The notes beneath the pieces are model-generated. The model searched no databases and was not told where the DNA came from. It was given only the letters and a program-made list of their open reading frames with translations. From assembly GCA_048939015.1 (NCBI GenBank), contig JBHLPW010000009.1, positions 1 through 64,000 on the forward strand: a stretch of 64,000 nucleotides of DNA. The letters run 5' to 3'. Every line of letters starts with the position of its first letter. Positions within the stretch are counted from its first letter, which is position 1. Shown here piece after piece: positions 1 through 64,000 of this stretch. The DNA comes from Promethearchaeota archaeon. Lineage in GTDB: Archaea; Asgardarchaeota; Lokiarchaeia; Sigyniarchaeales; SOKP01. Made by a program: the position numbers and the translations under genes.

Positions 1-1498
1 TAGGTTGTGTTGCTAAGAGGAGTCTAACCTCCTTAATCTTTCCAGATTTCTCAGTTTCCTCAAATATTTTTTCCACATCTAAATTCATGTCAGAAGTGAT
101 TATTTTTTTAAAAAGATAATTTAGATAGAAAAAGTATTTTGTTTTAATTCCAAAAAATATTTTTTTTGTTCGTATTGTTCCATTGAAAAATCTTCTCTCA
201 ACCATTTCCCTAATGATAGGGAAGATTTCTTCCTTTAATTTTAGATGTTCATTACGCAGAGTTCGATATTGTTTAAAGAGATCAGTAAGAGAAACTATAC
301 TATTATTTAATAATTTATTATAAAAGTTTTGAAAGAAACTTTTTTTGCCCAAACTATAATCTTTTATAAAATTCTTGAATTCAATCTCATTGTTTACAAT
401 TTGCAAATTAAAATTATAGTTAAGATTAATATATGAAATAAGTTCATCAGAGTATTCTTCTAAACCAAAAGTGGTCTTTAAGTGATTTACATCAAAAAAT
501 TGGTCTTTTTCCAATTGTTTGAAAAGCAGCCTTTCTATTTCTTCAATAAACTTCTTCCAAATTATAGATAAAAGGATTATTAACCTCGCTGTATCCTTTA
601 ACTTGTCAGAAGTCCAATTTGTTTGCTCACTTAGAATTAATTTTAAATTTTTATTTATATAAGAAAAGATTCCCGCAGGATTATAGTCTAACATCCAAGA
701 AAATAATTCAAGAACATAAACTATCCAAAAAGTAATTTCAATATCATCAAATTGATTAAAACTAAAACCACCATTCTCTTTCTGAAGTTGTTGAATGAAT
801 TGAATTTCTTTATCTTTTACTTCAGATTCAAGATCTAAATATTTCAAACATAGAAATCTAAAAATCAGTGAAGAACCTCTCTTTTTATCACCTAAATAAT
901 TACGAAATTGGTCTCTATTAATACGAACATCAATATTAAGAATTGAAAAAATTTCCAAGACAAAATATAAAGTTCGACTAGATGATATCTCTTTGTCTAT
1001 ATTACAATCCTTGTCCTGACAATGTAGAAAATGATTACCCTTCTTGTGAGTAAAGACAAAATTTTTAATTCCTCCTTTAATTTCATCCCGTCCTTCAGAA
1101 AGAAGGTATTGATTTAATAATCCTAGATTTATTAGACATGATAAGGCTAAATAAGTTGAATATACATCAGGAAGCTTTTCAGAATGGGGAGAAGGCTTAA
1201 ATCCAATTTGATCGTATTGGCGGTATTCACATTTCTTTATGAACCGAAAAATCTCATCTTTATTAAGTGTTTTCTCTTCTTTAAGATATTTTGATAGTAA
1301 AAGATACCAAAAAATAGTCTCAATTTCTAAGTTAGGGTCATTTAATAAGTTTTGATTATAATATTGAAAGAATTTAGTCAGTTTTTCATATTCATTATAA
1401 TAAAAATTTTTGATCTCTTTTCTATTAACTCTAATAAAGGATTTAAATGGTTCTTTTTTAAAAGTTGTTATGTATGGATAAGCAGATTTCTCTTCCAC
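1..1498 (-). CDS. Partial (runs off left edge) protein with N-terminal degenerate prenyltransferase/squalene-cyclase-type repeats; not in ORF track
   Basis: Manually translated open frame from GTG 1498 (or TTG 1507) to the window edge with no stop: VEEKSAYPYITTF...IGFKPSPHSEKLPDVYSTYLALSCLINLG...QLQKENGGFSFNQFDDIEITFWIVYVLE... Confidence 0.75.
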   Translation of the reverse strand, partial: MEEKSAYPYITTFKKEPFKSFIRVNRKEIKNFYYNEYEKLTKFFQYYNQNLLNDPNLEIETIFWYLLLSKYLKEEKTLNKDEIFRFIKKCEYRQYDQIGFKPSPHSEKLPDVYSTYLALSCLINLGLLNQYLLSEGRDEIKGGIKNFVFTHKKGNHFLHCQDKDCNIDKEISSSRTLYFVLEIFSILNIDVRINRDQFRNYLGDKKRGSSLIFRFLCLKYLDLESEVKDKEIQFIQQLQKENGGFSFNQFDDIEITFWIVYVLELFSWMLDYNPAGIFSYINKNLKLILSEQTNWTSDKLKDTARLIILLSIIWKKFIEEIERLLFKQLEKDQFFDVNHLKTTFGLEEYSDELISYINLNYNFNLQIVNNEIEFKNFIKDYSLGKKSFFQNFYNKLLNNSIVSLTDLFKQYRTLRNEHLKLKEEIFPIIREMVERRFFNGTIRTKKIFFGIKTKYFFYLNYLFKKIITSDMNLDVEKIFEETEKSGKIKEVRLLLATQP

Positions 1499-1616
1499 AT
1501 TAAGCAAAGTTTAACAAATCCCGTGAGTGATTATTCTGTTTTTTGTTATTAATGAAAATATGCACATTTATTTTTTGTGGAAACAAAAATGTCAGAATAG
1601 AGAACTGAATTTGAAA

Positions 1617-2267
1617 TCAATATTCATAAATCCCTTGAGATTTTTTCTTCTTTTTTCTCGGAGTTCTATACCTAGCTTTTTTGTTCATATATGCAACTAT
1701 TAGAGCAAAAATGGTTGAAACTACCACAATATATAGTAAAAATTGTAAGTATGACGGCCCCGTTGATATACTTATAGTTATATAAAATTCCTCAGACCAA
1801 TTATGGTTTTTGTTTGTTGAAGAATCTTTTGCCCATATTTTAACTTTATAAAGCTCATAATTTGGATATTGACTAATATTGTCCCAATTATAACTCCATT
1901 GTATCCCTCCATCGAAATTCATTGAACTATTATACAAGAAGTTACTTTGATTGGAAATTTGTATAGTAACGTTTCCAAATAAAGGAGGATTATCATCAGT
2001 GATATTAACAATAAACTTGTAAGAATATTGCCTAATTGTGGTAAGATTTTCAGCAGGTTGAATAAAAATAATAATAGGCACTATAGTATCGTTACTAGGG
2101 CCTTGAGAAAATGAAAATACACTGTTATTATTCAAATTTTTATTCACTTCTGTTAGATTAACTGAATTATAGTTAATAAGAGAAAATTGTATAGCTAAAA
2201 ATAGTGTTAGAAGAATGACTTTTTTAGGAATATGATTTCTTATGGAAATCTTACACACTATTTTCAT
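1617..2267 (-). CDS. Surface protein: signal/TM, beta-rich Ig-like domain, C-terminal TM and basic tail
   Basis: N-terminal hydrophobic segment, many N-x-S/T sequons, YKVKIWAKDSS Ig-like strand, C-terminal FLLYIVVVSTIFALIVAYM followed by RKKKKK. Confidence 0.6.
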   Translation of the reverse strand: MKIVCKISIRNHIPKKVILLTLFLAIQFSLINYNSVNLTEVNKNLNNNSVFSFSQGPSNDTIVPIIIFIQPAENLTTIRQYSYKFIVNITDDNPPLFGNVTIQISNQSNFLYNSSMNFDGGIQWSYNWDNISQYPNYELYKVKIWAKDSSTNKNHNWSEEFYITISISTGPSYLQFLLYIVVVSTIFALIVAYMNKKARYRTPRKKKKKSQGIYEY

Positions 2268-2416
2268 TATGATTTTTCATAGATTTTATTTTAAATTAGA
2301 ATAAATTTTACATAATTTAAACTTAAGGGAATTATATATCATTTGTTTTAAAATATAGTTTCAATTTAATAATATATATCCAAATTAATTTCTTAGAAAT
2401 TATAAAAAAAATGGGA

Positions 2417-3916
2417 TTATAATTGAAGTGTACTATTAAAACTCCAAATATCGTTAATCCCTAAAGGATCATAGATTAGTGGTGTCTGGATTTCAAATAT
2501 TGACCTCCCCTGACCTGAAGGTATGACATCTTTTGAAAAATTAAAAGCTTGTCCTATTGTCCGATTTTCATTTAATTGATTCCAAAATTGATGGAAAAAC
2601 CATGATCCGGCAAACCCATCAGCGTTAGTATTGTCTCGCCAATACCATGAAAAAGTATCAGTAGTAGATGTGACTAAAATCGAATTAGGGAGATCATACC
2701 AACTCAATCCTATACTGGAATTATAGTTTAAAAAATTACCACTATAGCAAATGTCGATATTGATAAGTTTTCTTTTACAATTTATTCCACGAATAAGATC
2801 AACAAATTCAAATTCTGAAATATAACTATTGTCAGCTTCGAAATGAAATGTGGCGTTTCCATCGCCAAGAATCTTATTAGAACCATGGTCTACCATATAA
2901 ATTATTAATTGATCTTTCGAACCTATACCAGAAGCAAACGAACCTGAAATGCTAGCATTTAATTCTTTCTTAAACCTGCTCGAATTTACATCATTATTCA
3001 CTACATCAATGATGGCATTTGTCAAATCATTTGATATTCCATCGTTTGCATTTATATCTATTGTGTTATCATTTGTATGATATAGCATTAAAAAAATATT
3101 CTCATCTGTGTATCCATGATTCTTTAAAGTCCAATATACCTGGAGAGCTTGAGCCGGAAAACCGTCAGAATCTAAATTACTTGGAGGGGGCCTCGGGATA
3201 GGTGGAGGGAACCAATATTCTATTTTCACATCATCAAAAAGTACCATATCAGTACCAGTCATATTTCCTTCTACTGCTAATACTAAATGTAATTGGGTAA
3301 TTTCATTTTGAATAGCATTATCAGCAATTCCAGTTGTGTTTAAAAAAGTCCATCCTGTGAAAGTATCGTATACACCTTTTGACCAATCGGTTCTTACCAC
3401 ATCATTGCTAGAATTTAGCCACCGTAATCCTATTCGTGCTCCTGCACCTGTAGGTATAATCACAGCAGGAGTCTGTAAATCATTTTTTGTGATATTTACC
3501 CAGGCAGAAAGATTATAGGCAGCATATTTCAATAATGGATAATATTTCGTCCAATTGAATATATACTCTAAGTTTACATACCCTCCCCAGGAAAAAGATA
3601 TTAATTGCATAACTCCAGGAGTGCTATGACCTGGTATGGTATTATCAATTGCACCATACCCATTCGTGAAATTAGATATCCATCTACTTCCAGATTCATT
3701 ATTAAATAAGGCATCCCTTCCATTATTAAAGTCAGGTTCACCTTCTTTTCTATAGAAGTCATTAGCACTACAAAGTATAATTGCTTTTCGCTCTCCCGGA
3801 ATAGGTTTTCTTCTCATAATTGGAAGATATAATATCCATCCCGAAAGAACCAAACCGAGGGTAATTATCAATACAATTAAAGGCAGATATTTTTTAAGAT
3901 TATCGATAAATTTCAT
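2417..3916 (-). CDS. Membrane-anchored C13-family (legumain/GPI-transamidase-like, clan CD) cysteine peptidase with inserted carbohydrate-binding-like domain
   Basis: N-terminal TM; AQALQVYWTLKNHGYTDENIFLM; catalytic His in LIIYMVDHGS and Cys in INIDICYSG. Confidence 0.75.
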   Translation of the reverse strand: MKFIDNLKKYLPLIVLIITLGLVLSGWILYLPIMRRKPIPGERKAIILCSANDFYRKEGEPDFNNGRDALFNNESGSRWISNFTNGYGAIDNTIPGHSTPGVMQLISFSWGGYVNLEYIFNWTKYYPLLKYAAYNLSAWVNITKNDLQTPAVIIPTGAGARIGLRWLNSSNDVVRTDWSKGVYDTFTGWTFLNTTGIADNAIQNEITQLHLVLAVEGNMTGTDMVLFDDVKIEYWFPPPIPRPPPSNLDSDGFPAQALQVYWTLKNHGYTDENIFLMLYHTNDNTIDINANDGISNDLTNAIIDVVNNDVNSSRFKKELNASISGSFASGIGSKDQLIIYMVDHGSNKILGDGNATFHFEADNSYISEFEFVDLIRGINCKRKLINIDICYSGNFLNYNSSIGLSWYDLPNSILVTSTTDTFSWYWRDNTNADGFAGSWFFHQFWNQLNENRTIGQAFNFSKDVIPSGQGRSIFEIQTPLIYDPLGINDIWSFNSTLQL

Positions 3917-4063
3917 ATTATTTCAGTTTTTATAAGATTATAATTATAAAGTAGAATAACACATGTCTAAAATATAAATCTTACTTGTCTACTTCAATAA
4001 AACTATATTTTATTGAATAATAAAGTAAAAAAGTAAGATTAAAAAAAAATTATGGTTAAGCAC

Positions 4064-5485
4064 TCATTTTTTGGGTTCTTCTTGCAGGCTCTCTCTAATA
4101 GAAGGAGTTGAAAAATCTTTTTCATTTGGTTTTTCCAAAATCTCTAAAATATTATATTCTGTAATCATTTGAAGAACTCCCATAACTTTCATGCCGTGAT
4201 TATACTGTTCATTTGCATCGTAGAGATTTCTCCAACAGAAAGGACATTCAGTTGTTAATATATCCGCACCTACAGCATTTGCTTCGTCACATCGAAGACT
4301 TGCTGTTCTAATAGAGAATTCAGGATACCCTGCTCTCACGCCTCCACCGGCTCCACAGCACATACTATTAAGTTTTATACGATACATCTCTTTAAATTTA
4401 ATACCTACATCTTCTTCAAGTTTTCTAAGAATAATGCGTGGAACTTCATACCAAGCTTCGATTGCTTGATCTATTTTTCTACTATCCATTAAAAGATTAC
4501 TCGATTTTTCTATCATCTCTTGTTCTAAATCGACAGCGAAATGTCTACCTGTATGACAAGGATCATGATAGGTGACCACTTTCCCCTTTAATTCTTTATT
4601 TGGTTTGAATTTGATTTTGTTTTGCTCGATTAGTCTTGCAACTAATTCAAATGCATGTTGAGTTTTAAACGGTAGTTTTTCATCTTCAGCCATCCATTTT
4701 GGATAATCAATAGTAAAAGTTCTATAACATCCAGCACAACTGAAATAGACCATTTTCACATTCTTAAAAGCTTCAAGGTTTTTCTTCATTAATTCTTGAG
4801 CAGTATTAACAGCCCCTACTCTAAAAAATGGACTCCCACAACATACTTCATCTGCAACAAGGGTAAAATTCATTCCCAATTGTTCAAATAATTTAGCAGT
4901 TGCAATAGCGACTTCAACTTGCCGGTAACTAGCAGTGCATCCTACATAATAGGCAATTTTCGCATCCTTATTATCGATAAATTTACCCAAGCCAGCGTCT
5001 TTAGCCCATTTTAATCTTTCATTAGCTGCTCCACCATATGGATTATTTCGCTCTTTAACTAATTTATCTACTAACTCATGTTTATCGATCATTGGTACTC
5101 CAGATTCGATACAAGCTGCTCTTAAAGCTTCAATAATATCGACAGTACGAACCTTATTTTCACATTGAGCAGAACACTGACCACATGTAATACATGGTAA
5201 TATCACATCTCGAACTTCTTCAGTAAATTCTAAGTCTCCACTTAAAATAGAACGTGCAATCCAAATTTTTCCTGCATTCCAAAAAGCTTCCCATCCATAT
5301 TCAATACCTGCTGGACAAGCATCTACCATTCCTTCATAGAGAACAGTTCCCTGCTTTCCCGAATACTCTCCAATTCCTTCTTTATCAGGTTCACCTGAGT
5401 AGGCAAATCTACATGCTTTACAATGTATACATTTAAAGATATCTTTTCTTAATTCTTCCAATCTTTCCATTCCTGTTTTAGCCAT
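4064..5485 (-). CDS. Fe-S oxidoreductase, HdrD/GlcF-like (4Fe-4S dicluster plus two CCG domains)
   Basis: CIHCKAC...CP, CITCGQCSAQC, YYVGC, EVCCG, SCAGC, YHDPCH, MCCGAGGG, ECPFC; likely start MAKTG at 5485. Confidence 0.9.
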   Translation of the reverse strand: MAKTGMERLEELRKDIFKCIHCKACRFAYSGEPDKEGIGEYSGKQGTVLYEGMVDACPAGIEYGWEAFWNAGKIWIARSILSGDLEFTEEVRDVILPCITCGQCSAQCENKVRTVDIIEALRAACIESGVPMIDKHELVDKLVKERNNPYGGAANERLKWAKDAGLGKFIDNKDAKIAYYVGCTASYRQVEVAIATAKLFEQLGMNFTLVADEVCCGSPFFRVGAVNTAQELMKKNLEAFKNVKMVYFSCAGCYRTFTIDYPKWMAEDEKLPFKTQHAFELVARLIEQNKIKFKPNKELKGKVVTYHDPCHTGRHFAVDLEQEMIEKSSNLLMDSRKIDQAIEAWYEVPRIILRKLEEDVGIKFKEMYRIKLNSMCCGAGGGVRAGYPEFSIRTASLRCDEANAVGADILTTECPFCWRNLYDANEQYNHGMKVMGVLQMITEYNILEILEKPNEKDFSTPSIRESLQEEPKK

Positions 5486-5504
5486 TTTTATCAACCTCCA
5501 ATAT

Positions 5505-6995
5505 TTAAGGAAGAGCAAGTCTTCCTGGATGCATTATCATATTTGGATCAACGAGCTTTTTGAATGCTCTTAAATATTTCCAGTACATTCCTGCTTGATA
5601 ATATGCTTGGACATGAATATAAGGATCTGGTCTATAATTCAACCAACCTCGTTTTAACGCATATTCTGTAGTATCTCTATTTAAATCCTGAACCTTCTCA
5701 AAGTCAGACTGTTTTGTGCTATCAAAGCATACAATTGGCATACAGATTGCTTGTCTGCAACGTTCAATACTTGCAATCCACATAACGGGTGGGAAACCAT
5801 ATTCCTCCATCTTCTTTGTGTACATGTCAGCAAAATGTGCACACTCTGGCCATGGGGTATACCAAGTAATAAATAAGAAGCCTGCTTCCCAGAAACTATA
5901 AGGAATTGCAATCTTATTTGGTTTTCTCATTCTACTTGCTATTTGTTTTGGATGAAGTTCCTGTTTTACAATTGCATCCGGGTTTTTTGCTCTTTTCTTA
6001 AAATCCTCTGCCATCTTATCAATTCTGTTAGTAGCATAGTCTAATTCCTCTTGTGTTTGCGCCCATGTCTCCCAATTCATCCACCATTGAGAGATTCCTA
6101 TTTCTTTATAGAACTCATAATCATGTGGGACTTTATCCTTTGGCCATCGTGCCATTACTAGGGGATAATTGCCTCCCTGAACCATTACAGTGTTATGTGA
6201 AATACCAAATTCTTGCTTAGCAACTTCAAGAGTCAAATCTTGCATGTCGTAAGGGTTATCCATCCCCCAGACTACAACTGTTTTATATTTTGGATGTGGG
6301 TAAATTTTAACCGCAGCTTTAGTTACAACACCAAAAGCTCCTTGGCTCCCCATAAGAAAAGACCACATATCTGGGCCTATACCATACTTATAAAAAGGCT
6401 TAGCAAATGGTAGTGCCCAAGAACCAGTACGTACAACATCACCATTAGGAAATACTATTTCTCCACACATAAAATTATCTCCCTGCGGACCGACGCTAGA
6501 AGTATAAAGTGAGAAACCTCTATCTATAGCATCTCCCATAACTGTTGCTGCAGGAGGAGCTCCATCAGGAATTGGAGGAGCCCAATCTGGATGGTATTTG
6601 TGCATATAACTCCAAAGCTGTCCGTTTGTGACTCCAGGTTCTATGATGCAATAGCGATTCTCTTCATCAATCTCTATAATGCGATTCATTCTTCCCAAAT
6701 CAAGAAGCACTCCACCAGGTTTGATTGTTGGACACGCAAAACCACCTGATAATCCAGCTGAAACAGGACTCACTGCAATTTTTTCCGCAGAACAGTATAT
6801 TAAAATTTTCCTAATTTCTTCAACGTATCTCGGTCGGACTACAATATCTGGAATTTGTGATTCTAAACCCATTACAGATTTAGCCAAGTACGCTGCTGTG
6901 ATCGCCTTATTGTTTGTAGCATATTCTTTGCCGACAATACCAATCATCGCTTCTAAATCTTTTTCATCTGGTAATTTATAGCTCATATTTTCCAA
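5505..6995 (-). CDS. FAD-binding oxidoreductase, VAO/PCMH/GlcD superfamily
   Basis: PDIVVRP, LDLGRMNRIIEID, IEPGVT, GSQGAFGVVTK, C-terminal KKLVDPNMIMHPG. Confidence 0.9.
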   Translation of the reverse strand: MENMSYKLPDEKDLEAMIGIVGKEYATNNKAITAAYLAKSVMGLESQIPDIVVRPRYVEEIRKILIYCSAEKIAVSPVSAGLSGGFACPTIKPGGVLLDLGRMNRIIEIDEENRYCIIEPGVTNGQLWSYMHKYHPDWAPPIPDGAPPAATVMGDAIDRGFSLYTSSVGPQGDNFMCGEIVFPNGDVVRTGSWALPFAKPFYKYGIGPDMWSFLMGSQGAFGVVTKAAVKIYPHPKYKTVVVWGMDNPYDMQDLTLEVAKQEFGISHNTVMVQGGNYPLVMARWPKDKVPHDYEFYKEIGISQWWMNWETWAQTQEELDYATNRIDKMAEDFKKRAKNPDAIVKQELHPKQIASRMRKPNKIAIPYSFWEAGFLFITWYTPWPECAHFADMYTKKMEEYGFPPVMWIASIERCRQAICMPIVCFDSTKQSDFEKVQDLNRDTTEYALKRGWLNYRPDPYIHVQAYYQAGMYWKYLRAFKKLVDPNMIMHPGRLALP

Positions 6996-7203
6996 CCTAT
7001 TAAATACTCTTTAAATTTTTGATTTTCTATAATTAAAAATATTATTTTGGAAAATTAAGTACTGAATTTTAAATTTTCTTATATCTTTTTCATACTAAGT
7101 GTGATTTTTTCTTATAGAAATATTGTTTTGTTTAAAATAATACAATGTTTGCAAAAACTAACTCTAATGCACTATAGCTATTATAAGTTTTGTCGTTAGC
7201 GCT

Positions 7204-7347
7204 ATGATCCCTTATATTTCTTATTCAATTATTGTCCTGATCATATCGAGAATTATTCTGCTTGTTTGTTCAATTATGTTTTATCTAGATTTTCTTTTAC
7301 CAGAACGATTCAAACTAATGTTTTTCAGAGATATTTTATTTATTTGA
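7204..7347 (+). pseudogene. Possible remnant of the C-terminus of a multi-TM protein
   Basis: 47-aa hydrophobic frame MIPYISYSIIVLIISRIILLVCSIMFYLDFLLPERFKLMFF within an otherwise non-coding gap. Confidence 0.25.
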
Positions 7348-7454
7348 TAACCGATGTTATGTTATTTAATAGAGTTAAGAGAAAGTGATTCTGCTGTAAG
7401 AGATTTTTCTTTTATAAACTTAAAAAATATGCAATTTTAACCTTTTTTTCTATA

Positions 7455-8258
7455 TTATTTTCTTAAAAACCTTTTTGAAGAATATCTGATACCCATAAAA
7501 AGAAAAAATAAAGAGAATATTATTGTTAAAGGTAAATTCCCTATAACAATATACGCAAAATTAGGTTCTGCTGAAAAAAAATAGATTATTATAGTTACAA
7601 CGAAATATATAAATGAATTCATCAGTGCAATCTTCCAATTTGGAGCTAAAAATCCTAATATCAAATTGGGAAGTAAGAATAAAATTATGATATTAGAAGT
7701 AGATAACAAGATTAAAAAGGGCATAAATCTTGTGAATAATTGATCGGACGTATAAAATTGGTTTAGATTAAAGAAATTATATATGAATAGTGTAGTATTA
7801 ATACTCAAAAAAATTAAAATCAATGATAATGGCCCTACAATCAACCATGATAACGAAATCCTTATCAATGGAGAGTGCATAATCTTTCCTCTCAAGTTCT
7901 GATCAATTATTTTTTCCATTTCATTGGAGTATATTTTTTCGGGGTTATCATATGGTGAAAATGTGTCAATAAAATCCTGTAAAATATTCCTAAGAATTAA
8001 GGCGACAAGATCATTGTTATCATTATCACTTACAATGGCAGCTCCGATTAATCTTTCTTCTGAATGAGTTACCAAAATTAATTTATTGTTATCCCCAAGA
8101 TCAACATTTTTTACTACACTTCCTAATGCTTCCCTGCTAAAATTAGAAACTGAAGAAAAAAAGCCGATTAGAATATTCTCATCATATTTTTTTTTCATAA
8201 AATTTTTAGAATATAATAAAATTCCATTTTCGTCCAAGATATACATGCTTTTTATCAT
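7455..8258 (-). CDS. Longin-like domain fused to about 4 TM helices
   Basis: MIKSMYILDENGILLYSKNF...LIGFFSSVSNFSREALG...LIGAAIVS...ILRNILQDFIDTF matches the longin beta-beta-alpha-beta-beta-beta-alpha-alpha pattern; hydrophobic C-terminal half. Confidence 0.65.
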   Translation of the reverse strand: MIKSMYILDENGILLYSKNFMKKKYDENILIGFFSSVSNFSREALGSVVKNVDLGDNNKLILVTHSEERLIGAAIVSDNDNNDLVALILRNILQDFIDTFSPYDNPEKIYSNEMEKIIDQNLRGKIMHSPLIRISLSWLIVGPLSLILIFLSINTTLFIYNFFNLNQFYTSDQLFTRFMPFLILLSTSNIIILFLLPNLILGFLAPNWKIALMNSFIYFVVTIIIYFFSAEPNFAYIVIGNLPLTIIFSLFFLFMGIRYSSKRFLRK

Positions 8259-8295
8259 TATTATACACTTTTTGCATACTTTTTAAATAAAATTT

Positions 8296-10161
8296 TTAGA
8301 TTTTTTCAAAGAATTCTACATAATCACCTAAATTAGCCTTAGATCTTTTAAAATTAAAAAGGCTAGAGCCAAATAGTTCTGTTAATTTAAGTATTATTTT
8401 TCTAGGGTCATCTTTTAAAAAGATTTTATATCTTTCATTTTTTCTTTCTTCCTGAATTTTCGCAATTTCATCTAAATCATATAATTTCTTAATCATAGCA
8501 TTATCAGGATTGTTTAATTCAACTGTTATGATTTCACCAGATCGAGGTAATTCTTTAATTAGGTTTTCAAAACTCTCTATTTTAGATTCTTGCTTTTTAA
8601 AGGTTAAAATTTGATCACAACCAGAAATTACTCCTTCAGGACCACAAAAGATTAAAATAACATGAAATTCTTTTTTAATTTTTTCTATATAGCTATTAAA
8701 CTTTTCATATTCCAATCTATTTAATATTTCATTAGGAATTAAAAACATTATTATCGTAGGGAATTGTATTAATGTTTTAGCAATCGAAAATAAAACGATT
8801 TCTAATTGTGTTAATTTAGAGTACACCTTATTTTTTTTATTTAATAAACCAGTTACTTCTAAAGCTTTTTTGATATATGACTTTGTACGACTAATTCTCA
8901 TTGGGGCTGCTAGAAATAGATCCCCCATTATCTGATCAATTTTTTGAGTAAAACCAGCACTCTTTAACATTTTATCTAACTTAGTTTTCCTATCTTTAAG
9001 GATTTCTTTTAAATTAGTTTTATATTTTATAGCTTTCTTAATTTTCATATTATTTATTTTTGAATCATATGCTGCGGGTAAAATAAATATCTTATCCAAC
9101 TCATCTTTACTTAATAATAGAATATTTCTCCCAAAAATCTCTATCTTCCCAGAATATTCGGGATAATTTCCAGAAATAGCCCATAATAAATAAAATAAAT
9201 TAAATCTATGCTGCTCATCATATAATAAACTTTCGTCATATAATATTCCTATTGATTTTCCTCTGTGAATACTAAATGAGACATTTGATATATTATTCTC
9301 TATTGATACATTGCTAAGGATTAAATGTTGTGAATTTACTCCAATTTTATCAAACTTTAATTTATTTATAACTATTTCATGAATTGTCTCAATGAGTTGG
9401 TATAAATGAGGTGGATTTTGCTCGTTCCAATTTCTAATTATATCTTCTTCATTAAATTCTCTCTCACTTATAATCTTTAAAAGTGTTTTTGAAAAAGAAT
9501 ATGATGGTAAAAGAGGATATTTTTCAAAGTTAATTTCTAACTCAATTGTAAAAAAGTTGAAGGAAATTCGAACTTCCCTGTAGTAAGGATTATTATCAAT
9601 TGGATAATTTTCATATTTTAAATCAACCAATTCAATTTCTTTATCTAGTCTTTTCAAATGTTTTTGAAATTCACTTCTTATGAGCTTCCTCATACGAGCA
9701 ATTATTTTACGGGGACTCACAAGACCATCATCATCAAAATCTGGATCTACAATAATTTCACCAAAATCTATTTCATCTTCAGATGGAGTATATATTTTTA
9801 ATAATGGAACACCTTTTTCTATAACATCCCTATTTGTGAAGAATAATACCTCAAAAAAGGATCTTTTATAGACTAAATTTAAGATTGATGCAATCCCAAA
9901 AGTTTTTTCTCTGTATGTCATCCAAAAACGTTTAGAATATCTAACAGCATCTAATATTTTTAATCTAAGGCGTTCTAATTCAACATCTCTAGAGTTCTTA
10001 AATTTATCTGTTTTCTTTACCTGGGAAATTTGAACTTCATTAGTACGCTTCATTTTAATATTCTTAAATTTATTAGAGATATGTACTTTCTTCAATACTC
10101 CTGATTTTCTTATTTTAAGACGTTTTAATGGAGGTTGCTTAAATTTTTTAGACTTCTTCAA
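8296..10161 (-). CDS. UEV/RWD (E2-like) domain(s) fused to a degenerate ABC ATPase domain
   Basis: IELEINFEKYPLLPSYSF...RNWNEQNPPHLYQLIETI; then NVSFSIHRGKSIGILYD (no Walker A), SGKIEIFG, KLTQLE (signature lost), IIMFLIP (Walker B lost); likely TTG start 10161. Confidence 0.65.
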   Translation of the reverse strand: MKKSKKFKQPPLKRLKIRKSGVLKKVHISNKFKNIKMKRTNEVQISQVKKTDKFKNSRDVELERLRLKILDAVRYSKRFWMTYREKTFGIASILNLVYKRSFFEVLFFTNRDVIEKGVPLLKIYTPSEDEIDFGEIIVDPDFDDDGLVSPRKIIARMRKLIRSEFQKHLKRLDKEIELVDLKYENYPIDNNPYYREVRISFNFFTIELEINFEKYPLLPSYSFSKTLLKIISEREFNEEDIIRNWNEQNPPHLYQLIETIHEIVINKLKFDKIGVNSQHLILSNVSIENNISNVSFSIHRGKSIGILYDESLLYDEQHRFNLFYLLWAISGNYPEYSGKIEIFGRNILLLSKDELDKIFILPAAYDSKINNMKIKKAIKYKTNLKEILKDRKTKLDKMLKSAGFTQKIDQIMGDLFLAAPMRISRTKSYIKKALEVTGLLNKKNKVYSKLTQLEIVLFSIAKTLIQFPTIIMFLIPNEILNRLEYEKFNSYIEKIKKEFHVILIFCGPEGVISGCDQILTFKKQESKIESFENLIKELPRSGEIITVELNNPDNAMIKKLYDLDEIAKIQEERKNERYKIFLKDDPRKIILKLTELFGSSLFNFKRSKANLGDYVEFFEKI

Positions 10162-13100
10162 CTTTAGGTACCTCCATTGCTTTATACCGGAAATATTGCT
10201 CCATTTTTGAATCAATCTGTTTTATTTCTAGTATTGAATTCTCGCCTATTTCCCCTTCAATTTCCTTGATTAAATTATCTATATTTAAATCGGTGAAAAC
10301 TGAATATTCGGTGCCAACTTTGTTTTCTAAAACTTTATCAATACCTTCAATCGATTCAAGTCGAGAAATCACATTCTTCCTTATTTTTTTAAATGTGATC
10401 TCAATAGATCTACCTTTACCTGGTAGAGTAGCTAAAAGCTCTATTGGTTCTCCAAAATCAATCATTCCTCGTTTTCTGCCAAAAATTGCTACTAAATGGC
10501 AAAATCGTGATTCTTCTGGATAATGAGTAATAACAATTAAAGTAGTTTTGAATTGTTCATTAATTTTAGTTAATACTAGCCAAAGGTTCTCTCTAACAAC
10601 AGGGTCTAATCCACTAGTAGGTTCATCTAATATTAAAAACATTGGTGAGTGTATTAATCCTATTGCAATACTAACTCGCCTTTTTTGTCCTCCAGAAAGG
10701 TTTTTGACATACTCATTCTCCTTATCATCTATTTCTAAGCTCCGTAAAATTCTTCGAGTTCTACTTATGATTTCTTTTTCACTAAGCCCATATTGTGTTC
10801 CAAAATATATTATATTCTCCAAGGTAGTAAAATCATTGTAAATCTTCCCTAAATCTTGTGGAACATATCCATATATTGGTCGAATTCTTTTTGAAGTACG
10901 CTTATTTATATTCATTCCGTAAATTTGACAAAACCCTGTAGTTTTTCTCATTCCAAGTAAACCTTTAATAAAAGTCGATTTACCTGCACCACTCTCTCCT
11001 AAAATTCCTAGTATTTTACCGTGTTTTACATTCATCGAGACAGAATCAACAATTAATTTTCTTCCAGCATATACACTAAGATTTTCACAATTTATAGCAG
11101 AAAACTTTTCTAAATACTCTCGTTCAAGTTTTCCTCCAATTCCTAACCTTAACTTTATCTTCTTTGTGATTGAAAGTCTTTGATGCAACTTTATAACAAT
11201 ATATAAAATGAATCCTAGCGCCTCAATCAATAACACATATATTAATAAATCAGACCAAGGTTTTGGATCAAATCTCTGATCATATCTCAATTCATCTATA
11301 ATAGACACACCGTAAGCTATATTTCTTAAATCACCTCCAAAATGGGGAATATCACCAATACCTCCAGTGTTATCACTAATGCATTGTGTAAACCATTCAA
11401 AAGTAAATCGAATATTTTCTGGTTGAAATCTATAATCATAAAGCCCTTTTGCACCAAAATAAGTTATAAAAAATGTTGAAGGTAGATCTAAATACGCTCC
11501 AAAAGCTGGCAACACTGAAAATGAGCCATCTGAAATTTGTGCATTTTTTAGAAAATCGATAGCTGCCATTTTAGAAAATGGTTCAGAATTTAGGAATTTA
11601 ATGAATATTTCAAGCCCATAATATGTAGAAATCACATCACTATGAAATCCTATAAACATCGAAAATCCCCCATCTGGATTTTGGCAAGATCTCATCCAAT
11701 GAGTTAGACTAATTTTATCAATAATATTAGATCCATTAACGATATCGAGTGAATTTAAAGCCCAATATGTACTCTCAATAGTTGAAATATTTGAATTAAT
11801 AAAATACAAGAATACTTGATAAAATGGTCCAAATAATGATAAAATAGTTTCAACATCACTATATACACTGAAACCACCATCAGGATTTTGGAGTTCTCCT
11901 AAATAATATTGAATATTGTCAATATTGGATGTATTTAACCACGTGTTTGTGAAAGGATAAAGCATTTTATAAATGTTTAATCCGCAATATGTCGCATAAA
12001 GAGTTGCATTTTCACCAGGGGAAGATCCAAAACCTCCTTCATAAGAATTATAACATAGATCAACAAAATTGATAATATTTTCTAAGATCTGTTTAGATAT
12101 TATTTCTTTATTTATAAAATCAGTGAAAATCTTAGGATTATAAGCATATAAAGCTGAAATTCCATAAAAGTTTGCCTCGATTGTAGTCTGACCGAATAAA
12201 GCATTTTTAGCTTGATAGAAATGAAGCCAATCATAATATTTTTCAGTAGCATTAATAAAATCTGATGTATGTATCAATTTTTCATCTTTAAGAATTTTAA
12301 GAGCATTCATAGTCGCCCATCCTGCTTTAAAATCTGAACTAGAATTTTGCCATGGACGTAAGCCAAAACCTCCATCTGGTTTTGCACAACTTAATATGTA
12401 AGATAGGGTCTTATTCGTATCAAATAATAAAGGTTTGTCTAGTCCTAAAATATGCAGTGTTGAAAGTGCATAATAAGTTGATTCAATATCAGAAAATCCC
12501 CCTGGGACACTTGCAAACCCATTATCAATGGTATTATAGAGAGAATTAAAATAAGTCCATATAGTAAGAAGATCTCCATAATTATATGTCAAATTCATTC
12601 CTAGATACGCTTTAATTCCAAAATTCGTTGTTTCTGCTGTTACTATGCTCAGATTACTATCTGTAAGTCTATAACTTCCTGTCAACCAGGTAGTATTAAT
12701 ATATTTTACAATATTATCATTTTTAAGGATATTACCCACGTTTAGAGTGTTTGCTAAATAGATAGCACAGGAGGTAGAAATTATATCAGTTTCATTTAAG
12801 AATGGTATTATTTTAAATCCTTTTCCATCATCTTTCAATGAATTGTTCAAATAATTAGTGATATTTTTTGTCTTATTTTGTTCGATTTTATTTGTCAAAT
12901 ATGATTTATTAATGATTTCTAATGTTTTTATAGCTTCATACGTAGAAATCATATTACCAAAACCACCTATATCTGAATATGAACCATCAGGGTTTTGCTT
13001 TTCAAAAATAAAATCTAAGAAAAAGTTAGGTTTAGAGCCTCTTATAAAAATATTTGAAATATTGTTTGGATTTACTAATTTAGAAGAAGTTTTACTAGCC

Positions 13101-13363
13101 AAAGAAAAATTTATTGAATCAATTGCTCTAAAATTAGTTTCAATTGAAGGTTCAATAAATAACCCCAACTCATTTTGATGACTCCATGTGAAAAGAGCAG
13201 ATTCTTCTTTAATTTTTTTAATTTCATCTCCCTTGATATATTCAATATATCGGATATTCACTAGAACTAAAGCAATGCTAGGTAAGCTGAAAAGCATAAT
13301 GATTAATATTATGAGCTTTAACCGTCGTTTACCTTGATGACTTAAATTTATCTTTAAACCTAT
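10148..13363 (-). CDS. Fusion: signal/TM, about 11 prenyltransferase-type repeats, TM helix, intact ABC ATPase and C-terminal regulatory-type domain
   Basis: Repeats such as QNPDGSY, CAKPDGGFG, LQNPDGGFS, CQNPDGGFS...DVISTYYGL; TM LLIYVLLIEALGFILYIVI; GESGAGKST, YVPQ, LSGGQ, ILDEP, ITH. Track start is 13297; frame is open to ATA 13363 behind GGTGA. Confidence 0.85.
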   Translation of the reverse strand: MGLKINLSHQGKRRLKLIILIIMLFSLPSIALVLVNIRYIEYIKGDEIKKIKEESALFTWSHQNELGLFIEPSIETNFRAIDSINFSLASKTSSKLVNPNNISNIFIRGSKPNFFLDFIFEKQNPDGSYSDIGGFGNMISTYEAIKTLEIINKSYLTNKIEQNKTKNITNYLNNSLKDDGKGFKIIPFLNETDIISTSCAIYLANTLNVGNILKNDNIVKYINTTWLTGSYRLTDSNLSIVTAETTNFGIKAYLGMNLTYNYGDLLTIWTYFNSLYNTIDNGFASVPGGFSDIESTYYALSTLHILGLDKPLLFDTNKTLSYILSCAKPDGGFGLRPWQNSSSDFKAGWATMNALKILKDEKLIHTSDFINATEKYYDWLHFYQAKNALFGQTTIEANFYGISALYAYNPKIFTDFINKEIISKQILENIINFVDLCYNSYEGGFGSSPGENATLYATYCGLNIYKMLYPFTNTWLNTSNIDNIQYYLGELQNPDGGFSVYSDVETILSLFGPFYQVFLYFINSNISTIESTYWALNSLDIVNGSNIIDKISLTHWMRSCQNPDGGFSMFIGFHSDVISTYYGLEIFIKFLNSEPFSKMAAIDFLKNAQISDGSFSVLPAFGAYLDLPSTFFITYFGAKGLYDYRFQPENIRFTFEWFTQCISDNTGGIGDIPHFGGDLRNIAYGVSIIDELRYDQRFDPKPWSDLLIYVLLIEALGFILYIVIKLHQRLSITKKIKLRLGIGGKLEREYLEKFSAINCENLSVYAGRKLIVDSVSMNVKHGKILGILGESGAGKSTFIKGLLGMRKTTGFCQIYGMNINKRTSKRIRPIYGYVPQDLGKIYNDFTTLENIIYFGTQYGLSEKEIISRTRRILRSLEIDDKENEYVKNLSGGQKRRVSIAIGLIHSPMFLILDEPTSGLDPVVRENLWLVLTKINEQFKTTLIVITHYPEESRFCHLVAIFGRKRGMIDFGEPIELLATLPGKGRSIEITFKKIRKNVISRLESIEGIDKVLENKVGTEYSVFTDLNIDNLIKEIEGEIGENSILEIKQIDSKMEQYFRYKAMEVPKVEEV

Positions 13364-13380
13364 TTTTTTATCACCTTAAC

Positions 13381-14355
13381 TTATTTCAAATAAGTCTCTT
13401 TTTCTTCCTCCTTTTGAATTCTAATTTGAAAAAACCTACGAAAAGAAGCAAGATCCTTACTCATAGAATTGATTTTTATATTTTCATCAATCATATAATG
13501 AATCAAACTGGTGAGATTTTCGTCAAAACCGTCCATTAAAATTTCAATTATTTCATTTCCACTCCTTAAGATGTTTTGAACGGGTTTAAATCTTTTAATT
13601 ACATCCATAATTTTTTCATTTAAATTTTCAATTGTAAATCTTGCTACTAAACCATAACTCGGTAATGATGATATTAAATTTTGGGGTGTATCGAACTCAA
13701 GTAACCTTCCGTTTCTCAAAATCGCGGCTTTATCACATATTAAAGCTGCTTCAAGATCATGAGTAATTATGAACATTGTAGTATTAAGACTTTGATTTAA
13801 TTTCTTTAAGTAGCTTAAGATATCATATCGCTTACTTGCATCAACACCCGTGGTTGGCTCATCAAGGAATAATACACCGGGATTATGAATTAATCCGATA
13901 GCCATCGATAAGCGTTTTTTCTCACCTCCACTCATATGTTTTACTGGCTTATTCCATGTATCTTCAGGTATATCTAAAATTTTAAATAGCTTCTTTGCTA
14001 CTTCTTTCGCTCGCTTTTTACTCATTCCATATGTTGAGGTAAAGATTTCAACATTAACCATTGGACTTAGATCAAAATATAAATTTAATAATTCTAACTG
14101 AGGTACATATCCAATTTTACTTAATATTCTTTGGTGATTAGATTTTTTTGCTGGAGATAAATTTGTGACCTTTACTTTTCCTGTCCAATTTTTCTTATCG
14201 ATTTGACATGTTAATACTCTAACTATTGTCGTTTTTCCTGCGCCTGAAATTCCAAATAATCCAATAATTTCTCCTTGATTTACATTAAAATTGACATCAA
14301 ATACAACTTGTTTCTCCCCGAATTTAACATTTAAATTATTGACTTCAACCATCAT
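13381..14355 (-). CDS. ABC transporter ATP-binding protein (DrrA/ABC-2 type)
   Basis: GISGAGKTT, YVPQ, MSGGE, FLDEP, ITHD. Confidence 0.95.
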   Translation of the reverse strand: MMVEVNNLNVKFGEKQVVFDVNFNVNQGEIIGLFGISGAGKTTIVRVLTCQIDKKNWTGKVKVTNLSPAKKSNHQRILSKIGYVPQLELLNLYFDLSPMVNVEIFTSTYGMSKKRAKEVAKKLFKILDIPEDTWNKPVKHMSGGEKKRLSMAIGLIHNPGVLFLDEPTTGVDASKRYDILSYLKKLNQSLNTTMFIITHDLEAALICDKAAILRNGRLLEFDTPQNLISSLPSYGLVARFTIENLNEKIMDVIKRFKPVQNILRSGNEIIEILMDGFDENLTSLIHYMIDENIKINSMSKDLASFRRFFQIRIQKEEEKETYLK

Positions 14356-14384
14356 TTTCTTTGATTTTAATGAGCTAATTTTTC

Positions 14385-15650
14385 TTACACCTCATATTTT
14401 CTTCTTTTAAAGATGAGAAAGGAAAATACAACTAAAATCAAGCTAATTCCAAGCAACCAAAAAAAATGATATCCCCATATAGACTGACCTTTTGTAATAA
14501 TACCACGTAATAAAGGATCTCCATGAGATAAAGGGAGTATATATGCAATAATTTGTAAATACGAAGGCATATTTTCAATAGGAATGAAAATACCACTTAA
14601 TAGAATTATCACTAAGTAAAAAGCTATAAATAATTGATTAGCCTGGGTTTTCGTTTTGCTTAATGAACTTATAAAAACACCCATAGTTATACCAGAAAAA
14701 CCTATAATAAACAGTGCTAAAAATAAATCTATTACAGAGCCTGCTAAAAACATACCCATAGCTAAAGCACTAATTAATAATAATGAACACTGAACTAGTA
14801 ATACAATTGTATATGTTATATACTTAGAAAAAATAATTTCTGATCTTGTTATTGGAGTAAGTAGAAGCCGGGCTATTGGTTTTTCTTGAACTACAATTAA
14901 TATGGATAAAACAAATGCTATGCCGAAAATCATAAATGAAAAAGTAAGAATTATATTAGAATTGAAACTAACGCTATAACCTTCTGGGATCGTAAACTCT
15001 TCAAACCCTTGTACTACAAATTGAGGTTTAAGGCTAGTGTCATTAATAAATATTTTAACTGAATCATAAACTGCATTTATATTTGTTTGAATATTTTGAA
15101 TATTTGAGGCATCCGGAATACAATCTACTAATCCAGGTAAACCTAATTCTAATAATTCAGTAAAATCAACGGGTAATGATATAATGATGTTAATTGTTCC
15201 TTCTAATAAGGCAGTCCTCGCATATTCCATTGCATAAATTTCTTCTGTAGCATTATAGAATTTAACTAATTCTAATAAAACTGATTTATTGACAGCATTG
15301 ACATACGGTATTGTATAATTGTCATGCCTTGATTCAAAAAAGTCGTTTGGATTTATAAATGTATTAGAATCATAAGATACTACAACACAAGGAATCGATT
15401 GAATCTCTTGGTTTGTATCGTTCATTGTTAAGCCTAAAAAAGCAATTATTAAAGGAGGCATTACAATAGCAAGTAATATATTGAATTTATCTGTCCATAG
15501 AAGTCGAAATTCTTTCTTAACTTGCATTATAATCCTAAAAATTTTATACTTTATACTTGAATTCTTCTTAATATCATTTTTAGATTCAACTTTTAAATTA
15601 TGACTTTTGCTTTTGATTTTCTTTATTTTTAAGTTAAAAGATTTTTTCAT
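14385..15650 (-). CDS. ABC-2 type permease with large extracellular loop
   Basis: KKEFRLLW.D, TM1, extracellular domain, RLLLTPITRSEIIFSKY, LSGIFIPIENMP, ILPLSH. Confidence 0.9.
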   Translation of the reverse strand: MKKSFNLKIKKIKSKSHNLKVESKNDIKKNSSIKYKIFRIIMQVKKEFRLLWTDKFNILLAIVMPPLIIAFLGLTMNDTNQEIQSIPCVVVSYDSNTFINPNDFFESRHDNYTIPYVNAVNKSVLLELVKFYNATEEIYAMEYARTALLEGTINIIISLPVDFTELLELGLPGLVDCIPDASNIQNIQTNINAVYDSVKIFINDTSLKPQFVVQGFEEFTIPEGYSVSFNSNIILTFSFMIFGIAFVLSILIVVQEKPIARLLLTPITRSEIIFSKYITYTIVLLVQCSLLLISALAMGMFLAGSVIDLFLALFIIGFSGITMGVFISSLSKTKTQANQLFIAFYLVIILLSGIFIPIENMPSYLQIIAYILPLSHGDPLLRGIITKGQSIWGYHFFWLLGISLILVVFSFLIFKRRKYEV

Positions 15651-15651
15651 G

Positions 15652-16806
15652 TCACACCTCTAATTTCTTAAACATATAGATGATATAAGCTAGTGAGACA
15701 AAAATCAAGGAACTTAAAATAATCCAAAATAACCTTGATAAATTTAGAGGTAAGCCTTTTAAAGTTATATCAGTTATTAGTGGGACAGCATTAGATAATG
15801 GAAGTAAATTCAGGAAAATTTGTACTCCCTGATTTGTAATATTTAAAGGAAGAATAGTTCCTGAAAAAAGAATTATAATTATAAACATAATTAGATACAT
15901 TTGGTTTGCACTTTGCTCTGTTGGACTTAAAACAGATATAAAAAGTCCAATGCACACTCCACTAAATCCAATCATTATTAGAACTAGATAGAAGTAAAAT
16001 AGTGAACCTAAACTATACAGTCCAAATAAAGCAATTGTGATTAATATTTCAGTCGATTGAAGCAACATAACTATAGAATTTGCTACTAATTTACTTAATA
16101 TTATCTCTCTCTTTGCTGTAGGTGTTATAAGCATCCGAGGAAGTGGAGCCTCAGCAACAATTGAGAGAGTGGTTAGATTCATAGTAGTTCCAAGAATTAT
16201 AATAGGTAAAATTAATGGGATTGCGTAATTCAGAATTGCAGACTCCCAAAAAGGGACATCAAATTCAAGATAAGGAACCATAATAGTAAAATTAGCAATC
16301 AACTCTGTTTGAGCTCTAAATAAAGCAATAGGTTCTTGAAGAGCAACCTCTATTGCAGTTATTGCGGTAGCATCAGATGCATCAATATGATAAATTAGAA
16401 CAGGATTAGTTTTGTTTTCAACTGATTCCGAGAAGTTTTCGGGTAATTCAATAAATATATCAATATCGCCATTCTGAAGAAAATTGTAGCATTTTTGATA
16501 AGCTTTATTATATTCTTCCTGATTTGTTGCATTAAAATATCTATAAAGGCTCCAAGATGAAGTTCCCTGTTTCATGATTGATATAAAATTACTGTCATAT
16601 TGAGAGGAATTAGTAGAGAAGTTATCATAAGTCGGCATATCATCACGAGTTATAATAGCAGACGTAAAAGATTTTGTAATTCCAACACCTGATGTAAGTC
16701 CGAAGATTAGAATGAGAATTATCGGAATTACAAACAATAAAACTAATGTTCGTTTATCAGATTTAATTCTACCAAATTCTTTTCTAATTAATCCACCTAG
16801 ATCCAT
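15652..16806 (-). CDS. ABC-2 type permease with large extracellular loop
   Basis: LIRKEFGRIKSDKR, RMLITPTAKREIILSK, FSGTILP, LLPLS. Confidence 0.9.
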   Translation of the reverse strand: MDLGGLIRKEFGRIKSDKRTLVLLFVIPIILILIFGLTSGVGITKSFTSAIITRDDMPTYDNFSTNSSQYDSNFISIMKQGTSSWSLYRYFNATNQEEYNKAYQKCYNFLQNGDIDIFIELPENFSESVENKTNPVLIYHIDASDATAITAIEVALQEPIALFRAQTELIANFTIMVPYLEFDVPFWESAILNYAIPLILPIIILGTTMNLTTLSIVAEAPLPRMLITPTAKREIILSKLVANSIVMLLQSTEILITIALFGLYSLGSLFYFYLVLIMIGFSGVCIGLFISVLSPTEQSANQMYLIMFIIIILFSGTILPLNITNQGVQIFLNLLPLSNAVPLITDITLKGLPLNLSRLFWIILSSLIFVSLAYIIYMFKKLEV

Positions 16807-17139
16807 TTTATAAGTTGTATAGGGATTTACACATTTATTCAGAAAATTAATTACTCAAATTACATATTTAATAAATTTTAAAAGAACCTATTGTATATAG
16901 ACTATGGGTTATTAAGAATTTTTTTGTCAATTATGTCATTAACGAAATTTATCTGAATTATTTGATTCTACCGATAAGTACTACAAATTAAAATATAATA
17001 AAAAAAAACTCGGTTTAATTATCGTCTTTATTCTAATCTAAAAATCGGATTTATTAATTTCTTACATCTATTGAGTATTTTAATGGTTCTTTAATTTCTT
17101 TTTTACTCATCAAAGATAAGGATTTAATAGATGTCTATT

Positions 17140-17682
17140 CTAAATATTAATATATTCCCTTATATGAGAATTTAATGAAGGTTTAGGACGTCTATTATCA
17201 TTAATTATAAATTCATGAAAAATGAAATTATTATCATCAATAAATTCCCAAAATTCATCATATATTTCTTTTTGAGTCATACTACTTTTTTTTTTTGAAA
17301 TAAGCTCTTGTTTTGGTCTATTTATCTTCTTAAAATCTTTTCGTTCAAAGGATTTGCATTTTACTTTCTCACCTTCAATAATAAGTTGTTCGAAAAGATC
17401 AGTATCTTTATTCTCATTTAGATTAAAAGCTTTTACACCATTTCTTAACTTAGTTGAATTTGCATTATTTAATTCTAAATCAACTTTTTGATAACCTCGA
17501 ATTTGAAAATTATTATCCATGAAAAATTGAAAATGGTGAGGACATATTAATCCTTTATGGACAGAAATTGTGGTTAATTGAGATTTCTTATTTAATCTTG
17601 AAGTGGGTATACCAACAATATCTCTTTTTTTACAAATTGGACAAATTACTTCAATTTTATTTGTTCTACTAAGGATTTCCAT
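17140..17682 (-). CDS. Hypothetical protein with N-terminal CxxC...C-x(2)-H Zn-binding domain
   Basis: VICPICKK...LICPHHFQFFMDNNFQIRGYQKVD; same domain at 49440-50288. Confidence 0.6.
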   Translation of the reverse strand: MEILSRTNKIEVICPICKKRDIVGIPTSRLNKKSQLTTISVHKGLICPHHFQFFMDNNFQIRGYQKVDLELNNANSTKLRNGVKAFNLNENKDTDLFEQLIIEGEKVKCKSFERKDFKKINRPKQELISKKKSSMTQKEIYDEFWEFIDDNNFIFHEFIINDNRRPKPSLNSHIREYINI

Positions 17683-17846
17683 TATAGTCTCACATAGAAA
17701 AATTGTTATTAAGTTCTAAAAACTTCTCCCAATAAAGATATTTAAACTTAGCATTTTTATTCTCTAACACCGAAGCTTTAATTTCAATAAATAATTCTAC
17801 CAATTATTATACCTATTCTAACTCAAATATACAAGGAGTTATTATC

Positions 17847-19250
17847 ATGTCAGAAATGGATGTTTTTTTTCACCCAAAATCGGTTGCCATAATTGGAGCA
17901 TCCGATAGTTTCAAATTCGGCTATACGACAACAAAATACTTATTAGAATCCAGATTTAAAACGTTTCCTGTTAATATCAAGAAACAAGAAATTCATGGTC
18001 ATAAAACGTATAAAAATATTATTGATATTCCTGAAGAAATAGATTTGGCGATAATTCTGATAGGAAATGAATTTGTCCTTCAAGCAGTAAAAGACTGTAT
18101 AAAAAAAGGTGTAAAAGGGATAATAATTGAATCTGCTGGTTTTTCAGAGACAGGTGAAGAAAGATATATAGAACTTCAAAATGAAATTGAGAAAATAGCT
18201 AGTGCATCTGAAGTTCGAATTATAGGGCCAAATTGTATAGGGGTGACTGACTTTAACAATCAATTCACAACCGCTGATATGAGCTTTGATCAAGCAACTC
18301 GCGGTAAAGTAGCAGTTATAGCACAATCCGGGGTTCTGGGAAATATATTTATTGATTGGGCTACAGATAAGGGGATTGGATTTTCTAAGACTATAACCAT
18401 TGGTAATAAAGTAGATGTTGATGAGGTTGATCTACTTGAATATTTAAATCAGGATCCTGAAACAGAAGTTATAACCCTTTATTTAGAAGGTACGAAAAGA
18501 GGAAAGAAACTAAAAAAAACTTTAGAATATATGAATAAACCTGTTTTAATTCTTAAAAATGGAAAAAGCGATTTAGGATCAAAAGCAGTTAATAGTCATA
18601 CAGGATCTATTGCAGGAGATAACAAAATCTATAATGCGCTTATCATGCAGAATCATAGAATATTTAGAGTAAACAACTTTTATGAGATGTTTAATATAGC
18701 ACATGTATTCGCTAATCAACCTATACCTAAAGGTAAAAATGTTGTTATAATCACCGGTTCTGGAAGTTTAGGTGCTCTGGCATGTGATGAGATCGAAAAA
18801 CAAGGCTTAAACCTCGCACATTTGAGTGATAAAACCATTTCTCAAATAAAATCAGTAATTCCGAATTGGGTTTCTATTAGAGGTACGATAGATCTAGGTC
18901 CTTCTATCTTTCAAACATTTGAGCCGTCAGCAAAAGCAATTTTTGCTGATAATAATGTAGATTGTATCTTATACATTTTTTCAATTCCTCGATGGCCATT
19001 ACAAATGATGGGCAAGATGGCTAAAAGTTGGGCAAAACAACATTTTGAACTTATTAAAAATTTGACCCAAAATTATGAAAAGCCATGTGTGTGTGTATGT
19101 TTTGGTTCTGGATGGACTTTTAATTTTCTTAGAAAAGCGGCATCTTCAACGAATTCAGAAATAATTATTCCAATAATGAGCAGAATTAAACATGGCATAA
19201 AAGCCTTTAATATGATGTATGAATTTGGTGAAACTATGAAGCTAGATTAA
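17847..19250 (+). CDS. Acyl-CoA synthetase (NDP-forming), alpha-subunit-like CoA-binding protein
   Basis: FFHPKSVAIIGAS, ESAGFSETG, RIIGPNCIG, AQSG, GNKVDVDE, SHTGSIAG phospho-His motif. Confidence 0.9.
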   Translation: MSEMDVFFHPKSVAIIGASDSFKFGYTTTKYLLESRFKTFPVNIKKQEIHGHKTYKNIIDIPEEIDLAIILIGNEFVLQAVKDCIKKGVKGIIIESAGFSETGEERYIELQNEIEKIASASEVRIIGPNCIGVTDFNNQFTTADMSFDQATRGKVAVIAQSGVLGNIFIDWATDKGIGFSKTITIGNKVDVDEVDLLEYLNQDPETEVITLYLEGTKRGKKLKKTLEYMNKPVLILKNGKSDLGSKAVNSHTGSIAGDNKIYNALIMQNHRIFRVNNFYEMFNIAHVFANQPIPKGKNVVIITGSGSLGALACDEIEKQGLNLAHLSDKTISQIKSVIPNWVSIRGTIDLGPSIFQTFEPSAKAIFADNNVDCILYIFSIPRWPLQMMGKMAKSWAKQHFELIKNLTQNYEKPCVCVCFGSGWTFNFLRKAASSTNSEIIIPIMSRIKHGIKAFNMMYEFGETMKLD

Positions 19251-19325
19251 CCTAGAAACATATTATTTGATAATATTTATTAAGATATCGAATAATTTAA
19301 TAATTAAGCAAATTCAAATCTTATT

Positions 19326-20174
19326 TTGATTAACATGAATAGAAAATCAAAAATTATCTTTTTTACTGTAGCCTTACTAATTTTATTTCCAATAATTGCT
19401 TTATTTTTCTCTCTTGTCATAGCTGAGAATGCTCCTGATCTGACTAAATTAATACCTCTACCTAATTCGTTTTTTGATATTTTTTCTCTATTTATCCTAT
19501 CACCATTGTTGATGATTATTTTTGTACAATTTCTTTCAGGAATATTAGCTTATATTCTCTTTAAGATGCATAATATTATCAAATTTAGGCGTTATGATTA
19601 TGCAATTTTTAACAATGTTGAGAAAAATTTGAATAAAAGTGAATATTTAATTAGAGCTTTTTTACTTGGCTTTTTCGCATTTGCTGTAGGTGAAGTACTA
19701 GTTGAATCGATAAGTCGAGAGACAATAATTCCATATGGTGTTGAAGATACAAGTCAATTTTTGTATGTTATCATCTGCACTTTATTTGTTTTACCAATTT
19801 TAAGTTTAATAGCAATACCAGTTTGGATTTTACTAGATAGTGGAATACTTTGTTCACGAAAGAGAAATAAAATAGGTCGGCAAAAATTACCAGATATTGA
19901 AGGTGTTTATCGTACATTTCAGGGTTTTATTAATGGTTATGTTGGAATTGCCACTCTTTTAGCAATATTTTTACTTATTACAGCAGATATTAGTGAAATT
20001 GGAAGTGATATTGGATTTATTCCATTTATGTTTATTGCTCCTTTTGTATCTACAGCAATTTGTTTTTTACCTCTTCTATTTTACGACTGGCAATTAAAGA
20101 ATTTACGTGAGAAATTTATTGCACATTTAAAAAAAATCGATATAAAAACTATTGACGATATAAGCAAAATATGA
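19326..20174 (+). CDS. Multi-pass membrane hypothetical protein
   Basis: About 6 hydrophobic segments; WILLDSGI motif; no recognised family. Confidence 0.6.
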   Translation: MINMNRKSKIIFFTVALLILFPIIALFFSLVIAENAPDLTKLIPLPNSFFDIFSLFILSPLLMIIFVQFLSGILAYILFKMHNIIKFRRYDYAIFNNVEKNLNKSEYLIRAFLLGFFAFAVGEVLVESISRETIIPYGVEDTSQFLYVIICTLFVLPILSLIAIPVWILLDSGILCSRKRNKIGRQKLPDIEGVYRTFQGFINGYVGIATLLAIFLLITADISEIGSDIGFIPFMFIAPFVSTAICFLPLLFYDWQLKNLREKFIAHLKKIDIKTIDDISKI

Positions 20175-20328
20175 TCAATTTTGGACCATGTTATTTTTAT
20201 ACTAAATTTCAACATCTTCTTGTTAAATTTCATTACTAGTCTATAAAAATTGGACTCCAAATTTTTTTAATTCAATTAAAATCTTCAATTAATTAAGTAA
20301 AAATATTATAATTTGGAGTGATAGAAAA

Positions 20329-20856
20329 ATGAGTGAAGTATATATTTTTGATATTGCTTGGCACGAAATTGTTGATTGGTTTTTGGTACAGCCAATTTAC
20401 GCTCAAGTTCTTGTATTAATTGGAGTTTTTGCGGTATTAACTCTTGCTGTAATTTTAGTATACTACGTTTTGAAAGGTGTTGGCTACTTAATTTACTATT
20501 TACTAAAAGGAATTTATTACCTTTTAAAAGGAATCGGCTTACTCTTCTATAAAATCTTTGAAGCTTTATATTATGCTATTTCAGGAAAGCCTAAACCTAT
20601 TAAAGAGCCGATAATAGAACAACAAGCACCACTACAGCCACAGGTTGTACAGAAAGTTATGCAAGAACAAGAACCAATTGTTCCAATTCAACAGAGTGAG
20701 CAAGTTGTTCGACCTGAAGTTGGTTTTTGTAGCGAATGTGGTAATAAGTTTTCAGATACAATGCTTCATACTCTACAAGAACGAGGAATTGCTTACTGTA
20801 TTCATTGTGGAAGTAAGAAAACTCAAGAATATCAAATGAGTATAGAAAGTCAATAA
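20329..20856 (+). CDS. Membrane protein with YYxLKG repeats and C-terminal zinc ribbon
   Basis: TM, repeated YYVLKG/YYLLKG/YYLLKG, Q/P-rich linker, FCSECG...YCIHCG. Confidence 0.7.
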   Translation: MSEVYIFDIAWHEIVDWFLVQPIYAQVLVLIGVFAVLTLAVILVYYVLKGVGYLIYYLLKGIYYLLKGIGLLFYKIFEALYYAISGKPKPIKEPIIEQQAPLQPQVVQKVMQEQEPIVPIQQSEQVVRPEVGFCSECGNKFSDTMLHTLQERGIAYCIHCGSKKTQEYQMSIESQ

Positions 20857-20888
20857 TTTTATTTCTTTTTTCCTTTTATATTTCTTTT

Positions 20889-21755
20889 TTATATTAAAGA
20901 TCTTTCAAATAATATTACACCAAAACGTTCATCCTCATCATATTTAAAACCAATTTCCATGAGGAGATTAGCTACTTCAACTTTACAGAAAACTTCAAAA
21001 GTTAAAGATTTGTTAGTTTCCAACTCTTTTTGAATTTGGTATTGAATTAACTCAAAAACTGCCTTGGGTTTTCCATAGGCTATCAACCAAATTTCATTTT
21101 TCAATGGAATTTCATGAGTGAAAAGACTTTGGTATTCCACTATTTGTAAAATCGCTTCTTTATTCCATATCCATGAGCCTTGTTCATCAGTTAAATATTT
21201 TAATGGGATATAAGACCAGCCAACACAAATTTCAGTTCCAGGACCAATATCAAATTTTATATAATATTCTTTTACTTCTTTAACTGTTAGGCTCTCAAAT
21301 TTAAAGGTCATTTTTCTGGATAATTTAATATTATCAGCTTTGGCTTCTACAAGGTCCATGCATTTTTTCTGTTTAAAACCTAATTTTTTAGCCAATGAAA
21401 TTGAAGCGAAATTTTTGGATCCTGTATCATATTGAGCTACCTTAGCTCCAATCTTTTTAGCGTACTCTATAGCATAATTTAGCTGTAATTTTCCAATACC
21501 TTGACCTTGATATGATACTTTTATTCTCCCACCTTCTAACCATGCTATTTCCTTATTATATAATTTTACCCTGCCAAATCCGATTAATTTTGTCTTTTTT
21601 TCATCTTTAAAAGTTCCATAGTTCATACAATCTTTCTCTTGGAGCCACTCTTCGATAACATATGGAATATAATCGTCCCCTTCCCAAATATCCTTACTTA
21701 TATCTTTTATCGCTGGAATATCTTCATTTACTAACTCCCGAAAATATACTTTCAT
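20889..21755 (-). CDS. GNAT family N-acetyltransferase
   Basis: WLEGGRIKVSYQGQGIG acetyl-CoA motif; NFASISLAKKLGF. Confidence 0.85.
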   Translation of the reverse strand: MKVYFRELVNEDIPAIKDISKDIWEGDDYIPYVIEEWLQEKDCMNYGTFKDEKKTKLIGFGRVKLYNKEIAWLEGGRIKVSYQGQGIGKLQLNYAIEYAKKIGAKVAQYDTGSKNFASISLAKKLGFKQKKCMDLVEAKADNIKLSRKMTFKFESLTVKEVKEYYIKFDIGPGTEICVGWSYIPLKYLTDEQGSWIWNKEAILQIVEYQSLFTHEIPLKNEIWLIAYGKPKAVFELIQYQIQKELETNKSLTFEVFCKVEVANLLMEIGFKYDEDERFGVILFERSLI

Positions 21756-21933
21756 AGTAACCCTTTTAAAATCTCTAATCCATTAAACTTATTAATTTGG
21801 TACCCATAAAGAAATTTGTCTTTTTTTTAATCATTTCGAAGCTCACACAAATAATTTTATATATTGATCTGTCAATAAGAATACTAGTAAAAGTAGTTAA
21901 ATTTACGTTAAAAATTATCAAAATTGATTAAAA

Positions 21934-23664
21934 ATGACAGAAAAAATGATGGAAAGTAGTCCATATTTGGAAAAAAAATGGTTGAAATCATATGATAAAC
22001 ATGTAAAGCCACAGATTGATTTAGAAATTTATTCTATATCTGAAATGTGGAAAAGAACAGTAAAAAATTATCCAAACAGTCTATGTTATGACTTTCAAGG
22101 ATCAAAGGCTACTTTTCAAGAAGCTGATAAGTATATTAACAGCTTTGCAAACTTTCTTGTTGAAAATGGTATAAAAAAAGGGGATCGAGTTGCTATCAAT
22201 TTACCTAACCTTCCTCAGTTTATCGTATCATTATTTGGTAGTTTTAAAGCTGGATGTGCTGCTACAGGAATGAATTTTCTATTGCAATCAAATGAAATCG
22301 AATATCAATTAAAAGATTCAGGTGCAAAAGCTATCATTACAACTGATGCCTTTTTTGAAGAAAAAGTTAGAAAAGCTTTATTGACAGGACGAACAGATGT
22401 AAAAATAGTAATTACTACTAATGCGGCCGATATGCTTGATTTAGAACCTGCAATGAAAGAACAATTAATAAAAATTGGGAAAGTTCCTGTCGGAAAGGTT
22501 GAACCAATAGAGGGGATTTTATTTTCTAATTACAATAACATTTTGAACCAATTTAAAAGTGATACCGCTCCTGACATCAAAATAGATCCAGATGATGTGT
22601 TGTTGCTTCAATATACCGGTGGAACAACTGGACCTCCTAAAGGTGCGATCCTAACTCATAGGAACTTGATATCTCTTATGCAGATTATTAATCATTGGTT
22701 TGAGCCAGGTACTAACCCAGGAAATGATACATACATATCTGGTTTCCCGTTTTTTCATCTTGCAGGACTTCAATTCTGCCTTCAAACAACATTTATGGGA
22801 GCTACACAAATTTTAGTTCCCGATCCGAGAGACACTAATTATATGATAAGCAAAATAAAGGAATATGAAGATAGGATATCACTCTTTTATAACGTACCGA
22901 CTCTCTATCTTCTCCTGTTAAAAAATCGAAGATTCAAAAAATTAGATTTGAGTAATGTAAAAGGATATATTTCTGGAGCTGCACCTTTTGCTACAAAAAA
23001 TATCAAAGAATTTGAAGATGTTGTTGGAAAGGGAAAAGTCATTGAAGCTTATGGGATGACAGAGAATTCTCCAGGAGTAACTATGAATCCATATCTTGGA
23101 CAAAAAAAAATTGGTACTGTAGGAGTTCCCATTCCTAATACGGAAGTAAAAATAGTAGACGTATCGGATAGAAATATTGAAGTACCAATAGGAGAACCTG
23201 GAGAGATCGTAATAAGAGGACCACAGACATTTCAAGGATATTGGAATAAACCTAAAGAGACTGAAAATGCACTTGTTGATGGGTGGTTTTATTCTGGAGA
23301 TGTGGGAGTAATGGATGAAGACGGATATATAACCATAGTTGACCGCACAAAAGATATGATCATTGTTTCGGGATATAAAGTATTCAGCGTTGAAGTAGAT
23401 GATAAAATGAATAAACATCCTGCGATTGAACTTTGTTCATCTGTAGGCGTCCCTGATCCAGATCGCCCTGGATCTGAAATGGTAAAACTTTATGTATTAT
23501 TAAAAGAGGGATATAAACCATCAGAAGAGATTAAAACAGATATTCTGAAATTTGCTCAAGAAAACTTAGCTAAATATAAAGTTCCAAAATTCATCGAAAT
23601 CCTCAAGGAAATGCCTCTAACCACAATTGGTAAGGTAGATAAAAAAATCTTAAGAAGTAGATAA
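21934..23664 (+). CDS. fadD: Long-chain-fatty-acid--CoA ligase (AMP-forming)
   Basis: LQYTGGTTGPPKG, EAYGMTE, GWFYSGD, DRTKDMI, TTIGKVDKK. Confidence 0.9.
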   Translation: MTEKMMESSPYLEKKWLKSYDKHVKPQIDLEIYSISEMWKRTVKNYPNSLCYDFQGSKATFQEADKYINSFANFLVENGIKKGDRVAINLPNLPQFIVSLFGSFKAGCAATGMNFLLQSNEIEYQLKDSGAKAIITTDAFFEEKVRKALLTGRTDVKIVITTNAADMLDLEPAMKEQLIKIGKVPVGKVEPIEGILFSNYNNILNQFKSDTAPDIKIDPDDVLLLQYTGGTTGPPKGAILTHRNLISLMQIINHWFEPGTNPGNDTYISGFPFFHLAGLQFCLQTTFMGATQILVPDPRDTNYMISKIKEYEDRISLFYNVPTLYLLLLKNRRFKKLDLSNVKGYISGAAPFATKNIKEFEDVVGKGKVIEAYGMTENSPGVTMNPYLGQKKIGTVGVPIPNTEVKIVDVSDRNIEVPIGEPGEIVIRGPQTFQGYWNKPKETENALVDGWFYSGDVGVMDEDGYITIVDRTKDMIIVSGYKVFSVEVDDKMNKHPAIELCSSVGVPDPDRPGSEMVKLYVLLKEGYKPSEEIKTDILKFAQENLAKYKVPKFIEILKEMPLTTIGKVDKKILRSR

Positions 23665-23679
23665 TTTTAATATTTATTT

Positions 23680-24285
23680 TTAGATTTTATTCTTTTTTTT
23701 ATTATTGTTATATCTTCTATATAGGCTATAATGCATAAAAAATGCTATTATATAATGACCGATAAAACACGAACAATATCCATAAAATAAAAAAATATAA
23801 CCTAAATATAATCCCATCAAGAATGGATAAATTAAATTTATCAAAAGCAATTTTAAGTTTTTAAAGGAAAACCATATATGAATGTGATAAAGGGAAAAAG
23901 CTAAACTTGAAATTAGGATGCTTATGTAATAATTCAAATTCAATAAAGAATTTAAAATGCCGATTGAATAATATCGAAAAATTAGCTCCTCCATTATCAT
24001 CGTAATTGAAAAAAAAAACAATACAAATCCTCTCTTTTCTTTATTAATAAATGAATCTATCAAATCGTGATTTTTAATTAATTCAAAAAGACGGCTATCA
24101 TAAGCAAAATTTTCTATTAAAATTCCAATGAGTAAAAGCAGTAATATACCTGAAATTAAGACTGTAATTGATGTTAAATTAGATTCTCTTATTGCGAAAT
24201 ATTCAATAAAAACCTGAAAAAATATGGGAATAATTAATATTATTGTTGTAAGGCAAATAATAACGTATTTCTTGAAATTTTTCAC
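23680..24285 (-). CDS. CPBP-family (Rce1/Abi-like) intramembrane glutamic endopeptidase
   Basis: EELIFR, FSLYH, GHYII motifs in a multi-TM protein. Confidence 0.8.
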   Translation of the reverse strand: MKNFKKYVIICLTTIILIIPIFFQVFIEYFAIRESNLTSITVLISGILLLLLIGILIENFAYDSRLFELIKNHDLIDSFINKEKRGFVLFFFSITMIMEELIFRYYSIGILNSLLNLNYYISILISSLAFSLYHIHIWFSFKNLKLLLINLIYPFLMGLYLGYIFLFYGYCSCFIGHYIIAFFMHYSLYRRYNNNKKKNKI

Positions 24286-24319
24286 AATTAAATAAACCTA
24301 ATTATTTACTATGTAATGA

Positions 24320-24604
24320 TTAACCAGGGTAATCATTTTTTGAACCCATAAGTGTAGTAGTTTCTTCTACCCATTGAGATAAATCTTTATCTACTCTACA
24401 ATAAGTAACAATTTTATCAATATCGCTCAACTTAGAAAATGAACATTCTACTATAACATCCCATCCACCATAAATTGGAGTGGCATAGGTAATTCTCCAA
24501 TTTTCATCTGGTTCAGTAGATTTTAAATTGGTTAATTTTTCAACAACTTTCCATTCTGTTCCAATTGCTTTTAGACGAATAAGTATGTATCCTCGATAAT
24601 AGAT
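24320..24604 (-). CDS. Stand-alone Lrp/AsnC ligand-binding (RAM)-type domain protein; not in ORF track
   Basis: Open frame (I)YYRGYILIRLKAIGTEWKVVEKL...ITYATPIYGGWDVIVECS...VEETTTLMGSKNDYPG*; apparent ATC start 6 nt after AGGTG, with an in-frame TAA two codons upstream. Confidence 0.75.
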   Translation of the reverse strand: MYYRGYILIRLKAIGTEWKVVEKLTNLKSTEPDENWRITYATPIYGGWDVIVECSFSKLSDIDKIVTYCRVDKDLSQWVEETTTLMGSKNDYPG

Positions 24605-24747
24605 AACTTACACCTTTAATCTAATTTTAGAAAAAATTAATAATTCTCCTTCACAGAATTCCCTTTTTTTTGATTGGAATATATTTAAGTAATTTAACGT
24701 TTCTATTATAAATTATTCCTATAAAATGTAGATTAGGTAATACAATT

Positions 24748-26265
24748 ATGTCAGACTTATTTGAAAAGTTGGAAAAGATTGTCTCTGAAAAGTATATTTC
24801 TAATGATATTTATGTGCGTCATGCTTATTCTCGTAATGTAGATATTGTTTTACAGGGAGTTCCTGATATTGTTATAAGACCTAAAGATGCACAAGAAATA
24901 TCAGAAATTCTTAAAGTTGCAAATGAAGAAAATATTTCTGTAATCCCGCGTGGAGCTGGAATATGTGAGTTTGGAGGGAGTAAGCCTATAGGAGATAACG
25001 GAATTGTCTTAGATCTGAAAAGGATGGATAATATATTAAATTTAGATGAAGAAATTCAAGTAGTTACCGTTGAAGCAGGAATTTCTTGGGCCAAATTAAA
25101 CGAATATTTATGTCATTTTGGTCTTTATACAGGATGTATGGGTCCTGGATCTGGAATGAGTGCTTCTATAGGAGGGGGCATCTCACATCATTCTGTGGGT
25201 GGTGGAGGTTGTGCAAAATATGGTGCCTGTACTAACCAATTAGTATCGCTTGAAGTTGTTTTACCCACAGGAGAAATTATTGAAACAGGATCTCAAGCAA
25301 ATAAATTTTCAAAACTACCATTCAATAGATATGGTAATGGTCCAGATTTAGCAGGTTTGTTCTGTGGTGATAATGGAATTTATGGAGTAAAAACAAAAGC
25401 ATCATTACAAGTATTTCCAAAACCCAATTTTGCTGAATATAAAACCTATCAATTACCCAGAAAAGAAAGAGAAGTTTCTGCTAAGATTCTATCTGAAATT
25501 CGACACAAAGGAATTGAAGTTTATGATGCTATGTATATTATGGACCTACTTGTAAGATTTACTACTCAAGAAGGATCTATGCCTATGTGGAATAAATTAA
25601 AAAAGAAAAGAGGACTCATCTTTTATACAATAGAAGCAAATACAGAGATAGAACTGGATGAAAAAGTTAAATTATTAGATAAGATCATGGAAGATAATAA
25701 AACAGAATTTCTAGGAACTGAAATATCTGATGGAAATATAGCTAAATGGCATTATGAGGAACAAGGACATTGGCAATTCTACCACAATTTATGGGGGATA
25801 TTCCCTACAATGCAACCTTTGACAGCTGAATGTTTTTCACCTACCAATCAATATCCCAAAATTTTAGATGATATCGATCAATGGGATTTAGAACATGACG
25901 AAGATATGCGAAAAATATTAAGTGTTGCTGGTAATCGTCCTATTGCTGGAAGTGGACCAATTTTACTAATTGATGGTAATAATGTGGAGATAACTTGTGG
26001 ATTTACCAGCTTTTGGAGTTATTTTAATGGAGAAATACATGATTTTATTGACGATTTAAATCTTTCACTCTGGAAATCATTATTAGAGAGAGTAACTAAA
26101 CATGGGGTTCAATGGTATATGATGGGTGAATTTATGTCTCGTTTAATGGTGGAAATTGGAGCTTATTCAGAGGAATATTATGAATTAATGAAGGCAATTA
26201 AAAAGACTCTTGATCCAAATATGATTTTAAGTAGAGGTAAGTTTAATTTTTGGGGTGATAAGTAA
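24748..26265 (+). CDS. FAD-binding oxidoreductase, GlcD/VAO superfamily
   Basis: PDIVIRP, IPRGAG, LDLKRMDNIL, LEVVLPTGEII, GIYGVKTK, KKTLDPNMIL. Confidence 0.9.
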   Translation: MSDLFEKLEKIVSEKYISNDIYVRHAYSRNVDIVLQGVPDIVIRPKDAQEISEILKVANEENISVIPRGAGICEFGGSKPIGDNGIVLDLKRMDNILNLDEEIQVVTVEAGISWAKLNEYLCHFGLYTGCMGPGSGMSASIGGGISHHSVGGGGCAKYGACTNQLVSLEVVLPTGEIIETGSQANKFSKLPFNRYGNGPDLAGLFCGDNGIYGVKTKASLQVFPKPNFAEYKTYQLPRKEREVSAKILSEIRHKGIEVYDAMYIMDLLVRFTTQEGSMPMWNKLKKKRGLIFYTIEANTEIELDEKVKLLDKIMEDNKTEFLGTEISDGNIAKWHYEEQGHWQFYHNLWGIFPTMQPLTAECFSPTNQYPKILDDIDQWDLEHDEDMRKILSVAGNRPIAGSGPILLIDGNNVEITCGFTSFWSYFNGEIHDFIDDLNLSLWKSLLERVTKHGVQWYMMGEFMSRLMVEIGAYSEEYYELMKAIKKTLDPNMILSRGKFNFWGDK

Positions 26266-27501
26266 ATGAGTGAATTGAAACATTTAAAGGAAGAATGGAA
26301 AGCAGTATTTTCTTGCATGGGTTGTGGGGATTGTGGATATGCTATTAGACCTGCTGTTGGTAGATATTTAACATGTCCTGTTAAGGAAGCAAAAGGAGAA
26401 GAAGCATTTGAGATAAACTTCTCAAGAGGGAGAATGAATGTTCTTAAAAGTCTTTTAGAAGGTCAGATTCCTTTGAGTAAAAAACTTGCTGAATGGGTAT
26501 ACGAATGCTCAGAATGCGGGAGCTGTACTGAAGTTTGTCATATGACGCAAAATGAGAATATTATTCTTCCTACCTGTAATTGGATCGATCATATTAAAGT
26601 TTGGGAAGCCTTGAGAAAAGATTTAATTGAAGCTGGTTTTGCACCACTAGATCGTCATAAAACTATAACCGATTATATGAATGATGACTCTATGAAAAAT
26701 CCTTACGGAGAGGAAAGAACTAAAAAATTCGAATGGATAAATGAGTTCCCTGAAATAAAAGACAAAGCGGAGATAATGTTTTTCGGAGGATGTACAATGC
26801 CGTTGAGACAAATTGATACATTAAAGAATATGATGAAAATTTTAAATGCTGCTGGTCTTGAAATTGCGATGTCCAAGGATGAATGGTGCTGTGGCTCTAT
26901 TGGAATAAGAATCGGGGATGTTTCATCACTAACTGATATGATGAAACATAATATTGAGACTTTTAATAATTTAGGAGCAAAGACTATATTTACTGCTTGT
27001 GCGGGATGCTATAGAACATGGAAAAAAGATTATCCAGAATTAATCGGAGAACCTTTACCATTTGAAGTGAAACATGTAACCGAAGTTTTAATTGAGTTAT
27101 TAAACAGTAATCGAATTCCGTTCAAATATGAAGAAGGCGAGAAAATCAAGGTTACTTATCATGATCCTTGCCATCTCGGGCGACATATGAATTTATACGA
27201 GATCCCTCGCGAAGTCATATCTAAAATCCCTGGTATTGAGCTTGTTGAAATGAAAAGGAACCGTAAAAATGCTTGGTGTTGCGGAGCAGGAGGGGGTTTG
27301 AAAAGCCAATTTTCAGATTTAGCAATTGACATCTCCAAAGAAAGAATTAGAGAAGCGATTGAATCTGAAGCTGATATATTAACAACAAGCTGCCCTTTCT
27401 GCATTGGGAATCTTCGCGATGCATATGATGAAATGGCTCCAGATATACAAAACAGGATAAAACTAATTGATATTATAGATTTGATTGCCTCTAAGATATA
27501 A
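26266..27501 (+). CDS. Fe-S oxidoreductase, HdrD/GlcF-like
   Basis: CMGCGDC...CP, CSECGSCTEVC, EWCCG, ACAGC, YHDPCHLGR, WCCGAGGG, SCPFC; starts immediately after the upstream stop. Confidence 0.9.
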   Translation: MSELKHLKEEWKAVFSCMGCGDCGYAIRPAVGRYLTCPVKEAKGEEAFEINFSRGRMNVLKSLLEGQIPLSKKLAEWVYECSECGSCTEVCHMTQNENIILPTCNWIDHIKVWEALRKDLIEAGFAPLDRHKTITDYMNDDSMKNPYGEERTKKFEWINEFPEIKDKAEIMFFGGCTMPLRQIDTLKNMMKILNAAGLEIAMSKDEWCCGSIGIRIGDVSSLTDMMKHNIETFNNLGAKTIFTACAGCYRTWKKDYPELIGEPLPFEVKHVTEVLIELLNSNRIPFKYEEGEKIKVTYHDPCHLGRHMNLYEIPREVISKIPGIELVEMKRNRKNAWCCGAGGGLKSQFSDLAIDISKERIREAIESEADILTTSCPFCIGNLRDAYDEMAPDIQNRIKLIDIIDLIASKI

Positions 27502-27619
27502 GTGATAAAAACCATTAAGTATAAGGCTTTAACCTTTTCTTATACTCAAGTTTAAATATATTTTTTATTATCTTTTATAAAAAGAATTCTATTTTATTCA
27601 AAAAGAAAGAGAAATAACT

Positions 27620-28534
27620 ATGGCTACCAAGATATCTATAGTTGGAAAACCCGAAGTTGGAAAAACAACGATTAAGAAGGTGATTCTCGAAGGAGAAGAC
27701 CCTAGTGAGTTGGTAATGTTCCCTCTTGAGGCTACTATAGGAATTCAGTATTCTGTTCATGATTTTATGGATTTAAGAATCAGTTTATTAGACTCTCCTG
27801 GTCAATCATTGCCAATATTATTGGAGGATGAACAGAAACAATTAATGACGTTCGGAGACACAAGTGCCATAATTTATATTTTCGATTATCCTACATGGAT
27901 AGAGAACTCTCAAGATATCATTGATGATATAAAAAAAATCTATGAGATTAGAAACAAATTAGAAGAAGATGCTAAAATTGTTTTGTTTCTTCATAAAATT
28001 GATCTCCTAATTAATAAGAAGATCGGTAGTATGTTAGCATTAATTAGACGGCAAGTTAAGAAACAATTAGATCTACCAGAGGATTTGCCTATTTATTTCA
28101 CTAGTTTACATCCAAATTTGATTTATACTGTATATAACGCGATATCAGATATATTTAGCAATTTTTCAAAAGATTCTTCAAATCTAAAGGAAATCATAAA
28201 AGAATCAATGAGTAATTCATCTAAAACTATAAGCTTTGTTTCAAATCAAGATGATAATCTTATCATTCAAGTGTCTTCACCTGATTTTGACTCAAGTACA
28301 CTCTATTATTTATATGAGAGAGTCTATCAATCTAGTAGATTAGAAGAAGAAGAAATTTCGAAATACAAGTTTATAAATGCAGGCTCTAAAATATTATATA
28401 TGTTAGGAGAAGATATCAGTAAATATCACTCTAATTTTAAAAATTTAATTATATTCTCAGAAATCTTAGAAGAAAAAGATTTGCGGGAGCTTATTACCAA
28501 CATTAGAGAAAAATTGAATCAATATTATAATTAA
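27620..28534 (+). CDS. Rag/Gtr-like small GTPase with C-terminal roadblock/longin-like domain
   Basis: G1 GKPEVGKTT, G2 LEATIG, G3 DSPGQ, G4 HKID, G5 TSL, as in Rag GTPases. Confidence 0.8.
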   Translation: MATKISIVGKPEVGKTTIKKVILEGEDPSELVMFPLEATIGIQYSVHDFMDLRISLLDSPGQSLPILLEDEQKQLMTFGDTSAIIYIFDYPTWIENSQDIIDDIKKIYEIRNKLEEDAKIVLFLHKIDLLINKKIGSMLALIRRQVKKQLDLPEDLPIYFTSLHPNLIYTVYNAISDIFSNFSKDSSNLKEIIKESMSNSSKTISFVSNQDDNLIIQVSSPDFDSSTLYYLYERVYQSSRLEEEEISKYKFINAGSKILYMLGEDISKYHSNFKNLIIFSEILEEKDLRELITNIREKLNQYYN

Positions 28535-28559
28535 TTGATAAATTATTGAGAAAGAAGAT

Positions 28560-29597
28560 ATGCTACGACAAGTCTATATAATTTTAAATAATGATATAAT
28601 ATATCAACGAAATTATGCTAAAGGTTTAGACGACGCTATCTTTGCAAATGTATACGGAAACTTAAAAAAATCAGCATTTGCAAAATTTGCTGAAGAAACA
28701 GCTTCATATGAATTTTTTAAGGTTAAACTTTCGTATATTGTGGAGAAAAATTTATCTTTGATAATATTATTCGTAACTGGATTAGGTGATGATTTTAAGA
28801 ATATCAAACCACAACTAATTAATTTTCAAAAAGAGTTTTTAGATTTCTATGGTGATAATTTAAAAAATGGGAAAAGTTCAATAATCGCTGATGTATTAAA
28901 TCCTATTGTTGATAATATCCATAGAAATTTAAAACCTAAAATTTCAATTGTAGGGTTTTCGGGAGTTGGAAAGACTACAACCACTAAATTAATAAAGTCA
29001 GAGGAAATTCCTATGCAACATATTCCTACGATTACTGGTGAAGTTGCAACTATTAAAATTGGTAAGTTGCACTTTTTTTTATGGGATTTTGCAGGACAAG
29101 ATCAGTTTGACTTTCTTTGGGAGAAATTTATTTTAGGTAGCGATGCGGTACTCTTGATGACTGATTCGACTTTAGCAAATTTAGAAAAAAGTAAGTTTTT
29201 CTTTGAATTGATAAATAGGACAATCCCCTATGCTCGATTAGCAGTAATAGCCAATAAACAAGATCTCCCAGAAGCTATGAGTATCGAAGACATTGAAAGA
29301 TTAATGGGACAAAAAACGTATTCTATGATAGCAATAGACCCAAATAATAGACCAAAAATGATACGTATAATCGCAGATCTTTTAGATATGGATGCAGAAG
29401 TATCACCATTGTTGAGACCTATTTTTGAAAGAGATATTTTAATGGATAAAGTACAAGAAGCCCTAGAACAAGGAGAATTTCATAAAGCTATAGAAATCTT
29501 TGAAGAAATTGCCACTATTTGCTTGGAACTTGGAGATGATTCGCTTTCTATTGAACTTCAAGAGAAAGCTCAAAAAATAAGAAGTGTTTTAGGATGA
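28560..29597 (+). CDS. Longin-like domain, Arf-like small GTPase and helical C-terminus
   Basis: MLRQVYIILNNDIIYQRNY N-terminal domain; GFSGVGKTT, PTIT, WDFAGQ, NKQD. Confidence 0.85.
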   Translation: MLRQVYIILNNDIIYQRNYAKGLDDAIFANVYGNLKKSAFAKFAEETASYEFFKVKLSYIVEKNLSLIILFVTGLGDDFKNIKPQLINFQKEFLDFYGDNLKNGKSSIIADVLNPIVDNIHRNLKPKISIVGFSGVGKTTTTKLIKSEEIPMQHIPTITGEVATIKIGKLHFFLWDFAGQDQFDFLWEKFILGSDAVLLMTDSTLANLEKSKFFFELINRTIPYARLAVIANKQDLPEAMSIEDIERLMGQKTYSMIAIDPNNRPKMIRIIADLLDMDAEVSPLLRPIFERDILMDKVQEALEQGEFHKAIEIFEEIATICLELGDDSLSIELQEKAQKIRSVLG

Positions 29598-31256
29598 TCA
29601 CCACGTTCTAGTTAGATTTTGAAGGAAAGACAAAACTTCCTTTTTTCCTATTGGAACAAAATTAGTACGAAACATTATCTGATTACCTTTATTTGGCAAA
29701 ATGAATTTCATTTCTAAGGTCTCTTGCGTTTCAATAGCTTTTTCTATCTTACTTAACGCCTCTTCGGCAATATATTTTGGCAAAAAATCGTAGATACTTT
29801 TTCCTATATAAGCTTGGGATGAATTTGGTAAATTAAAAATATGCTCAAGTTTTTTATCTAATTTTATGTCTTTGAAAATACCCTCAATTGATATTCTAAA
29901 AATTGAAAAAGGAATATGATTAAGAAGAATAGCATTTTGTGCCTCCGTGTGCTTTAAATCTTCTTGTTGTTGCATTTTTTCTAAAGCTGTACCAATTTCT
30001 AACCCGATTGTAATTATTAATTCCATATCTTCGACAGTTAGAGTATTATTCTCTTTTAATAGCATATTAATACTTCCAATTATCTTGAATTTGGAAAATA
30101 ATGGAATTACTGCCCCAGAAACAAAACTAATTCCCTTAAAATAGTTTTTTAGAATATCCGGGAAGTTTTGGTTGAATAATGCTACTCCTTGTGTGAATAC
30201 AATTTCATAAGGACTTTTATTTACTTCTAAATCATCATTTTGCTCAATAAACGATACGGGAAATCCTTTATGTGCCTTAATTTTCGCAATATTACTTGAT
30301 TTTTCTAATAAATAAATACAGCAGCCTCTTAGATCTAAAAGATCAATGATGCTATCTATGGTTTTTTTCAATAAATCTTTTAAATCATCGGTTTGATTAG
30401 CAATACTTATGAAATTATTTAATGTATCAATTTTTCTAGCATGTTCTTTCAATTTTACTTCTGATATTTGAATATCAGTAAGATCATGAAACAAATATTG
30501 TATAAAAAACTCATCTCCTAGTTGAATTTCATTAATATTAACTTCTAGATATAATATTGTGCCAGAAGACTTCTTTACCCTGGAAATTATAGGTGGTGGT
30601 TGATCTATTAAATGTTTTACCATTTCAGGATCAATTAATCCCTCATCAAATAAATCAAGTTTTAATGCTTTAATCCCGATTATTTCATCCCTCGTCATTT
30701 CAACTAATTTTTCAGCTTCTAAATTCGCATCAACAATTGTACCCAGGTCCCGATTTATTATAAATATGGCGTCTCGGGCTGCTTGAAATAAGGCTTGATA
30801 TCGATGCTCCGCCATTTCTAAAGTCTGAATCACAGGTTGAATAGAGTCAAAATAAGAAAAAAAGAAACCCTTTATATCTTTAAATTTGTTTTCATCTGCT
30901 TTATGATCCTTTGGTTCATAATCAAAAGCTAAGTAAGCATCTTCTAAATTTATAAGATAATTCGCAAAGCCTTCAAGAAGCTTCTTAGCAAGCATTAAAC
31001 TTATTTCTGTCTTTATGTCAGTGATTATTGTTATTAAAAAGCTTTCATAACCTCCTCGAGCAAATTTATTTGGTTGTTTAAAGAATAAATTTGCTGTTTT
31101 AATTTCTTTAAAAATATGAATAAATACTCCTTTTGTAGGGAGTTCTATTAATGAGGGAATATCCTGGATTAAATCATCATCTAATGAATTGGGAGCTTTT
31201 AAGAATATACTAGGTCCAAAAAGAGGATCAAAACGTACAAGCAATAATCCAATCAA
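29598..31256 (-). CDS. uDENN/longin-like, PAS, GAF, PAS sensor protein with no kinase domain
   Basis: MIGLLLVRFDPLFGPSIF; RYQALFQAARDAIFII...DANLEAEKL (PAS); GCCIYLL...AVIPLFSKFKIIGSI (GAF); ILLNHIPFSIFRISIEG (PAS). Confidence 0.75.
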   Translation of the reverse strand: MIGLLLVRFDPLFGPSIFLKAPNSLDDDLIQDIPSLIELPTKGVFIHIFKEIKTANLFFKQPNKFARGGYESFLITIITDIKTEISLMLAKKLLEGFANYLINLEDAYLAFDYEPKDHKADENKFKDIKGFFFSYFDSIQPVIQTLEMAEHRYQALFQAARDAIFIINRDLGTIVDANLEAEKLVEMTRDEIIGIKALKLDLFDEGLIDPEMVKHLIDQPPPIISRVKKSSGTILYLEVNINEIQLGDEFFIQYLFHDLTDIQISEVKLKEHARKIDTLNNFISIANQTDDLKDLLKKTIDSIIDLLDLRGCCIYLLEKSSNIAKIKAHKGFPVSFIEQNDDLEVNKSPYEIVFTQGVALFNQNFPDILKNYFKGISFVSGAVIPLFSKFKIIGSINMLLKENNTLTVEDMELIITIGLEIGTALEKMQQQEDLKHTEAQNAILLNHIPFSIFRISIEGIFKDIKLDKKLEHIFNLPNSSQAYIGKSIYDFLPKYIAEEALSKIEKAIETQETLEMKFILPNKGNQIMFRTNFVPIGKKEVLSFLQNLTRTW

Positions 31257-31410
31257 TAAATCTCACAAATATATTCTGACAGTTAAGATGTATAATTTAT
31301 AATAGAAATATAAAAATCAACTATTATATATTTTTTTTAAACACAGTCGTCAACTTACTTTTATTTTTTCGTAGAGAAATATTCTAATAGGATTGTTTTT
31401 TTTCATTATC

Positions 31411-32091
31411 ATGGAGGATTTGAATATATATTTACAACCAACAGAATTTTTTGATTTTAATAAAAAATCAGTGAGTAAAAAAGCTTTTGAAATTACCAAT
31501 AATCTGATATCAGATAAAGAAAAAGCTATCGCTTTATTTTACTGGGTACGAGATGAGATTAAGTATAATATGCTGACGTATGTACCAAATGTACCTGCTA
31601 ACTTTAAAGCAAGTATCACTTTACGACGAAGAAATGGTTTTTGTGTTTCAAAATCAATTCTTTTATCATCTTTTGCTAGAGCAATTGGAATTCCAGCACG
31701 AATACATCTGGTAGATTTAATTAATCATTTAATTTCACAAAAAGTTATTGATTTTATGGGTACTAATGTAATGTACGTCCATGGTTACAGTGAATTTTAT
31801 TTGAATGGGAAATGGACAAAGTTAACACCTTCTTTTGATCCTCAAACTGCATTAAAAGGTAAATTTCTCCCAATGGTTGAATTTGATGGAGAAAATGATG
31901 CAGTGTTCCCTAGATTCGATAACCAAGGTAATCTTTTTGGAGAATATCTTACTGATAGAGGAGTGCATGCAGATTTACCACTTGAAGATATTGATAAAAT
32001 TTTCGAAGAAAATTATCCTTCATATGCTTTTCATAAAAAAGGACTAAATCCAAAACAAATAAAAGATGAAATTATGACTTATAAGAAATAA
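31411..32091 (+). CDS. Transglutaminase-like domain protein
   Basis: FYWVRDEIKY, GFCVSKS (Cys), RAIGIPAR, HGYSEFYLNGKW (His); ATG at 31411. Confidence 0.85.
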   Translation: MEDLNIYLQPTEFFDFNKKSVSKKAFEITNNLISDKEKAIALFYWVRDEIKYNMLTYVPNVPANFKASITLRRRNGFCVSKSILLSSFARAIGIPARIHLVDLINHLISQKVIDFMGTNVMYVHGYSEFYLNGKWTKLTPSFDPQTALKGKFLPMVEFDGENDAVFPRFDNQGNLFGEYLTDRGVHADLPLEDIDKIFEENYPSYAFHKKGLNPKQIKDEIMTYKK

Positions 32092-32156
32092 AAAATAAAT
32101 TCTATAACCCTCTTTTATATATAATTGATTATCTTTACCTTCTAAGGTTTATCATT

Positions 32157-32837
32157 ATGGAAGATTTTAATATATATCTACAAGCTACGCAATATTTTGA
32201 TTTTAATAAAAAATTTGTGAGTAAAAAAGCTATTGAGATTACTAATGGTTTAAAAACTGATGAAGAAATGGCAATTGCATTGTTTTATTGGGTAAGAGAC
32301 GAGGTTAAGTATAATGCTTTTTCATATTACCCAAGAATTAAAGCAAATCTCAAAGCTTCAGTTACATTAAGACGAAAAAATGGATTTTGTATGTCTAAAT
32401 CCACATTATTATCAACTTTTGCAAGAGCTGTTGGAATACCTGCCCGTATTCATATGGTAGATATCATTAATCATAAAATATCCCAAAGACTTGTTAATTT
32501 AATGGGTACTAAGGCTTTTCATTGTCATGCTTATAGTGAGATTTATTTAAATAAGAAATGGGTAAAAGCAGCACCAATTTTTGATAGAAAAACTTGCATA
32601 AAAGGAAATTTTTTTCCTATGATTGAATTCAACGGAGTTAACGATGCTTTATTTGCCCCATTTGATGCAGAAGGGAATAAATTTGTAGAGTATATAGGAG
32701 ATTGGGGTATTTACGCAGATGTACCACAAGAGAAAATCCATCAGATATTTTGTGAGAAATACCCTCACTGGTATCCTAATCCAGGTTCAGATTTAATGAG
32801 ACCTATGAAAAGGGAACCATTATCTTTGAACAAATAA
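32157..32837 (+). CDS. Transglutaminase-like domain protein (tandem paralog)
   Basis: GFCMSKS, RAVGIPAR, HAYSEIYLNKKW; highly similar to the upstream gene. Confidence 0.85.
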   Translation: MEDFNIYLQATQYFDFNKKFVSKKAIEITNGLKTDEEMAIALFYWVRDEVKYNAFSYYPRIKANLKASVTLRRKNGFCMSKSTLLSTFARAVGIPARIHMVDIINHKISQRLVNLMGTKAFHCHAYSEIYLNKKWVKAAPIFDRKTCIKGNFFPMIEFNGVNDALFAPFDAEGNKFVEYIGDWGIYADVPQEKIHQIFCEKYPHWYPNPGSDLMRPMKREPLSLNK

Positions 32838-32870
32838 ATAAATGCTTCTTCTATAACAAAAAGAAGATCT

Positions 32871-33770
32871 TCATACTCCTAGTTCTCTTAGAAAAATTTT
32901 GTATTTACCTAATTTTCCACCATAATTTCCCGCAGAAATTCTAATTAAACCATCCATATTTATAATTCCAGCAATTACTTTTTTCATCGTCAATTTAATA
33001 GTTTCCAGGTCCAAAGCATTGAACACTATCTCTGGTATTGAATGAACGCCTTCAGGGACCTTAGATTCATCTGTTGATATTTTGTTTTTTAATGTTGGGC
33101 AATATGGATGATTTGTTGAAGGCCCAATCTCAGGAAAATTTGTCTCTACTTTAGACCCAGCTGAACAAACATCAAAGGTTGTGCATACATTATCAATTTC
33201 AGCTATAATTTTAATAGCTTCACGTCCCACTTTTATTCCTGAGTTTACTGAATCACAAAATAAATAAAAATTTCCACCCATAATACCTTCTGCATAAGTT
33301 AGTTCTTCTTCAATTAAGAAATCATACCCAATCATAAGCGGAATAGAAATCATTTTCCTTCCAAACCTACTTATTACTTCCTCATAACCATCTCCACAAT
33401 GACCCACATTATTCATTATATTAAATTTTGTTTCAGATTTATGTGGATAATGATCAAAAACAGCTGTTGAGGGGACTACTAATATACCTTGTCTCATTCG
33501 CTTTCCTAATTGCTCATAAAGTTTACTTTTAGCAGTTTTGCCTTTTCCAGTGACCCATAACTGTAGTATTGCTCCAAGTCTATGATCGATTGTCTCCTTT
33601 TCAGACAGCCACCTAACAATGCCTCCTTCCGCATCCCCAAAAACAGTTGAGGGTAAAGCAGTAAAACTGTTTGCCGCTCTATTTAAAAACTCAGCATCTT
33701 GAGCGGTTATCATAAGTTGACAACATAAACCCTCAAAAGCTTCACAGTAAGTATCATCTATAATAGCCAT
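32871..33770 (-). CDS. ftr: Formylmethanofuran--tetrahydromethanopterin N-formyltransferase
   Basis: IDDTYCEAF, GDGYE, GGNF, SAGSKV, STNHPYCPTL, EIVFNAL, ISAGNYGGKLG. Confidence 0.92.
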   Translation of the reverse strand: MAIIDDTYCEAFEGLCCQLMITAQDAEFLNRAANSFTALPSTVFGDAEGGIVRWLSEKETIDHRLGAILQLWVTGKGKTAKSKLYEQLGKRMRQGILVVPSTAVFDHYPHKSETKFNIMNNVGHCGDGYEEVISRFGRKMISIPLMIGYDFLIEEELTYAEGIMGGNFYLFCDSVNSGIKVGREAIKIIAEIDNVCTTFDVCSAGSKVETNFPEIGPSTNHPYCPTLKNKISTDESKVPEGVHSIPEIVFNALDLETIKLTMKKVIAGIINMDGLIRISAGNYGGKLGKYKIFLRELGV

Positions 33771-34083
33771 AATATTCTCAACTTATTACTTAAAATAATT
33801 AAAAGCATTTCAGTTTTAGAACAATTTTTTATTATATCTATAGAATACAAATACCTACAAAAAAAAATCTATCAAAGTTTTAATAAAGTGTTAGTTAAAT
33901 AGGATTTTTATGAAACTTCAGAAAAATGGCTCTATTGGTTTTATCAAGATAAGATGAATATTATTTATAATCTGAAAGATTTTGATGGAAATTATTTAAA
34001 GAAATATGTCAAATTAAAATTATGTAAAATACAAAATAGGAATAAAACAATTAAACTCAAAACTATTTAACAAGTATTTTAAA

Positions 34084-35295
34084 ATGACACCGGTAATGAT
34101 TTGGGATCCATTTGAGCGATTTTTAAGAGCCATGGCAATAACTATCTTATTCATGATTGCTATCCAATATATTTTAAGAGGGAGGAAAAGAGGAAATATT
34201 AATGAAAAGATATTGATGATTGGATTTTCTTGTTTTTTCATAGGTTTTGCATGTAACAGTTTTTTCACTTACATAAGAGATTTTGTTATACCTGGAAATT
34301 ATATAAATTACGTTTTCTATGGTGAATTTGATAATCTTAATTCATTGTATTATATACTTTCCAAGTTAACTTATAGTTCTGATTCATTATTTTTCGTATT
34401 TTTCATATTAGCTTTTGAAACGAGTATAAAACGCACAAATTATATTCTTACGATTATATTGGTCATAGTAACTATTTTAATGATGCTTCTTCCTTACGAT
34501 TTATCAAGATTGATACATCATACAATTTATTATGGTTTGAAATTGAGTTTGACTATAATTATTTTATTCTTACTCACAAAATGGTCAAGATTAGAGTTTA
34601 AGGCTATAGCATCTTTTATTTTACTTGGATATTTTATAATGATGGTTGCCGAAACTATAACTAGTCAAGATGTTAAGGGTCTAAATGTTATACCTTTAAT
34701 TCTTAGCCCAATTTTATTAATCTTGGGCAGTTTTATATCTATATTACCGTTATTTGTCGATCCTAAACATTTTACTAGTGCTACAATCATATGGAAAGTG
34801 AATGGAACCATTTCAATCATTATTTCATTTATATCTGGAGTTTTTTTTATGATTTATTTCGGTCCAACTCATTTGAATTCATTAGTTCTGATAATTATCT
34901 TTATAACTTTATTGTATATATTTAGCCTTACAATGAAGATAGTTAAAATTGAGTCAGAATCACATGACAAATCAACAGAACCAGATATCCTAGAAATTTT
35001 TACAAAGCCCCAGAAAGTTACAGAAGAAGAAGTGTCTATCTCTAAAGAAAAAAAAATTTGCTTAGTTTGTAAAAACAAAATCACACGCAGTAATTATATC
35101 TGTCCTGATTGCAATGCTTTTTATTGTTTTAACTGCAAAGTGGCATTATCAAATTTAGAAAACGCTTGCTGGGTCTGTAATACACCATTCGACGAGAGTA
35201 AGCCTTCTAAGCCTTACAAACTGGAAAAAGAGGAAGAACAAGTCGTTATAGAAGAAAAATCGCTAAAAAAGGGTGAAAACAACAAGGATAATTAG
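34084..35295 (+). CDS. Multi-pass membrane protein with C-terminal Cys8 RING-like Zn finger
   Basis: About 8-9 hydrophobic segments, then VTEEEVSISKEKKICLVC...ICPDC...YCFNC...ACWVC. Confidence 0.7.
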   Translation: MTPVMIWDPFERFLRAMAITILFMIAIQYILRGRKRGNINEKILMIGFSCFFIGFACNSFFTYIRDFVIPGNYINYVFYGEFDNLNSLYYILSKLTYSSDSLFFVFFILAFETSIKRTNYILTIILVIVTILMMLLPYDLSRLIHHTIYYGLKLSLTIIILFLLTKWSRLEFKAIASFILLGYFIMMVAETITSQDVKGLNVIPLILSPILLILGSFISILPLFVDPKHFTSATIIWKVNGTISIIISFISGVFFMIYFGPTHLNSLVLIIIFITLLYIFSLTMKIVKIESESHDKSTEPDILEIFTKPQKVTEEEVSISKEKKICLVCKNKITRSNYICPDCNAFYCFNCKVALSNLENACWVCNTPFDESKPSKPYKLEKEEEQVVIEEKSLKKGENNKDN

Positions 35296-35432
35296 AATTT
35301 TAAATCTTATTTATGAAAAAAAAATAGGTTAGCTTAGTACTCAAAAATTAAATAATTAATATTCACCTATTTACTTATTAAGTCAAAAAAATTTAATTAA
35401 TTACAAATCAAAACTATCTAAGATTTGATAAA

Positions 35433-36356
35433 ATGCCAAGAGCAATAATATTATATGAAATTGATCCTTCATTTGGCCCCAATATAATCGCAGAATATTA
35501 CTTGAAACAAGCTGAAAAAATTCCACAATCGGTATTAAAGGAATTTTCAGAAAAACATAGTAAAAAGGGATTAGTAGATGTAACTGTGCGATCGGAAAAT
35601 GACCGATTTTATTCTAGTAAAATTAATGCTGAATCTATTGACAAAGACAATCTTTTCATTGGCTCAATTTTACAAGAAGGGGAAGACCTGATTTCTTTGA
35701 AAAGCTTCGTTGAAAATTTAAAGGATAAAATTCTACAAAATTTTTCTAGTGATAGAAAAATGATGAATGATTTTCTACAAAATGCCTTAAAATCCATTTT
35801 GGGGTTAATCCAAAAGTTACAAGAACCAAAAATTATCAAAGAGACTATTAATGATAGAACAAAAGCAATGCTTGATGAAGGTAAACTAACTGAAGCACGT
35901 GAATTGATAGATTTAGGTGAAGAAATACCTATAAAACTTGCTGAGGAAGTAAAAATTGCTGAGCAATTTGTAAAAGATGAATTTTATAAAAAAGCTAAAA
36001 AAAGTTTTTTAAAAGCTGCCGAATTAGCGACATCAATACAAGAAGACGAAATTGCTTCTTTCTTAGAAAACAAGGGAGAACAAGTTGGCTTGTTTCCTGA
36101 TTTAATAAAAGAAAAAGAGAATCTAAATAAAGAAATATTGAAAATTTCTAATGATTTAGACAGTATTAAATTAAATAAATATGGCAGTTTTATTGAACCG
36201 GTTGAAAGGTTAATTGAGATTTCGCAAATCTTTGAAGAAAATGAACAAATTGAAATTCTGACAAAATTAAAAAGCGATGCTCAAAGGGCTTCTCGATTAG
36301 CAAAAGATTTAATAAATCTAGATGAAAAAATAAGAGAACATATAAAAAAAATTTAA
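35433..36356 (+). CDS. uDENN/longin-like N-terminal domain with helical (TPR/coiled-coil-like) region
   Basis: MPRAIILYEIDPSFGPNIIAEY parallels the N-terminus of 29598-31256. Confidence 0.55.
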   Translation: MPRAIILYEIDPSFGPNIIAEYYLKQAEKIPQSVLKEFSEKHSKKGLVDVTVRSENDRFYSSKINAESIDKDNLFIGSILQEGEDLISLKSFVENLKDKILQNFSSDRKMMNDFLQNALKSILGLIQKLQEPKIIKETINDRTKAMLDEGKLTEARELIDLGEEIPIKLAEEVKIAEQFVKDEFYKKAKKSFLKAAELATSIQEDEIASFLENKGEQVGLFPDLIKEKENLNKEILKISNDLDSIKLNKYGSFIEPVERLIEISQIFEENEQIEILTKLKSDAQRASRLAKDLINLDEKIREHIKKI

Positions 36357-36366
36357 ATTTCTAAAT

Positions 36367-38190
36367 TTAATCCGTTGTTTCTTCATTAGACGGAGATTCC
36401 TCTACAGGAGGTTGGTATTCTCCAATATCCTTGAAAATTAATTTACAAATCTCCCAACCTTTTTCTGTGGGATATTTCAGAGCATTTGCAATTAATTCTC
36501 CTCCAATTTCATTATCCAGTTCCACCTTATAAATTTCAGGTGTATTATTCAACATAGATTCGAATTTTGCCCCACTTGACCCCGTAGGTACAATTAAAAT
36601 TCCAAAATCAATTGCTTTCTCGGTAATTGCATCCTTTAATCGTTTTGCAGCATAGTAACCCGCTACTCCCGCACTTCTATCGAAAGTTTTAATCGAAGGG
36701 ATCTCTAAACCATACTTTTTACCATCAGCTTGAATTAAGGCTGCCAGAGTTTGTGCCCTTTTTCCAAGTTTAAATTTATATTCCATCTGAGTCTTGAACT
36801 TTTTGCCTTTTTCTTCTCCAACCATATTTATACACTTTAAAGTGGCCCCTGCGACAGATTGAGGATTTACATCGATAGAATATTCTTCCTCAGCTAGAAT
36901 ATCTTCAATTGTTTTCTTAATAACTTCACGTGGCTTAGAAAAATCAATTACTTCTTCCTCTTCAATTTCTGCTTTGGGTTTCGCTGTTGCAACAATATCT
37001 GCCCCAACTTCCAATAATTGATCAACGGTCATCTCTTCCATAACAACCTTATCTATAAATCTTCTGCAAAGTTTAATGGAATTCCTTGGATTACCTTGGG
37101 TTTTTTCATATATCATTTCAATTAATTTCTCATTTAATGGGAATAAGGGATACAATGGTGGATTTAAATTATTATCTTCCCAGAAAGCTTCCATAGATTT
37201 CGAGAAATATATTTTTAAATCATTTAGGCTAAATGGTTTCAATTCTTGTTCAGGTTCCATTCTTGATCTGAGTGGTGCGTCTGCAATTTCTATAATGCGG
37301 GGCCAAATTTCTTTTAAAACTGCAATTGTAATTACAAGTCCTTTAACTTCATTATATAATCTTTTTAGGATTTCTAAAAACTTTCTTTCAGCAGATTCTC
37401 CCAACATACGATAAGGTGACTCAAGTTCATCAAAATAAAGTATAAGAACACTATCTAAGTTCTCTGTTATGATTTTAATCATTGCGAGACACACATCATC
37501 TTCCTCTACAACCGAGTTTATTCCTAATTCATTAAGTTCTTCATCTTCTAGATCTTCACCAAGAAGCCATCTTTCTGCTAGCGCTTTTTTATTTTTATCT
37601 AATTGGTATGTTACTAATGCTTTAACACAATCAGCAAATACTCCTGGAAATTCTCTTATACCTTTTTGAATAACCTCATCGAGTTTAGGCTTTTGAAAAA
37701 TACCTTTTTTCATACCACCCCATCGTCTAAGTAATTTCTCAGAAACAATATCTAACAATTCTGCTCCAAGCTCCTCGATTATACAGGTATAAACATGAAG
37801 TAAAACACGAATACTTGCTGGAGGACTTGGAACGTAAACAATAGTCCAATCTGCGGAAGTAGCAAATTTACTGGCATCGATTTCTTCGGATTCATCTGCG
37901 CTTTCCAATTTTTTCCTATTTTCTCGTTCCTTATCTTTGAAAGAATGATAAGCATGAGTTTTCCCAGTACCCGCTGATCCTAAGATCGGAATCAGACGAG
38001 AGGATCTATCTCTAAAAGTCTGTTGAACAAGTCTATATACCTCTCGATCTATATAACTTCGGGGTCTTGATATATCAACTTTATCGGGAATATCTCCTCG
38101 TGAAACAAAAGTAGAAAAGGGCATTATTGGAGCTTCCCGTAAGACATCTAAATACATTTCCTTGTCATCATCGCTCAATTCAGAATACAT
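36367..38190 (-). CDS. P-loop (AAA+-like) ATPase with C-terminal alpha/beta domain
   Basis: Walker A GSAGTGKT, Walker B LYFDELE, LRSR, GNPR. Confidence 0.8.
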   Translation of the reverse strand: MYSELSDDDKEMYLDVLREAPIMPFSTFVSRGDIPDKVDISRPRSYIDREVYRLVQQTFRDRSSRLIPILGSAGTGKTHAYHSFKDKERENRKKLESADESEEIDASKFATSADWTIVYVPSPPASIRVLLHVYTCIIEELGAELLDIVSEKLLRRWGGMKKGIFQKPKLDEVIQKGIREFPGVFADCVKALVTYQLDKNKKALAERWLLGEDLEDEELNELGINSVVEEDDVCLAMIKIITENLDSVLILYFDELESPYRMLGESAERKFLEILKRLYNEVKGLVITIAVLKEIWPRIIEIADAPLRSRMEPEQELKPFSLNDLKIYFSKSMEAFWEDNNLNPPLYPLFPLNEKLIEMIYEKTQGNPRNSIKLCRRFIDKVVMEEMTVDQLLEVGADIVATAKPKAEIEEEEVIDFSKPREVIKKTIEDILAEEEYSIDVNPQSVAGATLKCINMVGEEKGKKFKTQMEYKFKLGKRAQTLAALIQADGKKYGLEIPSIKTFDRSAGVAGYYAAKRLKDAITEKAIDFGILIVPTGSSGAKFESMLNNTPEIYKVELDNEIGGELIANALKYPTEKGWEICKLIFKDIGEYQPPVEESPSNEETTD

Positions 38191-38378
38191 TTTAATCTCT
38201 TCTTGATTTTTTAATTTTTAATAACTTAGTTTTTATGCAGAATAAATTTATTAGTCCAAACAATTTTTTCTAGAATATAAGCTAATTAGTTTTTAGCGTT
38301 ATAATATTTAATTAATAATTTTGCCTATTAAATTTAATTGATAATTAAAGATCCATAAATTTTACGAGGAAAATAAAG

Positions 38379-39044
38379 ATGCCTAAAAAAAACAAAGATG
38401 AGGACGAGGATGATAATGAGGAAAAAAAAGAACCTTTTGACTTCTATAAATTTTTTCAGCATCCAAATGAGTTTTTTAATAATCCAGATAAATTTGTAAT
38501 GGATCCAACGAAATTATTTAGATCTAAAGATTTCCAACGCCTTTTTAAAGATATATTTGAAAAAATTACAGAAAATCTACCCTCTGAATTTCAGAATCTT
38601 TCACCAGAAGACATTATGAAAGAATTTACTAAACATAAAGGTAAGTTTGGTTTTCCAATAATGTATGGATTCAATATCAATATTGGACCGGATGGCAAAC
38701 CTACTATTGATTCATTCGGAAATCTTAAGGCAAAACCGTATTCTGGAGAACCAGAAGTTAAAAAAGTTAGAGAACCATTAACAGAAGTGAATGAAGGAAT
38801 AGATCAGATTATCGTTATTTGTGAAATGCCAGGTGTAACTAAAGAAGAAATTGAATTAAAAGCCACTAGAGATTCCTTAACGATATCAACAAAATCTAGT
38901 GTTATTGGTAGGAACTATTATAAAGAGGTTAAGTTACCTTCAGCAATCAATTCAGATTATGCCCGAGCTAGATATACAAACGGTATTTTAGAAGTAAAAT
39001 TGAAAAAGATTGATGAAAAACAAACAGATATTAAAATAGATTAG
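38379..39044 (+). CDS. hsp20: Archaeal small heat shock protein Hsp20
   Basis: YGFNINIGPDGKPTIDSFGN, REPLTEV, EMPGV, ARYTNGILEV. Confidence 0.9.
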   Translation: MPKKNKDEDEDDNEEKKEPFDFYKFFQHPNEFFNNPDKFVMDPTKLFRSKDFQRLFKDIFEKITENLPSEFQNLSPEDIMKEFTKHKGKFGFPIMYGFNINIGPDGKPTIDSFGNLKAKPYSGEPEVKKVREPLTEVNEGIDQIIVICEMPGVTKEEIELKATRDSLTISTKSSVIGRNYYKEVKLPSAINSDYARARYTNGILEVKLKKIDEKQTDIKID

Positions 39045-39169
39045 CTTTTACTCTTTTTTCAAATTTTTTATTAGTAATTTTTGGTTTTTATTGGTATTTT
39101 TTGTACAAAACTTTATTAATCTCTTTAGCACATAAAATTTTAATCAATTTTAAATTGGTTGAAAAAAAA

Positions 39170-40195
39170 ATGTCTGAAAAAAATGAATATTTATCAAAGA
39201 AAGCTCTATTAATTATTGGAATAATAACCCTAGTAATAATAATAGTTGGTTTGATATCATTAATCCCTGAAGTGAATCTAGCATTTTATTCTGATAGTTC
39301 TACTGTACGAGCTATATTCAAAGCTATTACATATCTTGGTGAACCTATTATTTTTGTAGTTCTCCTAGCAATATTATACATAGTTTACGATAAGAAATAT
39401 GCTAAAAATTTAGCTTTATGTCTATTATTTTCATATTATTTAAATGGATTAGTTAAACAAATGTTTCACGATACAAGACCGGCTCCTAATACAGATCTAA
39501 CTGAGGAATTAGGTGTTATTGAATCATCTTATGGATTTCCATCTGGTCATACTCAAAACTCAGTTGCTTTTTGGGGATATATTTCTTATGAATTTAAAGA
39601 TAGAAAAAAGTATAACGAAATTCCGATAATTCCAATTATCTTTTCTGTCATAATTTTTCTTATCACAATTTCTCGGGTAGTAATTGGCGTACATGATCTA
39701 CAAGATGTGATTGGAGCATTATTGATAGGAATATGTTTTTTATTAGTATTCATATATTTAGAACCAATTTTAACACCGCAGTTTAACAAACTTGGCTTTA
39801 TTGCAAAAATTCTGTTAACTGTAGTTGTTTCTATGGCATTATTCCTAATAGGAACATTTATGTTTCCAAGAGGATATGTAGAGTTAGCAACTCAAAATCT
39901 TCCCCCTGATTATCCAGATGCAGGAGCCTTTAGTTTAGTTGGAGGCGTATTATTAGGGTTCGGTGTTGGGTATCTAATTGAACAAGAGTATGTGAAATAT
40001 GATCCTTCAGGACTTACAAATAAAAAGAAAATAATTAACTTAATAGTTGGTTTAGTTATTATTTTTATTGCATTTTTACCATTTGAATATCTAATAAAGA
40101 TCGACAGTGCCTTTTATAGATTTTTCCGATATGCTCTTGTATCTTTTATATTAACCTATGTAGTTCCACTAATTTGCACAAAAATCAATAAATAA
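39170..40195 (+). CDS. PAP2-family membrane phosphatase
   Basis: KQMFHDTRP, GFPSGH, SRVVIGVHDLQDV; ATG at 39170. Confidence 0.9.
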   Translation: MSEKNEYLSKKALLIIGIITLVIIIVGLISLIPEVNLAFYSDSSTVRAIFKAITYLGEPIIFVVLLAILYIVYDKKYAKNLALCLLFSYYLNGLVKQMFHDTRPAPNTDLTEELGVIESSYGFPSGHTQNSVAFWGYISYEFKDRKKYNEIPIIPIIFSVIIFLITISRVVIGVHDLQDVIGALLIGICFLLVFIYLEPILTPQFNKLGFIAKILLTVVVSMALFLIGTFMFPRGYVELATQNLPPDYPDAGAFSLVGGVLLGFGVGYLIEQEYVKYDPSGLTNKKKIINLIVGLVIIFIAFLPFEYLIKIDSAFYRFFRYALVSFILTYVVPLICTKINK

Positions 40196-40244
40196 TTTCA
40201 AATTTTTTTTCTTTTTTTTAAAAATTGAATATAAAAATCAAAAT

Positions 40245-40403
40245 TTATACAGATATATTTACTTCATTTCTTGCGACTTCCTTTAAAAGAATGCGGTTTA
40301 CTAATCGTTTGTCGCTTTGGGTAACCATATCATGTGGAGTTATTATCTCGTTAATATAAATATCATCCCTATCGGGATGAGGTAATACCTTGACAAGATG
40401 CAT
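40245..40403 (-). CDS. Possible small protein (52 aa)
   Basis: MHLVKVLPHPDRDDIYINEIITPHDMVTQSDKRLVNRILLKEVARNEVNISV; less AT-rich than flanks. Confidence 0.35.
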   Translation of the reverse strand: MHLVKVLPHPDRDDIYINEIITPHDMVTQSDKRLVNRILLKEVARNEVNISV

Positions 40404-40518
40404 CTTAATTATGTGAAAAAAAAGTGATATATAAAATTTCCTATTTCTCATCTGAAAAAAAAGAAAATAAATATCTATTTTAATATTCAATCAAATTTAA
40501 ATTTATGAAACGATAATC

Positions 40519-40971
40519 TTAGAATAATTTCAATAATGGTTTGACTTTCTCTCTTCCTTCAGGGTTATCAACACACTTTAAAATTCTTTTTGCTAATTCC
40601 TTTTTTTTTCTATAATAAGTCTTCATTATATCTTCTATTTTTTTATCTGGATATCTTTCAACTAACGCAAGATCTCTTCTTGAACATCCACCTTGCCGCA
40701 TGCAACAGTAAGAAAGCGAGCCAAAACAAACTAAATCTGAATCCCAGTTGTTTTCTTTTGAAAACTCTTCTTTTATTCGGATAAATTCAACTTGTCCAAG
40801 ACCAAGTTCATCCAATCTTTCATCTCTTCTGCATTTAAAACCAAAAGTAAGAGAATAACCTGGTTTACAACAGAAGGTTAAAGCTCGATAATCTCCTCCC
40901 ATACATATTGGTACTGGAGCATTTTTTTCCCATCCGGGAAGATTCCTAATTTTATCTTCTTCTAATTTCAA
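40519..40971 (-). CDS. Methanogenesis marker 9 domain protein
   Basis: GWEKNAPVPICMGGDYRALTFCCKP...CFGSLSYCC...C.RRD. Confidence 0.85.
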   Translation of the reverse strand: MKLEEDKIRNLPGWEKNAPVPICMGGDYRALTFCCKPGYSLTFGFKCRRDERLDELGLGQVEFIRIKEEFSKENNWDSDLVCFGSLSYCCMRQGGCSRRDLALVERYPDKKIEDIMKTYYRKKKELAKRILKCVDNPEGREKVKPLLKLF

Positions 40972-41023
40972 AATGACCTTTTATAGCCATAGATTATACT
41001 TTATCAAAATAAAAAAATAAGAG

Positions 41024-41126
41024 GGCTCGGTACGGGAATTGTTCCGTAAAGAATAAATTTCTTTTTGTTTGAACCCGTCTCTAGGGATTCACAGTCCCCA
41101 ATACTAACCACTATACGAACCGAGCC
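41024..41126 (-). tRNA. tRNA-His(GUG) with encoded G-1 and 30-nt intron in the T-loop (58/59)
   Basis: Acceptor GCTCGGT/ACCGAGC, G-1:C73, D arm GTATAGTGGTTAGTAT, anticodon loop CTGTGAA, T stem ACGGG/CCCGT interrupted at 41039-41068; CCA not encoded. Confidence 0.92.
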
Positions 41127-41175
41127 GTGGTTTATTTTTTTAATAATAAAATTTAGTATTTGTTTCTAAAAAAAT

Positions 41176-41763
41176 TTAATTAATTGTTTCTTTTTCTTTC
41201 TCATTTATAACCTTTAACAGATAATTTAGACACACATCAATACTATTATTCAAATCTCCAGAATTATCTAAAACAAAATCTGCTTCTGGAAAATTTTGGT
41301 TCATTCTTGCCCGTTCGATTCTTTCCTTCATTAAATCTTCAGTTTCTCTTTTTCTATCCTTTATTCTTTGATAGCTGATTTCAAAAGGAACCTTAATAAA
41401 AATAACTTTAACATTTTTATATTTTCCTTTAGCCTCTGCTACAATTGTCCGGCTAACATTAATAATAACTAAATGGTCATTTGCTAGATATTTTTCAATT
41501 TCTATAGGAACTCCATAATCTAATCCATAAATATGCCAGGATAATGCAAAATTTCCTTCTTCTTCCAATATTCTGAATTCACGAGTAGATATCGATATAT
41601 TCTGCTCAGTTTCAGAAGGTTTCCTGGTAATAAATCTTTTAGGAGCATAAATTTGTTTTAAATGAGATGGAAATTTCTGAACAACTCCATTGATTATTGA
41701 ATCCTTACCAGAACCAGAGTTTCCTATTATTAAAAATAGTACACCTGGGTAATTTTTTACCAT
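41176..41763 (-). CDS. phnN: Ribose 1,5-bisphosphate phosphokinase PhnN-like (guanylate-kinase fold)
   Basis: GNSGSGKDS, RFITR, FALSWHIYGLDYGVP, NVSR. Confidence 0.8.
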   Translation of the reverse strand: MVKNYPGVLFLIIGNSGSGKDSIINGVVQKFPSHLKQIYAPKRFITRKPSETEQNISISTREFRILEEEGNFALSWHIYGLDYGVPIEIEKYLANDHLVIINVSRTIVAEAKGKYKNVKVIFIKVPFEISYQRIKDRKRETEDLMKERIERARMNQNFPEADFVLDNSGDLNNSIDVCLNYLLKVINEKEKETIN

Positions 41764-41911
41764 TTACTTAGTAAATTAATTAAAATAAATAATCATTTAG
41801 AAAACAATTAAAAAATGAAAAAGCATAAAGTCTTATAAGTATAATATATCTTAATAAACTTGAAAAAAATTAAAATTGTATAAGAACATCTAGCAATTTC
41901 AAACTTCAGCT

Positions 41912-42334
41912 ATGGCAAAAAAGAATTCTAAGCAGAAATCAAAAATCTCTGATATTCCTGAAAGTTACCAAAGATATTTAGATGAAATTCATGATATTTC
42001 CAAGAATAAAAAAGGTGGATGGGTTACAAACAAAGAAATTGCAGAAAACCTACAAGTTGAGCCCGCTTCAGTATCAGGAATGTTAGAGAAATTAAAAAAT
42101 CGCGGATTAATTAAATGGGAACCAAGAAAATCTATCAGATTAACTGAAGAAGGCAAAATAATAGCTAAACAATTAAGTGAAATCCATAACCTTCTTTTCC
42201 AATTTTTTTCAAAAGTCCTACAAATAGAAGATGAAAAAGTCATTGAAAATTTATCTTGTGAAATAGAACACCATATCACACGAGATGTAAAGAATTCATT
42301 AGAACAATTTCTATCACAATATCTGGATGGTTAG
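41912..42334 (+). CDS. DtxR/MntR-family metal-dependent regulator
   Basis: YLDEI, EIAENLQVEPASVSGML, LTEEG, CEIEHHI. Confidence 0.9.
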   Translation: MAKKNSKQKSKISDIPESYQRYLDEIHDISKNKKGGWVTNKEIAENLQVEPASVSGMLEKLKNRGLIKWEPRKSIRLTEEGKIIAKQLSEIHNLLFQFFSKVLQIEDEKVIENLSCEIEHHITRDVKNSLEQFLSQYLDG

Positions 42335-42399
42335 ATTTAATTATCATCTATAATTCATTGATACAACTAAATTAAAACATTTTATTTCATGATTTTAAA

Positions 42400-43158
42400 A
42401 TGTCCGAAGACTTAAATGAGAAAATAAAATACCTTCACAAAAAATTTGAAAATTTTTCTAATTTTATTGAATTGAGTGATTTTAGATCTTTATTACTATT
42501 TACTTTAACCAGCCAGGTTCCTACTAATATTATGGCTCAATTGGGACTTGGTTCTAGTAAAGAAACTATAAATCTCCCCTATAATCCCGTATTTAATATT
42601 TATTATCAGAAAATTAATTTAATTGCAGCAGGTTCATTGATAACATATGTGAGAAATGAACCTATAACTGATAAATTCACATTAGAAAAAGATGATCCTA
42701 TTATAAAAAGCTTCCTAAATCCATATGAAATGGAATTAGCTTTTCGAGGTAAAGAAAAATTTATTTTTCCAATGATTAGTGATTGTAGTGCACTTGACAC
42801 TAATGGGAATTCTAATTTAATTATAAAAATTGATGATATATTCCATTCACTTGAAAGTTTCCTAGCTGTTGCTGAACCGAATTTACTATTTGTTTTAAAT
42901 GCATCGATTGAAAAAGAACCTGATATTTTATTTACCTTTAATATGATGCCAGAAATGCCAAGTCGTATGGATCAAAAAATCCTAAAAATTGATGTTTTTT
43001 TTGATACGGATCACAAAACAAGAGACATGACATATTTAAAACGAGAGCAGGATTTTTCTATAAAATATTTAGATTTTATTAGAGACGTAAGTCATGCGGA
43101 TACATATAAATCGTCTTATTCTTTAATAATTCACATAAAATCATTTTCAAAACCATAA
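42400..43158 (+). CDS. Hypothetical protein
   Basis: 252-aa ORF with no motif recognised. Confidence 0.6.
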   Translation: MSEDLNEKIKYLHKKFENFSNFIELSDFRSLLLFTLTSQVPTNIMAQLGLGSSKETINLPYNPVFNIYYQKINLIAAGSLITYVRNEPITDKFTLEKDDPIIKSFLNPYEMELAFRGKEKFIFPMISDCSALDTNGNSNLIIKIDDIFHSLESFLAVAEPNLLFVLNASIEKEPDILFTFNMMPEMPSRMDQKILKIDVFFDTDHKTRDMTYLKREQDFSIKYLDFIRDVSHADTYKSSYSLIIHIKSFSKP

Positions 43159-43406
43159 CTAGACTCAAATATTTATATTTCATTTCTTAATTTTGTAGAA
43201 AATGCATATAATAAATGCATATTATCACATTAACACCTAATTACTTTTATTAGATAGTTGATAGAATTATATTCGTTAGCCATTAAGCGATTAATACAAT
43301 TAAAGGATTAATATAATCAATTTATAAAACATCCGACAAAATATATAAAGTATCTGAAGACATATTCAGAAAATTTTCAAATATTATATTAAAAGGGTTG
43401 TAAAAA

Positions 43407-43610
43407 ATGAAGATTATTACTATAAATTTACCAGAGAAATATTTGCAGGCAATTCAAATTTTAAATGATATGGGTGTGTATCCTTCCCGGAGCGAGGCGA
43501 TAAGAATTGCTCTGGATGAATTCCTATCAAACGAGTTAAAAATGTACAGAGACCTCGATGATGATAGCTTTAAAATGCTTATAAGAAGTAAAACTAATAA
43601 AAAAAAATAA
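43407..43610 (+). CDS. Ribbon-helix-helix (CopG/Arc) regulator
   Basis: IITINLPEKYL...GVYPSRSEAIRIAL. Confidence 0.85.
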   Translation: MKIITINLPEKYLQAIQILNDMGVYPSRSEAIRIALDEFLSNELKMYRDLDDDSFKMLIRSKTNKKK

Positions 43611-43860
43611 AACCTTTCTTTTTATTCTTTTTAATATCAACATTCTACATCGATATAGTTAAATTTCAAAATATTTTCTTGGGAATTTGGTGAAAACTTT
43701 AAATTAGAAAATACATATGCAGAATATTTAATACTTCTAAAACTGAGCATATTCTTAATAGAGTCCTCAAAGAGTATTCTTAAGTTTAAATATAACGAAA
43801 ATTGTACTCAAGATATAAATACTCAACTGCTTTATTTTCAATTAGAAATAAAGGAGATCA

Positions 43861-44505
43861 ATGGTAATGAAAATTGGTATAATTGGTACAGGTAGATTAG
43901 GAAGTTCTCTGGGTAAAATTTGGGCTGAGAAGGGTCATAAGATTATGTTTGGATCTCAAGATCCCGAGAAAGCAAAAAAATTAGCCAATTCAATTGGAAA
44001 CAGTGCAAATGGTGGAACATACAGAGAAGCTGCAGATTTTAGTGATATTGTCGTATTAGCGGTCCCATGGTCTGGAGCAAAAGAATCAATTAAAGCAGCA
44101 GGAGAGTTAAAAGGGAAGATTATCATTGATTCTACAACTACTGCCGCACCCAGTTTAGGAGGATTATCAACAGAACCTACTCCATCTGCAGCAGAAAAAG
44201 TTGCAAAATGGGCAGCAGGAGCTAAAGTAATTAAAGCAGTTCACACTATTGGAGTGGAAAGTTTACATAAATTAACATTTGGTACCCAACAAGCCAGCTT
44301 ATTTATTTGTGGAGATGATTTAGATGCAAAATCTAAAACTAAACAATTAGGTATAGATCTTGGTTTTGATGTGATCGATGTGGGACCAATTAAAAATGCC
44401 AGACTTATTGAACCTCTTGCAATGCTTTGGATTGAATTAGCGTATAATCAAGGCATGGGAACTGATATTGCATTTAAATTATTAACCCGGAGAAAAACGA
44501 AATAA
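43861..44505 (+). CDS. NADPH-dependent F420 reductase-family oxidoreductase
   Basis: IGIIGTGRLG, VVLAVPW, KIIID, FICGDD, GFDVIDVG, LIEPL. Confidence 0.85.
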   Translation: MVMKIGIIGTGRLGSSLGKIWAEKGHKIMFGSQDPEKAKKLANSIGNSANGGTYREAADFSDIVVLAVPWSGAKESIKAAGELKGKIIIDSTTTAAPSLGGLSTEPTPSAAEKVAKWAAGAKVIKAVHTIGVESLHKLTFGTQQASLFICGDDLDAKSKTKQLGIDLGFDVIDVGPIKNARLIEPLAMLWIELAYNQGMGTDIAFKLLTRRKTK

Positions 44506-44671
44506 ATATTTCAATTTTTTATTTTTTATTTTTCTTCATCCTTATTTAAATTTTGAAATAAATTACTATCATTTTCTTCAAGAGATAATCATAGAAAAGA
44601 TAATTAATTCAAAAATTATAAATAATCACACATAAATTATCTATCTATAATTGCTTTTTACTGATTAAATT

Positions 44672-45721
44672 ATGAAAGTTGCTAGATATTTTAGTAATGA
44701 TGACGTTAGAGAAGCGGAGATACCTAAACCAGAGATCGGTTCGGGAGAATTTTTAGTTAAGGTAAAAAAATCAGGAATCTGTGGATCTGATGTATTAGAA
44801 TATTATCGAAAAGCAAAAATGAAGAAAATGGGTGTTGATTCTTTAATTTTGGGGCATGAAATTGCTGGGGAAATTATCGAGAAAAGTGAGACTATAAAAC
44901 ATCTTCGAATAGGCGATCGAGTATTTGTCTCACATCATGTTCCATGTTTTGAATGTCATTACTGTAAGCAAGGACATCACACCGCATGCGATCTCCTCCA
45001 CAATACAAATTTTGATCCTGGAGGTTTTGCCGAATTCATTAGAATTCCTAAAATCAATATAGAAAAGAAAGGAGTCTATGTTCTAGATACGAATGTTTCT
45101 TATGAGGAAGCAGTATTCATCGAACCTTTAGGCTGTGTATGTCGAGCTCAACGTTTGGCAAATGTTAAGAAAGGATTTACTGTCTTAATTTTGGGATGTG
45201 GGGCATCTGGATTACTTCATATTCAATTAGCGAAGTTAAGAGGTGCTAAAAATGTCATCGCGACTGATATCAATGAATTTCGTTTGCAAAAAGCAAAGGA
45301 TTTTGGAGCAGATGAAGTTTTTGATGCAAAATTAGATTTACCTGAAGAAATAAAGAAGATCAATAAGTATAGGTTAGCTGATATTATCATAGTATGTACG
45401 GGAGCCGTAACTGCAGCAAACCAAGCTTTAGAATGCGCTGCACCAGGAGGTAAAATTATTTTTTTTGCTGTTCCAGAGCCAGGGGTCTTCCTCAATGTAC
45501 CTATAAATCAATATTGGAGAAATGAAATTACAATAATGACATCATATGGGGCAGCGCCTATGGACCTCGATGAAGCATATAATTGGATACTTTCAAAAAG
45601 AATTAATGTTTTAGATTTAATCACACATAGATTTCCCCTCAACAAAGTTGGAGAAGCATTTAAAGTTGTATGTGAAGCGGGGGATTCAATTAAAGTAATT
45701 ATAGATATGGAGCTAGATTAA
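44672..45721 (+). CDS. Zn-dependent medium-chain alcohol/polyol dehydrogenase
   Basis: GICGSD, LGHE, CFECHYC...C, GCGASG, LITHRFPL. Confidence 0.9.
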   Translation: MKVARYFSNDDVREAEIPKPEIGSGEFLVKVKKSGICGSDVLEYYRKAKMKKMGVDSLILGHEIAGEIIEKSETIKHLRIGDRVFVSHHVPCFECHYCKQGHHTACDLLHNTNFDPGGFAEFIRIPKINIEKKGVYVLDTNVSYEEAVFIEPLGCVCRAQRLANVKKGFTVLILGCGASGLLHIQLAKLRGAKNVIATDINEFRLQKAKDFGADEVFDAKLDLPEEIKKINKYRLADIIIVCTGAVTAANQALECAAPGGKIIFFAVPEPGVFLNVPINQYWRNEITIMTSYGAAPMDLDEAYNWILSKRINVLDLITHRFPLNKVGEAFKVVCEAGDSIKVIIDMELD

Positions 45722-45733
45722 TTTTAAAATTAT

Positions 45734-46699
45734 TTATTTATGAAAGTATTTACTTCTTTGGATATGTTTCCTAATTATCCAGGATTCCCATAAAGAGTAT
45801 ATTTCCAATAGAAAATCTTTTAATTTTTTTTTAGGGAAAAAAATGTCCATTTTAAGTAAATGTTTAACAGCTTCTTCTTCAGTTATTTTTAAACTACCCA
45901 ATTTCTTTAAAGCGAAGTCGACTTTTTTTTGATTAGAATTAATTTTATTTCTCATATACTCAAATGGATATGTATCAGGGTGCTTTATAATATAAGAATG
46001 ACTAGAAGTCAAATATTCCGCACTATTTAAAAAAATAGATTCTGCACGATTAATATCATCAAGGTATTGAATAATAGAGGCATCTCGAAACCCATACCAT
46101 GGTCCAAAGCCATCAATTTCAAGATTTGGTTTATCAAACCCTAAACAGCTTATATGAAGTATCTGTTCTTTGGGTAATAAAAATCCGACATGCGCTTTCG
46201 AGTGACCAGGAAATGGAATAGTTTTTACTATAAAATTTCCAAATTTCAGTATTTCACCGGGGTTGAAAGAATTTACTTGATTACAATTATGAAATCCATT
46301 TAATTCTCCAAACTTTTCAATAGAAGAGTACTTAACTGATTCATCGAATCCGAAACCTTCATAAAAATTATGTAAATCAATCAAAAATTTCGCTTCAGGT
46401 CTTGGAGCATGAATTTTTGCTCCTAGTTGTTCCCAAGCATAGACATGACTAGTATGGTCAACGTGGGCATGGGTACATATGTAATTTGAAACAGGGCCAT
46501 ATATCTCGTTAAGAGTATTGATATATCTTGGTTCAATATTCAAATCAAGACCTATCAATCTTTCATTTCTACCTTCTTTAGGCAAAATTAGAAGCCCATC
46601 ACAACAAGAAAAGAAAAATGGGGTCTTTATCTGATGTACAAGTAATATATTTTCTGTAACTTCCCATATTTCAAGATTATCTATTTTTGGAAGAGACAT
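45734..46699 (-). CDS. Metallo-beta-lactamase-fold hydrolase
   Basis: THAHVDH, PGHS, SSH. Confidence 0.85.
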   Translation of the reverse strand: MSLPKIDNLEIWEVTENILLVHQIKTPFFFSCCDGLLILPKEGRNERLIGLDLNIEPRYINTLNEIYGPVSNYICTHAHVDHTSHVYAWEQLGAKIHAPRPEAKFLIDLHNFYEGFGFDESVKYSSIEKFGELNGFHNCNQVNSFNPGEILKFGNFIVKTIPFPGHSKAHVGFLLPKEQILHISCLGFDKPNLEIDGFGPWYGFRDASIIQYLDDINRAESIFLNSAEYLTSSHSYIIKHPDTYPFEYMRNKINSNQKKVDFALKKLGSLKITEEEAVKHLLKMDIFFPKKKLKDFLLEIYSLWESWIIRKHIQRSKYFHK

Positions 46700-46814
46700 C
46701 TATATAATTTTAAGATTCTTTACCAAACTGCAATAAAGAATAAATAAAGCTTTAATAAGTTGATTGTAAAAAAAGTAAATTAAATCCAATTAAATATATG
46801 AAGGGATAATAATA

Positions 46815-47951
46815 TTATTTAAAAGCGTACAAAATATAATATGGTGCTAGATATATGCCCTTATTGGAAAATAAATTAATAATAAGATTAGCTAATTTTG
46901 ATATTGGATTATATATTGGAGCAATGTTCAGATTTATCTTAGGAATATATTTCTTTGTAGTGAGATTTTTTCTGTTTTCATAAAATCCTGCTATTAGTTG
47001 ACCATTATAACCATTTTGGGTAAAAAACTCTAATAAATCATTTGGAACCATTAATCTTTCAGCCCAATTTCCTGTAATGGGATCACATGTATTTGATGGA
47101 AACCTTTTCTCTTTTTCTGTAGGCAATATTTTTGAATCTAAATAATTTAAAACGCATTCTTTTATGTCATCTTCAATTAATCCTCTAGTTAGCCTTGTTA
47201 AGAGATTTAATTCTTTAGAATTTAATTTTCCACCTGAACTCTTAAAAATTATCTGCTTTCTTATTTTCGCATAAGCTTCTAATGTGTATCCCTCTTTATG
47301 TCCATATTCTTTTTGTTTATCAATAAATTCACTATTATGGTGGTGAATTTTTATCCTTCTTTTAATAATAGGGTTGTAAGGATTCGCTCCTGAAGCTAAT
47401 ACGAGACTTAGGCTTTTTTGAGGTAATTCCATTAATCCTTGAAAAAAAGCTTCAATATTATAAATGTGCTCGATTACATCATAAGTTCCTACAGCATTAC
47501 AATAGATACCTCTATCATTGCAGTAATTTACAATTTCTTTTATTTCACCCAAAATGTACTCATCTGCAGGATTCCCTATTGATTCAGCAATCGCTTTAGC
47601 ATCCCGACAAGAAGTACTGTAAATGTCATTATATATAACTTTACCAATTCCGATTTCTTTTGCTAATAGAGAGAAGATTCCAGAACCACCACCATACTCA
47701 ATAAAGACGAAGTCTTCTAAGGAATTCCTATAATTTTTCAAACATAGAGCTAATAATAGAGAATACCTTTGCAATGTTCCTTTCAAATTTGAAATTGATT
47801 TTCCAAAATAATTTGCCATGTAATCTGAAATATTTAAAGAGTTTAAATCTAAACTATCTAATTTTTTAAATAAACTACTTGCTGCTCCTTTAATATCATC
47901 CAATAACTTTTGATTTCTTTGTAGATATTTAGATTTAAATATAAAATCCAT
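46815..47951 (-). CDS. Class I SAM-dependent methyltransferase
   Basis: FIEYGGGSG, YND, DVIEHIY. Confidence 0.75.
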   Translation of the reverse strand: MDFIFKSKYLQRNQKLLDDIKGAASSLFKKLDSLDLNSLNISDYMANYFGKSISNLKGTLQRYSLLLALCLKNYRNSLEDFVFIEYGGGSGIFSLLAKEIGIGKVIYNDIYSTSCRDAKAIAESIGNPADEYILGEIKEIVNYCNDRGIYCNAVGTYDVIEHIYNIEAFFQGLMELPQKSLSLVLASGANPYNPIIKRRIKIHHHNSEFIDKQKEYGHKEGYTLEAYAKIRKQIIFKSSGGKLNSKELNLLTRLTRGLIEDDIKECVLNYLDSKILPTEKEKRFPSNTCDPITGNWAERLMVPNDLLEFFTQNGYNGQLIAGFYENRKNLTTKKYIPKINLNIAPIYNPISKLANLIINLFSNKGIYLAPYYILYAFK

Positions 47952-48005
47952 GATAAATATAAAAAAAAAGAATTTAATTACTTAATGAATTTCATTTGAT
48001 TTAGG

Positions 48006-48410
48006 TTAAAATAACGGTTTTAATTTATCCTCTTGTTGAAGGAAGGTAAGTAAAAAAAGAGCTAGCAAAATAATAGTGATTACAATTGTTAATGCTCCCA
48101 TAGCAGGGTTAAAAGTAATGAAACTAATAATTGATGTAATTAAATTAGCCACTAGCCATACAACTTCAAGAATTACAACTATCTTAACCTCTTTCCATTC
48201 TTTTGCAAAGATTCCTAACAGAGAGCTTACTGTAAGTCCCGCAAAAGCAGATGCAACTGTCAATGTAATCGCATGAATATCATTGGTAACCGTCATTCCG
48301 TATATAGGAACAGAAACATCTGGCATAAAAAATAATATAGTAAAAATAAGAGCTATTACGAAATGGATTATGAAAGTTAATTTCGTGAATTTTTGAATTT
48401 CTTCCGCCAT
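48006..48410 (-). CDS. Small 4-TM membrane protein
   Basis: Four hydrophobic segments. Confidence 0.65.
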   Translation of the reverse strand: MAEEIQKFTKLTFIIHFVIALIFTILFFMPDVSVPIYGMTVTNDIHAITLTVASAFAGLTVSSLLGIFAKEWKEVKIVVILEVVWLVANLITSIISFITFNPAMGALTIVITIILLALFLLTFLQQEDKLKPLF

Positions 48411-48554
48411 TTTTTAGATCACTTTTTTAAATTTTTTTTTATTAAATGGTTTAATATACTCATATTCTCTAATATATAAAGCTATAAAACCCAATAATAT
48501 TAGGTTAAATATGAGAATTAATCAAAAACTTAAAAAAAAGAAATAAAAGAGTAA

Positions 48555-49337
48555 TTATAGCCCTTTTGGACCTTGTTTATATATTTCAAATGCTTCCTCC
48601 ACAGAAGCATTATTATGAACTATTTCACGTACAGCTTTGATCATTCCAATAGGAGAATCACTTTGGAATATATTTCTCCCCATATCAACTCCAACAGCTC
48701 CTTTTTCAATTGCATTCTTAGCCATTTCTAATGCATCTCTTTCCTCAACTTTTTTTCCGCCTGCTATAACAATTGGTACAGGACAAATGCTGGTAACATT
48801 TTCAAAATTAGGGCAATAATAAGTTTTTACAAATGTAGCACCCATTTCTGCTGCCATTCTACTAGCCATTCCAAGATATCTATCATCTCTAACCATTTCT
48901 CTCCCTACAGCTGTGACGGCTAAGGTTGGAATTCCATATTCCTGTCCCCAATTAACAAGTTTTGATAAATTCATTAAACTTTGCTTCTCAAACTCTCCTC
49001 CAACAAAGATTGAACAAGTTATTGCTGAAACATTTAATCTTATTGCATCTTCGATTGTAACATTTATTTCTTCATTTGAGAGTTCTTTTAACATACTGGC
49101 TCCGGCTGATACTCTTAATACAATAGGTATATCAATATTAGGATCAACACAGCTTCTCAACATCCCTCGAGTCAGCATTAATGCATCAGCATATTCAAAT
49201 AATGGATTTAAATCTCCAAAACATTTTAATTGTCCTGGAACGTTTCCAAAATAACCATGATCTACAGCTAACATTACACAATGTCCGGATTTAGGTTTTA
49301 TTATTCTTGATAACCTATTTCGCATCCCATAATCCAT
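48555..49337 (-). CDS. lsrF: 3-hydroxy-5-phosphonooxypentane-2,4-dione thiolase (class I aldolase fold)
   Basis: GMRNRLSRII, MLAVDHGYF, AVTAVG, VKTYY, PIVIAGGKK, GVDMGRNIFQS. Confidence 0.9.
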   Translation of the reverse strand: MDYGMRNRLSRIIKPKSGHCVMLAVDHGYFGNVPGQLKCFGDLNPLFEYADALMLTRGMLRSCVDPNIDIPIVLRVSAGASMLKELSNEEINVTIEDAIRLNVSAITCSIFVGGEFEKQSLMNLSKLVNWGQEYGIPTLAVTAVGREMVRDDRYLGMASRMAAEMGATFVKTYYCPNFENVTSICPVPIVIAGGKKVEERDALEMAKNAIEKGAVGVDMGRNIFQSDSPIGMIKAVREIVHNNASVEEAFEIYKQGPKGL

Positions 49338-49439
49338 CTTAGTTCACTTTTTACTGATATTTTTATTTAAGATAACTTTATTAGATAATTTAGGATCTCT
49401 ATTTTACTTTTTCTATAAAAAAAAAGAAATTGTGAGCAT

Positions 49440-50288
49440 TTAAATAACGCTTAAGAATTCACCGACTCTATTTTTAATCTTTGAAACAATTTTCTTTGAA
49501 ATATTTCGCCTAATAAACTCTTTAATCAAAATCAAACGGTAATTGCTAATTTTTTTGATGCTTAACGCTTTAGATACTTTTTCTATTAAATCGTCCTCAT
49601 ATATTTGATCAAAAGTTTCAAGGATTGATACTGTATAATGCACTTCATTAATTAATTGAGCGATATCTTGTTGCATGAGCTTTATTTGTTCATCTTCATC
49701 AATAATTTCCAAGGCTCTTTTAATGACCTGTTCTTCGAATTTTAATTTATATGTCCAAGGAGTTTGAAAAATATGTTGAGCTGTATCCAGTATTAAAGCA
49801 TTTTTATCCTTAACTTTAATTTTATTAATATCTGGATCTTCAATTATATTAATTGTTTTACTTCCTCTGTATGTCTCTGGCAATATATTGTCTCCTATTG
49901 AATTCAATAAGGACTCACTATATTTGAAATCATTGTCTTTTATTATATATGAGGGATAATTAAATATTTTTGCATGAATAAGACTAAAAATTCCATAGAT
50001 TCCAAAAATTTGAATTAAGTTTCTAAGATTTATCCTTCCTGCTGTCTCCCTTTCAATTTCAGGAGAAATACTGCTCATAAAGATGTCAATCTTTTCATAA
50101 CCCCTTATATTTCCTTTGGTATCTACAAACATGATAAATTGGTGTTCTGGACAAACCGCATTGATAGGTATTTGAATTTTTATAGTACCAAATTTTTTTT
50201 GAGAGAAGACAGCTTCAGGTATATTAATGTTTTTGGCTTTTCCGCAGGTAGGACACACTACATTAAGAACTTTATACGATTCAGCCAT
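49440..50288 (-). CDS. Hypothetical protein with the same Zn-binding N-terminal domain as 17140-17682
   Basis: VVCPTCGK...VCPEHQFIMFVDTKGNIRGYEKID. Confidence 0.6.
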   Translation of the reverse strand: MAESYKVLNVVCPTCGKAKNINIPEAVFSQKKFGTIKIQIPINAVCPEHQFIMFVDTKGNIRGYEKIDIFMSSISPEIERETAGRINLRNLIQIFGIYGIFSLIHAKIFNYPSYIIKDNDFKYSESLLNSIGDNILPETYRGSKTINIIEDPDINKIKVKDKNALILDTAQHIFQTPWTYKLKFEEQVIKRALEIIDEDEQIKLMQQDIAQLINEVHYTVSILETFDQIYEDDLIEKVSKALSIKKISNYRLILIKEFIRRNISKKIVSKIKNRVGEFLSVI

Positions 50289-50380
50289 ACTTCAATTAAT
50301 CAAATTAATATTTCAACTAGTTATAAATAGAGAAATTCTACATATAAAATTTAATGAAATAGCTTTAAAAAAATAAATTG

Positions 50381-51091
50381 CTATAAAAGGAGCTTATCTA
50401 ATTGTTTTTTCCAGACATGATAATCTGAAACATAGTTAAAACCACAAACAAGAGTTATATCTCTCTTTTCCACGAAATTATTTATCTTTTTTGCTCCTTC
50501 TCTAGTATATTGGATTGATCCATAAGGATTTAGTATAAAACCTTGATCTAAGAGGATTAAATAATCACAAATAAAAAGTATTCCTTCAAAAGTATAAATG
50601 GTAAATCCTTGAGTGTGTCCACCAATATGAGTTGCTTCTATTCCAGATAAATTAAAATTTTGGGTAAACTTTTTATCAAAAGGATGCTTTGATGAAATTG
50701 GATGTTCCGCATCATTCTTATGAATCCAAATAAATGCAGTATAATATCCCCTATAAAGATTAGATGCCCCAAGAAAATGATGATGTGTAAATAAAATTTT
50801 ATCCATGGGTTCTAAATCTTTAGAAAAGGTTGAAGGACAATCAATCCAAATTCTTTTATTATCTGTTTCAATACTATAAGCAGAATGTTCAAGTCCTAAA
50901 GGAGGATATGAATTTAATCGTAAAACTTTATCCGTTATCCTTGTACTTATAATAACATAATTATTTGAACACTCCTCAGCAGTTATAAAATTTTCATAAG
51001 AAGAACCACAAAAGGGGCAAAACTGAAGATACTGCCCTATCATATTATAACCACATTTTTTGCATACTAACTGTTTTTGTAGCTCTGTCAT
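50381..51091 (-). CDS. Rubredoxin-like domain fused to an MBL-fold domain
   Basis: CKKCG...CPFCG; FTHHHFLG; GGHT. Confidence 0.75.
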   Translation of the reverse strand: MTELQKQLVCKKCGYNMIGQYLQFCPFCGSSYENFITAEECSNNYVIISTRITDKVLRLNSYPPLGLEHSAYSIETDNKRIWIDCPSTFSKDLEPMDKILFTHHHFLGASNLYRGYYTAFIWIHKNDAEHPISSKHPFDKKFTQNFNLSGIEATHIGGHTQGFTIYTFEGILFICDYLILLDQGFILNPYGSIQYTREGAKKINNFVEKRDITLVCGFNYVSDYHVWKKQLDKLLL

Positions 51092-51198
51092 TTCACTTAA
51101 TTTGTCTATAATTATCTAAATATTAATAAATCTTCTTTCGGATTATCTCTTATTGATTTTTAATAGATTTAATCTAAAAAATTATAACTGTTGGATTT

Positions 51199-52479
51199 AT
51201 GAATACTAACATTTCAGAAGAAGATTCGAAGTATATGTATGATTTTATCAAAAGTATTATTGATCAAATTGGTCCAAGAATGTCATGCAGCAAGCAAGAA
51301 GCAGAAACCGCTGAAATAATTAAGGAAGAGTTTGAGAAATCCTGTGATGAGATCATAGTCGAGGAATTTAAATGTCATCCAAAAGCATTCTTAGGTTGGA
51401 TCAAATTGGATATGATTATGATTGTAATTTCGATTCTACTTTATTTCATTAGTCAAATATTTACACAACAATTCTGGTTAGTATTTATGAGTATATTATC
51501 CTTTCTTCTAGTATTTTTACCTTTTCTAATTATGTGGGAAGAATTTTTTAATTACAGAGAGTTTATTGATCCAATATTTCGTAAAAAGGCTTCACAAAAC
51601 ATAATTGGTAAATTTAAATCTCAGGGTGAGCTTAATAAAATTATTATTTTTTCAAGTCATATGGATACCGCGATTGAATTTAAATTAATGAAACTTTTAG
51701 GATGGAAATTTATACCAATAGCATTCGGAATAATTTTTCTTATGCTTTTTTGGTTGATCCTTTCATTTCTAAATTTAACCTTTATTCTAATCGGATTTAT
51801 GAATTTGAAAGCAATTTTTCTCAATATTATGATCTGGGCTCTTATCATTGAAAGCCCATTTATTATCCTTTTATATTTTTTTGTACCATTGGGAGAGAAG
51901 GGTAATGTAGTGCCAGGTGCTGCAGATAATCTAAGTAGTTGTTCGGTTATTCAAGGAATGGGAAGATTTTTAAAAAGAAATAGAGATGTGATCCCTCCTA
52001 ATACTGAGATTAGATTGATTAGTTTTGGATGTGAAGAAGTTGGGTTGAGGGGAGCGTATCGCTATGTAGAAGCACATCATAAAGAACTAAAAAAATATGA
52101 AACCTCGGTTATTAATATGGATGGACTAGAGAAACCTGATCACGTATATATAATAGAATTTGAACCGACAACTAGAACTTGGCACTCTGAGGAAATAATT
52201 CAAAAATTATTACAAGCAGCAAAAATGGCTAATGTTGAAGCGAAGATTATGGGCTCAGGAAGATTAGAAAAAACATTAGGTCGCCTTACAGGTGGTTCAG
52301 ATGCTGCTGCGTTTTCAAAAGCTGGGATTAAAGCTGGTTTTCTAAATGCTGCTGATTGGAAAAATCGCTCTAACTATTATCATCAATCTGGAGATACTTT
52401 TGATAAAGTAAAAAAAGGTACATTAGAAAGTATCCTAAAAATTTGTATTACATTCTTAATGAATGAATCAAAATCATAA
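51199..52479 (+). CDS. M28-family metallopeptidase with inserted TM hairpins
   Basis: SSHMDT, GAADN, GCEEVGLRGA, INMD, GSDA, YYHQ..D. Confidence 0.85.
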   Translation: MNTNISEEDSKYMYDFIKSIIDQIGPRMSCSKQEAETAEIIKEEFEKSCDEIIVEEFKCHPKAFLGWIKLDMIMIVISILLYFISQIFTQQFWLVFMSILSFLLVFLPFLIMWEEFFNYREFIDPIFRKKASQNIIGKFKSQGELNKIIIFSSHMDTAIEFKLMKLLGWKFIPIAFGIIFLMLFWLILSFLNLTFILIGFMNLKAIFLNIMIWALIIESPFIILLYFFVPLGEKGNVVPGAADNLSSCSVIQGMGRFLKRNRDVIPPNTEIRLISFGCEEVGLRGAYRYVEAHHKELKKYETSVINMDGLEKPDHVYIIEFEPTTRTWHSEEIIQKLLQAAKMANVEAKIMGSGRLEKTLGRLTGGSDAAAFSKAGIKAGFLNAADWKNRSNYYHQSGDTFDKVKKGTLESILKICITFLMNESKS

Positions 52480-52558
52480 GAATAAGTTTTTATAAATTTA
52501 ATTTTTTTACTTTTCAATCCTTGAAAAAAAAGCTTTCATATAACATTGGGGGAATATT

Positions 52559-53872
52559 TTGAAGATTGAAATTTCAAAAGAAGATTCAGAATACATGTAT
52601 GATATCATACAACAGATAATTGATGAATGTGGACCTCGAATGCCTTGTAGTCCGCAAGAAGCGAAAGGGGCAGAAATGATAAAAAATCAGCTTGAAAAGA
52701 CTTGCGATGAGGTGATTAGTGAGCCTTTTTTTTGTCATCCAAGAGCAGCATTAGGATGGATAAAAATTGACATTTTTCTAGTTTTATTATCATTTAGCTT
52801 ATTTCTTTTAATTCGATTATTCATAGATTCATATTGGGTATATTTTTTATCCCCATTAGCAGCCCTCCTAGCATTCTTAGCAATTTTAATTGCGTGGGAG
52901 GAATTTTTTAGTTATAAGGAGTTTATTGATCCAATTTTTAAACAGAAGGAATCTCAAAATGTTATAGGTAAAATTAAACCTGAAGAAGAAGTAAAAAAAA
53001 TTTTAATTTTCTCTGGTCATCATGATAGTGCTTTACAATTTAATCTTTTAAGATATCTAAAATATGGATATGAAATAATAATTTTCTTAGGATTGGGGAT
53101 TTTATTTCTTTGGTTAGTCACATCTGTAATATTTGTAATCCTTTCCATATTTTCATATTTACTAGATATAATTGTGATTTACCAATCGTTTTTCTATTTT
53201 ACCATTTGGTTACTGATTATTGGGAGTATACCTTTGATATCATTGTTTTTTTTTGTAAGTCCTGGAGAAAAAGCTAATAAAGTTCCAGGAGCAGTAGATA
53301 ATTTAAGTGCAATTGCAGTTATTTTAGCTCTGGCAAGATATTTGAAGAAACATAAAGAAATTATACCAAAGAATACAGAAATAAGAATAATATCATTTGG
53401 ATGTGAAGAAGCCTTTTTAAGAGGGGCTTTTCGCTATGTAGAATCTCATTTAGAAGAATTGCAAAAATATGATGCTGAATGCATTAATTTAGATGCAATT
53501 GAAAGTAAAGATCATCTAGCATTTTCAGAAAAAGAACCAACGACAAGAACAAATCATAATAAAGAAGTTGTTCAAAAACTTATTAAAGCGGCTGAATTAG
53601 TCGATATAAAAGTAAATGTAGCGGGTTTGGGAGGAGGAACTTTTCTTGAGAAGTTAGCAGGGTTAATGGGGGGAGGTACTGATGCCGCTGCCTTCTCAAA
53701 ATCAAAAATAAAAGCTAGTTCTATTACTGCTATGAATTTACTTAAAATGGTGCATTTTTACCATCAAGAATCAGATACTCTAGATAAAATTGAAAAGGGT
53801 GTACTAGAAAATACTTTAAAGATATGTATTGGGTATATAATGAATGAATTTAGAAATGAAAAAGATTCATAG
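52559..53872 (+). CDS. M28-family metallopeptidase with inserted TM hairpins (tandem paralog)
   Basis: SGHHDS, GAVDN, GCEEAFLRGA, INLD, GTDA, FYHQ..D. Confidence 0.85.
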   Translation: MKIEISKEDSEYMYDIIQQIIDECGPRMPCSPQEAKGAEMIKNQLEKTCDEVISEPFFCHPRAALGWIKIDIFLVLLSFSLFLLIRLFIDSYWVYFLSPLAALLAFLAILIAWEEFFSYKEFIDPIFKQKESQNVIGKIKPEEEVKKILIFSGHHDSALQFNLLRYLKYGYEIIIFLGLGILFLWLVTSVIFVILSIFSYLLDIIVIYQSFFYFTIWLLIIGSIPLISLFFFVSPGEKANKVPGAVDNLSAIAVILALARYLKKHKEIIPKNTEIRIISFGCEEAFLRGAFRYVESHLEELQKYDAECINLDAIESKDHLAFSEKEPTTRTNHNKEVVQKLIKAAELVDIKVNVAGLGGGTFLEKLAGLMGGGTDAAAFSKSKIKASSITAMNLLKMVHFYHQESDTLDKIEKGVLENTLKICIGYIMNEFRNEKDS

Positions 53873-53909
53873 TATTTCTTTTTATGTTTATTATTTAAAA
53901 AAAAAAAAA

Positions 53910-56567
53910 TTATAATCCAGAGATAAAATTTTCTTCCCTACTTTCAGGTTTTACTACTAATTTAACCAATAGTGTTATAAATATTGTAGGGATTAATCCT
54001 ACGAAGCAAATTGCAAATACTCCTGCCAGAAAAACATTAGAAATAGAAGTAGTGAGAAAGATTTGACCTGCAGAGTCTATCAGATAATGCAAAGTTATGC
54101 TAGGAAGAAGACTTTTCGTTTTGATGTACATATATCCAAAAGACAAACCCAATAATGAGGCATATGTTACTTGAAATGAAACGGATAACAAAGCACTAAC
54201 AGGATCGACTCCTAAAATAAAATAAGTAATGAGATTAAAACTATGGGCAAATCCAAACATTACACTACTGAGTATAAGAGTTATTCCCATATGATATTTT
54301 TTAGATAACATAGGAATTGCTACTCCACGGAAAGCAGTTTCTTCCCAGATCCCAGGAATGAGCATGTATATAAATAAAAACCAACCTAATCCTGCTAGTC
54401 CAAATCCGCTAGGGTTAGGATTGCCAAATAATACTGAAGGATCAAAAACATAATTCCCAAGACTAATGGCGCCAATTAATACTACTATTCCAAATATTAC
54501 AAATGAGCCAAATCCAAGAAGTAAATTTCTTAATATAGGTTGTTTTGTGCTTAAGTGAATTTTTCTTGTATAATCTTTAAAAGAATCACTTATTTCAGGA
54601 AGCTTCATACCTTTAGGGATTACAAAAAACAATAGAAGAGTTAAAAAACCGAATACTAAGAAGAATTCAATAAATAAAAATATGGGATAATTATTAATTG
54701 TTAGATTACTTAGGAGTGGAAGCAAGGTTAAAGACTCAGCAAACCCGGCTAACTGCAGAAAAGCAAAATATAAAATTGTTAAAACTACAACTCCTATAAT
54801 TGGGTTATTTCTTAAAAAACCCATAGTTTCGTAGGTAGACAGTTTTTCTTCTTTTGGAAACATTCTGGTAAAAATAAATAACATTAATGCTAATCCAAGA
54901 AGGCCGATTGCACCCAAAAATATAAGCGCAATAGTAATACCAAAAATAGATATTAAAACAGTGCCTATTATCAAAATTATCATGTAGAGTCCAAATTCAG
55001 ATAAGAGCATTATGATCCACTTTATTATTTTATGTTCCTTATGCAATTCTTCAAGAATATATTTGTATTTCATCTTTCCGAAGAATTTAATTTTCAATAT
55101 AAACATAAACAAAAGTAATGTCCACGCTATAGGTAAGGTAATCAAAAGTAATAGAACAACGAAAAAGGTTTCTAATATTATAGTAAGGACTATTGAAGTT
55201 AGAATAAGTGATACTCCTTGAATAGAAAACATTAAAAGAACTTTTGCTTTTGCTTGATCTCGAGGAACAAGGGGTAATGATGCTAATGTTGAGCTGCCTG
55301 ATTCTTCTAAGTTCAAGAATCCAACTATCAGCATTATTGGTATAAACATATAAATCATGAGAATGATGGACCACATTATTAAAATTGCTTCTGTTGTCAT
55401 AGAAAATTCATTAAATATTCCCATCATAGATAAAATCATTATCAATGGATAAAAAATTGGGAAGAATATAAACATAAATGATTGAATATCTCTCGTAGAA
55501 GAAACTAAATCTTTCCGTATATATGCCTTAATTGGTGAATTAGCAATAATTTCAAAATGAATCTCTTTTTTCTCTTTCTTTTCTGCTTTTATTGGAATTT
55601 CTGTCGAAATAGCACTTTGTAAAGCTCGTTGTGCAACCTTAAAAATTACCCATGTCAAAATTACACTCAGTACTAAACCAGTAATTGTAGTCAGTATCAA
55701 AATTGGATCTGCTTGAAATTGAATTGAACCTAATGATACAAAAAATGAAGGAGCCACAATAAAAGGAATTAAGCTCAAAATTATTAATAGACCAAATGAG
55801 GGTTCAGTAGATACAAAAGAATCGAAAAGGGTCTCAACAGCTTGCATCCCCCAACTAAATATAAAACTCGTACCAAACATAATGATAAAATACCCTAACA
55901 TCGTGATAGTTCTAACTAAACCTGCCCTTTTTGATCCGACTTTTGTTTCTGAAAAAAGAAAACTCATCTTCTCTCCAATTAATATTAGAATGCTAAAACT
56001 GAAAATAGCATTAATAATATTTGCAACAAACGATATCAAAAATATAAGAATATTTTGTGTTATAATGAGCATAATTACTGGAAAACCAGCAACTAATAAT
56101 ATAACGGGAATATCTAAATTACGAAACAATGTCATAAAGCCAATTTTCTTTAGGTTCTTTTTTGAAAAGGGTAAAGTTTGTAACCACTTGAATGCATTCC
56201 CTGACATGAAAGAGCCTGTTGTTATCATCCCAAACATTAACATGTACATAAAGTTCATACCAAAATATATAATAAAGATAATAGAAGAGACAAGAACAAT
56301 TGAATTTATAGAGTATATTCCTGAACGAATAAATCCTTGCATTTGATTATAAGTGATTAAAGGAAGTATAGGTAAAAATAAAAAAAGAAAACTAAAGACA
56401 ATTTTTAGACCTAAAGCTTGATATATAATATACTTATTATTTTTTTTCAATTTTTCAATAAATTTTGCTTGATGAGCTCCTGCACTTGCTAATTGACCCT
56501 CCATTATTATCTCATGTGTAGGGTACTTTGCTAAAGAATAAAAAGATCTGCTTTTTTGTTCTCCCAT
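53910..56567 (-). CDS. ABC-exporter-type permease fused to C-terminal CPBP intramembrane protease
   Basis: Permease motifs WLQTLPF, IRKDL...RD, LASLPL; C-terminal WEETAFRG, FGFAH, LHYLID; directly follows an ABC ATPase. Confidence 0.8.
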   Translation of the reverse strand: MGEQKSRSFYSLAKYPTHEIIMEGQLASAGAHQAKFIEKLKKNNKYIIYQALGLKIVFSFLFLFLPILPLITYNQMQGFIRSGIYSINSIVLVSSIIFIIYFGMNFMYMLMFGMITTGSFMSGNAFKWLQTLPFSKKNLKKIGFMTLFRNLDIPVILLVAGFPVIMLIITQNILIFLISFVANIINAIFSFSILILIGEKMSFLFSETKVGSKRAGLVRTITMLGYFIIMFGTSFIFSWGMQAVETLFDSFVSTEPSFGLLIILSLIPFIVAPSFFVSLGSIQFQADPILILTTITGLVLSVILTWVIFKVAQRALQSAISTEIPIKAEKKEKKEIHFEIIANSPIKAYIRKDLVSSTRDIQSFMFIFFPIFYPLIMILSMMGIFNEFSMTTEAILIMWSIILMIYMFIPIMLIVGFLNLEESGSSTLASLPLVPRDQAKAKVLLMFSIQGVSLILTSIVLTIILETFFVVLLLLITLPIAWTLLLFMFILKIKFFGKMKYKYILEELHKEHKIIKWIIMLLSEFGLYMIILIIGTVLISIFGITIALIFLGAIGLLGLALMLFIFTRMFPKEEKLSTYETMGFLRNNPIIGVVVLTILYFAFLQLAGFAESLTLLPLLSNLTINNYPIFLFIEFFLVFGFLTLLLFFVIPKGMKLPEISDSFKDYTRKIHLSTKQPILRNLLLGFGSFVIFGIVVLIGAISLGNYVFDPSVLFGNPNPSGFGLAGLGWFLFIYMLIPGIWEETAFRGVAIPMLSKKYHMGITLILSSVMFGFAHSFNLITYFILGVDPVSALLSVSFQVTYASLLGLSFGYMYIKTKSLLPSITLHYLIDSAGQIFLTTSISNVFLAGVFAICFVGLIPTIFITLLVKLVVKPESREENFISGL

Positions 56568-56581
56568 ATTTGTTAGCTCCC

Positions 56582-57382
56582 TTATCTCTTCATTTTGTAA
56601 GATGCTCGTAACTTGCTAACTATCTCATTAACTGAAGTATCTTGTTCAGTTAATCGTAGAAAGACATCCTCTAAACTTGCCCCAAATCTATCTGCTTGCT
56701 GACGTAATTCCTCTAAAGTTCCAATCCCGACCATTTTTCCTTTATGAATGATACCTATACGATCACATAATTCTTGAGCTATTTCCATAATATGAGTTGA
56801 AAATAGAACGGAACCCCCACTCTCTGTATGGAGATCCAATATAGATTTAAAGACTCTTACAGATTTAGCATCAAGACCTGCGATAGGCTCGTCTAAAATA
56901 AGTAAATCTGGTTCATGGAGTATTGCGGCAATAATTTGCAATTTTTGTTTATTACCATGGGATAAAGTAGCGATTAGCTGATCGTAATATTCTATAGCTT
57001 CTAAACTTTCCATATACTCTTTTGCAAGCTCTGTAGTCTTCATTTCATCTAATTGACGTACAGACGCTATAAAATTAAATAAATCTTTTGGCGTTAAAGA
57101 CTTGAATATTAAAGGTTCTTCACTTACGTAGCCAATTCGACGTTTAATTTCAACTTCATCATGTTCAGGATTCAAGCCAAAAACACTCATTTCTCCTTCA
57201 TTTGGTTCAAGAAGTCCTAATAGAAGCTTTATAGTAGTAGTTTTTCCCGCACCATTAGGACCTAAAAGACCAAATACTTCACCTTGTCGAACATTAAAAG
57301 AAATACCATTAACAGCTTTGACTTCACCAAAAAACTTCTTTAAGCCATTTACAACAATAATTTCATGATTTGACATTTTCAT
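56582..57382 (-). CDS. ABC transporter ATP-binding protein
   Basis: GPNGAGKTT, LSHGNKQK, ILDEP, STH. Confidence 0.95.
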   Translation of the reverse strand: MKMSNHEIIVVNGLKKFFGEVKAVNGISFNVRQGEVFGLLGPNGAGKTTTIKLLLGLLEPNEGEMSVFGLNPEHDEVEIKRRIGYVSEEPLIFKSLTPKDLFNFIASVRQLDEMKTTELAKEYMESLEAIEYYDQLIATLSHGNKQKLQIIAAILHEPDLLILDEPIAGLDAKSVRVFKSILDLHTESGGSVLFSTHIMEIAQELCDRIGIIHKGKMVGIGTLEELRQQADRFGASLEDVFLRLTEQDTSVNEIVSKLRASYKMKR

Positions 57383-57565
57383 TCATTAAAATTGATATTT
57401 CAACATAAGTTTTTTCAAAAGAGTTATTATATATCTCTTTATATACTTCCATATAATATTATATTTAAATGTTATGGATAAAATGAAAACCAGTAAAAAT
57501 AACTTGATTAAATGAAATAATAACAAAAGAAAAATATATATAGATATATTTTTTTCTTTTACTTT

Positions 57566-58534
57566 CTAAATATCAATAATTTTATCATTATCTTTTTGGT
57601 TAACAATTATTATAATTGAAACGATTATTAGTAATGTACCTATTAAATGAGCAATAGTGAAATTTTCTCCAAGAATAAGAGTGGCAAAAATTGCAGATGT
57701 TATTGGAGTTGGAGAAAAGATGGTAGTAGCTTTTGAGACGCTTAAATAAGATAATGTCAAATACCAACATACTAATCCTGCGCCATACACCGATCCCATC
57801 ATAAAGAAAAATAACAAATTAGATGGTTCAGAGAAAATTCTTAAATCTGGAGTAAAGAAAAGGAAATAAGTGGAGATTAAGATTACACATGACAGAATAT
57901 TTCTAATAAAAACCATTTGAATAGGAGTAGCTTCATTTCTACTAAAAATTGGCTTAGTTAGAGTATGTCCAACCATCCACAAGAATGTTATCAGCAGTAA
58001 GATTCCTATGCCACTCAAAATAGTATTATTAAAATTGACAAGAGTAAAAAATTGAGTAATACTTATTGCTAATCCAAAAAAAAGTACAAATGAAAAAACA
58101 ATTTGTAGTTTAGTAACTCTTTCTTTTAGAATAAGAAACCCTAAAATTATTCCAAAAAATACCGTTGTTTTTTGAGTTAAAGATCCATTTATAGCTCCTG
58201 AAAGAGAATATCCTACAAAAAATAAAACTTGATTAAGCGCAAATAGTAATCCAATAAACAATAATAACCAAATATTTTTCTTCCAACTACTTAGAAAATT
58301 AGATTGACTATTTTGATTTTCTTTATTAATTAATATCCTTTTATTTGAGCTTTTGAATTTTAATTCAAATAACATTATTGGAAAAAAAACCATAGTTTCA
58401 ACCAAACATGTCATCGCTCCTGAGAGATATGCATCAACAGCAGTAGGTCTTAAAAGAGCAACTATTGGTTGTAGTCCTACAAAAACTATTCCTATAAAAC
58501 CAGTTATTAGACCTTTCTTAATGTTATTATCCAA
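57566..58534 (-). CDS. DMT/EamA-family transporter
   Basis: About 10 TMs in two repeats; LILKERV, LILGENF. Confidence 0.85.
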   Translation of the reverse strand: MDNNIKKGLITGFIGIVFVGLQPIVALLRPTAVDAYLSGAMTCLVETMVFFPIMLFELKFKSSNKRILINKENQNSQSNFLSSWKKNIWLLLFIGLLFALNQVLFFVGYSLSGAINGSLTQKTTVFFGIILGFLILKERVTKLQIVFSFVLFFGLAISITQFFTLVNFNNTILSGIGILLLITFLWMVGHTLTKPIFSRNEATPIQMVFIRNILSCVILISTYFLFFTPDLRIFSEPSNLLFFFMMGSVYGAGLVCWYLTLSYLSVSKATTIFSPTPITSAIFATLILGENFTIAHLIGTLLIIVSIIIIVNQKDNDKIIDI

Positions 58535-58719
58535 ACTAAATAGGAATAAGTTTTAGCAATTTTAAAGGTTTATTTTCATAGACATTAGAGATTTATTCTG
58601 ATTCTTATCTAATTATTACGAATGTTGACAAAACAATAACAATCGCTTTTTAATTAAGTAAAATTTAATTGATTAGAAAAATTTTGAAAATAACTTATCA
58701 AGAGAAATGGAAGTGAACA

Positions 58720-59535
58720 ATAATTTCTAACAACAATGCCATTATATCTCATAATCTCACTAAGAAATTTGGAAAAATTGTAGCTGTAAATAATCTAAAT
58801 TTGAAAATTTCATATGGTAAAACTTATGGACTCTTAGGTCCTAACGGTGCTGGCAAAACTACCACTGTTCGAATGTTAAATGCTATAATTTCTCCCACAA
58901 GTGGTACTGCAGAAGTTGTAGGGTATGATATTATAACTCAGAGTAAAGATGTCAAATTAAATTGTGGTTTTTTGCCTGAATCCCCTGGACTCTATCAAAA
59001 GTTGACAGCTAAAGAATTCTTGGAATTTGTTGGTGAGTTATATTATCTCCCAAAAAATATTATTTCTACACGTATTGAAGAATTATTAGATATTTTTGAC
59101 TTGGAAGGGCGTGAGAATGATCTTTTAGAAGGATATTCGAGAGGTATGAAGCAAAAAGTTTGTTTATGCGCCGCCTTAATACAAGATCCTAAGATTATTT
59201 TCTTGGATGAACCAACATCTAATCTAGATCCTGCAGCTGCAAGAATGGTAAAAGATTTAATCTCTGATCTTGCTAGGAAAGCGGATAAAACTATCTTTAT
59301 TTGTACTCATCTCCTTGATGCTGCTGAAGAATTATGTGATTTAATTGGGATCATCGATAAAGGGGAATTAAAAGTTGAGGGAAGCCCAAAAGAAATTATT
59401 GAATCCGTTGGTGCAAAAGATTTAGAAGAAGCATATCTAAAAATTATGGGCGTTTCTAAAATTGAAGATCTACTAGCCTGGAGAGAAGAGACTCCTACTA
59501 GCTCTGTAAAAGACAAAAAAAGGAAAAAGAAATAA
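58720..59535 (+). CDS. ABC transporter ATP-binding protein
   Basis: GPNGAGKTT, YSRGMKQK, FLDEP, CTH; conserved N-terminus AIISHNLTKKFGKIVAVNNLNL lies upstream of the track start 58801. Confidence 0.92.
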   Translation: MISNNNAIISHNLTKKFGKIVAVNNLNLKISYGKTYGLLGPNGAGKTTTVRMLNAIISPTSGTAEVVGYDIITQSKDVKLNCGFLPESPGLYQKLTAKEFLEFVGELYYLPKNIISTRIEELLDIFDLEGRENDLLEGYSRGMKQKVCLCAALIQDPKIIFLDEPTSNLDPAAARMVKDLISDLARKADKTIFICTHLLDAAEELCDLIGIIDKGELKVEGSPKEIIESVGAKDLEEAYLKIMGVSKIEDLLAWREETPTSSVKDKKRKKK

Positions 59536-59551
59536 TAAAGACTGGACAAAA

Positions 59552-61147
59552 ATGGCGCTTTGGAAAATAATTGCAAAGAATGAAATAAAACTTAGAACTA
59601 ATAAATTCCGAAACCACCGGTTTTTATTTTTTGTTCTTTTGTATTTATTTTTTATTATTTGGGCGTTTATTTTAGCTCCGATGCTTTTTAACTTTTTTAT
59701 GCCAACATTAGCAGAAGCGATTCCAGAAATAAATTTAGCAGTCGCCTTAGTAATTGAATATGTGTTAATGGCTTTCTTTTTATCTATTTTTATTTATCCC
59801 TTAAACAGTATATATAGGAAAATTGAAATTGGTTTTAAAGAAATAATATTGGCATCACCAGCTACTCCAGGTGATATTTTCTTAGGAGAACTCGTTGGAA
59901 AATTGCCAATTTTTTTAGGCGGAGTTTTACTTTTCGCTCCAATAATAACCGGAATGCTCAATCCTATTATTAATTTAAATCTAATTCAATATATTATTAT
60001 TTATACTTGTATTTTTGGATTAGTATTATTTGCAACTTTACTTGGTTCCATAATTGCGGCATGGTTAGAGCACAAAATAGCTAAAAGTGATCGAGCAAAG
60101 GATTTAGGAAAAATTCTATTATTTTTCTTATCTATTGCGATGGTAGCAATAATATATACTTTGCAATTCCTATTTGAATTTCTTATATCAAATCCACAAT
60201 TAAGGAATTGGGTATTGTTTTATCCTTCTTTATGGTTTTCTAATATTATTTTGTTTTCTATTGAACCAAGTTTGATAAGTAGCTATATATTAAACATATG
60301 GGCAAATATAGCATTAGTAATAATAATACCTCTGATTATATTTATAATTGCTTATAAAAAAGCTAATAAATTCTTTACTGTCGAAGGTGGCATAGAGAAA
60401 ATATCTTCAACAATAGAAAGAGAAAATAAATTTTATATTTTGACAAGGAAATTAACAGGTCATAAATGGGAAGGGTTAATAATAACTCAATTAAAAGAAT
60501 TTTTGAGAAGAAGGGAAAGTATAATGAAGTTTGCCTATTTATTAGGACTAGTGGGTGTATTAGGTGTTCTTTTCTCATCATTTGGTTTGGACTATTTGAT
60601 TGGTCAATCAATAGTAATCACAATGATAATAATTATTGGAGGAATAATGTATAGTCTTCTATTTGGAAGCTATATTTTTGTTGGTAGCAAAGATTTAATT
60701 TGGGTATATAAAAGAAGCCCTCGATCTATTCGAGGTTTAGTTTTTTCATATCTTCTCGCCATGTTAATTTTTAACATACTTATGGCATTAGGACTTACAA
60801 TTTTCTTTTCATTCATACTTAAATTCGATTTTTTCAATATCATATTTTTCTTTAGTTTTTATTTAATAAATAGTGAAGTGGCAATTTCTCAAGCTGTTGG
60901 AATCCAATGTTTAAGCCCCGCTTTTGAAGAAAAAGGTAGTGAAATGACATCAAATAACCTTTTTTTAATGATTCTTCAACTAATACCTTTTCAGTTTATT
61001 TTGTTATTCATTATAGTAGCATTTCCAGCACCAACTTCTCCTATTTTAGCAAGATTCCATTATCTTATGCCATTGTTATTGATTTCTATATTAAGTGCAA
61101 TTCCATTATTATTTCTAGGATTAAGAAAATTAAATAGAATTGAATAA
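59552..61147 (+). CDS. ABC exporter permease (multi-TM)
   Basis: Follows the ATPase; KNEIK, ILASP, LKEFLR, YKRSP. Confidence 0.8.
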   Translation: MALWKIIAKNEIKLRTNKFRNHRFLFFVLLYLFFIIWAFILAPMLFNFFMPTLAEAIPEINLAVALVIEYVLMAFFLSIFIYPLNSIYRKIEIGFKEIILASPATPGDIFLGELVGKLPIFLGGVLLFAPIITGMLNPIINLNLIQYIIIYTCIFGLVLFATLLGSIIAAWLEHKIAKSDRAKDLGKILLFFLSIAMVAIIYTLQFLFEFLISNPQLRNWVLFYPSLWFSNIILFSIEPSLISSYILNIWANIALVIIIPLIIFIIAYKKANKFFTVEGGIEKISSTIERENKFYILTRKLTGHKWEGLIITQLKEFLRRRESIMKFAYLLGLVGVLGVLFSSFGLDYLIGQSIVITMIIIIGGIMYSLLFGSYIFVGSKDLIWVYKRSPRSIRGLVFSYLLAMLIFNILMALGLTIFFSFILKFDFFNIIFFFSFYLINSEVAISQAVGIQCLSPAFEEKGSEMTSNNLFLMILQLIPFQFILLFIIVAFPAPTSPILARFHYLMPLLLISILSAIPLLFLGLRKLNRIE

Positions 61148-61203
61148 GATATTTGAAAAATATGTAAACGAAGTGACACAAAATCTTGTCTCTTTTTAAA
61201 AAT

Positions 61204-62688
61204 TTATACTTTAGGGATAAAAATAATAAACTTACTCCCCTCTTCATAATTCCCTTCTACCTTATCTTCAACCCAAATTCTTCCATTATAGGCTTCTATT
61301 ATTTTCTTTGATAAAGATAATCCCAAACCGAGACCTGTAATTTGTTTATCCATATTTTCAGTTCTTTGGAATACTATTTCTTTTCGATCATCCTCAATAC
61401 CAATCCCATTATCTATAAATTGAATTTTAATATAGGATTTATTATCTTCCGTTTCAATTGTAATTATAACGTTGATTACTACTTCAGGATTGTCATTAAA
61501 TACGATAGCATTGATAAATATGTTTTGAAATACTTCAATAAGAAAATCATTTGCATTGACATAAACACTGCTTTCCTGAGAATCAATTTTAATATTAATT
61601 TTTTTGTGCTGAAAAAAATCTAATAAATTTGTTATTGAAATTTTTAAAAGCTTAATAACCTCAATGGGTGTGAAATTTTCACTTTCTATTTCTATTTGGG
61701 AAAAGGTACTAATATTTTTAATTAATCTTACTCCTCTTCTAATCTCATTTAAAATAATCTTTAAAATTCTATATATCCCCATTTCATCTTTAGATTTAAG
61801 ATAGATTTCAATTAATTCTGTACCTGATTGAATTCCTTGAAGTATATTATTCATATCATGTGAGAATAAATCTCTTAAAAAATTTGCCTGATTATATGCA
61901 TTCTTATAACTTTGTTCCGATTTCTTTAATGTAACTTCAGCATTAATCCGTTCTGTAATATCCTCATAAGTTCCGAGAACACCTATAACATTTCCATTTG
62001 AATCATGTAAAGGAATTTTATTTGAGTCTAACCAAGCTTCTTTTCCATCAGCTTGTAATTGAGATTCAATTATATGATATTCAGGTTTGTCTGATTCCAT
62101 GACAAACCGATCAATTTCAAAAAAAGATTCTGCTTCTTCCTTTTTCCAAACTAGATCTTGGTCATATTTACCGACAATTTTCTCCGCTGTACCTACCCCT
62201 GCTACTCTAGCGAAATTCTCGTTACAACCTAAAAACTTAGAATCTTTATCCTTCCAAAAAATGAATTGAGGGATATTATCTAATACCAATTGGAACATTT
62301 GTTTAGATCTGTTTAAATCTTCTAATATATTTTTAGTTTCTGTAATGTTTTTTATAATAGTTAAATAATATTGAGGTTTTCTGTCATTATCCTTAATTAA
62401 AATAGAAGTTATTTCTCCAAAGTAATAGGAATTCTTATTTAATATGAGTTTTAATTCGAAACCCTTTACTTTCTCATTTTTCATCAATTCTCGCGATTTT
62501 TCTATAGCAATTTCTATGCTATCAGGATGAATAAAGTCTAATATATTTTTTCCAATGAATTTGCCTTTATCCTTTGAACCATAAAATTCTAAAGCACTCT
62601 GGGAAAGATCAGTGACATTGCCATTCAAGTCTGTTAAAATAACTATATCTGGAAAGTCTTTCAATAAATAGTTTATAATATTACTCAT
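61204..62688 (-). CDS. PAS-PAS sensor histidine kinase
   Basis: Two PAS/PAC domains; FSHDMNN, NIFINA, DNGIGI, GLGLGL. Confidence 0.92.
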   Translation of the reverse strand: MSNIINYLLKDFPDIVILTDLNGNVTDLSQSALEFYGSKDKGKFIGKNILDFIHPDSIEIAIEKSRELMKNEKVKGFELKLILNKNSYYFGEITSILIKDNDRKPQYYLTIIKNITETKNILEDLNRSKQMFQLVLDNIPQFIFWKDKDSKFLGCNENFARVAGVGTAEKIVGKYDQDLVWKKEEAESFFEIDRFVMESDKPEYHIIESQLQADGKEAWLDSNKIPLHDSNGNVIGVLGTYEDITERINAEVTLKKSEQSYKNAYNQANFLRDLFSHDMNNILQGIQSGTELIEIYLKSKDEMGIYRILKIILNEIRRGVRLIKNISTFSQIEIESENFTPIEVIKLLKISITNLLDFFQHKKINIKIDSQESSVYVNANDFLIEVFQNIFINAIVFNDNPEVVINVIITIETEDNKSYIKIQFIDNGIGIEDDRKEIVFQRTENMDKQITGLGLGLSLSKKIIEAYNGRIWVEDKVEGNYEEGSKFIIFIPKV

Positions 62689-62754
62689 AAAAATAACCTC
62701 ATTTGTTAGAATAAAAAAGACTATTTTATTAATAGATTCTGAACTTTTAAATCA

Positions 62755-63531
62755 TTAATGTTCGTCTAAATCTTTCCTTAACAAAGTTTTCAATTCTTCT
62801 TCTGAAAGATGTACATCCTTTATAGGAGTATAATTTCTATTAAAGTATTTTTTTAGGGCATTAGGCATTAACCAAGCTAAAGAAAATCCTATTGAAAAAC
62901 AAACTACTATAATTGCTGTTAATCCGAAAACAATTAGACTTATAGGATGATTTGGATCACCCCAAAATACACCTCTTGGCTGAAAGAACTCTAGGATGTT
63001 ATTTAGACTCAAAATAAATGAAAAAATAAAAATCATTTTGTATCGTAATTTTATCCAAGGTTGGATATTCTCAATTTTAATTCTTAAATATACCCGATAT
63101 GATGAAAAGGCTAGCCAATTAAAAACAAGTAAAGTATATGGAACATCTAAACTGACACGAATATAATATAGGGATCTTTCATTAATTATAAAAAAAATAA
63201 TTTGAATCATTCCTAAAATGATAACAATTATTAATACCAATTTGGCTTTTGATTCTGTATCCTTATAGAAAGTCCTATTCGTAAATATAACCGTTAATAC
63301 ATAACCAGTAAAAATGCAAACTTCAAGAAATAAGGAACCCAGACTAAATATAAAATTTCCAATAAATCCTAATGAAATAGAAAGAAAACCAAAACCCACA
63401 ATTAGAAAATTGTTATTTTTACTCTTAATACTTCGAATCAAAAAATGGATCGAAATTAACAAGGTTGTACCTATAAAAGCAAGAAAAAAGGAAATGAAAG
63501 TTAAATACAGAATATTTATTGAAATATTTAT
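62755..63531 (-). CDS. Multi-pass (about 7 TM) membrane protein
   Basis: Hydrophobic segments; frame extends 23 codons beyond track start to ATA 63531, overlapping the upstream TAA. Confidence 0.7.
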   Translation of the reverse strand: MNISINILYLTFISFFLAFIGTTLLISIHFLIRSIKSKNNNFLIVGFGFLSISLGFIGNFIFSLGSLFLEVCIFTGYVLTVIFTNRTFYKDTESKAKLVLIIVIILGMIQIIFFIINERSLYYIRVSLDVPYTLLVFNWLAFSSYRVYLRIKIENIQPWIKLRYKMIFIFSFILSLNNILEFFQPRGVFWGDPNHPISLIVFGLTAIIVVCFSIGFSLAWLMPNALKKYFNRNYTPIKDVHLSEEELKTLLRKDLDEH

Positions 63532-63803
63532 ACTCCTCCAATAGTAATTAATGATTGTATACTTCTTAACTCTGTTATTAAGTATTCTATTATCTCGTAT
63601 GACGTATTAATGCTTAACTTATCCAATCTCAGTCTTAATGCCTTTTCAATCGCATTTTTAAAATCATCATAATCTAACTGATTAAGTGGTTTAAACGGAC
63701 CCACTTCATCCTTTATAGATAATTTTAATAAACCTCTTGCAGCAGGCGGGGAAATATGTATTTTTTGAGATAGTTTTTCAGCTAAAAGATAGACAATTTC
63801 CAT
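63528..63803 (-). CDS. Small helical hypothetical protein
   Basis: 91 aa; ISPPAARGLLKLSIKDE; first gene of an apparent three-gene unit. Confidence 0.65.
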   Translation of the reverse strand: MEIVYLLAEKLSQKIHISPPAARGLLKLSIKDEVGPFKPLNQLDYDDFKNAIEKALRLRLDKLSINTSYEIIEYLITELRSIQSLITIGGV

Positions 63804-63931
63804 TAATAACGTTAAGAAACTAAATTAAGAATTTTTTTCTTTAAAATATTCAATCTATTTTAGGTTTATAAACTTATTTTTTACAAAAAATGATTAGATC
63901 TAATTATTTTGGAGAAAATAACTTAAAAAAT

Positions 63932-64000
63932 TTACTTTAATTCAAGTTCAGCGATTTTATTTAATTCTTCTTTTAATACATCATCTATAGGTCTTAAAGA
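63932..64000 (-). CDS. 3' end of a gene entering from the right edge
   Basis: Frame SLRPIDDVLKEELNKIAELELK*. Confidence 0.45.
   Translation of the reverse strand, partial: SLRPIDDVLKEELNKIAELELK

Follow-up and report, generated by a model that had tools for sequence, protein, structure and literature searches.

A six-gene operon of Lokiarchaeia combines a type V ABC transporter core with a membrane-tethered toroid, a pseudo-ATPase carrying RWD/UEV-like domains, and a longin protein

Introduction

The nearest solved relatives of the permeases described here belong to the ABCH lipid exporters of arthropods (TcABCH-9C; PDB 9ju6, 8z01, and 8yzp), which likewise carry a large extracellular domain. 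ABCH is a single NBD-TMD polypeptide that homodimerises (PMC12578276). ABCA is also a fused chain, comprising the TMD, the NBD, and a regulatory domain. YbhFSR, RbbA-YhhJ, DrrAB, and SagGHI combine two PF12698 permeases with DrrA-type NBDs that bear a C-terminal domain. No ectodomain-tethered NBD, dead third NBD, or longin subunit is known to us from any of these four.

Here, we describe a six-gene operon (g1 to g6) within a 64,000-nt stretch of a lokiarchaeial contig, referred to as the window. Its type V ABC core is of an already known kind and shares the paired permeases and DrrA-type NBDs of YbhFSR and similar systems, but it lacks a gene for a membrane-fusion protein. In contrast to ABCH and ABCA, its TMDs and NBDs are encoded by separate genes in all loci examined; it also differs from ABCH in having two unlike TMDs and three accessory modules. 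These modules are a toroid-NBD fusion tethered to the membrane, a third, dead NBD with tandem RWD domains, and a longin subunit with four TM helices, all absent from the literature searched. A first-pass annotation of the window knew of no description of this architecture, and we likewise found none in the searchable literature, which excludes most subscription journals. A search of the ESM Atlas returned only unnamed clusters, and a viral fold library returned nothing informative.

Results

Organization of the operon

All six open reading frames are intact on the minus strand of the window, in the order permease, permease, ATPase, fusion, pseudo-ATPase, and longin protein (Table 1). With corrected starts for g4 and g5, the successive spacings are 1, 29, and 17 nt, a 14-nt overlap, and 37 nt, in agreement with the first-pass description of six co-oriented genes in this order with gaps below 40 nt or short overlaps. 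The 17-nt gap between g3 and g4 requires an ATA start codon at 13363; measured from the first ATG (13297), the gap would be 83 nt. Judging from its sequence context, g4 probably does begin at this ATA, upstream of the annotated ATG. The combination of GGTGAT and ATA recurs at 11 loci of the window's genus, and ATA, ATT, or ATC occupies the g4 start position in most loci of its family, with ATG in other families. A start at ATA gives the protein an N-terminal membrane helix, which is missing from the database gene call (1049 aa). For g5, the start is most likely the TTG at 10161, which is preceded by GGAGGT.

Table 1. Features of the operon and its surroundings in the window
Feature	Positions	Strand	Basis or detail
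g1, type V (ABC-2) permease, 384 aa	15652..16806	-	Pfam ABC2_membrane_3 E 9e-25; hydropathy
g2, type V permease, 421 aa	14385..15650	-	Pfam E 1e-27
g3, soluble ABC ATPase	13381..14355	-	TIGR01188 drrA E 4e-55
Putative Shine-Dalgarno GGTGAT, then ATA start of g4 6 nt on	13361..13375	-	
g4, fusion, 1071 aa	10148..13363	-	Pfam Prenyltrans E 2e-36, ABC_tran E 1e-26; AF2
g4 ectodomain, residues 45-692	11288..13231	-	12 helical repeats
g5, tandem RWD/UEV-like domains and pseudo-ATPase, 621 aa from TTG	8296..10161	-	
g5 tandem RWD/UEV-like pair	9358..9993	-	Profile matches of homologous repeats
g6, N-terminal longin domain and four TM helices, 267 aa	7455..8258	-	Profiles; Pfam; hydropathy
Zinc-ribbon protein (CPxC...CxxH), possible loosely linked seventh gene	17140..17682	-	

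The zinc-ribbon gene lies 333 nt from g1 in the window and adjoins the operon, upstream or downstream, in 18 loci of 3 genera; its product has at least 7 paralogs in the genome. A promoter and terminator scan at the operon gave matches at chance level, the consensus being bacterial and the host archaeal.

Permeases and ATPases

Both g1 and g2 match PF12698 above the cut-off, which identifies two ABC-2-type membrane domains, and the two are paralogs (31% identity; BLAST E 2e-42). Hydropathy places TM1 of g1 before an extracellular domain and five further TM helices after it; this domain contains 6 N-glycosylation sequons against 1.9 expected. The best PDB match of g2 is TcABCH-9C (9ju6/8z01; E 4e-13), and the PDB matches of the permeases include ABCH only and no ABCA. 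The permeases had been likened to ABCA and ABCG; they are indeed of the ABC-2 type, but their nearest solved relative is insect ABCH. NCBIfam matches of the operon include SagH and DrrB, all with scores far below the cut-offs.

The three ATPase-type domains were proposed to be paralogs specialized as free, tethered, and inactive subunits, and their motifs are in keeping with this. The soluble g3 has a DrrA-type C-terminal domain, and its Walker A, Q-loop, signature, Walker B, D-loop, and H-switch are complete in 29 of 29 orthologs; the same holds for the TM-linked NBD of g4 in 39 of 39. Every catalytic motif is lost from the ATPase domain of g5, which retains the fold. A decaying g5 pseudogene was rejected, as the frame is open in 38 orthologs with a dN/dS of 0.10-0.2. 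The previously reported junctions LPSYG, LPGKG, and LPRSG (L-P-x-x-G) fall in one common alignment column of the three domains, and the motif is absent from the other ABC ATPases of the genome whose tail was read. When the g5 pseudo-NBD and the g4 NBD were paired in a complex prediction, the score was 0.00, which carries no weight either way.

In 12 of 161 genomes of the class, g3 is split by an insert of 31-34 nt at one common D-loop codon. The insert forms a bulge-helix-bulge motif of the tRNA-intron type, with a central helix paired at 4/4 positions in ten genomes and 3/4 in two, and this helix covaries with synonymous exon positions. Excision is predicted to restore the frame in all 12. 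The g3 of the window has no intron, and its D-loop codons are uninterrupted. As of 2020, cbf5 was the only archaeal mRNA reported with such an intron (PMC7714728).

A double toroid tethered to an active ATPase

The AF2 model of g4 (pLDDT 86.6) consists of a TM anchor, a double alpha/alpha toroid, a second TM helix, and an active ABC ATPase. The prenyltransferase-type repeats recognized earlier are confirmed, although the protein has two TM helices where a single one was proposed, and its 12 repeats make up two barrels. The ectodomain has the alpha/alpha toroid of PF00432 repeats by which a prenyltransferase beta subunit is recognized. Because the match to the RabGGTase beta barrel spans residues 46-695, this barrel is discontinuous and the second is inserted into it; one barrel thus apparently sits inside the chain of the other.

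The catalytic features of known relatives are missing. Across 36 g4 orthologs, there is no conserved DxC of the zinc triad Asp-x-Cys ... His, and the zinc-His position, by register with RabGGTase, is an invariant Asn681. Among the invariant residues of the ectodomain are the polar D678, R680, N681, S575, and S579, and D678-x-R680-N681 falls at the third zinc ligand site of RabGGTase (end-to-end register 695 to 304). Compared with the beta subunits of RabGGTase, GGTase-I, and FTase, the g4 toroid is extracellular, doubled, tethered at both ends, devoid of the zinc ligands, and unaccompanied by an alpha subunit. Squalene-hopene and other class II terpene cyclases, to our knowledge, resemble it in having two barrels, one apparently inserted, and hydrophobic loops. 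However, g4 faces outward and its best structural matches are prenyltransferases; the DxDD acid of the cyclases is absent from 34 of the 36 orthologs, and the two scattered matches lie at differing positions. Matches to Pfam SQHop are weak, and squalene-hopene cyclase does not appear among the best 50 structural matches of the ectodomain.

RWD/UEV-like and longin domains

A single UEV/RWD-like domain had been proposed for g5; profiles support the assignment but indicate two such domains in tandem. The second contains YPxxP and a conserved Trp, and its AF2 secondary structure fits the alpha-beta4-alpha UBC-like fold. Its repeat family comprises 111 matches among 50% representatives, and homologous repeats match Pfam UQ_con (E 4e-12) and RWD (E 5e-9) above the cut-offs, apparently in part owing to neighboring repeats. 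A paralog in the same genome matches UQ_con at E 9e-10, while a Pfam search with g5 itself returned no match. Searched against the PDB, the repeat-family profile ranks a Plasmodium E2 variant (UEV) and BRCC45 first (E 0.05-0.1). For the first domain, the predicted topology is the same and the profile match is weak (E 2e-4). Since none of 141 repeats has an HPN motif and neither domain has a conserved catalytic Cys, they are not active E2 enzymes. Fold searches with g5 were filled by matches to the NBD. We rejected an EF-hand in the first domain (calmodulin matches mostly at E >0.05), and a match to Rpb8 (E 6e-4) weakened to E 0.3 with a deeper profile.

The N terminus of g6 is a longin domain by sequence profile, as the first-pass annotation had read it, and hydropathy indicates four TM helices. 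The family profile retrieves Bet5 (E 4e-4), VAMP7, AP-3 mu/sigma, Trs23, SRX, and Mon1, together with the longin-related roadblock protein MglB, all ahead of unrelated proteins, and Pfam Fuz_longin_1 matches 8 of the 25 members of the family, at best with E 9e-9. A truncated ABC-2 permease as the source of the TM region was rejected (hhalign probability <1%); one g6 ortholog matches Pfam ABC2_membrane_3. By profile, g5 shares its fold family with the tandem RWD/UEV proteins (BRCC45/BRE, FANCL, and E2 variants) and g6 with the TRAPP and AP longins; unlike these, the g5 domains are attached to a pseudo-ATPase and the g6 longin to four TM helices, both within a transporter operon.

Distribution and gene neighborhood

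Conservation of the gene order in related genomes had been named among the tests of the proposed unit, and the order g1-g2-g3-g4-g5-g6 is kept in 27 complete loci of other genomes, spanning ten genera of family f1 and family f7, so a chance arrangement is unlikely. Extra DNA is inserted between genes in four of the 27. Nine further loci limited by contig ends, including some from families f2, f4, and f5, are consistent with this order as far as they can be read. In family f6, the order is g3-g4-g1-g2, g5 runs divergently, and the g6-like genes are carried by other contigs.

Of 400 genomes searched in the phylum, 86 have a match to the g4 ectodomain and 86 one to g6 (81 common to both); for full-length g5, the count is about 86. 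The three signature genes are found together in about 86 of these Asgard genomes, all Lokiarchaeia except for one lineage, f16. The f16 genome (G136) has g1-g4 and a pseudo-ATPase without RWD domains, and a search for g6 in it returned no match. Its operon genes nest among Loki sequences, with a long g5 branch, which suggests transfer followed by secondary loss.

The operon is found in about half of the Lokiarchaeia genomes searched and in only about 20 of 53 from the window's genus; with the operon queries used, no match was obtained in three single-contig genomes of the order. This patchiness argues that it is not an essential step of membrane biogenesis. All six genes are under purifying selection: in a single pairwise comparison with the nearest ortholog, their dN/dS is 0.11-0.15 and that of the pseudo-NBD 0.10. 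The pseudo-NBD is as conserved as the active genes.

Control by ubiquitin/ESCRT-like factors or small GTPases had also been proposed. In our survey of neighbors, genes for ubiquitin, ESCRT, or GTPase proteins are not conserved next to the operon, and a Ras-like gene is near three loci only. Because the RWD/UEV and longin families are both expanded in the window's genome and such a neighbor is lacking, we consider this link unsupported. A published survey of MK-D1 found its GTPases generally outside operons with longins (PMC10933270).

Discussion

The analysis shows which genes are present and in what order, the folds and membrane topology of their domains, the loss of motifs, and purifying selection, and we are highly confident in the architecture itself; from here on, subunit pairing, transport direction, cargo, and what g5 and g6 do are what we infer. 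The earlier interpretation is partly supported: its isoprenoid-lipid transport machine is retained as a candidate exporter of lipid-like cargo, but the ubiquitin or GTPase linkage is unsupported. We tentatively favor an exporter of the lipid type, with the toroid as its tethered acceptor and the pseudo-ATPase as a regulator, giving this reading, including its hydrophobic cargo, slightly less than an even chance. It would be a type V exporter of the YbhFSR/RbbA-YhhJ/ABCH kind in which g1 pairs with g2 as the membrane heterodimer and the ATPase of g3 with that of g4 as the active heterodimeric motor. Because the g4 motor is tied to the toroid through a membrane helix, the toroid would be held beside the extracellular domains of the permeases. 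Its membrane-proximal barrel would be a non-catalytic prenyltransferase-beta funnel whose loop insertions are hydrophobic; this funnel would most likely accept or present hydrophobic cargo (an isoprenoid lipid or a lipid-linked molecule) from the pump, much as LptC or MlaD do in other lipid transporters. LptB2FGC and MlaFEDB are functional analogies only, sharing a TM-anchored extracytoplasmic domain beside the permease; their folds are unrelated, and their acceptor is not fused to an NBD. The g5 protein would be a structural or regulatory subunit that does not hydrolyze ATP, its RWD/UEV pair serving as a protein-binding platform, and g6 may anchor or localize the assembly through longin pairing.

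Several observations weigh against a lipid exporter. The prokaryotic permeases of PF12698 export drugs and peptides as well, the alpha/alpha toroid is a scaffold of general use that occurs in two unrelated proteins of the same genome, no lipid-synthesis gene is a conserved neighbor beyond family f1, and the operon occurs in no more than about half of the class, with no match in three single-contig genomes. Sister operons of the same NBD family, in which winged-helix repeats are fused to NBDs and a subtilase-GIFT protein is anchored in the membrane, carry a subtilase ectodomain in place of the toroid, which also fits a non-lipid role. They speak, too, for a mechanotransducer or sensor in which, as in NosDFY or FtsEX, the ATP cycle would move the extracellular domains to act on or sense a surface partner while g5 and g6 relay the state to the cytoplasm. 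One NBD is covalently joined to the ectodomain via a TM helix, as such a device would have it, and the close NBD structures include NosF with its R-domain. The best solved permease match is nevertheless a true lipid exporter, and neither a partner enzyme nor a transcription regulator is conserved beside the operon; we regard mechanotransduction as unlikely. A shared complex of all six proteins may itself be questioned, as there are three NBD chains per permease pair. The g1 and g2 permeases could work on a g3 homodimer, leaving g4, g5, and g6, adjacent in most loci, as a separate receptor-like module built on an active and a dead NBD. The strong conservation of the pseudo-NBD agrees with this, and the ATA start may imply a lower level of g4 than of g3. 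We find such a division distinctly unlikely given that family f6 keeps g3-g4-g1-g2 together with a divergent g5, and that sister operons with only two NBD genes retain one g3-type and one g4-type gene.

The remaining alternatives concern what the toroid does. The type V permease family in Pfam includes peptide and drug exporters, and D678, R680, N681, S575, and S579 are polar, as might be expected if the cargo were a surface glycoconjugate, peptide, or drug and the toroid a lectin or chaperone. Yet the repeats are of the prenyltransferase rather than the glycosidase type, and no glycosyltransferase or peptide precursor is a conserved neighbor among ORFs of at least 130 aa, making polar or proteinaceous cargo improbable. 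It is more improbable still that the toroid works outside the cell as an enzyme with a non-canonical active site, modifying the exported lipid or prenylating a surface protein: the invariant D678-x-R680-N681 and the barrel-in-barrel layout recalling squalene-hopene cyclase speak for it, but the zinc DxC and the DxDD are not conserved in the 36 orthologs, Asn replaces His, and the operon has no alpha subunit gene.

Within the favored lipid-exporter reading, the operon might in its fullest form encode an Asgard-specific, ABCH-related lipid pump whose motor carries an extracellular isoprenoid-binding double barrel, gated by the dead ATPase, whose tandem UEV/RWD domains would read a ubiquitin-like or other protein signal, and placed by the membrane longin; we consider this elaboration distinctly unlikely. 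If true, it would describe a complex in which longin and E2-variant domains control archaeal membrane transport. The transmembrane fusion of an ATPase to an ectodomain, and a separate third, dead ATPase under purifying selection, are unusual among ABC transporters, and should the cargo prove to be an archaeal lipid, the operon would bear on lipid movement in Asgard archaea and on where ABCH/ABCA-type exporters have their prokaryotic roots. For most of the longin and E2-like domains in Asgard archaea, no partner is known; in this case, the two occur in one conserved transporter operon, a defined complex that could be expressed and solved.

Variation within the operon

The ABC ATPase gene g3 carries a putative tRNA-type intron of 31 to 34 nt, with a bulge-helix-bulge motif and lying within the D-loop codons, in 12 genomes from six genera. 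The central helix of the motif contains compensatory changes across these genomes, and excising the predicted intron in silico recovers the g3 reading frame. No insert is found at the equivalent site of the window's g3, near position 13850.

The membrane-tethered ATPase gene g4 apparently starts at a non-canonical ATA codon (window 13361-13375, minus strand), which is kept across the window's own family, f1, while other families have ATG at this position. Gene callers cut off the N-terminal membrane anchor of g4. Genus g22 has two extra genes between g4 and the RWD pseudo-ATPase gene g5 (L057:9186-10613 and L067:9462-10943); the product of one is longin-like in its N-terminal sequence, and the other encodes a multi-TM protein. 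In genus g27 (L060:7460-7700 and similar loci), g5 has its second RWD domain split by about 30 to 75 residues inserted in frame.

Neighboring genes and related loci

The zinc-ribbon gene adjoining the operon alternates between its 5' and 3' sides. Nearly all loci in which the oxidoreductase/CCG pair is linked to the operon belong to family f1, and this linkage may reflect neighborhood inertia. The CAAX protease gene is operon-linked in only two other loci.

Features of the operon's neighborhood and of related loci
Feature	Location	Strand	Remarks
Zinc-ribbon gene, expanded Loki family	window 17140-17682	-	adjoins operon in 18 loci
FAD-binding oxidoreductase and CCG/Fe-S protein	window 4064-6995	-	operon-linked in about 20 loci
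Peptidase C13 (legumain/caspase-like), membrane-anchored	window 2417-3916	-	near operon in six loci of genus
Rce1-like (CPBP) CAAX protease	window 23680-24285	-	7 kb from operon
Putative g3 intron	L093-L104, about 1500-1560 in each (e.g., L101:1501-1557)		bulge-helix-bulge motif
UEV/RWD-like protein, 578 aa	L089:5434-7170 (G000:C33:17433-19169)		three to four repeats; Pfam UQ_con, E 9e-10
Sister ABC-2 operon	L048:4262-12491; L110:577-7765		same NBD family as window operon
Second sister operon	L109:2048-11249		two NBDs (one with TrmB-like N-terminus), one permease
Five-gene version outside class	L105:6118-13791 (G136); L106:333-1343 (G120)

The 578-aa UEV/RWD-repeat protein is encoded in the window's own genome; in relatives of this protein, such repeats are fused to RING or zinc ribbons. 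In the first sister operon, one NBD forms a single chain with winged-helix repeats, which give Pfam PCI, UFM1 ligase and DDRGK-like matches; the gene for this fusion adjoins that of a subtilase that is anchored in the membrane and contains an MBTPS1/GIFT-like domain. We also found a Ras-family small GTPase gene (L109:6204-7049) among the genes of the second.

The operon outside Lokiarchaeia

The pseudo-ATPase of the five-gene version is devoid of RWD domains, and no match to the longin gene g6 was found in this version. In the tree its sequences fall within those of Loki, a placement suggestive of transfer.

Follow-up and report, generated by a model that had tools for sequence, protein, structure and literature searches.

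In a 64,000-nucleotide stretch of DNA from a Promethearchaeota archaeon (contig JBHLPW010000009.1; hereafter the window), a conserved gene cassette encodes a fusion protein in which an intact ABC ATPase is joined across the membrane to two prenyltransferase-like, apparently non-catalytic barrels on the outside. The fusion gene is a single open frame by ORF analysis (10148-13363, minus strand, as are all genes and features described here), and its product consists, in order, of a hydrophobic N-terminal helix, an ectodomain of ~660 aa, a transmembrane (TM) helix, and a complete ABC ATPase of the DrrA/ABCA type. We favor, with a probability of about 0.5, the reading that the fusion is a hairpin-anchored subunit that brings the second ATPase to a heteromeric type V exporter, and that its ectodomain binds extruded, possibly isoprenoid-linked cargo. 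The two parts of this reading differ in strength: the architecture and the role as a subunit are highly probable, and the role of the ectodomain as a cargo acceptor is a tentative prediction.

Where does translation of the fusion begin? The gene including its stop codon spans 10148-13363, giving 1071 codons from an ATA at 13363, whereas the ORF counted from the first ATG (10148-13297) encodes 1049 aa; the stop-to-stop frame extends to 13375. The start is probably the non-canonical ATA. A Shine-Dalgarno-like GGTGA box (13371-13375) lies 7 nt upstream of it, and the relative at locus L006 has an identical box with the same spacing before its start. The in-frame peptide upstream of the ATG, with KRRLK and a hydrophobic run, matches the N-termini of full-length homologues, and a relative with 89% identity keeps it through changes that are synonymous. 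A start at ATG 13297 would leave just ~13 hydrophobic residues of the first TM helix.

The initial annotation had allowed that the fusion might be an assembly artefact, that homologs might always be split, or that the repeat region might be cytoplasmic; all three possibilities are contradicted by the data. More than 120 clusters (90% identity) of full-length homologues, drawn from independent NCBI, JGI, ENA, and Logan assemblies, agree in length and in their pair of domains. Ectodomain identity among these homologues falls to 26%, and all of them are fused. About a dozen clusters at 50% identity cover the whole ectodomain, and every one tested has both domains. Across 38 genomes the uncut frames encode 1024-1100 aa with no stops; four frames of 654-920 aa occur in the same set, and two or more of these lie at the end of a contig. 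The idea that two genes have been joined by mis-assembly or by a lost stop codon is thus refuted; nothing in its favor came to light, and its probability is negligible. In an exhaustive search with the ectodomain only, which would also detect split or unfused forms, the shorter matches cover part of the ectodomain and are read as likely fragments; the other matches are unrelated surface proteins that share single repeats, have PKD or collagen partners, and lack a nucleotide-binding domain (NBD). All full-length homologues with a source name are from Asgard archaea. The distribution of the fusion is patchy (34 of 68 genomes in the family and nine of 22 in the genus), which fits an accessory function and not core lipid housekeeping. 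Full-text searches of the literature found no paper on this architecture or family, and databases hold automatic names only.

The ATPase half is recognized by Pfam as PF00005 ABC_tran (9.6e-27). Profile matching and inspection of motifs place the NBD at 10427-11098, with every motif intact, as the initial annotation had seen for all but the D-loop: Walker A (GESGAGKS, 10976-10999), the Q-loop (10853-10867), the LSGGQ signature (10685-10699), Walker B with its catalytic Glu (FLILDE, 10622-10639), the D-loop, and the H-loop (ITHY, 10520-10531). The NBD is followed by a C-terminal extension of the DrrA/GldA type (10151-10426); alignments to the drrA and GldA models run almost as far as the C-terminus. 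The drrA model matches at 3e-46, which is under the equivalog cut-offs and makes the assignment one of subgroup level only. The profile neighbors of the NBD are lipid and polymer exporters (DrrA, RbbA, NodI, and GldA), and its closest solved relatives by sequence are ABCA3, ABCA1, ABCA4, and ABCA7, together with ABCG23.

How is the protein placed in the membrane? A TM helix after the ectodomain, initially put at 11185-11255, was found at 11186-11248 (TM2); its residue 714 (ATA numbering) is a near-invariant Glu, and a basic stretch comes after it. The accompanying proposal of a single-pass anchor fared less well, because a second hydrophobic helix is present at the N-terminus (TM1, 13259-13321; helix 9-35 in the model). 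This helix is preceded by KRRLK and is read as a signal anchor with its N-terminus inside; the protein would be single-pass only if it were cleaved. Most likely the protein is anchored by a two-helix hairpin (N-in/C-in) and not by a single pass. The ectodomain contains 17 N-x-S/T sequons, compared with 9.2 +/- 2.7 in shuffles (P about 0.005), bearing out an earlier remark that they were numerous, whereas the cytoplasmic part contains two (1.8 in shuffles). Over 90 homologues, sequon density is 2.14 per 100 aa in the ectodomain and 1.06 in the cytoplasmic part. The enrichment is confined to the ectodomain, which, judging from its sequence, is probably N-glycosylated. Positive-inside flanks, sequon enrichment, and the necessarily cytoplasmic NBD all support the extracytoplasmic location first proposed for the repeats.

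The ectodomain matches Pfam PF00432 Prenyltrans (1.7e-36) in four stretches. Counting gave about 12 Q-N-x-D-G-G-F / S-D-x-x-S-T-Y hairpin motifs, close to the ~11 repeats, enough for about two barrels, noted before, and an AlphaFold2 model of the whole ectodomain (pLDDT 90.2, pTM 0.87) has two (alpha/alpha)6 barrels. The ectodomain is thus predicted with high confidence to consist of two barrels like those of protein prenyltransferase beta subunits. Its best matches are the beta subunits of RabGGTase/GGTase-3 (Z 28.5, rmsd 2.8, 282 aligned) and GGTase-I (Z 26.9), and RabGGTase-beta clusters in the Atlas have a TM score of 0.78-0.79 to it. Toroids of glycoside hydrolases, epimerases, and TEDs were considered as alternative folds and rejected, with Z 13-17 against 24-28 for prenyltransferase beta subunits; Pfam and the sequence also favor PF00432.

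In the model, the two barrels appear to be nested and not tandem, with the first helix of one followed by the whole of the other in a beta-gamma-like order. The outer, beta-like barrel would then begin with a helix at 13184-13231, give way to the inserted, gamma-like barrel at 12269-13177, and resume at 11282-12268, where a near-invariant G-G-D-L-R-N directly precedes TM2. Single-barrel matches align about 285 residues with an rmsd of 2.4-3.1, and nearly every listed one spans model residues ~43-696; the nested order was deduced from the first and last aligned residues and the aligned lengths, not from a residue-by-residue alignment. The inserted barrel folds when modeled alone (residues 63-365; pLDDT 92.8, pTM 0.91) and then matches FTase-beta (2zir_B; Z 25.8, rmsd 2.8, 267 aligned). 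Foldseek with the whole ectodomain gave E values of 1e-9 to 1e-6 with an rmsd of about 15 A because its alignments straddled both barrels; VIA alignments and the single-barrel model were used instead.

Class II triterpene cyclases also have two (alpha/alpha) barrels per chain, and theirs is the nested order that the ectodomain appears to follow. In squalene-hopene cyclase (SHC, 1gsz_A) and oxidosqualene cyclase (OSC, 1w6k_A), 472-473 residues align over both barrels of the ectodomain in sequence order, but Z is only 17.4-17.8 and the rmsd for the pair is 8.2-8.4 A; the low Z and the large rmsd indicate that the relative orientation of the barrels differs. Each fusion barrel is nearer to prenyltransferase beta subunits (RabGGTase/GGTase-3, GGTase-I, and FTase; Z 24-28.5, rmsd 2.4-3.4, 255-295 aligned) than to the cyclase domains, and superposes on them far better than on other folds. 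The PF00432 repeat motif is common to these subunits and the fusion, with sequence similarity at the level of repeats only and in shifting register. Prenyltransferase beta subunits are cytosolic, carry zinc ligands (Asp/Cys/His), and pair with an alpha subunit, whereas the fusion has two barrels per chain, without zinc ligands, that are extracellular and predicted to be glycosylated. SHC and OSC are monotopic on the cytoplasmic face, in contrast to the tethered, extracellular ectodomain.

The ectodomain shows none of the motifs by which prenyltransferases, class II cyclases, or thioester domains are known to carry out catalysis. The DxDD motif of SHC is missing from the fusion protein, as first reported, and is present in two of 90 homologues; the OSC motif VxDCTA is likewise missing, with DC[TS]A in none of the 90, and neither does any of them have the thioester motif C[GL]EQ. 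The fold matches of alpha-2-macroglobulin/complement thioester domains reach only Z 14-16.5. At the positions of the FTase zinc ligands, repeat-level alignments show no Cys or His, the residues being Thr, Ile, Glu, Ser, and similar; since profile alignment to solved prenyltransferases is repeat-level and shifts register, absence here means that every repeat was inspected. The initial annotation had seen no zinc-ligand D-x-C-Y motif. One D-L-C-Y string does occur (12050-12061), within a repeat at the 'x-x-C-x-N-x-x-G-G-F' helix position, but it is not an FTase zinc site: its Asp varies, with D-x-C-[YFW] in 34 of 90 homologues, and it lacks a His partner. Apart from this string and the second hydrophobic helix, the features first described were found where they had been placed. 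The PPTA alpha-subunit repeat (PF01239) has no match in the genome, which is 94.9% complete, so that its absence is no proof. The missing motifs suggest that the ectodomain is non-catalytic, although it may have an active site of a new kind.

What are the partners of the fusion? Its topology had been called receptor-like, but the protein is no lone receptor; it is one subunit of a conserved ABC-2 cassette of five to six genes, comprising permease A (384 aa, 15652-16806), permease B (421 aa, 14385-15650), a stand-alone DrrA-type ATPase (324 aa, 13381-14355; 32% identical to the fusion NBD), the fusion, a pseudo-ATPase, and usually a longin-like membrane protein. Both permeases, upstream of the fusion gene, are ABC2_membrane_3 proteins with an extracellular loop of ~150 aa after TM1. 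The pseudo-ATPase (8296-10053) has a likely start at M55 (10053), and its formal TTG ORF reaches 10215. It consists of an N-domain without an assigned family and an NBD-like half that lacks Walker A and the Walker B Asp-Glu and has LTQLE as its signature; the cassette holds three NBD-like proteins for two permeases. The membrane protein (7455-8258) has a cytoplasmic longin-like N-domain and about four TM helices, and its Pfam matches are sub-threshold only (Sybindin 0.039, Intu_longin_1 0.067).

The cassette is kept at ectodomain identities of 29-32%, with genes that overlap or abut, and the two-permease arrangement is conserved in loci L001, L003, L004, and L006. Permease B orthologues are found only in fusion-positive genomes, adjoining the fusion gene, and within the genus the cassette is present or absent as one unit. 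Locus L003 is without the longin-like gene and without the N-domain of the pseudo-ATPase, so these are not core parts. The RbbA model is the best NCBIfam match for both permeases and the second best for both NBDs. In E. coli YbhFSR/RbbA, two different NBDs act on two different ABC2_membrane_3 permeases, as inferred for the cassette.

A working model follows from this arrangement. The fusion NBD would pair with the stand-alone ATPase on a heterodimer of permeases A and B, giving one ectodomain per pump. The barrels would serve as a non-enzymatic acceptor or holder for hydrophobic cargo extruded by the pump, plausibly isoprenoid or polyprenyl-linked, and the covalent link through TM2 may allow ATP-driven movement of the NBD to shift the position of the ectodomain. 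Such a role would be akin to that of the extracellular domain of Bacillus subtilis TagH, LptC/LptA, or the ectodomains of ABCA transporters. Each ABCA half has TM1, a large ectodomain, further TM helices, an NBD, and a regulatory domain, and the ectodomains receive extruded lipid. Their fold is unrelated and they lie within a six-helix TMD, whereas two TM helices are all that the fusion chain has, and separate genes encode the six-helix permeases.

A receptor-like topology was thought unusual for an ABC NBD, which is fair, but there is a precedent in the type V exporter TagGH of B. subtilis, whose NBD continues through a TM helix into an SH3b-like domain outside the cell that is believed to bind the exported polymer (PMC11466899). 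Both systems connect an ATPase subunit of a type V/ABC-2 exporter to a folded domain on the outside by way of a TM helix, and the cargo of TagGH, a wall-teichoic-acid exporter, is polyprenyl-linked. The order in TagH is NBD, single TM helix, and small C-terminal SH3b-like domain, as opposed to TM helix, 660-aa double toroid, TM helix, and NBD in the fusion. The homodimeric NBD of TagGH brings two ectodomains, while the cassette has two different NBDs, two different permeases, and a pseudo-ATPase. The ectodomain folds are unrelated and there is no sequence relationship beyond the NBD. With its reversed domain order and different ectodomain fold, TagH is an analogue of the fusion and not a homologue.

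Could the ectodomain instead sense an external ligand, and control the ATPase or signal through the pseudo-ATPase and the longin-like protein, without handling exported cargo? The topology is receptor-like, most loci encode the longin-like protein next to a conserved downstream dead NBD with a variable N-domain, and sensing through transport has a precedent in Bce-type ABC systems (PMC11466899). We regard a receptor as unlikely, given that the two catalytic NBDs and the two permeases are all intact and inherited together, that L003 dispenses with the longin-like gene and the pseudo-ATPase N-domain, and that no signaling output domain was found. It is also doubtful, and a little more so, that the double barrel is an extracellular enzyme with an unrecognized active site that modifies or cyclizes an exported prenyl or terpenoid substrate. 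Every one of the nearest folds belongs to an enzyme, either a prenyltransferase beta subunit or a class II cyclase, and polar residues beyond the repeat glycines are near-invariant (H62/N64/E71 and D671/D678/R680/N681, counted from the ATA). Many conserved positions of the ectodomain, however, belong to the structural repeat motif, the zinc triad, DxDD, DCTA, and thioester motifs are not conserved, and no alpha-subunit repeat was detected in the genome; moreover, substrates activated by diphosphate would not be expected in the extracellular space.

Membrane tethering is common among archaeal binding proteins, and large cofactors can be bound by (alpha/alpha)6 barrels. The barrels might by this logic catch a nutrient from outside, for example a quinone, an isoprenoid, or a corrinoid, and pass it to the permeases. 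Such an importer with a built-in binding protein is very improbable: the permeases are of the ABC-2 (type V) kind and the NBDs are DrrA/ABCA-like, a combination whose characterized cases export, flip, or extrude, and no solute-binding-protein fold is present. A more ambitious version of the exporter reading holds that the cassette is specific to Asgard archaea and exports or hands over, under regulation, either isoprenoid membrane lipids or glycans carried on dolichol. Lipid would be pushed out by an ABCA-like pump into a double toroid that binds prenyl groups outside the cell, and the pump would be controlled by cytoplasmic modules of eukaryote-like character, namely the longin-like membrane protein and the pseudo-ATPase with a possibly E2/UEV-like domain. 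This is a long shot; if true, regulated lipid export or trafficking would have a prokaryotic precursor in the cassette.

For the preferred reading, that of a type V exporter with an acceptor on its outer side, the significance lies in the coupling itself. ABC ATPases are usually soluble motor subunits, and here the motor is tied to a large extracellular module from a fold family that binds isoprenoids, in a family found so far only in Asgard archaea and with what would be one such module per pump. The constant dead-ATPase partner and the usual longin-like protein would allow a link between a transporter and regulatory domains of eukaryote-like type to be tested. If the barrels do receive cargo, the cassette would be a compact, genetically defined model for the hand-off of hydrophobic or polyprenyl-linked substrates from a type V exporter to an acceptor outside, and the family might point to the archaeal exporters of lipid-linked glycans or lipids.

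Is the joining of prenyltransferase-type repeats to an ABC ATPase domain (NBD) a genuine gene architecture? The gene at 10148-13363 on the minus strand (hereafter the fusion) matches PF00432 Prenyltrans in four stretches (1.7e-36) and PF00005 ABC_tran (9.6e-27), and a word-index search retrieved over 120 clusters (860-1068 aa, 49-89% identity), every one with both domains. These clusters originate from NCBI, JGI, ENA and Logan, which rules out an assembly artefact, and those with a named source are Promethearchaeota, Lokiarchaeota, Thorarchaeota or Hermodarchaeota. In an exhaustive HMMER pass of the ectodomain alone against 1.84 billion representatives, about a dozen 50%-identity clusters, all of 1042-1153 aa, matched the whole ectodomain; each of the eight that were tested has both domains, and wherever a source is named it is Asgard. 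The fusion proposed in the initial annotation is thus upheld, and its homologues are not always split. Shorter matches, to part of the ectodomain, look like fragments, and beyond an E-value of about 1e-28 only surface proteins with shared single repeats and no NBD were found.

The ESM Atlas holds one fusion cluster, with 89 members, all Archaea. The gene is present in 38 of 301 genomes of the phylum, in half of those in the window's own taxonomic family (34 of 68) and in 9 of 22 in its genus. A single place was found in every positive genome but one, whose two pieces sit on different contigs. Frame lengths are 1024-1100 aa, apart from four of 654-920 aa, at least two of which lie at a contig end. 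So far, this protein family is restricted to Asgard archaea; full-text searching found no literature on it.

The reading frame is open without interruption from 13375 down to 10148, where it stops. Its first ATG, GTG or TTG, at 13297, gives 1049 aa and leaves about 13 hydrophobic residues ahead of the ectodomain. The 22 in-frame codons 5' of this ATG encode a basic KRRLK and the other half of a hydrophobic helix. This peptide matches the N-termini of full-length homologues that have a true Met start (M-x-I-K-L-S-R-x-x-K-R-R-L-K, then the helix, then L-V-N), and it is kept, with synonymous changes, in a relative of 89% identity (locus L006). A Shine-Dalgarno-like GGTGA box at 13371-13375 stands 7 nt before an ATA at 13363; box, spacing and ATA recur at the same location in L006 (8016). 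Taken together, the matching peptide, its synonymous changes and the shared ATA and GGTGA point to a non-canonical ATA at 13363, the upper limit initially annotated, as the probable start of a frame of 1071 codons, from which residues are numbered here. An in-frame TTG further down, present in a relative, is missing from this gene.

The sole strong hydropathy peak (TM2, 11186-11248) coincides with the helix initially annotated before the NBD and is followed by a basic stretch. The protein had been described as single-pass; the extended start, however, adds a second helix (TM1, 13259-13321), preceded by KRRLK. Among homologues, TM1 has a conserved G-x-P, with L-V-N after the helix, and TM2 has a near-invariant Glu 714 in mid-helix (about 11222-11224), which suggests contact with a partner helix or a cargo head-group inside the membrane. 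These conserved residues suggest that the two helices stay in the protein and are packed, which would make the anchor a hairpin. Since both helices have positive-inside flanks and the NBD is cytoplasmic, the 660 residues between them are predicted to lie outside the cell, as had been proposed. The distribution of N-x-S/T sequons supports this location: the ectodomain contains 17, whereas shuffled sequences of matched composition give 9.2 ± 2.7 (P about 0.005); for the cytoplasmic part the count is 2 and the shuffled value 1.8. Per 100 aa, 90 homologues carry 2.14 sequons in the ectodomain and 1.06 in the cytoplasmic part.

What does the ectodomain look like? Residues 1-740 were modelled with AlphaFold2 from an alignment of 71 sequences (mean pLDDT 90.2, pTM 0.87). 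The model matches RabGGTase/GGTase-3 beta (VIA; Z 28.5, rmsd 2.8 Å, 282 aligned residues), GGTase-I beta (Z 26.9) and FTase-beta (VIA; Z 25-26.8), and more weakly (Z 14-18) squalene-hopene cyclase (SHC), oxidosqualene cyclase (OSC), glycoside hydrolases, epimerases and thioester domains. Nearly every single-barrel match listed, of about 285 aligned residues, stretches across model residues about 43 to 696; the best-matching barrel therefore appears to be split, comprising helix 45-60 and residues 366-694. Residues 63-365 modelled alone (pLDDT 92.8, pTM 0.91) match FTase-beta (Z 25.8, rmsd 2.8, 267 aligned) and RabGGTase-beta clusters of the Atlas (TM 0.78-0.79), and are predicted to be a second prenyltransferase-beta-like barrel. 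SHC and OSC align in sequence order over both barrels (472-473 residues). The models thus give two prenyltransferase-like toroids, in agreement with the initial estimate of about two barrels, and the toroids appear to be nested in beta-gamma order. This order is that of the class II cyclases, but the inter-barrel geometry differs (rmsd 8.2-8.4 Å).

The same genome encodes two more PF00432 toroid proteins without an NBD, at 2-1507 (minus strand) and at G000:C8 (2316-5357 of locus L007). A trypsin-like peptidase gene (L007 5447-6499) adjoins the latter; the place next to the former (1617-3916) corresponds, in the relative's locus L006, to a PF01650 Peptidase_C13 gene.

In prenyltransferases, two repeats supply the zinc ligands, from their 'G-G-F … D-x-C-Y' and 'D-x-x-H-T' positions. 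A repeat-level alignment shows Ile, Lys, Glu, Arg, Ser, Ala or Asn at these positions in every repeat of the fusion. The initial annotation saw no D-x-C-Y; a literal DLCY does exist (12050-12061), but it lies in the helix preceding a G-G-F, its Cys is the one common to the repeat consensus and its Asp is unconserved among homologues. DxDD is absent from the protein, as had been noted, and occurs in 2 of 90 homologues; DC[TS]A and C[GL]EQ occur in none of the 90. The genome, 94.9% complete, yielded no PPTA alpha subunit.

The fusion is the fourth gene of a tightly packed minus-strand cassette, after permease A (15652-16806), permease B (14385-15650) and a stand-alone ATPase of 324 aa (13381-14355). 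Directly downstream, in every locus examined, is a pseudo-ATPase (8296-10053) whose C-terminal half is NBD-like but degenerate: it lacks Walker A and the Asp-Glu of Walker B, and its signature reads LTQLE. The N-domain of the pseudo-ATPase, about 230 aa long, matches nothing in Pfam and is missing in the distant locus L003. The pseudo-ATPase more likely starts at M55 (10053) than at the listed TTG, since the ORF from that TTG (8296-10215) overlaps the end of the fusion. A membrane protein of 267 aa follows (7455-8258), with about four TM helices and a longin-like cytoplasmic N-domain that has sub-threshold Pfam matches only (Sybindin 0.039, Intu_longin_1 0.067). Its gene is conserved in L001 and L004, is matched in size and position in L005 and L006, and is absent from L003; three of the four distant loci thus keep it, as does L006. 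The order permease, permease, ATPase, fusion, pseudo-ATPase is kept in loci of only 29-32% ectodomain identity, where stop and start codons often overlap. Within the genus, permease B orthologues (70-73% identity) occur only in fusion-positive genomes, adjoining the fusion, and fusion-negative genomes have no permease B match at 1e-10; thus, the cassette is present or absent as a unit. VWA, RING-like, protein-kinase and Arf/Ras-family genes border the distant cassettes of L001 and L004, which may be a coincidental neighbourhood.

In the fusion NBD, the Walker A, Q-loop, LSGGQ, Walker B-Glu, D-loop and H-loop motifs are all canonical; all but the D-loop had first been described as intact. The NBDs of the fusion and the stand-alone ATPase are both intact yet only 32% identical, which fits an NBD heterodimer on a permease A/B heterodimer. 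YbhFSR/RbbA-type systems have two different NBDs on a permease heterodimer, and an RbbA-type NCBIfam model is among the best matches of the two permeases and the two NBD proteins.

Which way would cargo move? The closest NCBIfam models to the fusion NBD are DrrA, RbbA, NodI and GldA, and its top solved sequence relatives (ABCA3, ABCA1, ABCA4, ABCA7 and ABCG23) are all type V exporters. We favour, as the probable function, an ABC exporter of type V whose ectodomain is tethered to an NBD. It would be powered by two NBDs, one carrying the ectodomain and the other plain. The nested toroids would stand beside the two permease loops, each about 150 aa long, and receive the hydrophobic cargo that is pumped out, which is plausibly isoprenoid or polyprenyl-linked. 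Less likely alternatives are a sensor, a new enzyme and an importer. In Bacillus subtilis, TagH, the ATPase subunit of the type V exporter TagGH, has its NBD joined through a TM helix to an extracellular SH3b-like domain, which is believed to bind the polymer that is exported (PMC11466899). The initial observation is confirmed and its interpretation supported in part, and the architecture of the fusion is both striking and testable.

Follow-up and report, generated by a model that had tools for sequence, protein, structure and literature searches.

The locus described here raises the question of whether two neighboring GTPase genes and a convergent sensor gene in an Asgard archaeon form one signaling module and, if so, what the longin domain of the sensor does to the GTPases. 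Small GTPases and longins occur by the dozen in Asgard genomes. In these archaea, gene order has been described as a difficult guide to which regulator belongs to which GTPase (PMC10933270), and the study that asked whether ArfR or Rag GTPases partner the Asgard longins with a GP motif and an arginine left the answer open (PMC12290439).

We analyzed a stretch of 64,000 nucleotides (the window) from a Lokiarchaeial (Asgard) genome. In it, gene 1 (27620-28534, + strand) encodes a Rag-like GTPase of 304 residues and gene 2 (28560-29597, + strand) an Arf-like GTPase of 345 residues, with 25 nt between them, while gene 3 (29598-31256, - strand, TTG start) encodes a soluble 552-residue sensor with the layout longin-PAS-GAF-PAS. 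Both tandem reading frames and the convergent gene are present as an earlier note on this DNA described them, the PAS and GAF domains being identified by Pfam and the longin by a structural model and fold search. The stop codons of gene 2 and gene 3 do abut (TGATCA, 29595-29600), as the note pointed out, but this zero spacing is not kept in orthologs, where anything from an 18-nt overlap to a gap of ~30 nt is seen; the junction was therefore rejected as a functional feature. Because gene 3 lies on the opposite strand, the sensor is not co-transcribed with the GTPase pair in this genome. A sigma-70 promoter and terminator scan gave chance-level results, the sigma-70 model being unsuited to an archaeon, and no RNA holder is listed for the region. 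Adjacency alone is weak evidence, since the genome is rich in small-GTPase-like reading frames (~59), Gtr1_RagA matches (21) and members of the sensor's longin family (10); it is the co-inheritance data, not adjacency, that exceed chance.

The Rag-like and Arf-like GTPases

Gene 1 has a Gtr1_RagA-type G domain with an HKxD G4 motif and a C-terminal roadblock domain, the two features by which Rag/Gtr proteins were recognized here. Pfam assigns it to Gtr1_RagA (PF04670) with E 5e-20, at 72 bits against a cut-off of 22. Its G domain (~aa 1-180) contains G1 GKPEVGKT, G3 DSPGQ, G4 HKID and G5 TSL, and all of the Rag-type motifs reported earlier (LEATIG, DSPGQ, HKID and TSL) were located in the gene. 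The additional C-terminal domain (~aa 184-303) proved to be of the roadblock type, as judged from an AlphaFold2 model (pLDDT 86) and from Foldseek, which aligned the whole protein with Gtr1/RagA and LokiRagO (8YL2; TM 0.63-0.71), and the protein has no N-terminal longin. Residues D58, G61, Q62, H125, K126, D128, T161 and S162 are invariant in 71 homologs. Gene 1 thus shares the G domain, roadblock-type tail, HKxD motif and full-length structural match with eukaryotic Rag/Gtr proteins and Asgard Rag-like proteins (LokiRagO 8YL2, LokiRagM 8ZLA/9M28), whereas its identity to the solved Rags is only 14-22%. In a tree of Lokiarchaeial proteins, its clade is confined to one Lokiarchaeial family among the families searched.

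The product of gene 2 consists of an N-terminal domain of ~120 residues, an Arf-type G domain (WDFAGQ, NKQD) and a C-terminal helical hairpin with a weak TPR_8 match. The G domain (aa 122-253) matches Pfam Arf (PF00025) with E 1e-18, its best PDB sequence match is Arf1 (E 2e-16), and W175-Q180 and N232-D235 are invariant in 93 homologs. An Arf-type G domain is common to gene 2 and the Asgard ArfR proteins (bioRxiv 10.1101/2024.02.28.582541), and the solved Asgard ArfR structure 8OUN is among the top matches. However, the free N-terminal amphipathic helix that defines ArfR in that work is absent from gene 2, which has in its place the ~120-residue domain, found ahead of the G domain in 93/93 aligned homologs, as well as the extra C-terminal hairpin. 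This N-terminal domain is probably a longin, though its only matches to longin families, SRP-alpha_N (E 0.03) and Fuz_longin_1 (E 0.11), fall below threshold; it showed no similarity to the profile of the sensor longin, a profile search against PDB sequences returned nothing significant, and the ESM Atlas gave no usable match. No Rag-type roadblock tail was found in gene 2 by Pfam or among its PDB sequence matches.

The make-up of the pair bears on the strong form of the earlier proposal, in which the two GTPases would be the equivalent of RagA/RagC in a proto-Rag nutrient (amino acid) pathway. Gene 1 does hold a complete Rag fold, and the regulator resembles FLCN/NPRL2. However, in contrast to Rag pairs such as that of MK-D1 (PMC10933270), the neighbor of gene 1 is not a second Rag, and because gene 2 is Arf-like, with a short helical hairpin instead of a roadblock domain, the two do not constitute a RagA/C-type heterodimer. 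In addition, no match to the PI3/PI4-kinase family that includes TOR-type kinases (PF00454) was found in the 95%-complete host genome, and Liu et al. (bioRxiv 10.1101/2020.10.19.343400) likewise report no TOR-type kinase in Asgard archaea. Neither the ortholog alignment nor the PDB sequence search yielded a ligand clue for the PAS and GAF domains, and gene 1 is only one of the 21 Gtr1_RagA matches, in a clade of restricted distribution. A proto-Rag pathway is therefore very improbable, and the trio is probably not a RagA/C-TORC1 pathway. Of the compact GTPase module originally envisaged, one inherited unit with a Rag fold and a GAP-type longin stands, whereas the RagA/C-like heterodimer does not.

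Co-inheritance of the three genes

Conserved adjacency had been named beforehand as a test of the module, and it is borne out within the genus: the trio is adjacent in 35 of the 50 genomes, all three genes are absent from 12, and 3 are ambiguous. A flanking transglutaminase-like gene is present in 48/50, and contiguous empty sites lacking the trio occur in 8-9 genomes. On the flanking-gene tree (FastTree for the larger flanking-gene set), these empty sites fall at ~5 separate places, indicating about five independent losses, and at three of these places the sister is a genome that carries the trio (support 0.999-1.0). Two other genera also carry the trio, complete in one (L222) and with the sensor cut by a contig end in the other (L243). 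Three paralogous trios (L075, L091 and L092) lie in other neighborhoods with other sensor domains, one of them co-oriented, and show identities of 38-45% (Rag), 51-55% (Arf) and 39-48% (longin); the Rag, Arf and longin trees each split the main-trio and paralogous-trio groups alike. Moreover, close paralogs of the longin occur joined to an Arf domain within a PAS histidine kinase whose gene directly follows a Gtr1_RagA gene (L052, L053). The joint occurrence and loss of the trio, its presence in other genera, the paralogous trios, the concordant trees and the longin-Arf fusions favor a functional module, and the data support the conclusion that the three genes act as one inherited module.

Other loci bear on a looser arrangement, in which the Rag-Arf pair is the real unit and the sensor merely an old neighbor that acts on other GTPases in the genome, the joint losses and duplications being block deletions and copies. 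Four other genera have the pair with no sensor next to it, as do paralogous loci of this genus, and these loci mostly lie among histidine kinase genes. Conversely, a 443-residue longin-PAS-GAF ortholog occupies the syntenic site without the pair in two genomes of another genus (G093, G112); these contain only more distant Arf-like paralogs, and a search of the 98%-complete one yielded no gene-1-like Rag. The opposite strands of sensor and pair, together with genus-wide synteny of unrelated neighbors, fit the same arrangement, and these pair-only and sensor-only loci, like the strand difference, also count against our best explanation (below). So do further considerations: adjacent genes may be co-deleted without a functional link, and turnover of the oxidoreductase pair upstream is frequent; synteny within the genus extends over the whole neighborhood; and the arginine is shared across the longin family, most checked members of which have no GTPase neighbor. 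However, a sensor that is only a neighbor is rather unlikely, as the ~5 independent losses take all three genes, none of the 50 genus genomes keeps an orthologous pair at the site without the sensor, and the paralogous trios persist in new neighborhoods, one with its sensor re-oriented. Genus-level synteny by itself was rejected as evidence. The downstream protein (35433-36356) was likewise rejected as a part of the module, since genomes that have lost the trio retain it.

The sensor longin as a candidate GAP

The sensor's longin domain (aa 1-150; 30807-31256, - strand) was modeled with a pLDDT of 91. Its closest structures by VIA-align are FLCN (6NZD_H; Z 13.5, rmsd 2.4, 135 aligned), the Loki longin 8YQG (Z 12.8) and NPRL2 (8FW5_B, Z 12.5; NPRL2/Npr2 also at Z 11.6), with FNIP2 (Z 9.5) and non-GAP longins (Z <=9.5) scoring lower; the top Foldseek matches are GATOR1 chains (E 6e-6). 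The domain contains the GP motif ahead of strand 2 as G14-P15 and the motif A66-R67-G68, with R67 kept in 114/119 family members and G14 and P15 in 113/119. In a profile built from a diverse longin alignment (A6), R67 aligns with SMCR8 R147 and FLCN R164, and the GP motif with SMCR8 G68-P69, in a match that is weak (E 0.5); profile searches of PDB sequences with alignments A1 and A3 returned nothing significant. Model and motifs support placing the sensor longin in the FLCN/NPRL2/SMCR8 GAP type, with R67 as a candidate arginine finger. The C-terminal DENN-type domain of eukaryotic longin GAPs is absent, and gene 3 has in its place the PAS-GAF-PAS part (Pfam PAS, GAF_2 and PAS_4), which matched no PDB sequence; Pfam found no kinase or DNA-binding domain.

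The explanation that we consider best, and to which we give about an even chance, is that the trio is a ligand-gated longin GAP module for one of its two GTPases. The genes of the Rag-like and Arf-like proteins would be expressed together as a two-gene unit, and their products probably act as a pair. The sensor would be a cytosolic one-component regulator, whose PAS-GAF-PAS part, by binding small molecules or passing on a conformational signal, may control access of the folliculin/SMCR8-type longin to its partner GTPase. Arg67 would then act as an arginine finger alongside the GTPase's own switch-II glutamine, accelerating GTP hydrolysis and turning the GTPase off. Eukaryotic longin GAPs need a second longin, a role that the N-terminal domain of the Arf-like protein or the product of 35433-36356 may fill. 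By analogy, the catalytic step would be like that of FLCN-FNIP, GATOR1 and C9orf72-SMCR8, with a prokaryotic sensor substituted for DENN. We slightly prefer the Rag-like protein over the Arf-like protein as the GAP substrate. This model is favored because the nearest folds are the catalytic subunits FLCN and NPRL2/Npr2, because the conserved GP and arginine motifs align with those of SMCR8 and FLCN, and because the switch-II glutamine is invariant in both GTPases (Q62 in gene 1, Q180 in gene 2). It is weakened by the FLCN/SMCR8 sequence alignment, which is not significant by itself. A complex prediction containing gene 1, gene 2, the sensor longin and 2 GTP scored 0.11 against a mark of 0.32 and was counted neither way.

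Alternatively, the trio could be a functional module in which the longin is no arginine-finger GAP but works as a GEF, scaffold or effector; the sensor could then be under the control of the GTPases, or the longins could just dimerize. Most longin/roadblock platforms act as GEFs or scaffolds (PMC10933270), co-inheritance gives no direction, and the histidine kinases and response regulators around pair-only loci suggest that the GTPases could feed two-component signaling. However, the GP motif and arginine that mark the sensor longin are described as specific to GAP longins (PMC12290439), and both the retention of R67 across diverse members and the proximity to catalytic subunits argue for the GAP model, making this alternative unlikely. 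In a narrower version of the GAP model, which is rather improbable, the trio would be complete in itself, with the sensor as a ligand-gated arginine-finger longin GAP, the Rag-like protein as its substrate and the Arf-like protein as the source of the second longin; if true, the trio would be a functioning prokaryotic counterpart of the step that FLCN/GATOR1 performs on Rag GTPases, coupled directly to PAS/GAF sensing.

Relation to known longin systems

The domain types in the trio are already published (Liu 2020; PMC10933270; PMC12290439). The longin fold, GP motif and finger-position arginine are common to the sensor, FLCN-FNIP, GATOR1 NPRL2-NPRL3, C9orf72-SMCR8 and the GP-motif Asgard longins (PMC12290439). 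The literature searched contained no paper joining Asgard, longin, PAS, histidine kinase and GTPase, and none on LokiRagO or LokiRagM. What the trio adds is a candidate, testable pairing of a GTPase with an off-switch, named for a published protein type without a known partner. The three soluble proteins are co-inherited over deep divergence and include exactly one Arf-related and one Rag candidate, and this single candidate per class makes the trio suited to answering the partner question posed in PMC12290439. If the GAP activity is real, longin GAP chemistry would predate eukaryotes and be controlled directly by prokaryotic sensor domains. Since Lokiarchaeia are not the lineage closest to eukaryotes, the trio would serve as a parallel model and not as an ancestor of the Rag pathway. 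The closest published arrangement is that of Asgard NPRL2-like longins fused to two-component domains (Liu et al., Fig. 5c), which likewise join an NPRL2/FLCN-type longin to prokaryotic sensor domains; those fusions are presented in the accessible portion of that work without a named GTPase partner or conserved neighborhood, whereas the sensor described here lacks a kinase and travels with a fixed Rag-Arf pair.

Domain architecture of the three genes

The three open reading frames lie where the earlier note had placed them, with 25 nt between the first two and the stop codons of the second and third abutting. Gene 1 (27620-28534, + strand) encodes a Rag-like GTPase that matches Pfam Gtr1_RagA (E 5e-20), gene 2 (28560-29597, + strand) encodes a GTPase with an Arf-type G domain, and gene 3 (29598-31256, - strand) encodes a sensor in which Pfam recognizes PAS, GAF and PAS domains and no kinase or DNA-binding domain. 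Homologues bear Lokiarchaeia/Promethearchaeota names, among them Loki_b32 and Lokiarchaeum GC14_75, which identifies the window as Asgard archaeal; it belongs to contig C70 of a 4.86-Mb, 95%-complete assembly. The AlphaFold2 model of gene 1 (pLDDT 86) matches yeast Gtr1, human RagA and the solved Lokiarchaeal structure LokiRagO over its whole length (TM 0.63-0.71), and because this match runs end to end, the C-terminal extra domain noticed earlier is of the roadblock type. Its switch-II Q62 and HKxD motif are invariant in 71 homologues. The nearest Lokiarchaeial Rag-like relatives form a longin-Rag-roadblock family (39% identity to a paralogue on contig C48 of the same genome), whose N-terminal domain is absent from gene 1.

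Gene 2 comprises a 120-aa N-terminal domain that is plausibly a longin, the G domain and a C-terminal helical hairpin; its WDFAGQ and NKQD motifs are invariant in the homologue alignment, and full-length paralogues (~52-57% identity) are present in all 24 genus genomes of a first sample. Because it lacks a roadblock tail, the Rag-like and Arf-like proteins cannot form a heterodimer of the eukaryotic RagA/RagC type, and the partnership implied by the earlier note is not supported. Gene 1 resembles RagA throughout, gene 2 is Arf-like, and no match to a TOR-type kinase family was found in the 95%-complete assembly of this genome; we consider a true Rag-heterodimer nutrient pathway very improbable.

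The trio as a conserved module

The trio is a real, conserved module of already published parts. Among 50 genus genomes, each at least 80% complete, the three orthologues stand side by side in 35 and are all lacking in 12, while three are ambiguous owing to, respectively, a contig end, a scaffold gap and a 100-aa sensor remnant without GTPases. This adjacency alone means little, as the whole neighbourhood is syntenic in the genus. Eight genomes, or nine if one with a nearby scaffold gap is counted, have lost the whole trio and show directly joined flanks; on flanking-gene trees they occupy about five separate places, of which three are sister to genomes that carry the trio, and other neighbours of the trio are gained and lost independently. 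The Rag and Arf genes are frequently copied together in local duplications. The trio is also found in two more genera of the same family, and paralogous trios (L075, L091 and L092; 38-55% identity) have different surroundings and differing PAS content; in L075 the three genes share a strand. Trio-associated Rags form one clade (support 100/100), as do trio-associated longins (98/91; two sensors beside which no pair was seen also fall here), and the trees of each of the three genes show the same split between main and paralogous trios. In addition, an Arf domain and a related longin are fused within a PAS histidine kinase whose gene comes after one for Gtr1_RagA, and this arrangement is the trio's three parts, rearranged.

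Neighbouring genes can be lost in one block deletion without being functionally tied, and the Rag+Arf pair predates the trio and is more widespread: four other genera have it with no sensor next to it, mostly amid histidine kinases. Conversely, a 443-aa longin-PAS-GAF orthologue without the pair is found in two genomes of another genus (93% mutual identity), and most other members of the sensor's longin family have no GTPase neighbour. Weighed with the joint losses and the paralogous trios, these observations leave it unlikely that the sensor is just a long-standing neighbour of the pair.

No published account of the trio was found in our literature search. Liu et al. (bioRxiv 10.1101/2020.10.19.343400) describe abundant Asgard Rag GTPases and many NPRL2-like longin/two-component domain fusions. 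GTPase-roadblock and longin-GTPase architectures and one operon-borne Rag pair have been reported, operons joining GTPases with regulators being rare (PMC10933270).

The sensor longin as a candidate GAP

The model of the N-terminal 150 aa of gene 3 (pLDDT 91) bears out the longin proposed there. Its best structural match among 48,161 representative chains is folliculin (Z 13.5, rmsd 2.4), followed by a Lokiarchaeal longin (Z 12.8), NPRL2 (12.5) and Npr2 (11.6), and Foldseek ranks GATOR1 chains first. G14-P15 is retained in 113 and R67 in 114 of 119 diverse family members. In a profile built from diverse members, the sensor arginine aligns with SMCR8 R147 and with FLCN R164, the FLCN arginine finger, and the GP motif aligns with SMCR8 G68-P69, albeit at a weak E of 0.5. 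In SMCR8 the catalytic arginine is R147, and GP is the mark of GAP longins; longins with GP and arginine are present in Asgard, their GTPase partner having been left open (PMC12290439).

The most likely reading, to which we give about even chances, is that the trio's sensor is a ligand-gated longin GAP for a partner GTPase. The PAS/GAF state would govern access of Arg67 to the partner's active site, and the glutamine required for GAP-stimulated hydrolysis is present in both GTPases; no ligand clue was found for the PAS/GAF domains. A GEF or scaffold role seems rather unlikely. The substrate of the putative GAP may be the Rag-like protein, as the sensor longin fold is FLCN-like and a second arginine longin lies among Rag-like genes (on C48 and in relatives), or the Arf-like protein, as paralogous longins are fused to an Arf domain and the sensor persists where only Arf-like paralogues were found. 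The three soluble trio proteins make the openly posed question of which GTPases partner Asgard GP/arginine longins testable.

Related loci and window neighbours

A second cluster in this genome (G000 C48:61-6639; relatives L054, L064, L065, L066 and L086) encodes a 227-aa arginine-longin protein (L086 orthologue: Pfam Folliculin E 2e-4), a Rag-like protein with a long C-terminal extension, a GAF-PAS histidine kinase and, in all these loci, a longin-Rag-roadblock protein adjoining a further Rag-like protein; the latter two are better Rag-Rag heterodimer candidates than the window pair. Fusions of ~950 aa (L052:3233-6106, L053:8845-11706 and L229) join an arginine longin, an Arf G domain, PAS domains and HATPase; those in L052 and L053 are directly preceded by one or two 314-aa Gtr1_RagA genes, and His replaces the switch-II Gln in the Rags beside the L052 fusion. 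Sensor orthologues of another genus (L218:6148-7479 and L219:2788-4122) keep GP and ARG and have neither the GTPase pair nor the final PAS domain. The metagenome contig L153 carries a tandem array of at least five Rag and four Arf copies, plus sensor fragments, within 11 kb.

Upstream of the trio, an FAD-oxidase and CCG Fe-S oxidoreductase pair (24748-27501) shows 73-75% identity in close relatives, compared to 85-95% for other genes, and has been lost or duplicated in several genomes, a pattern indicating that it is often replaced. Two tandem transglutaminase-like genes lie at 31393-32837; 48 of 50 genus genomes have between one and three copies here. The 307-aa product of 35433-36356 (+ strand) starts with the GP-type motif DPSFGP, lacks ARG, continues into a helical part and is possibly a non-catalytic longin; its gene is retained in trio-less genomes and always faces an AAA ATPase gene (36367-38190).
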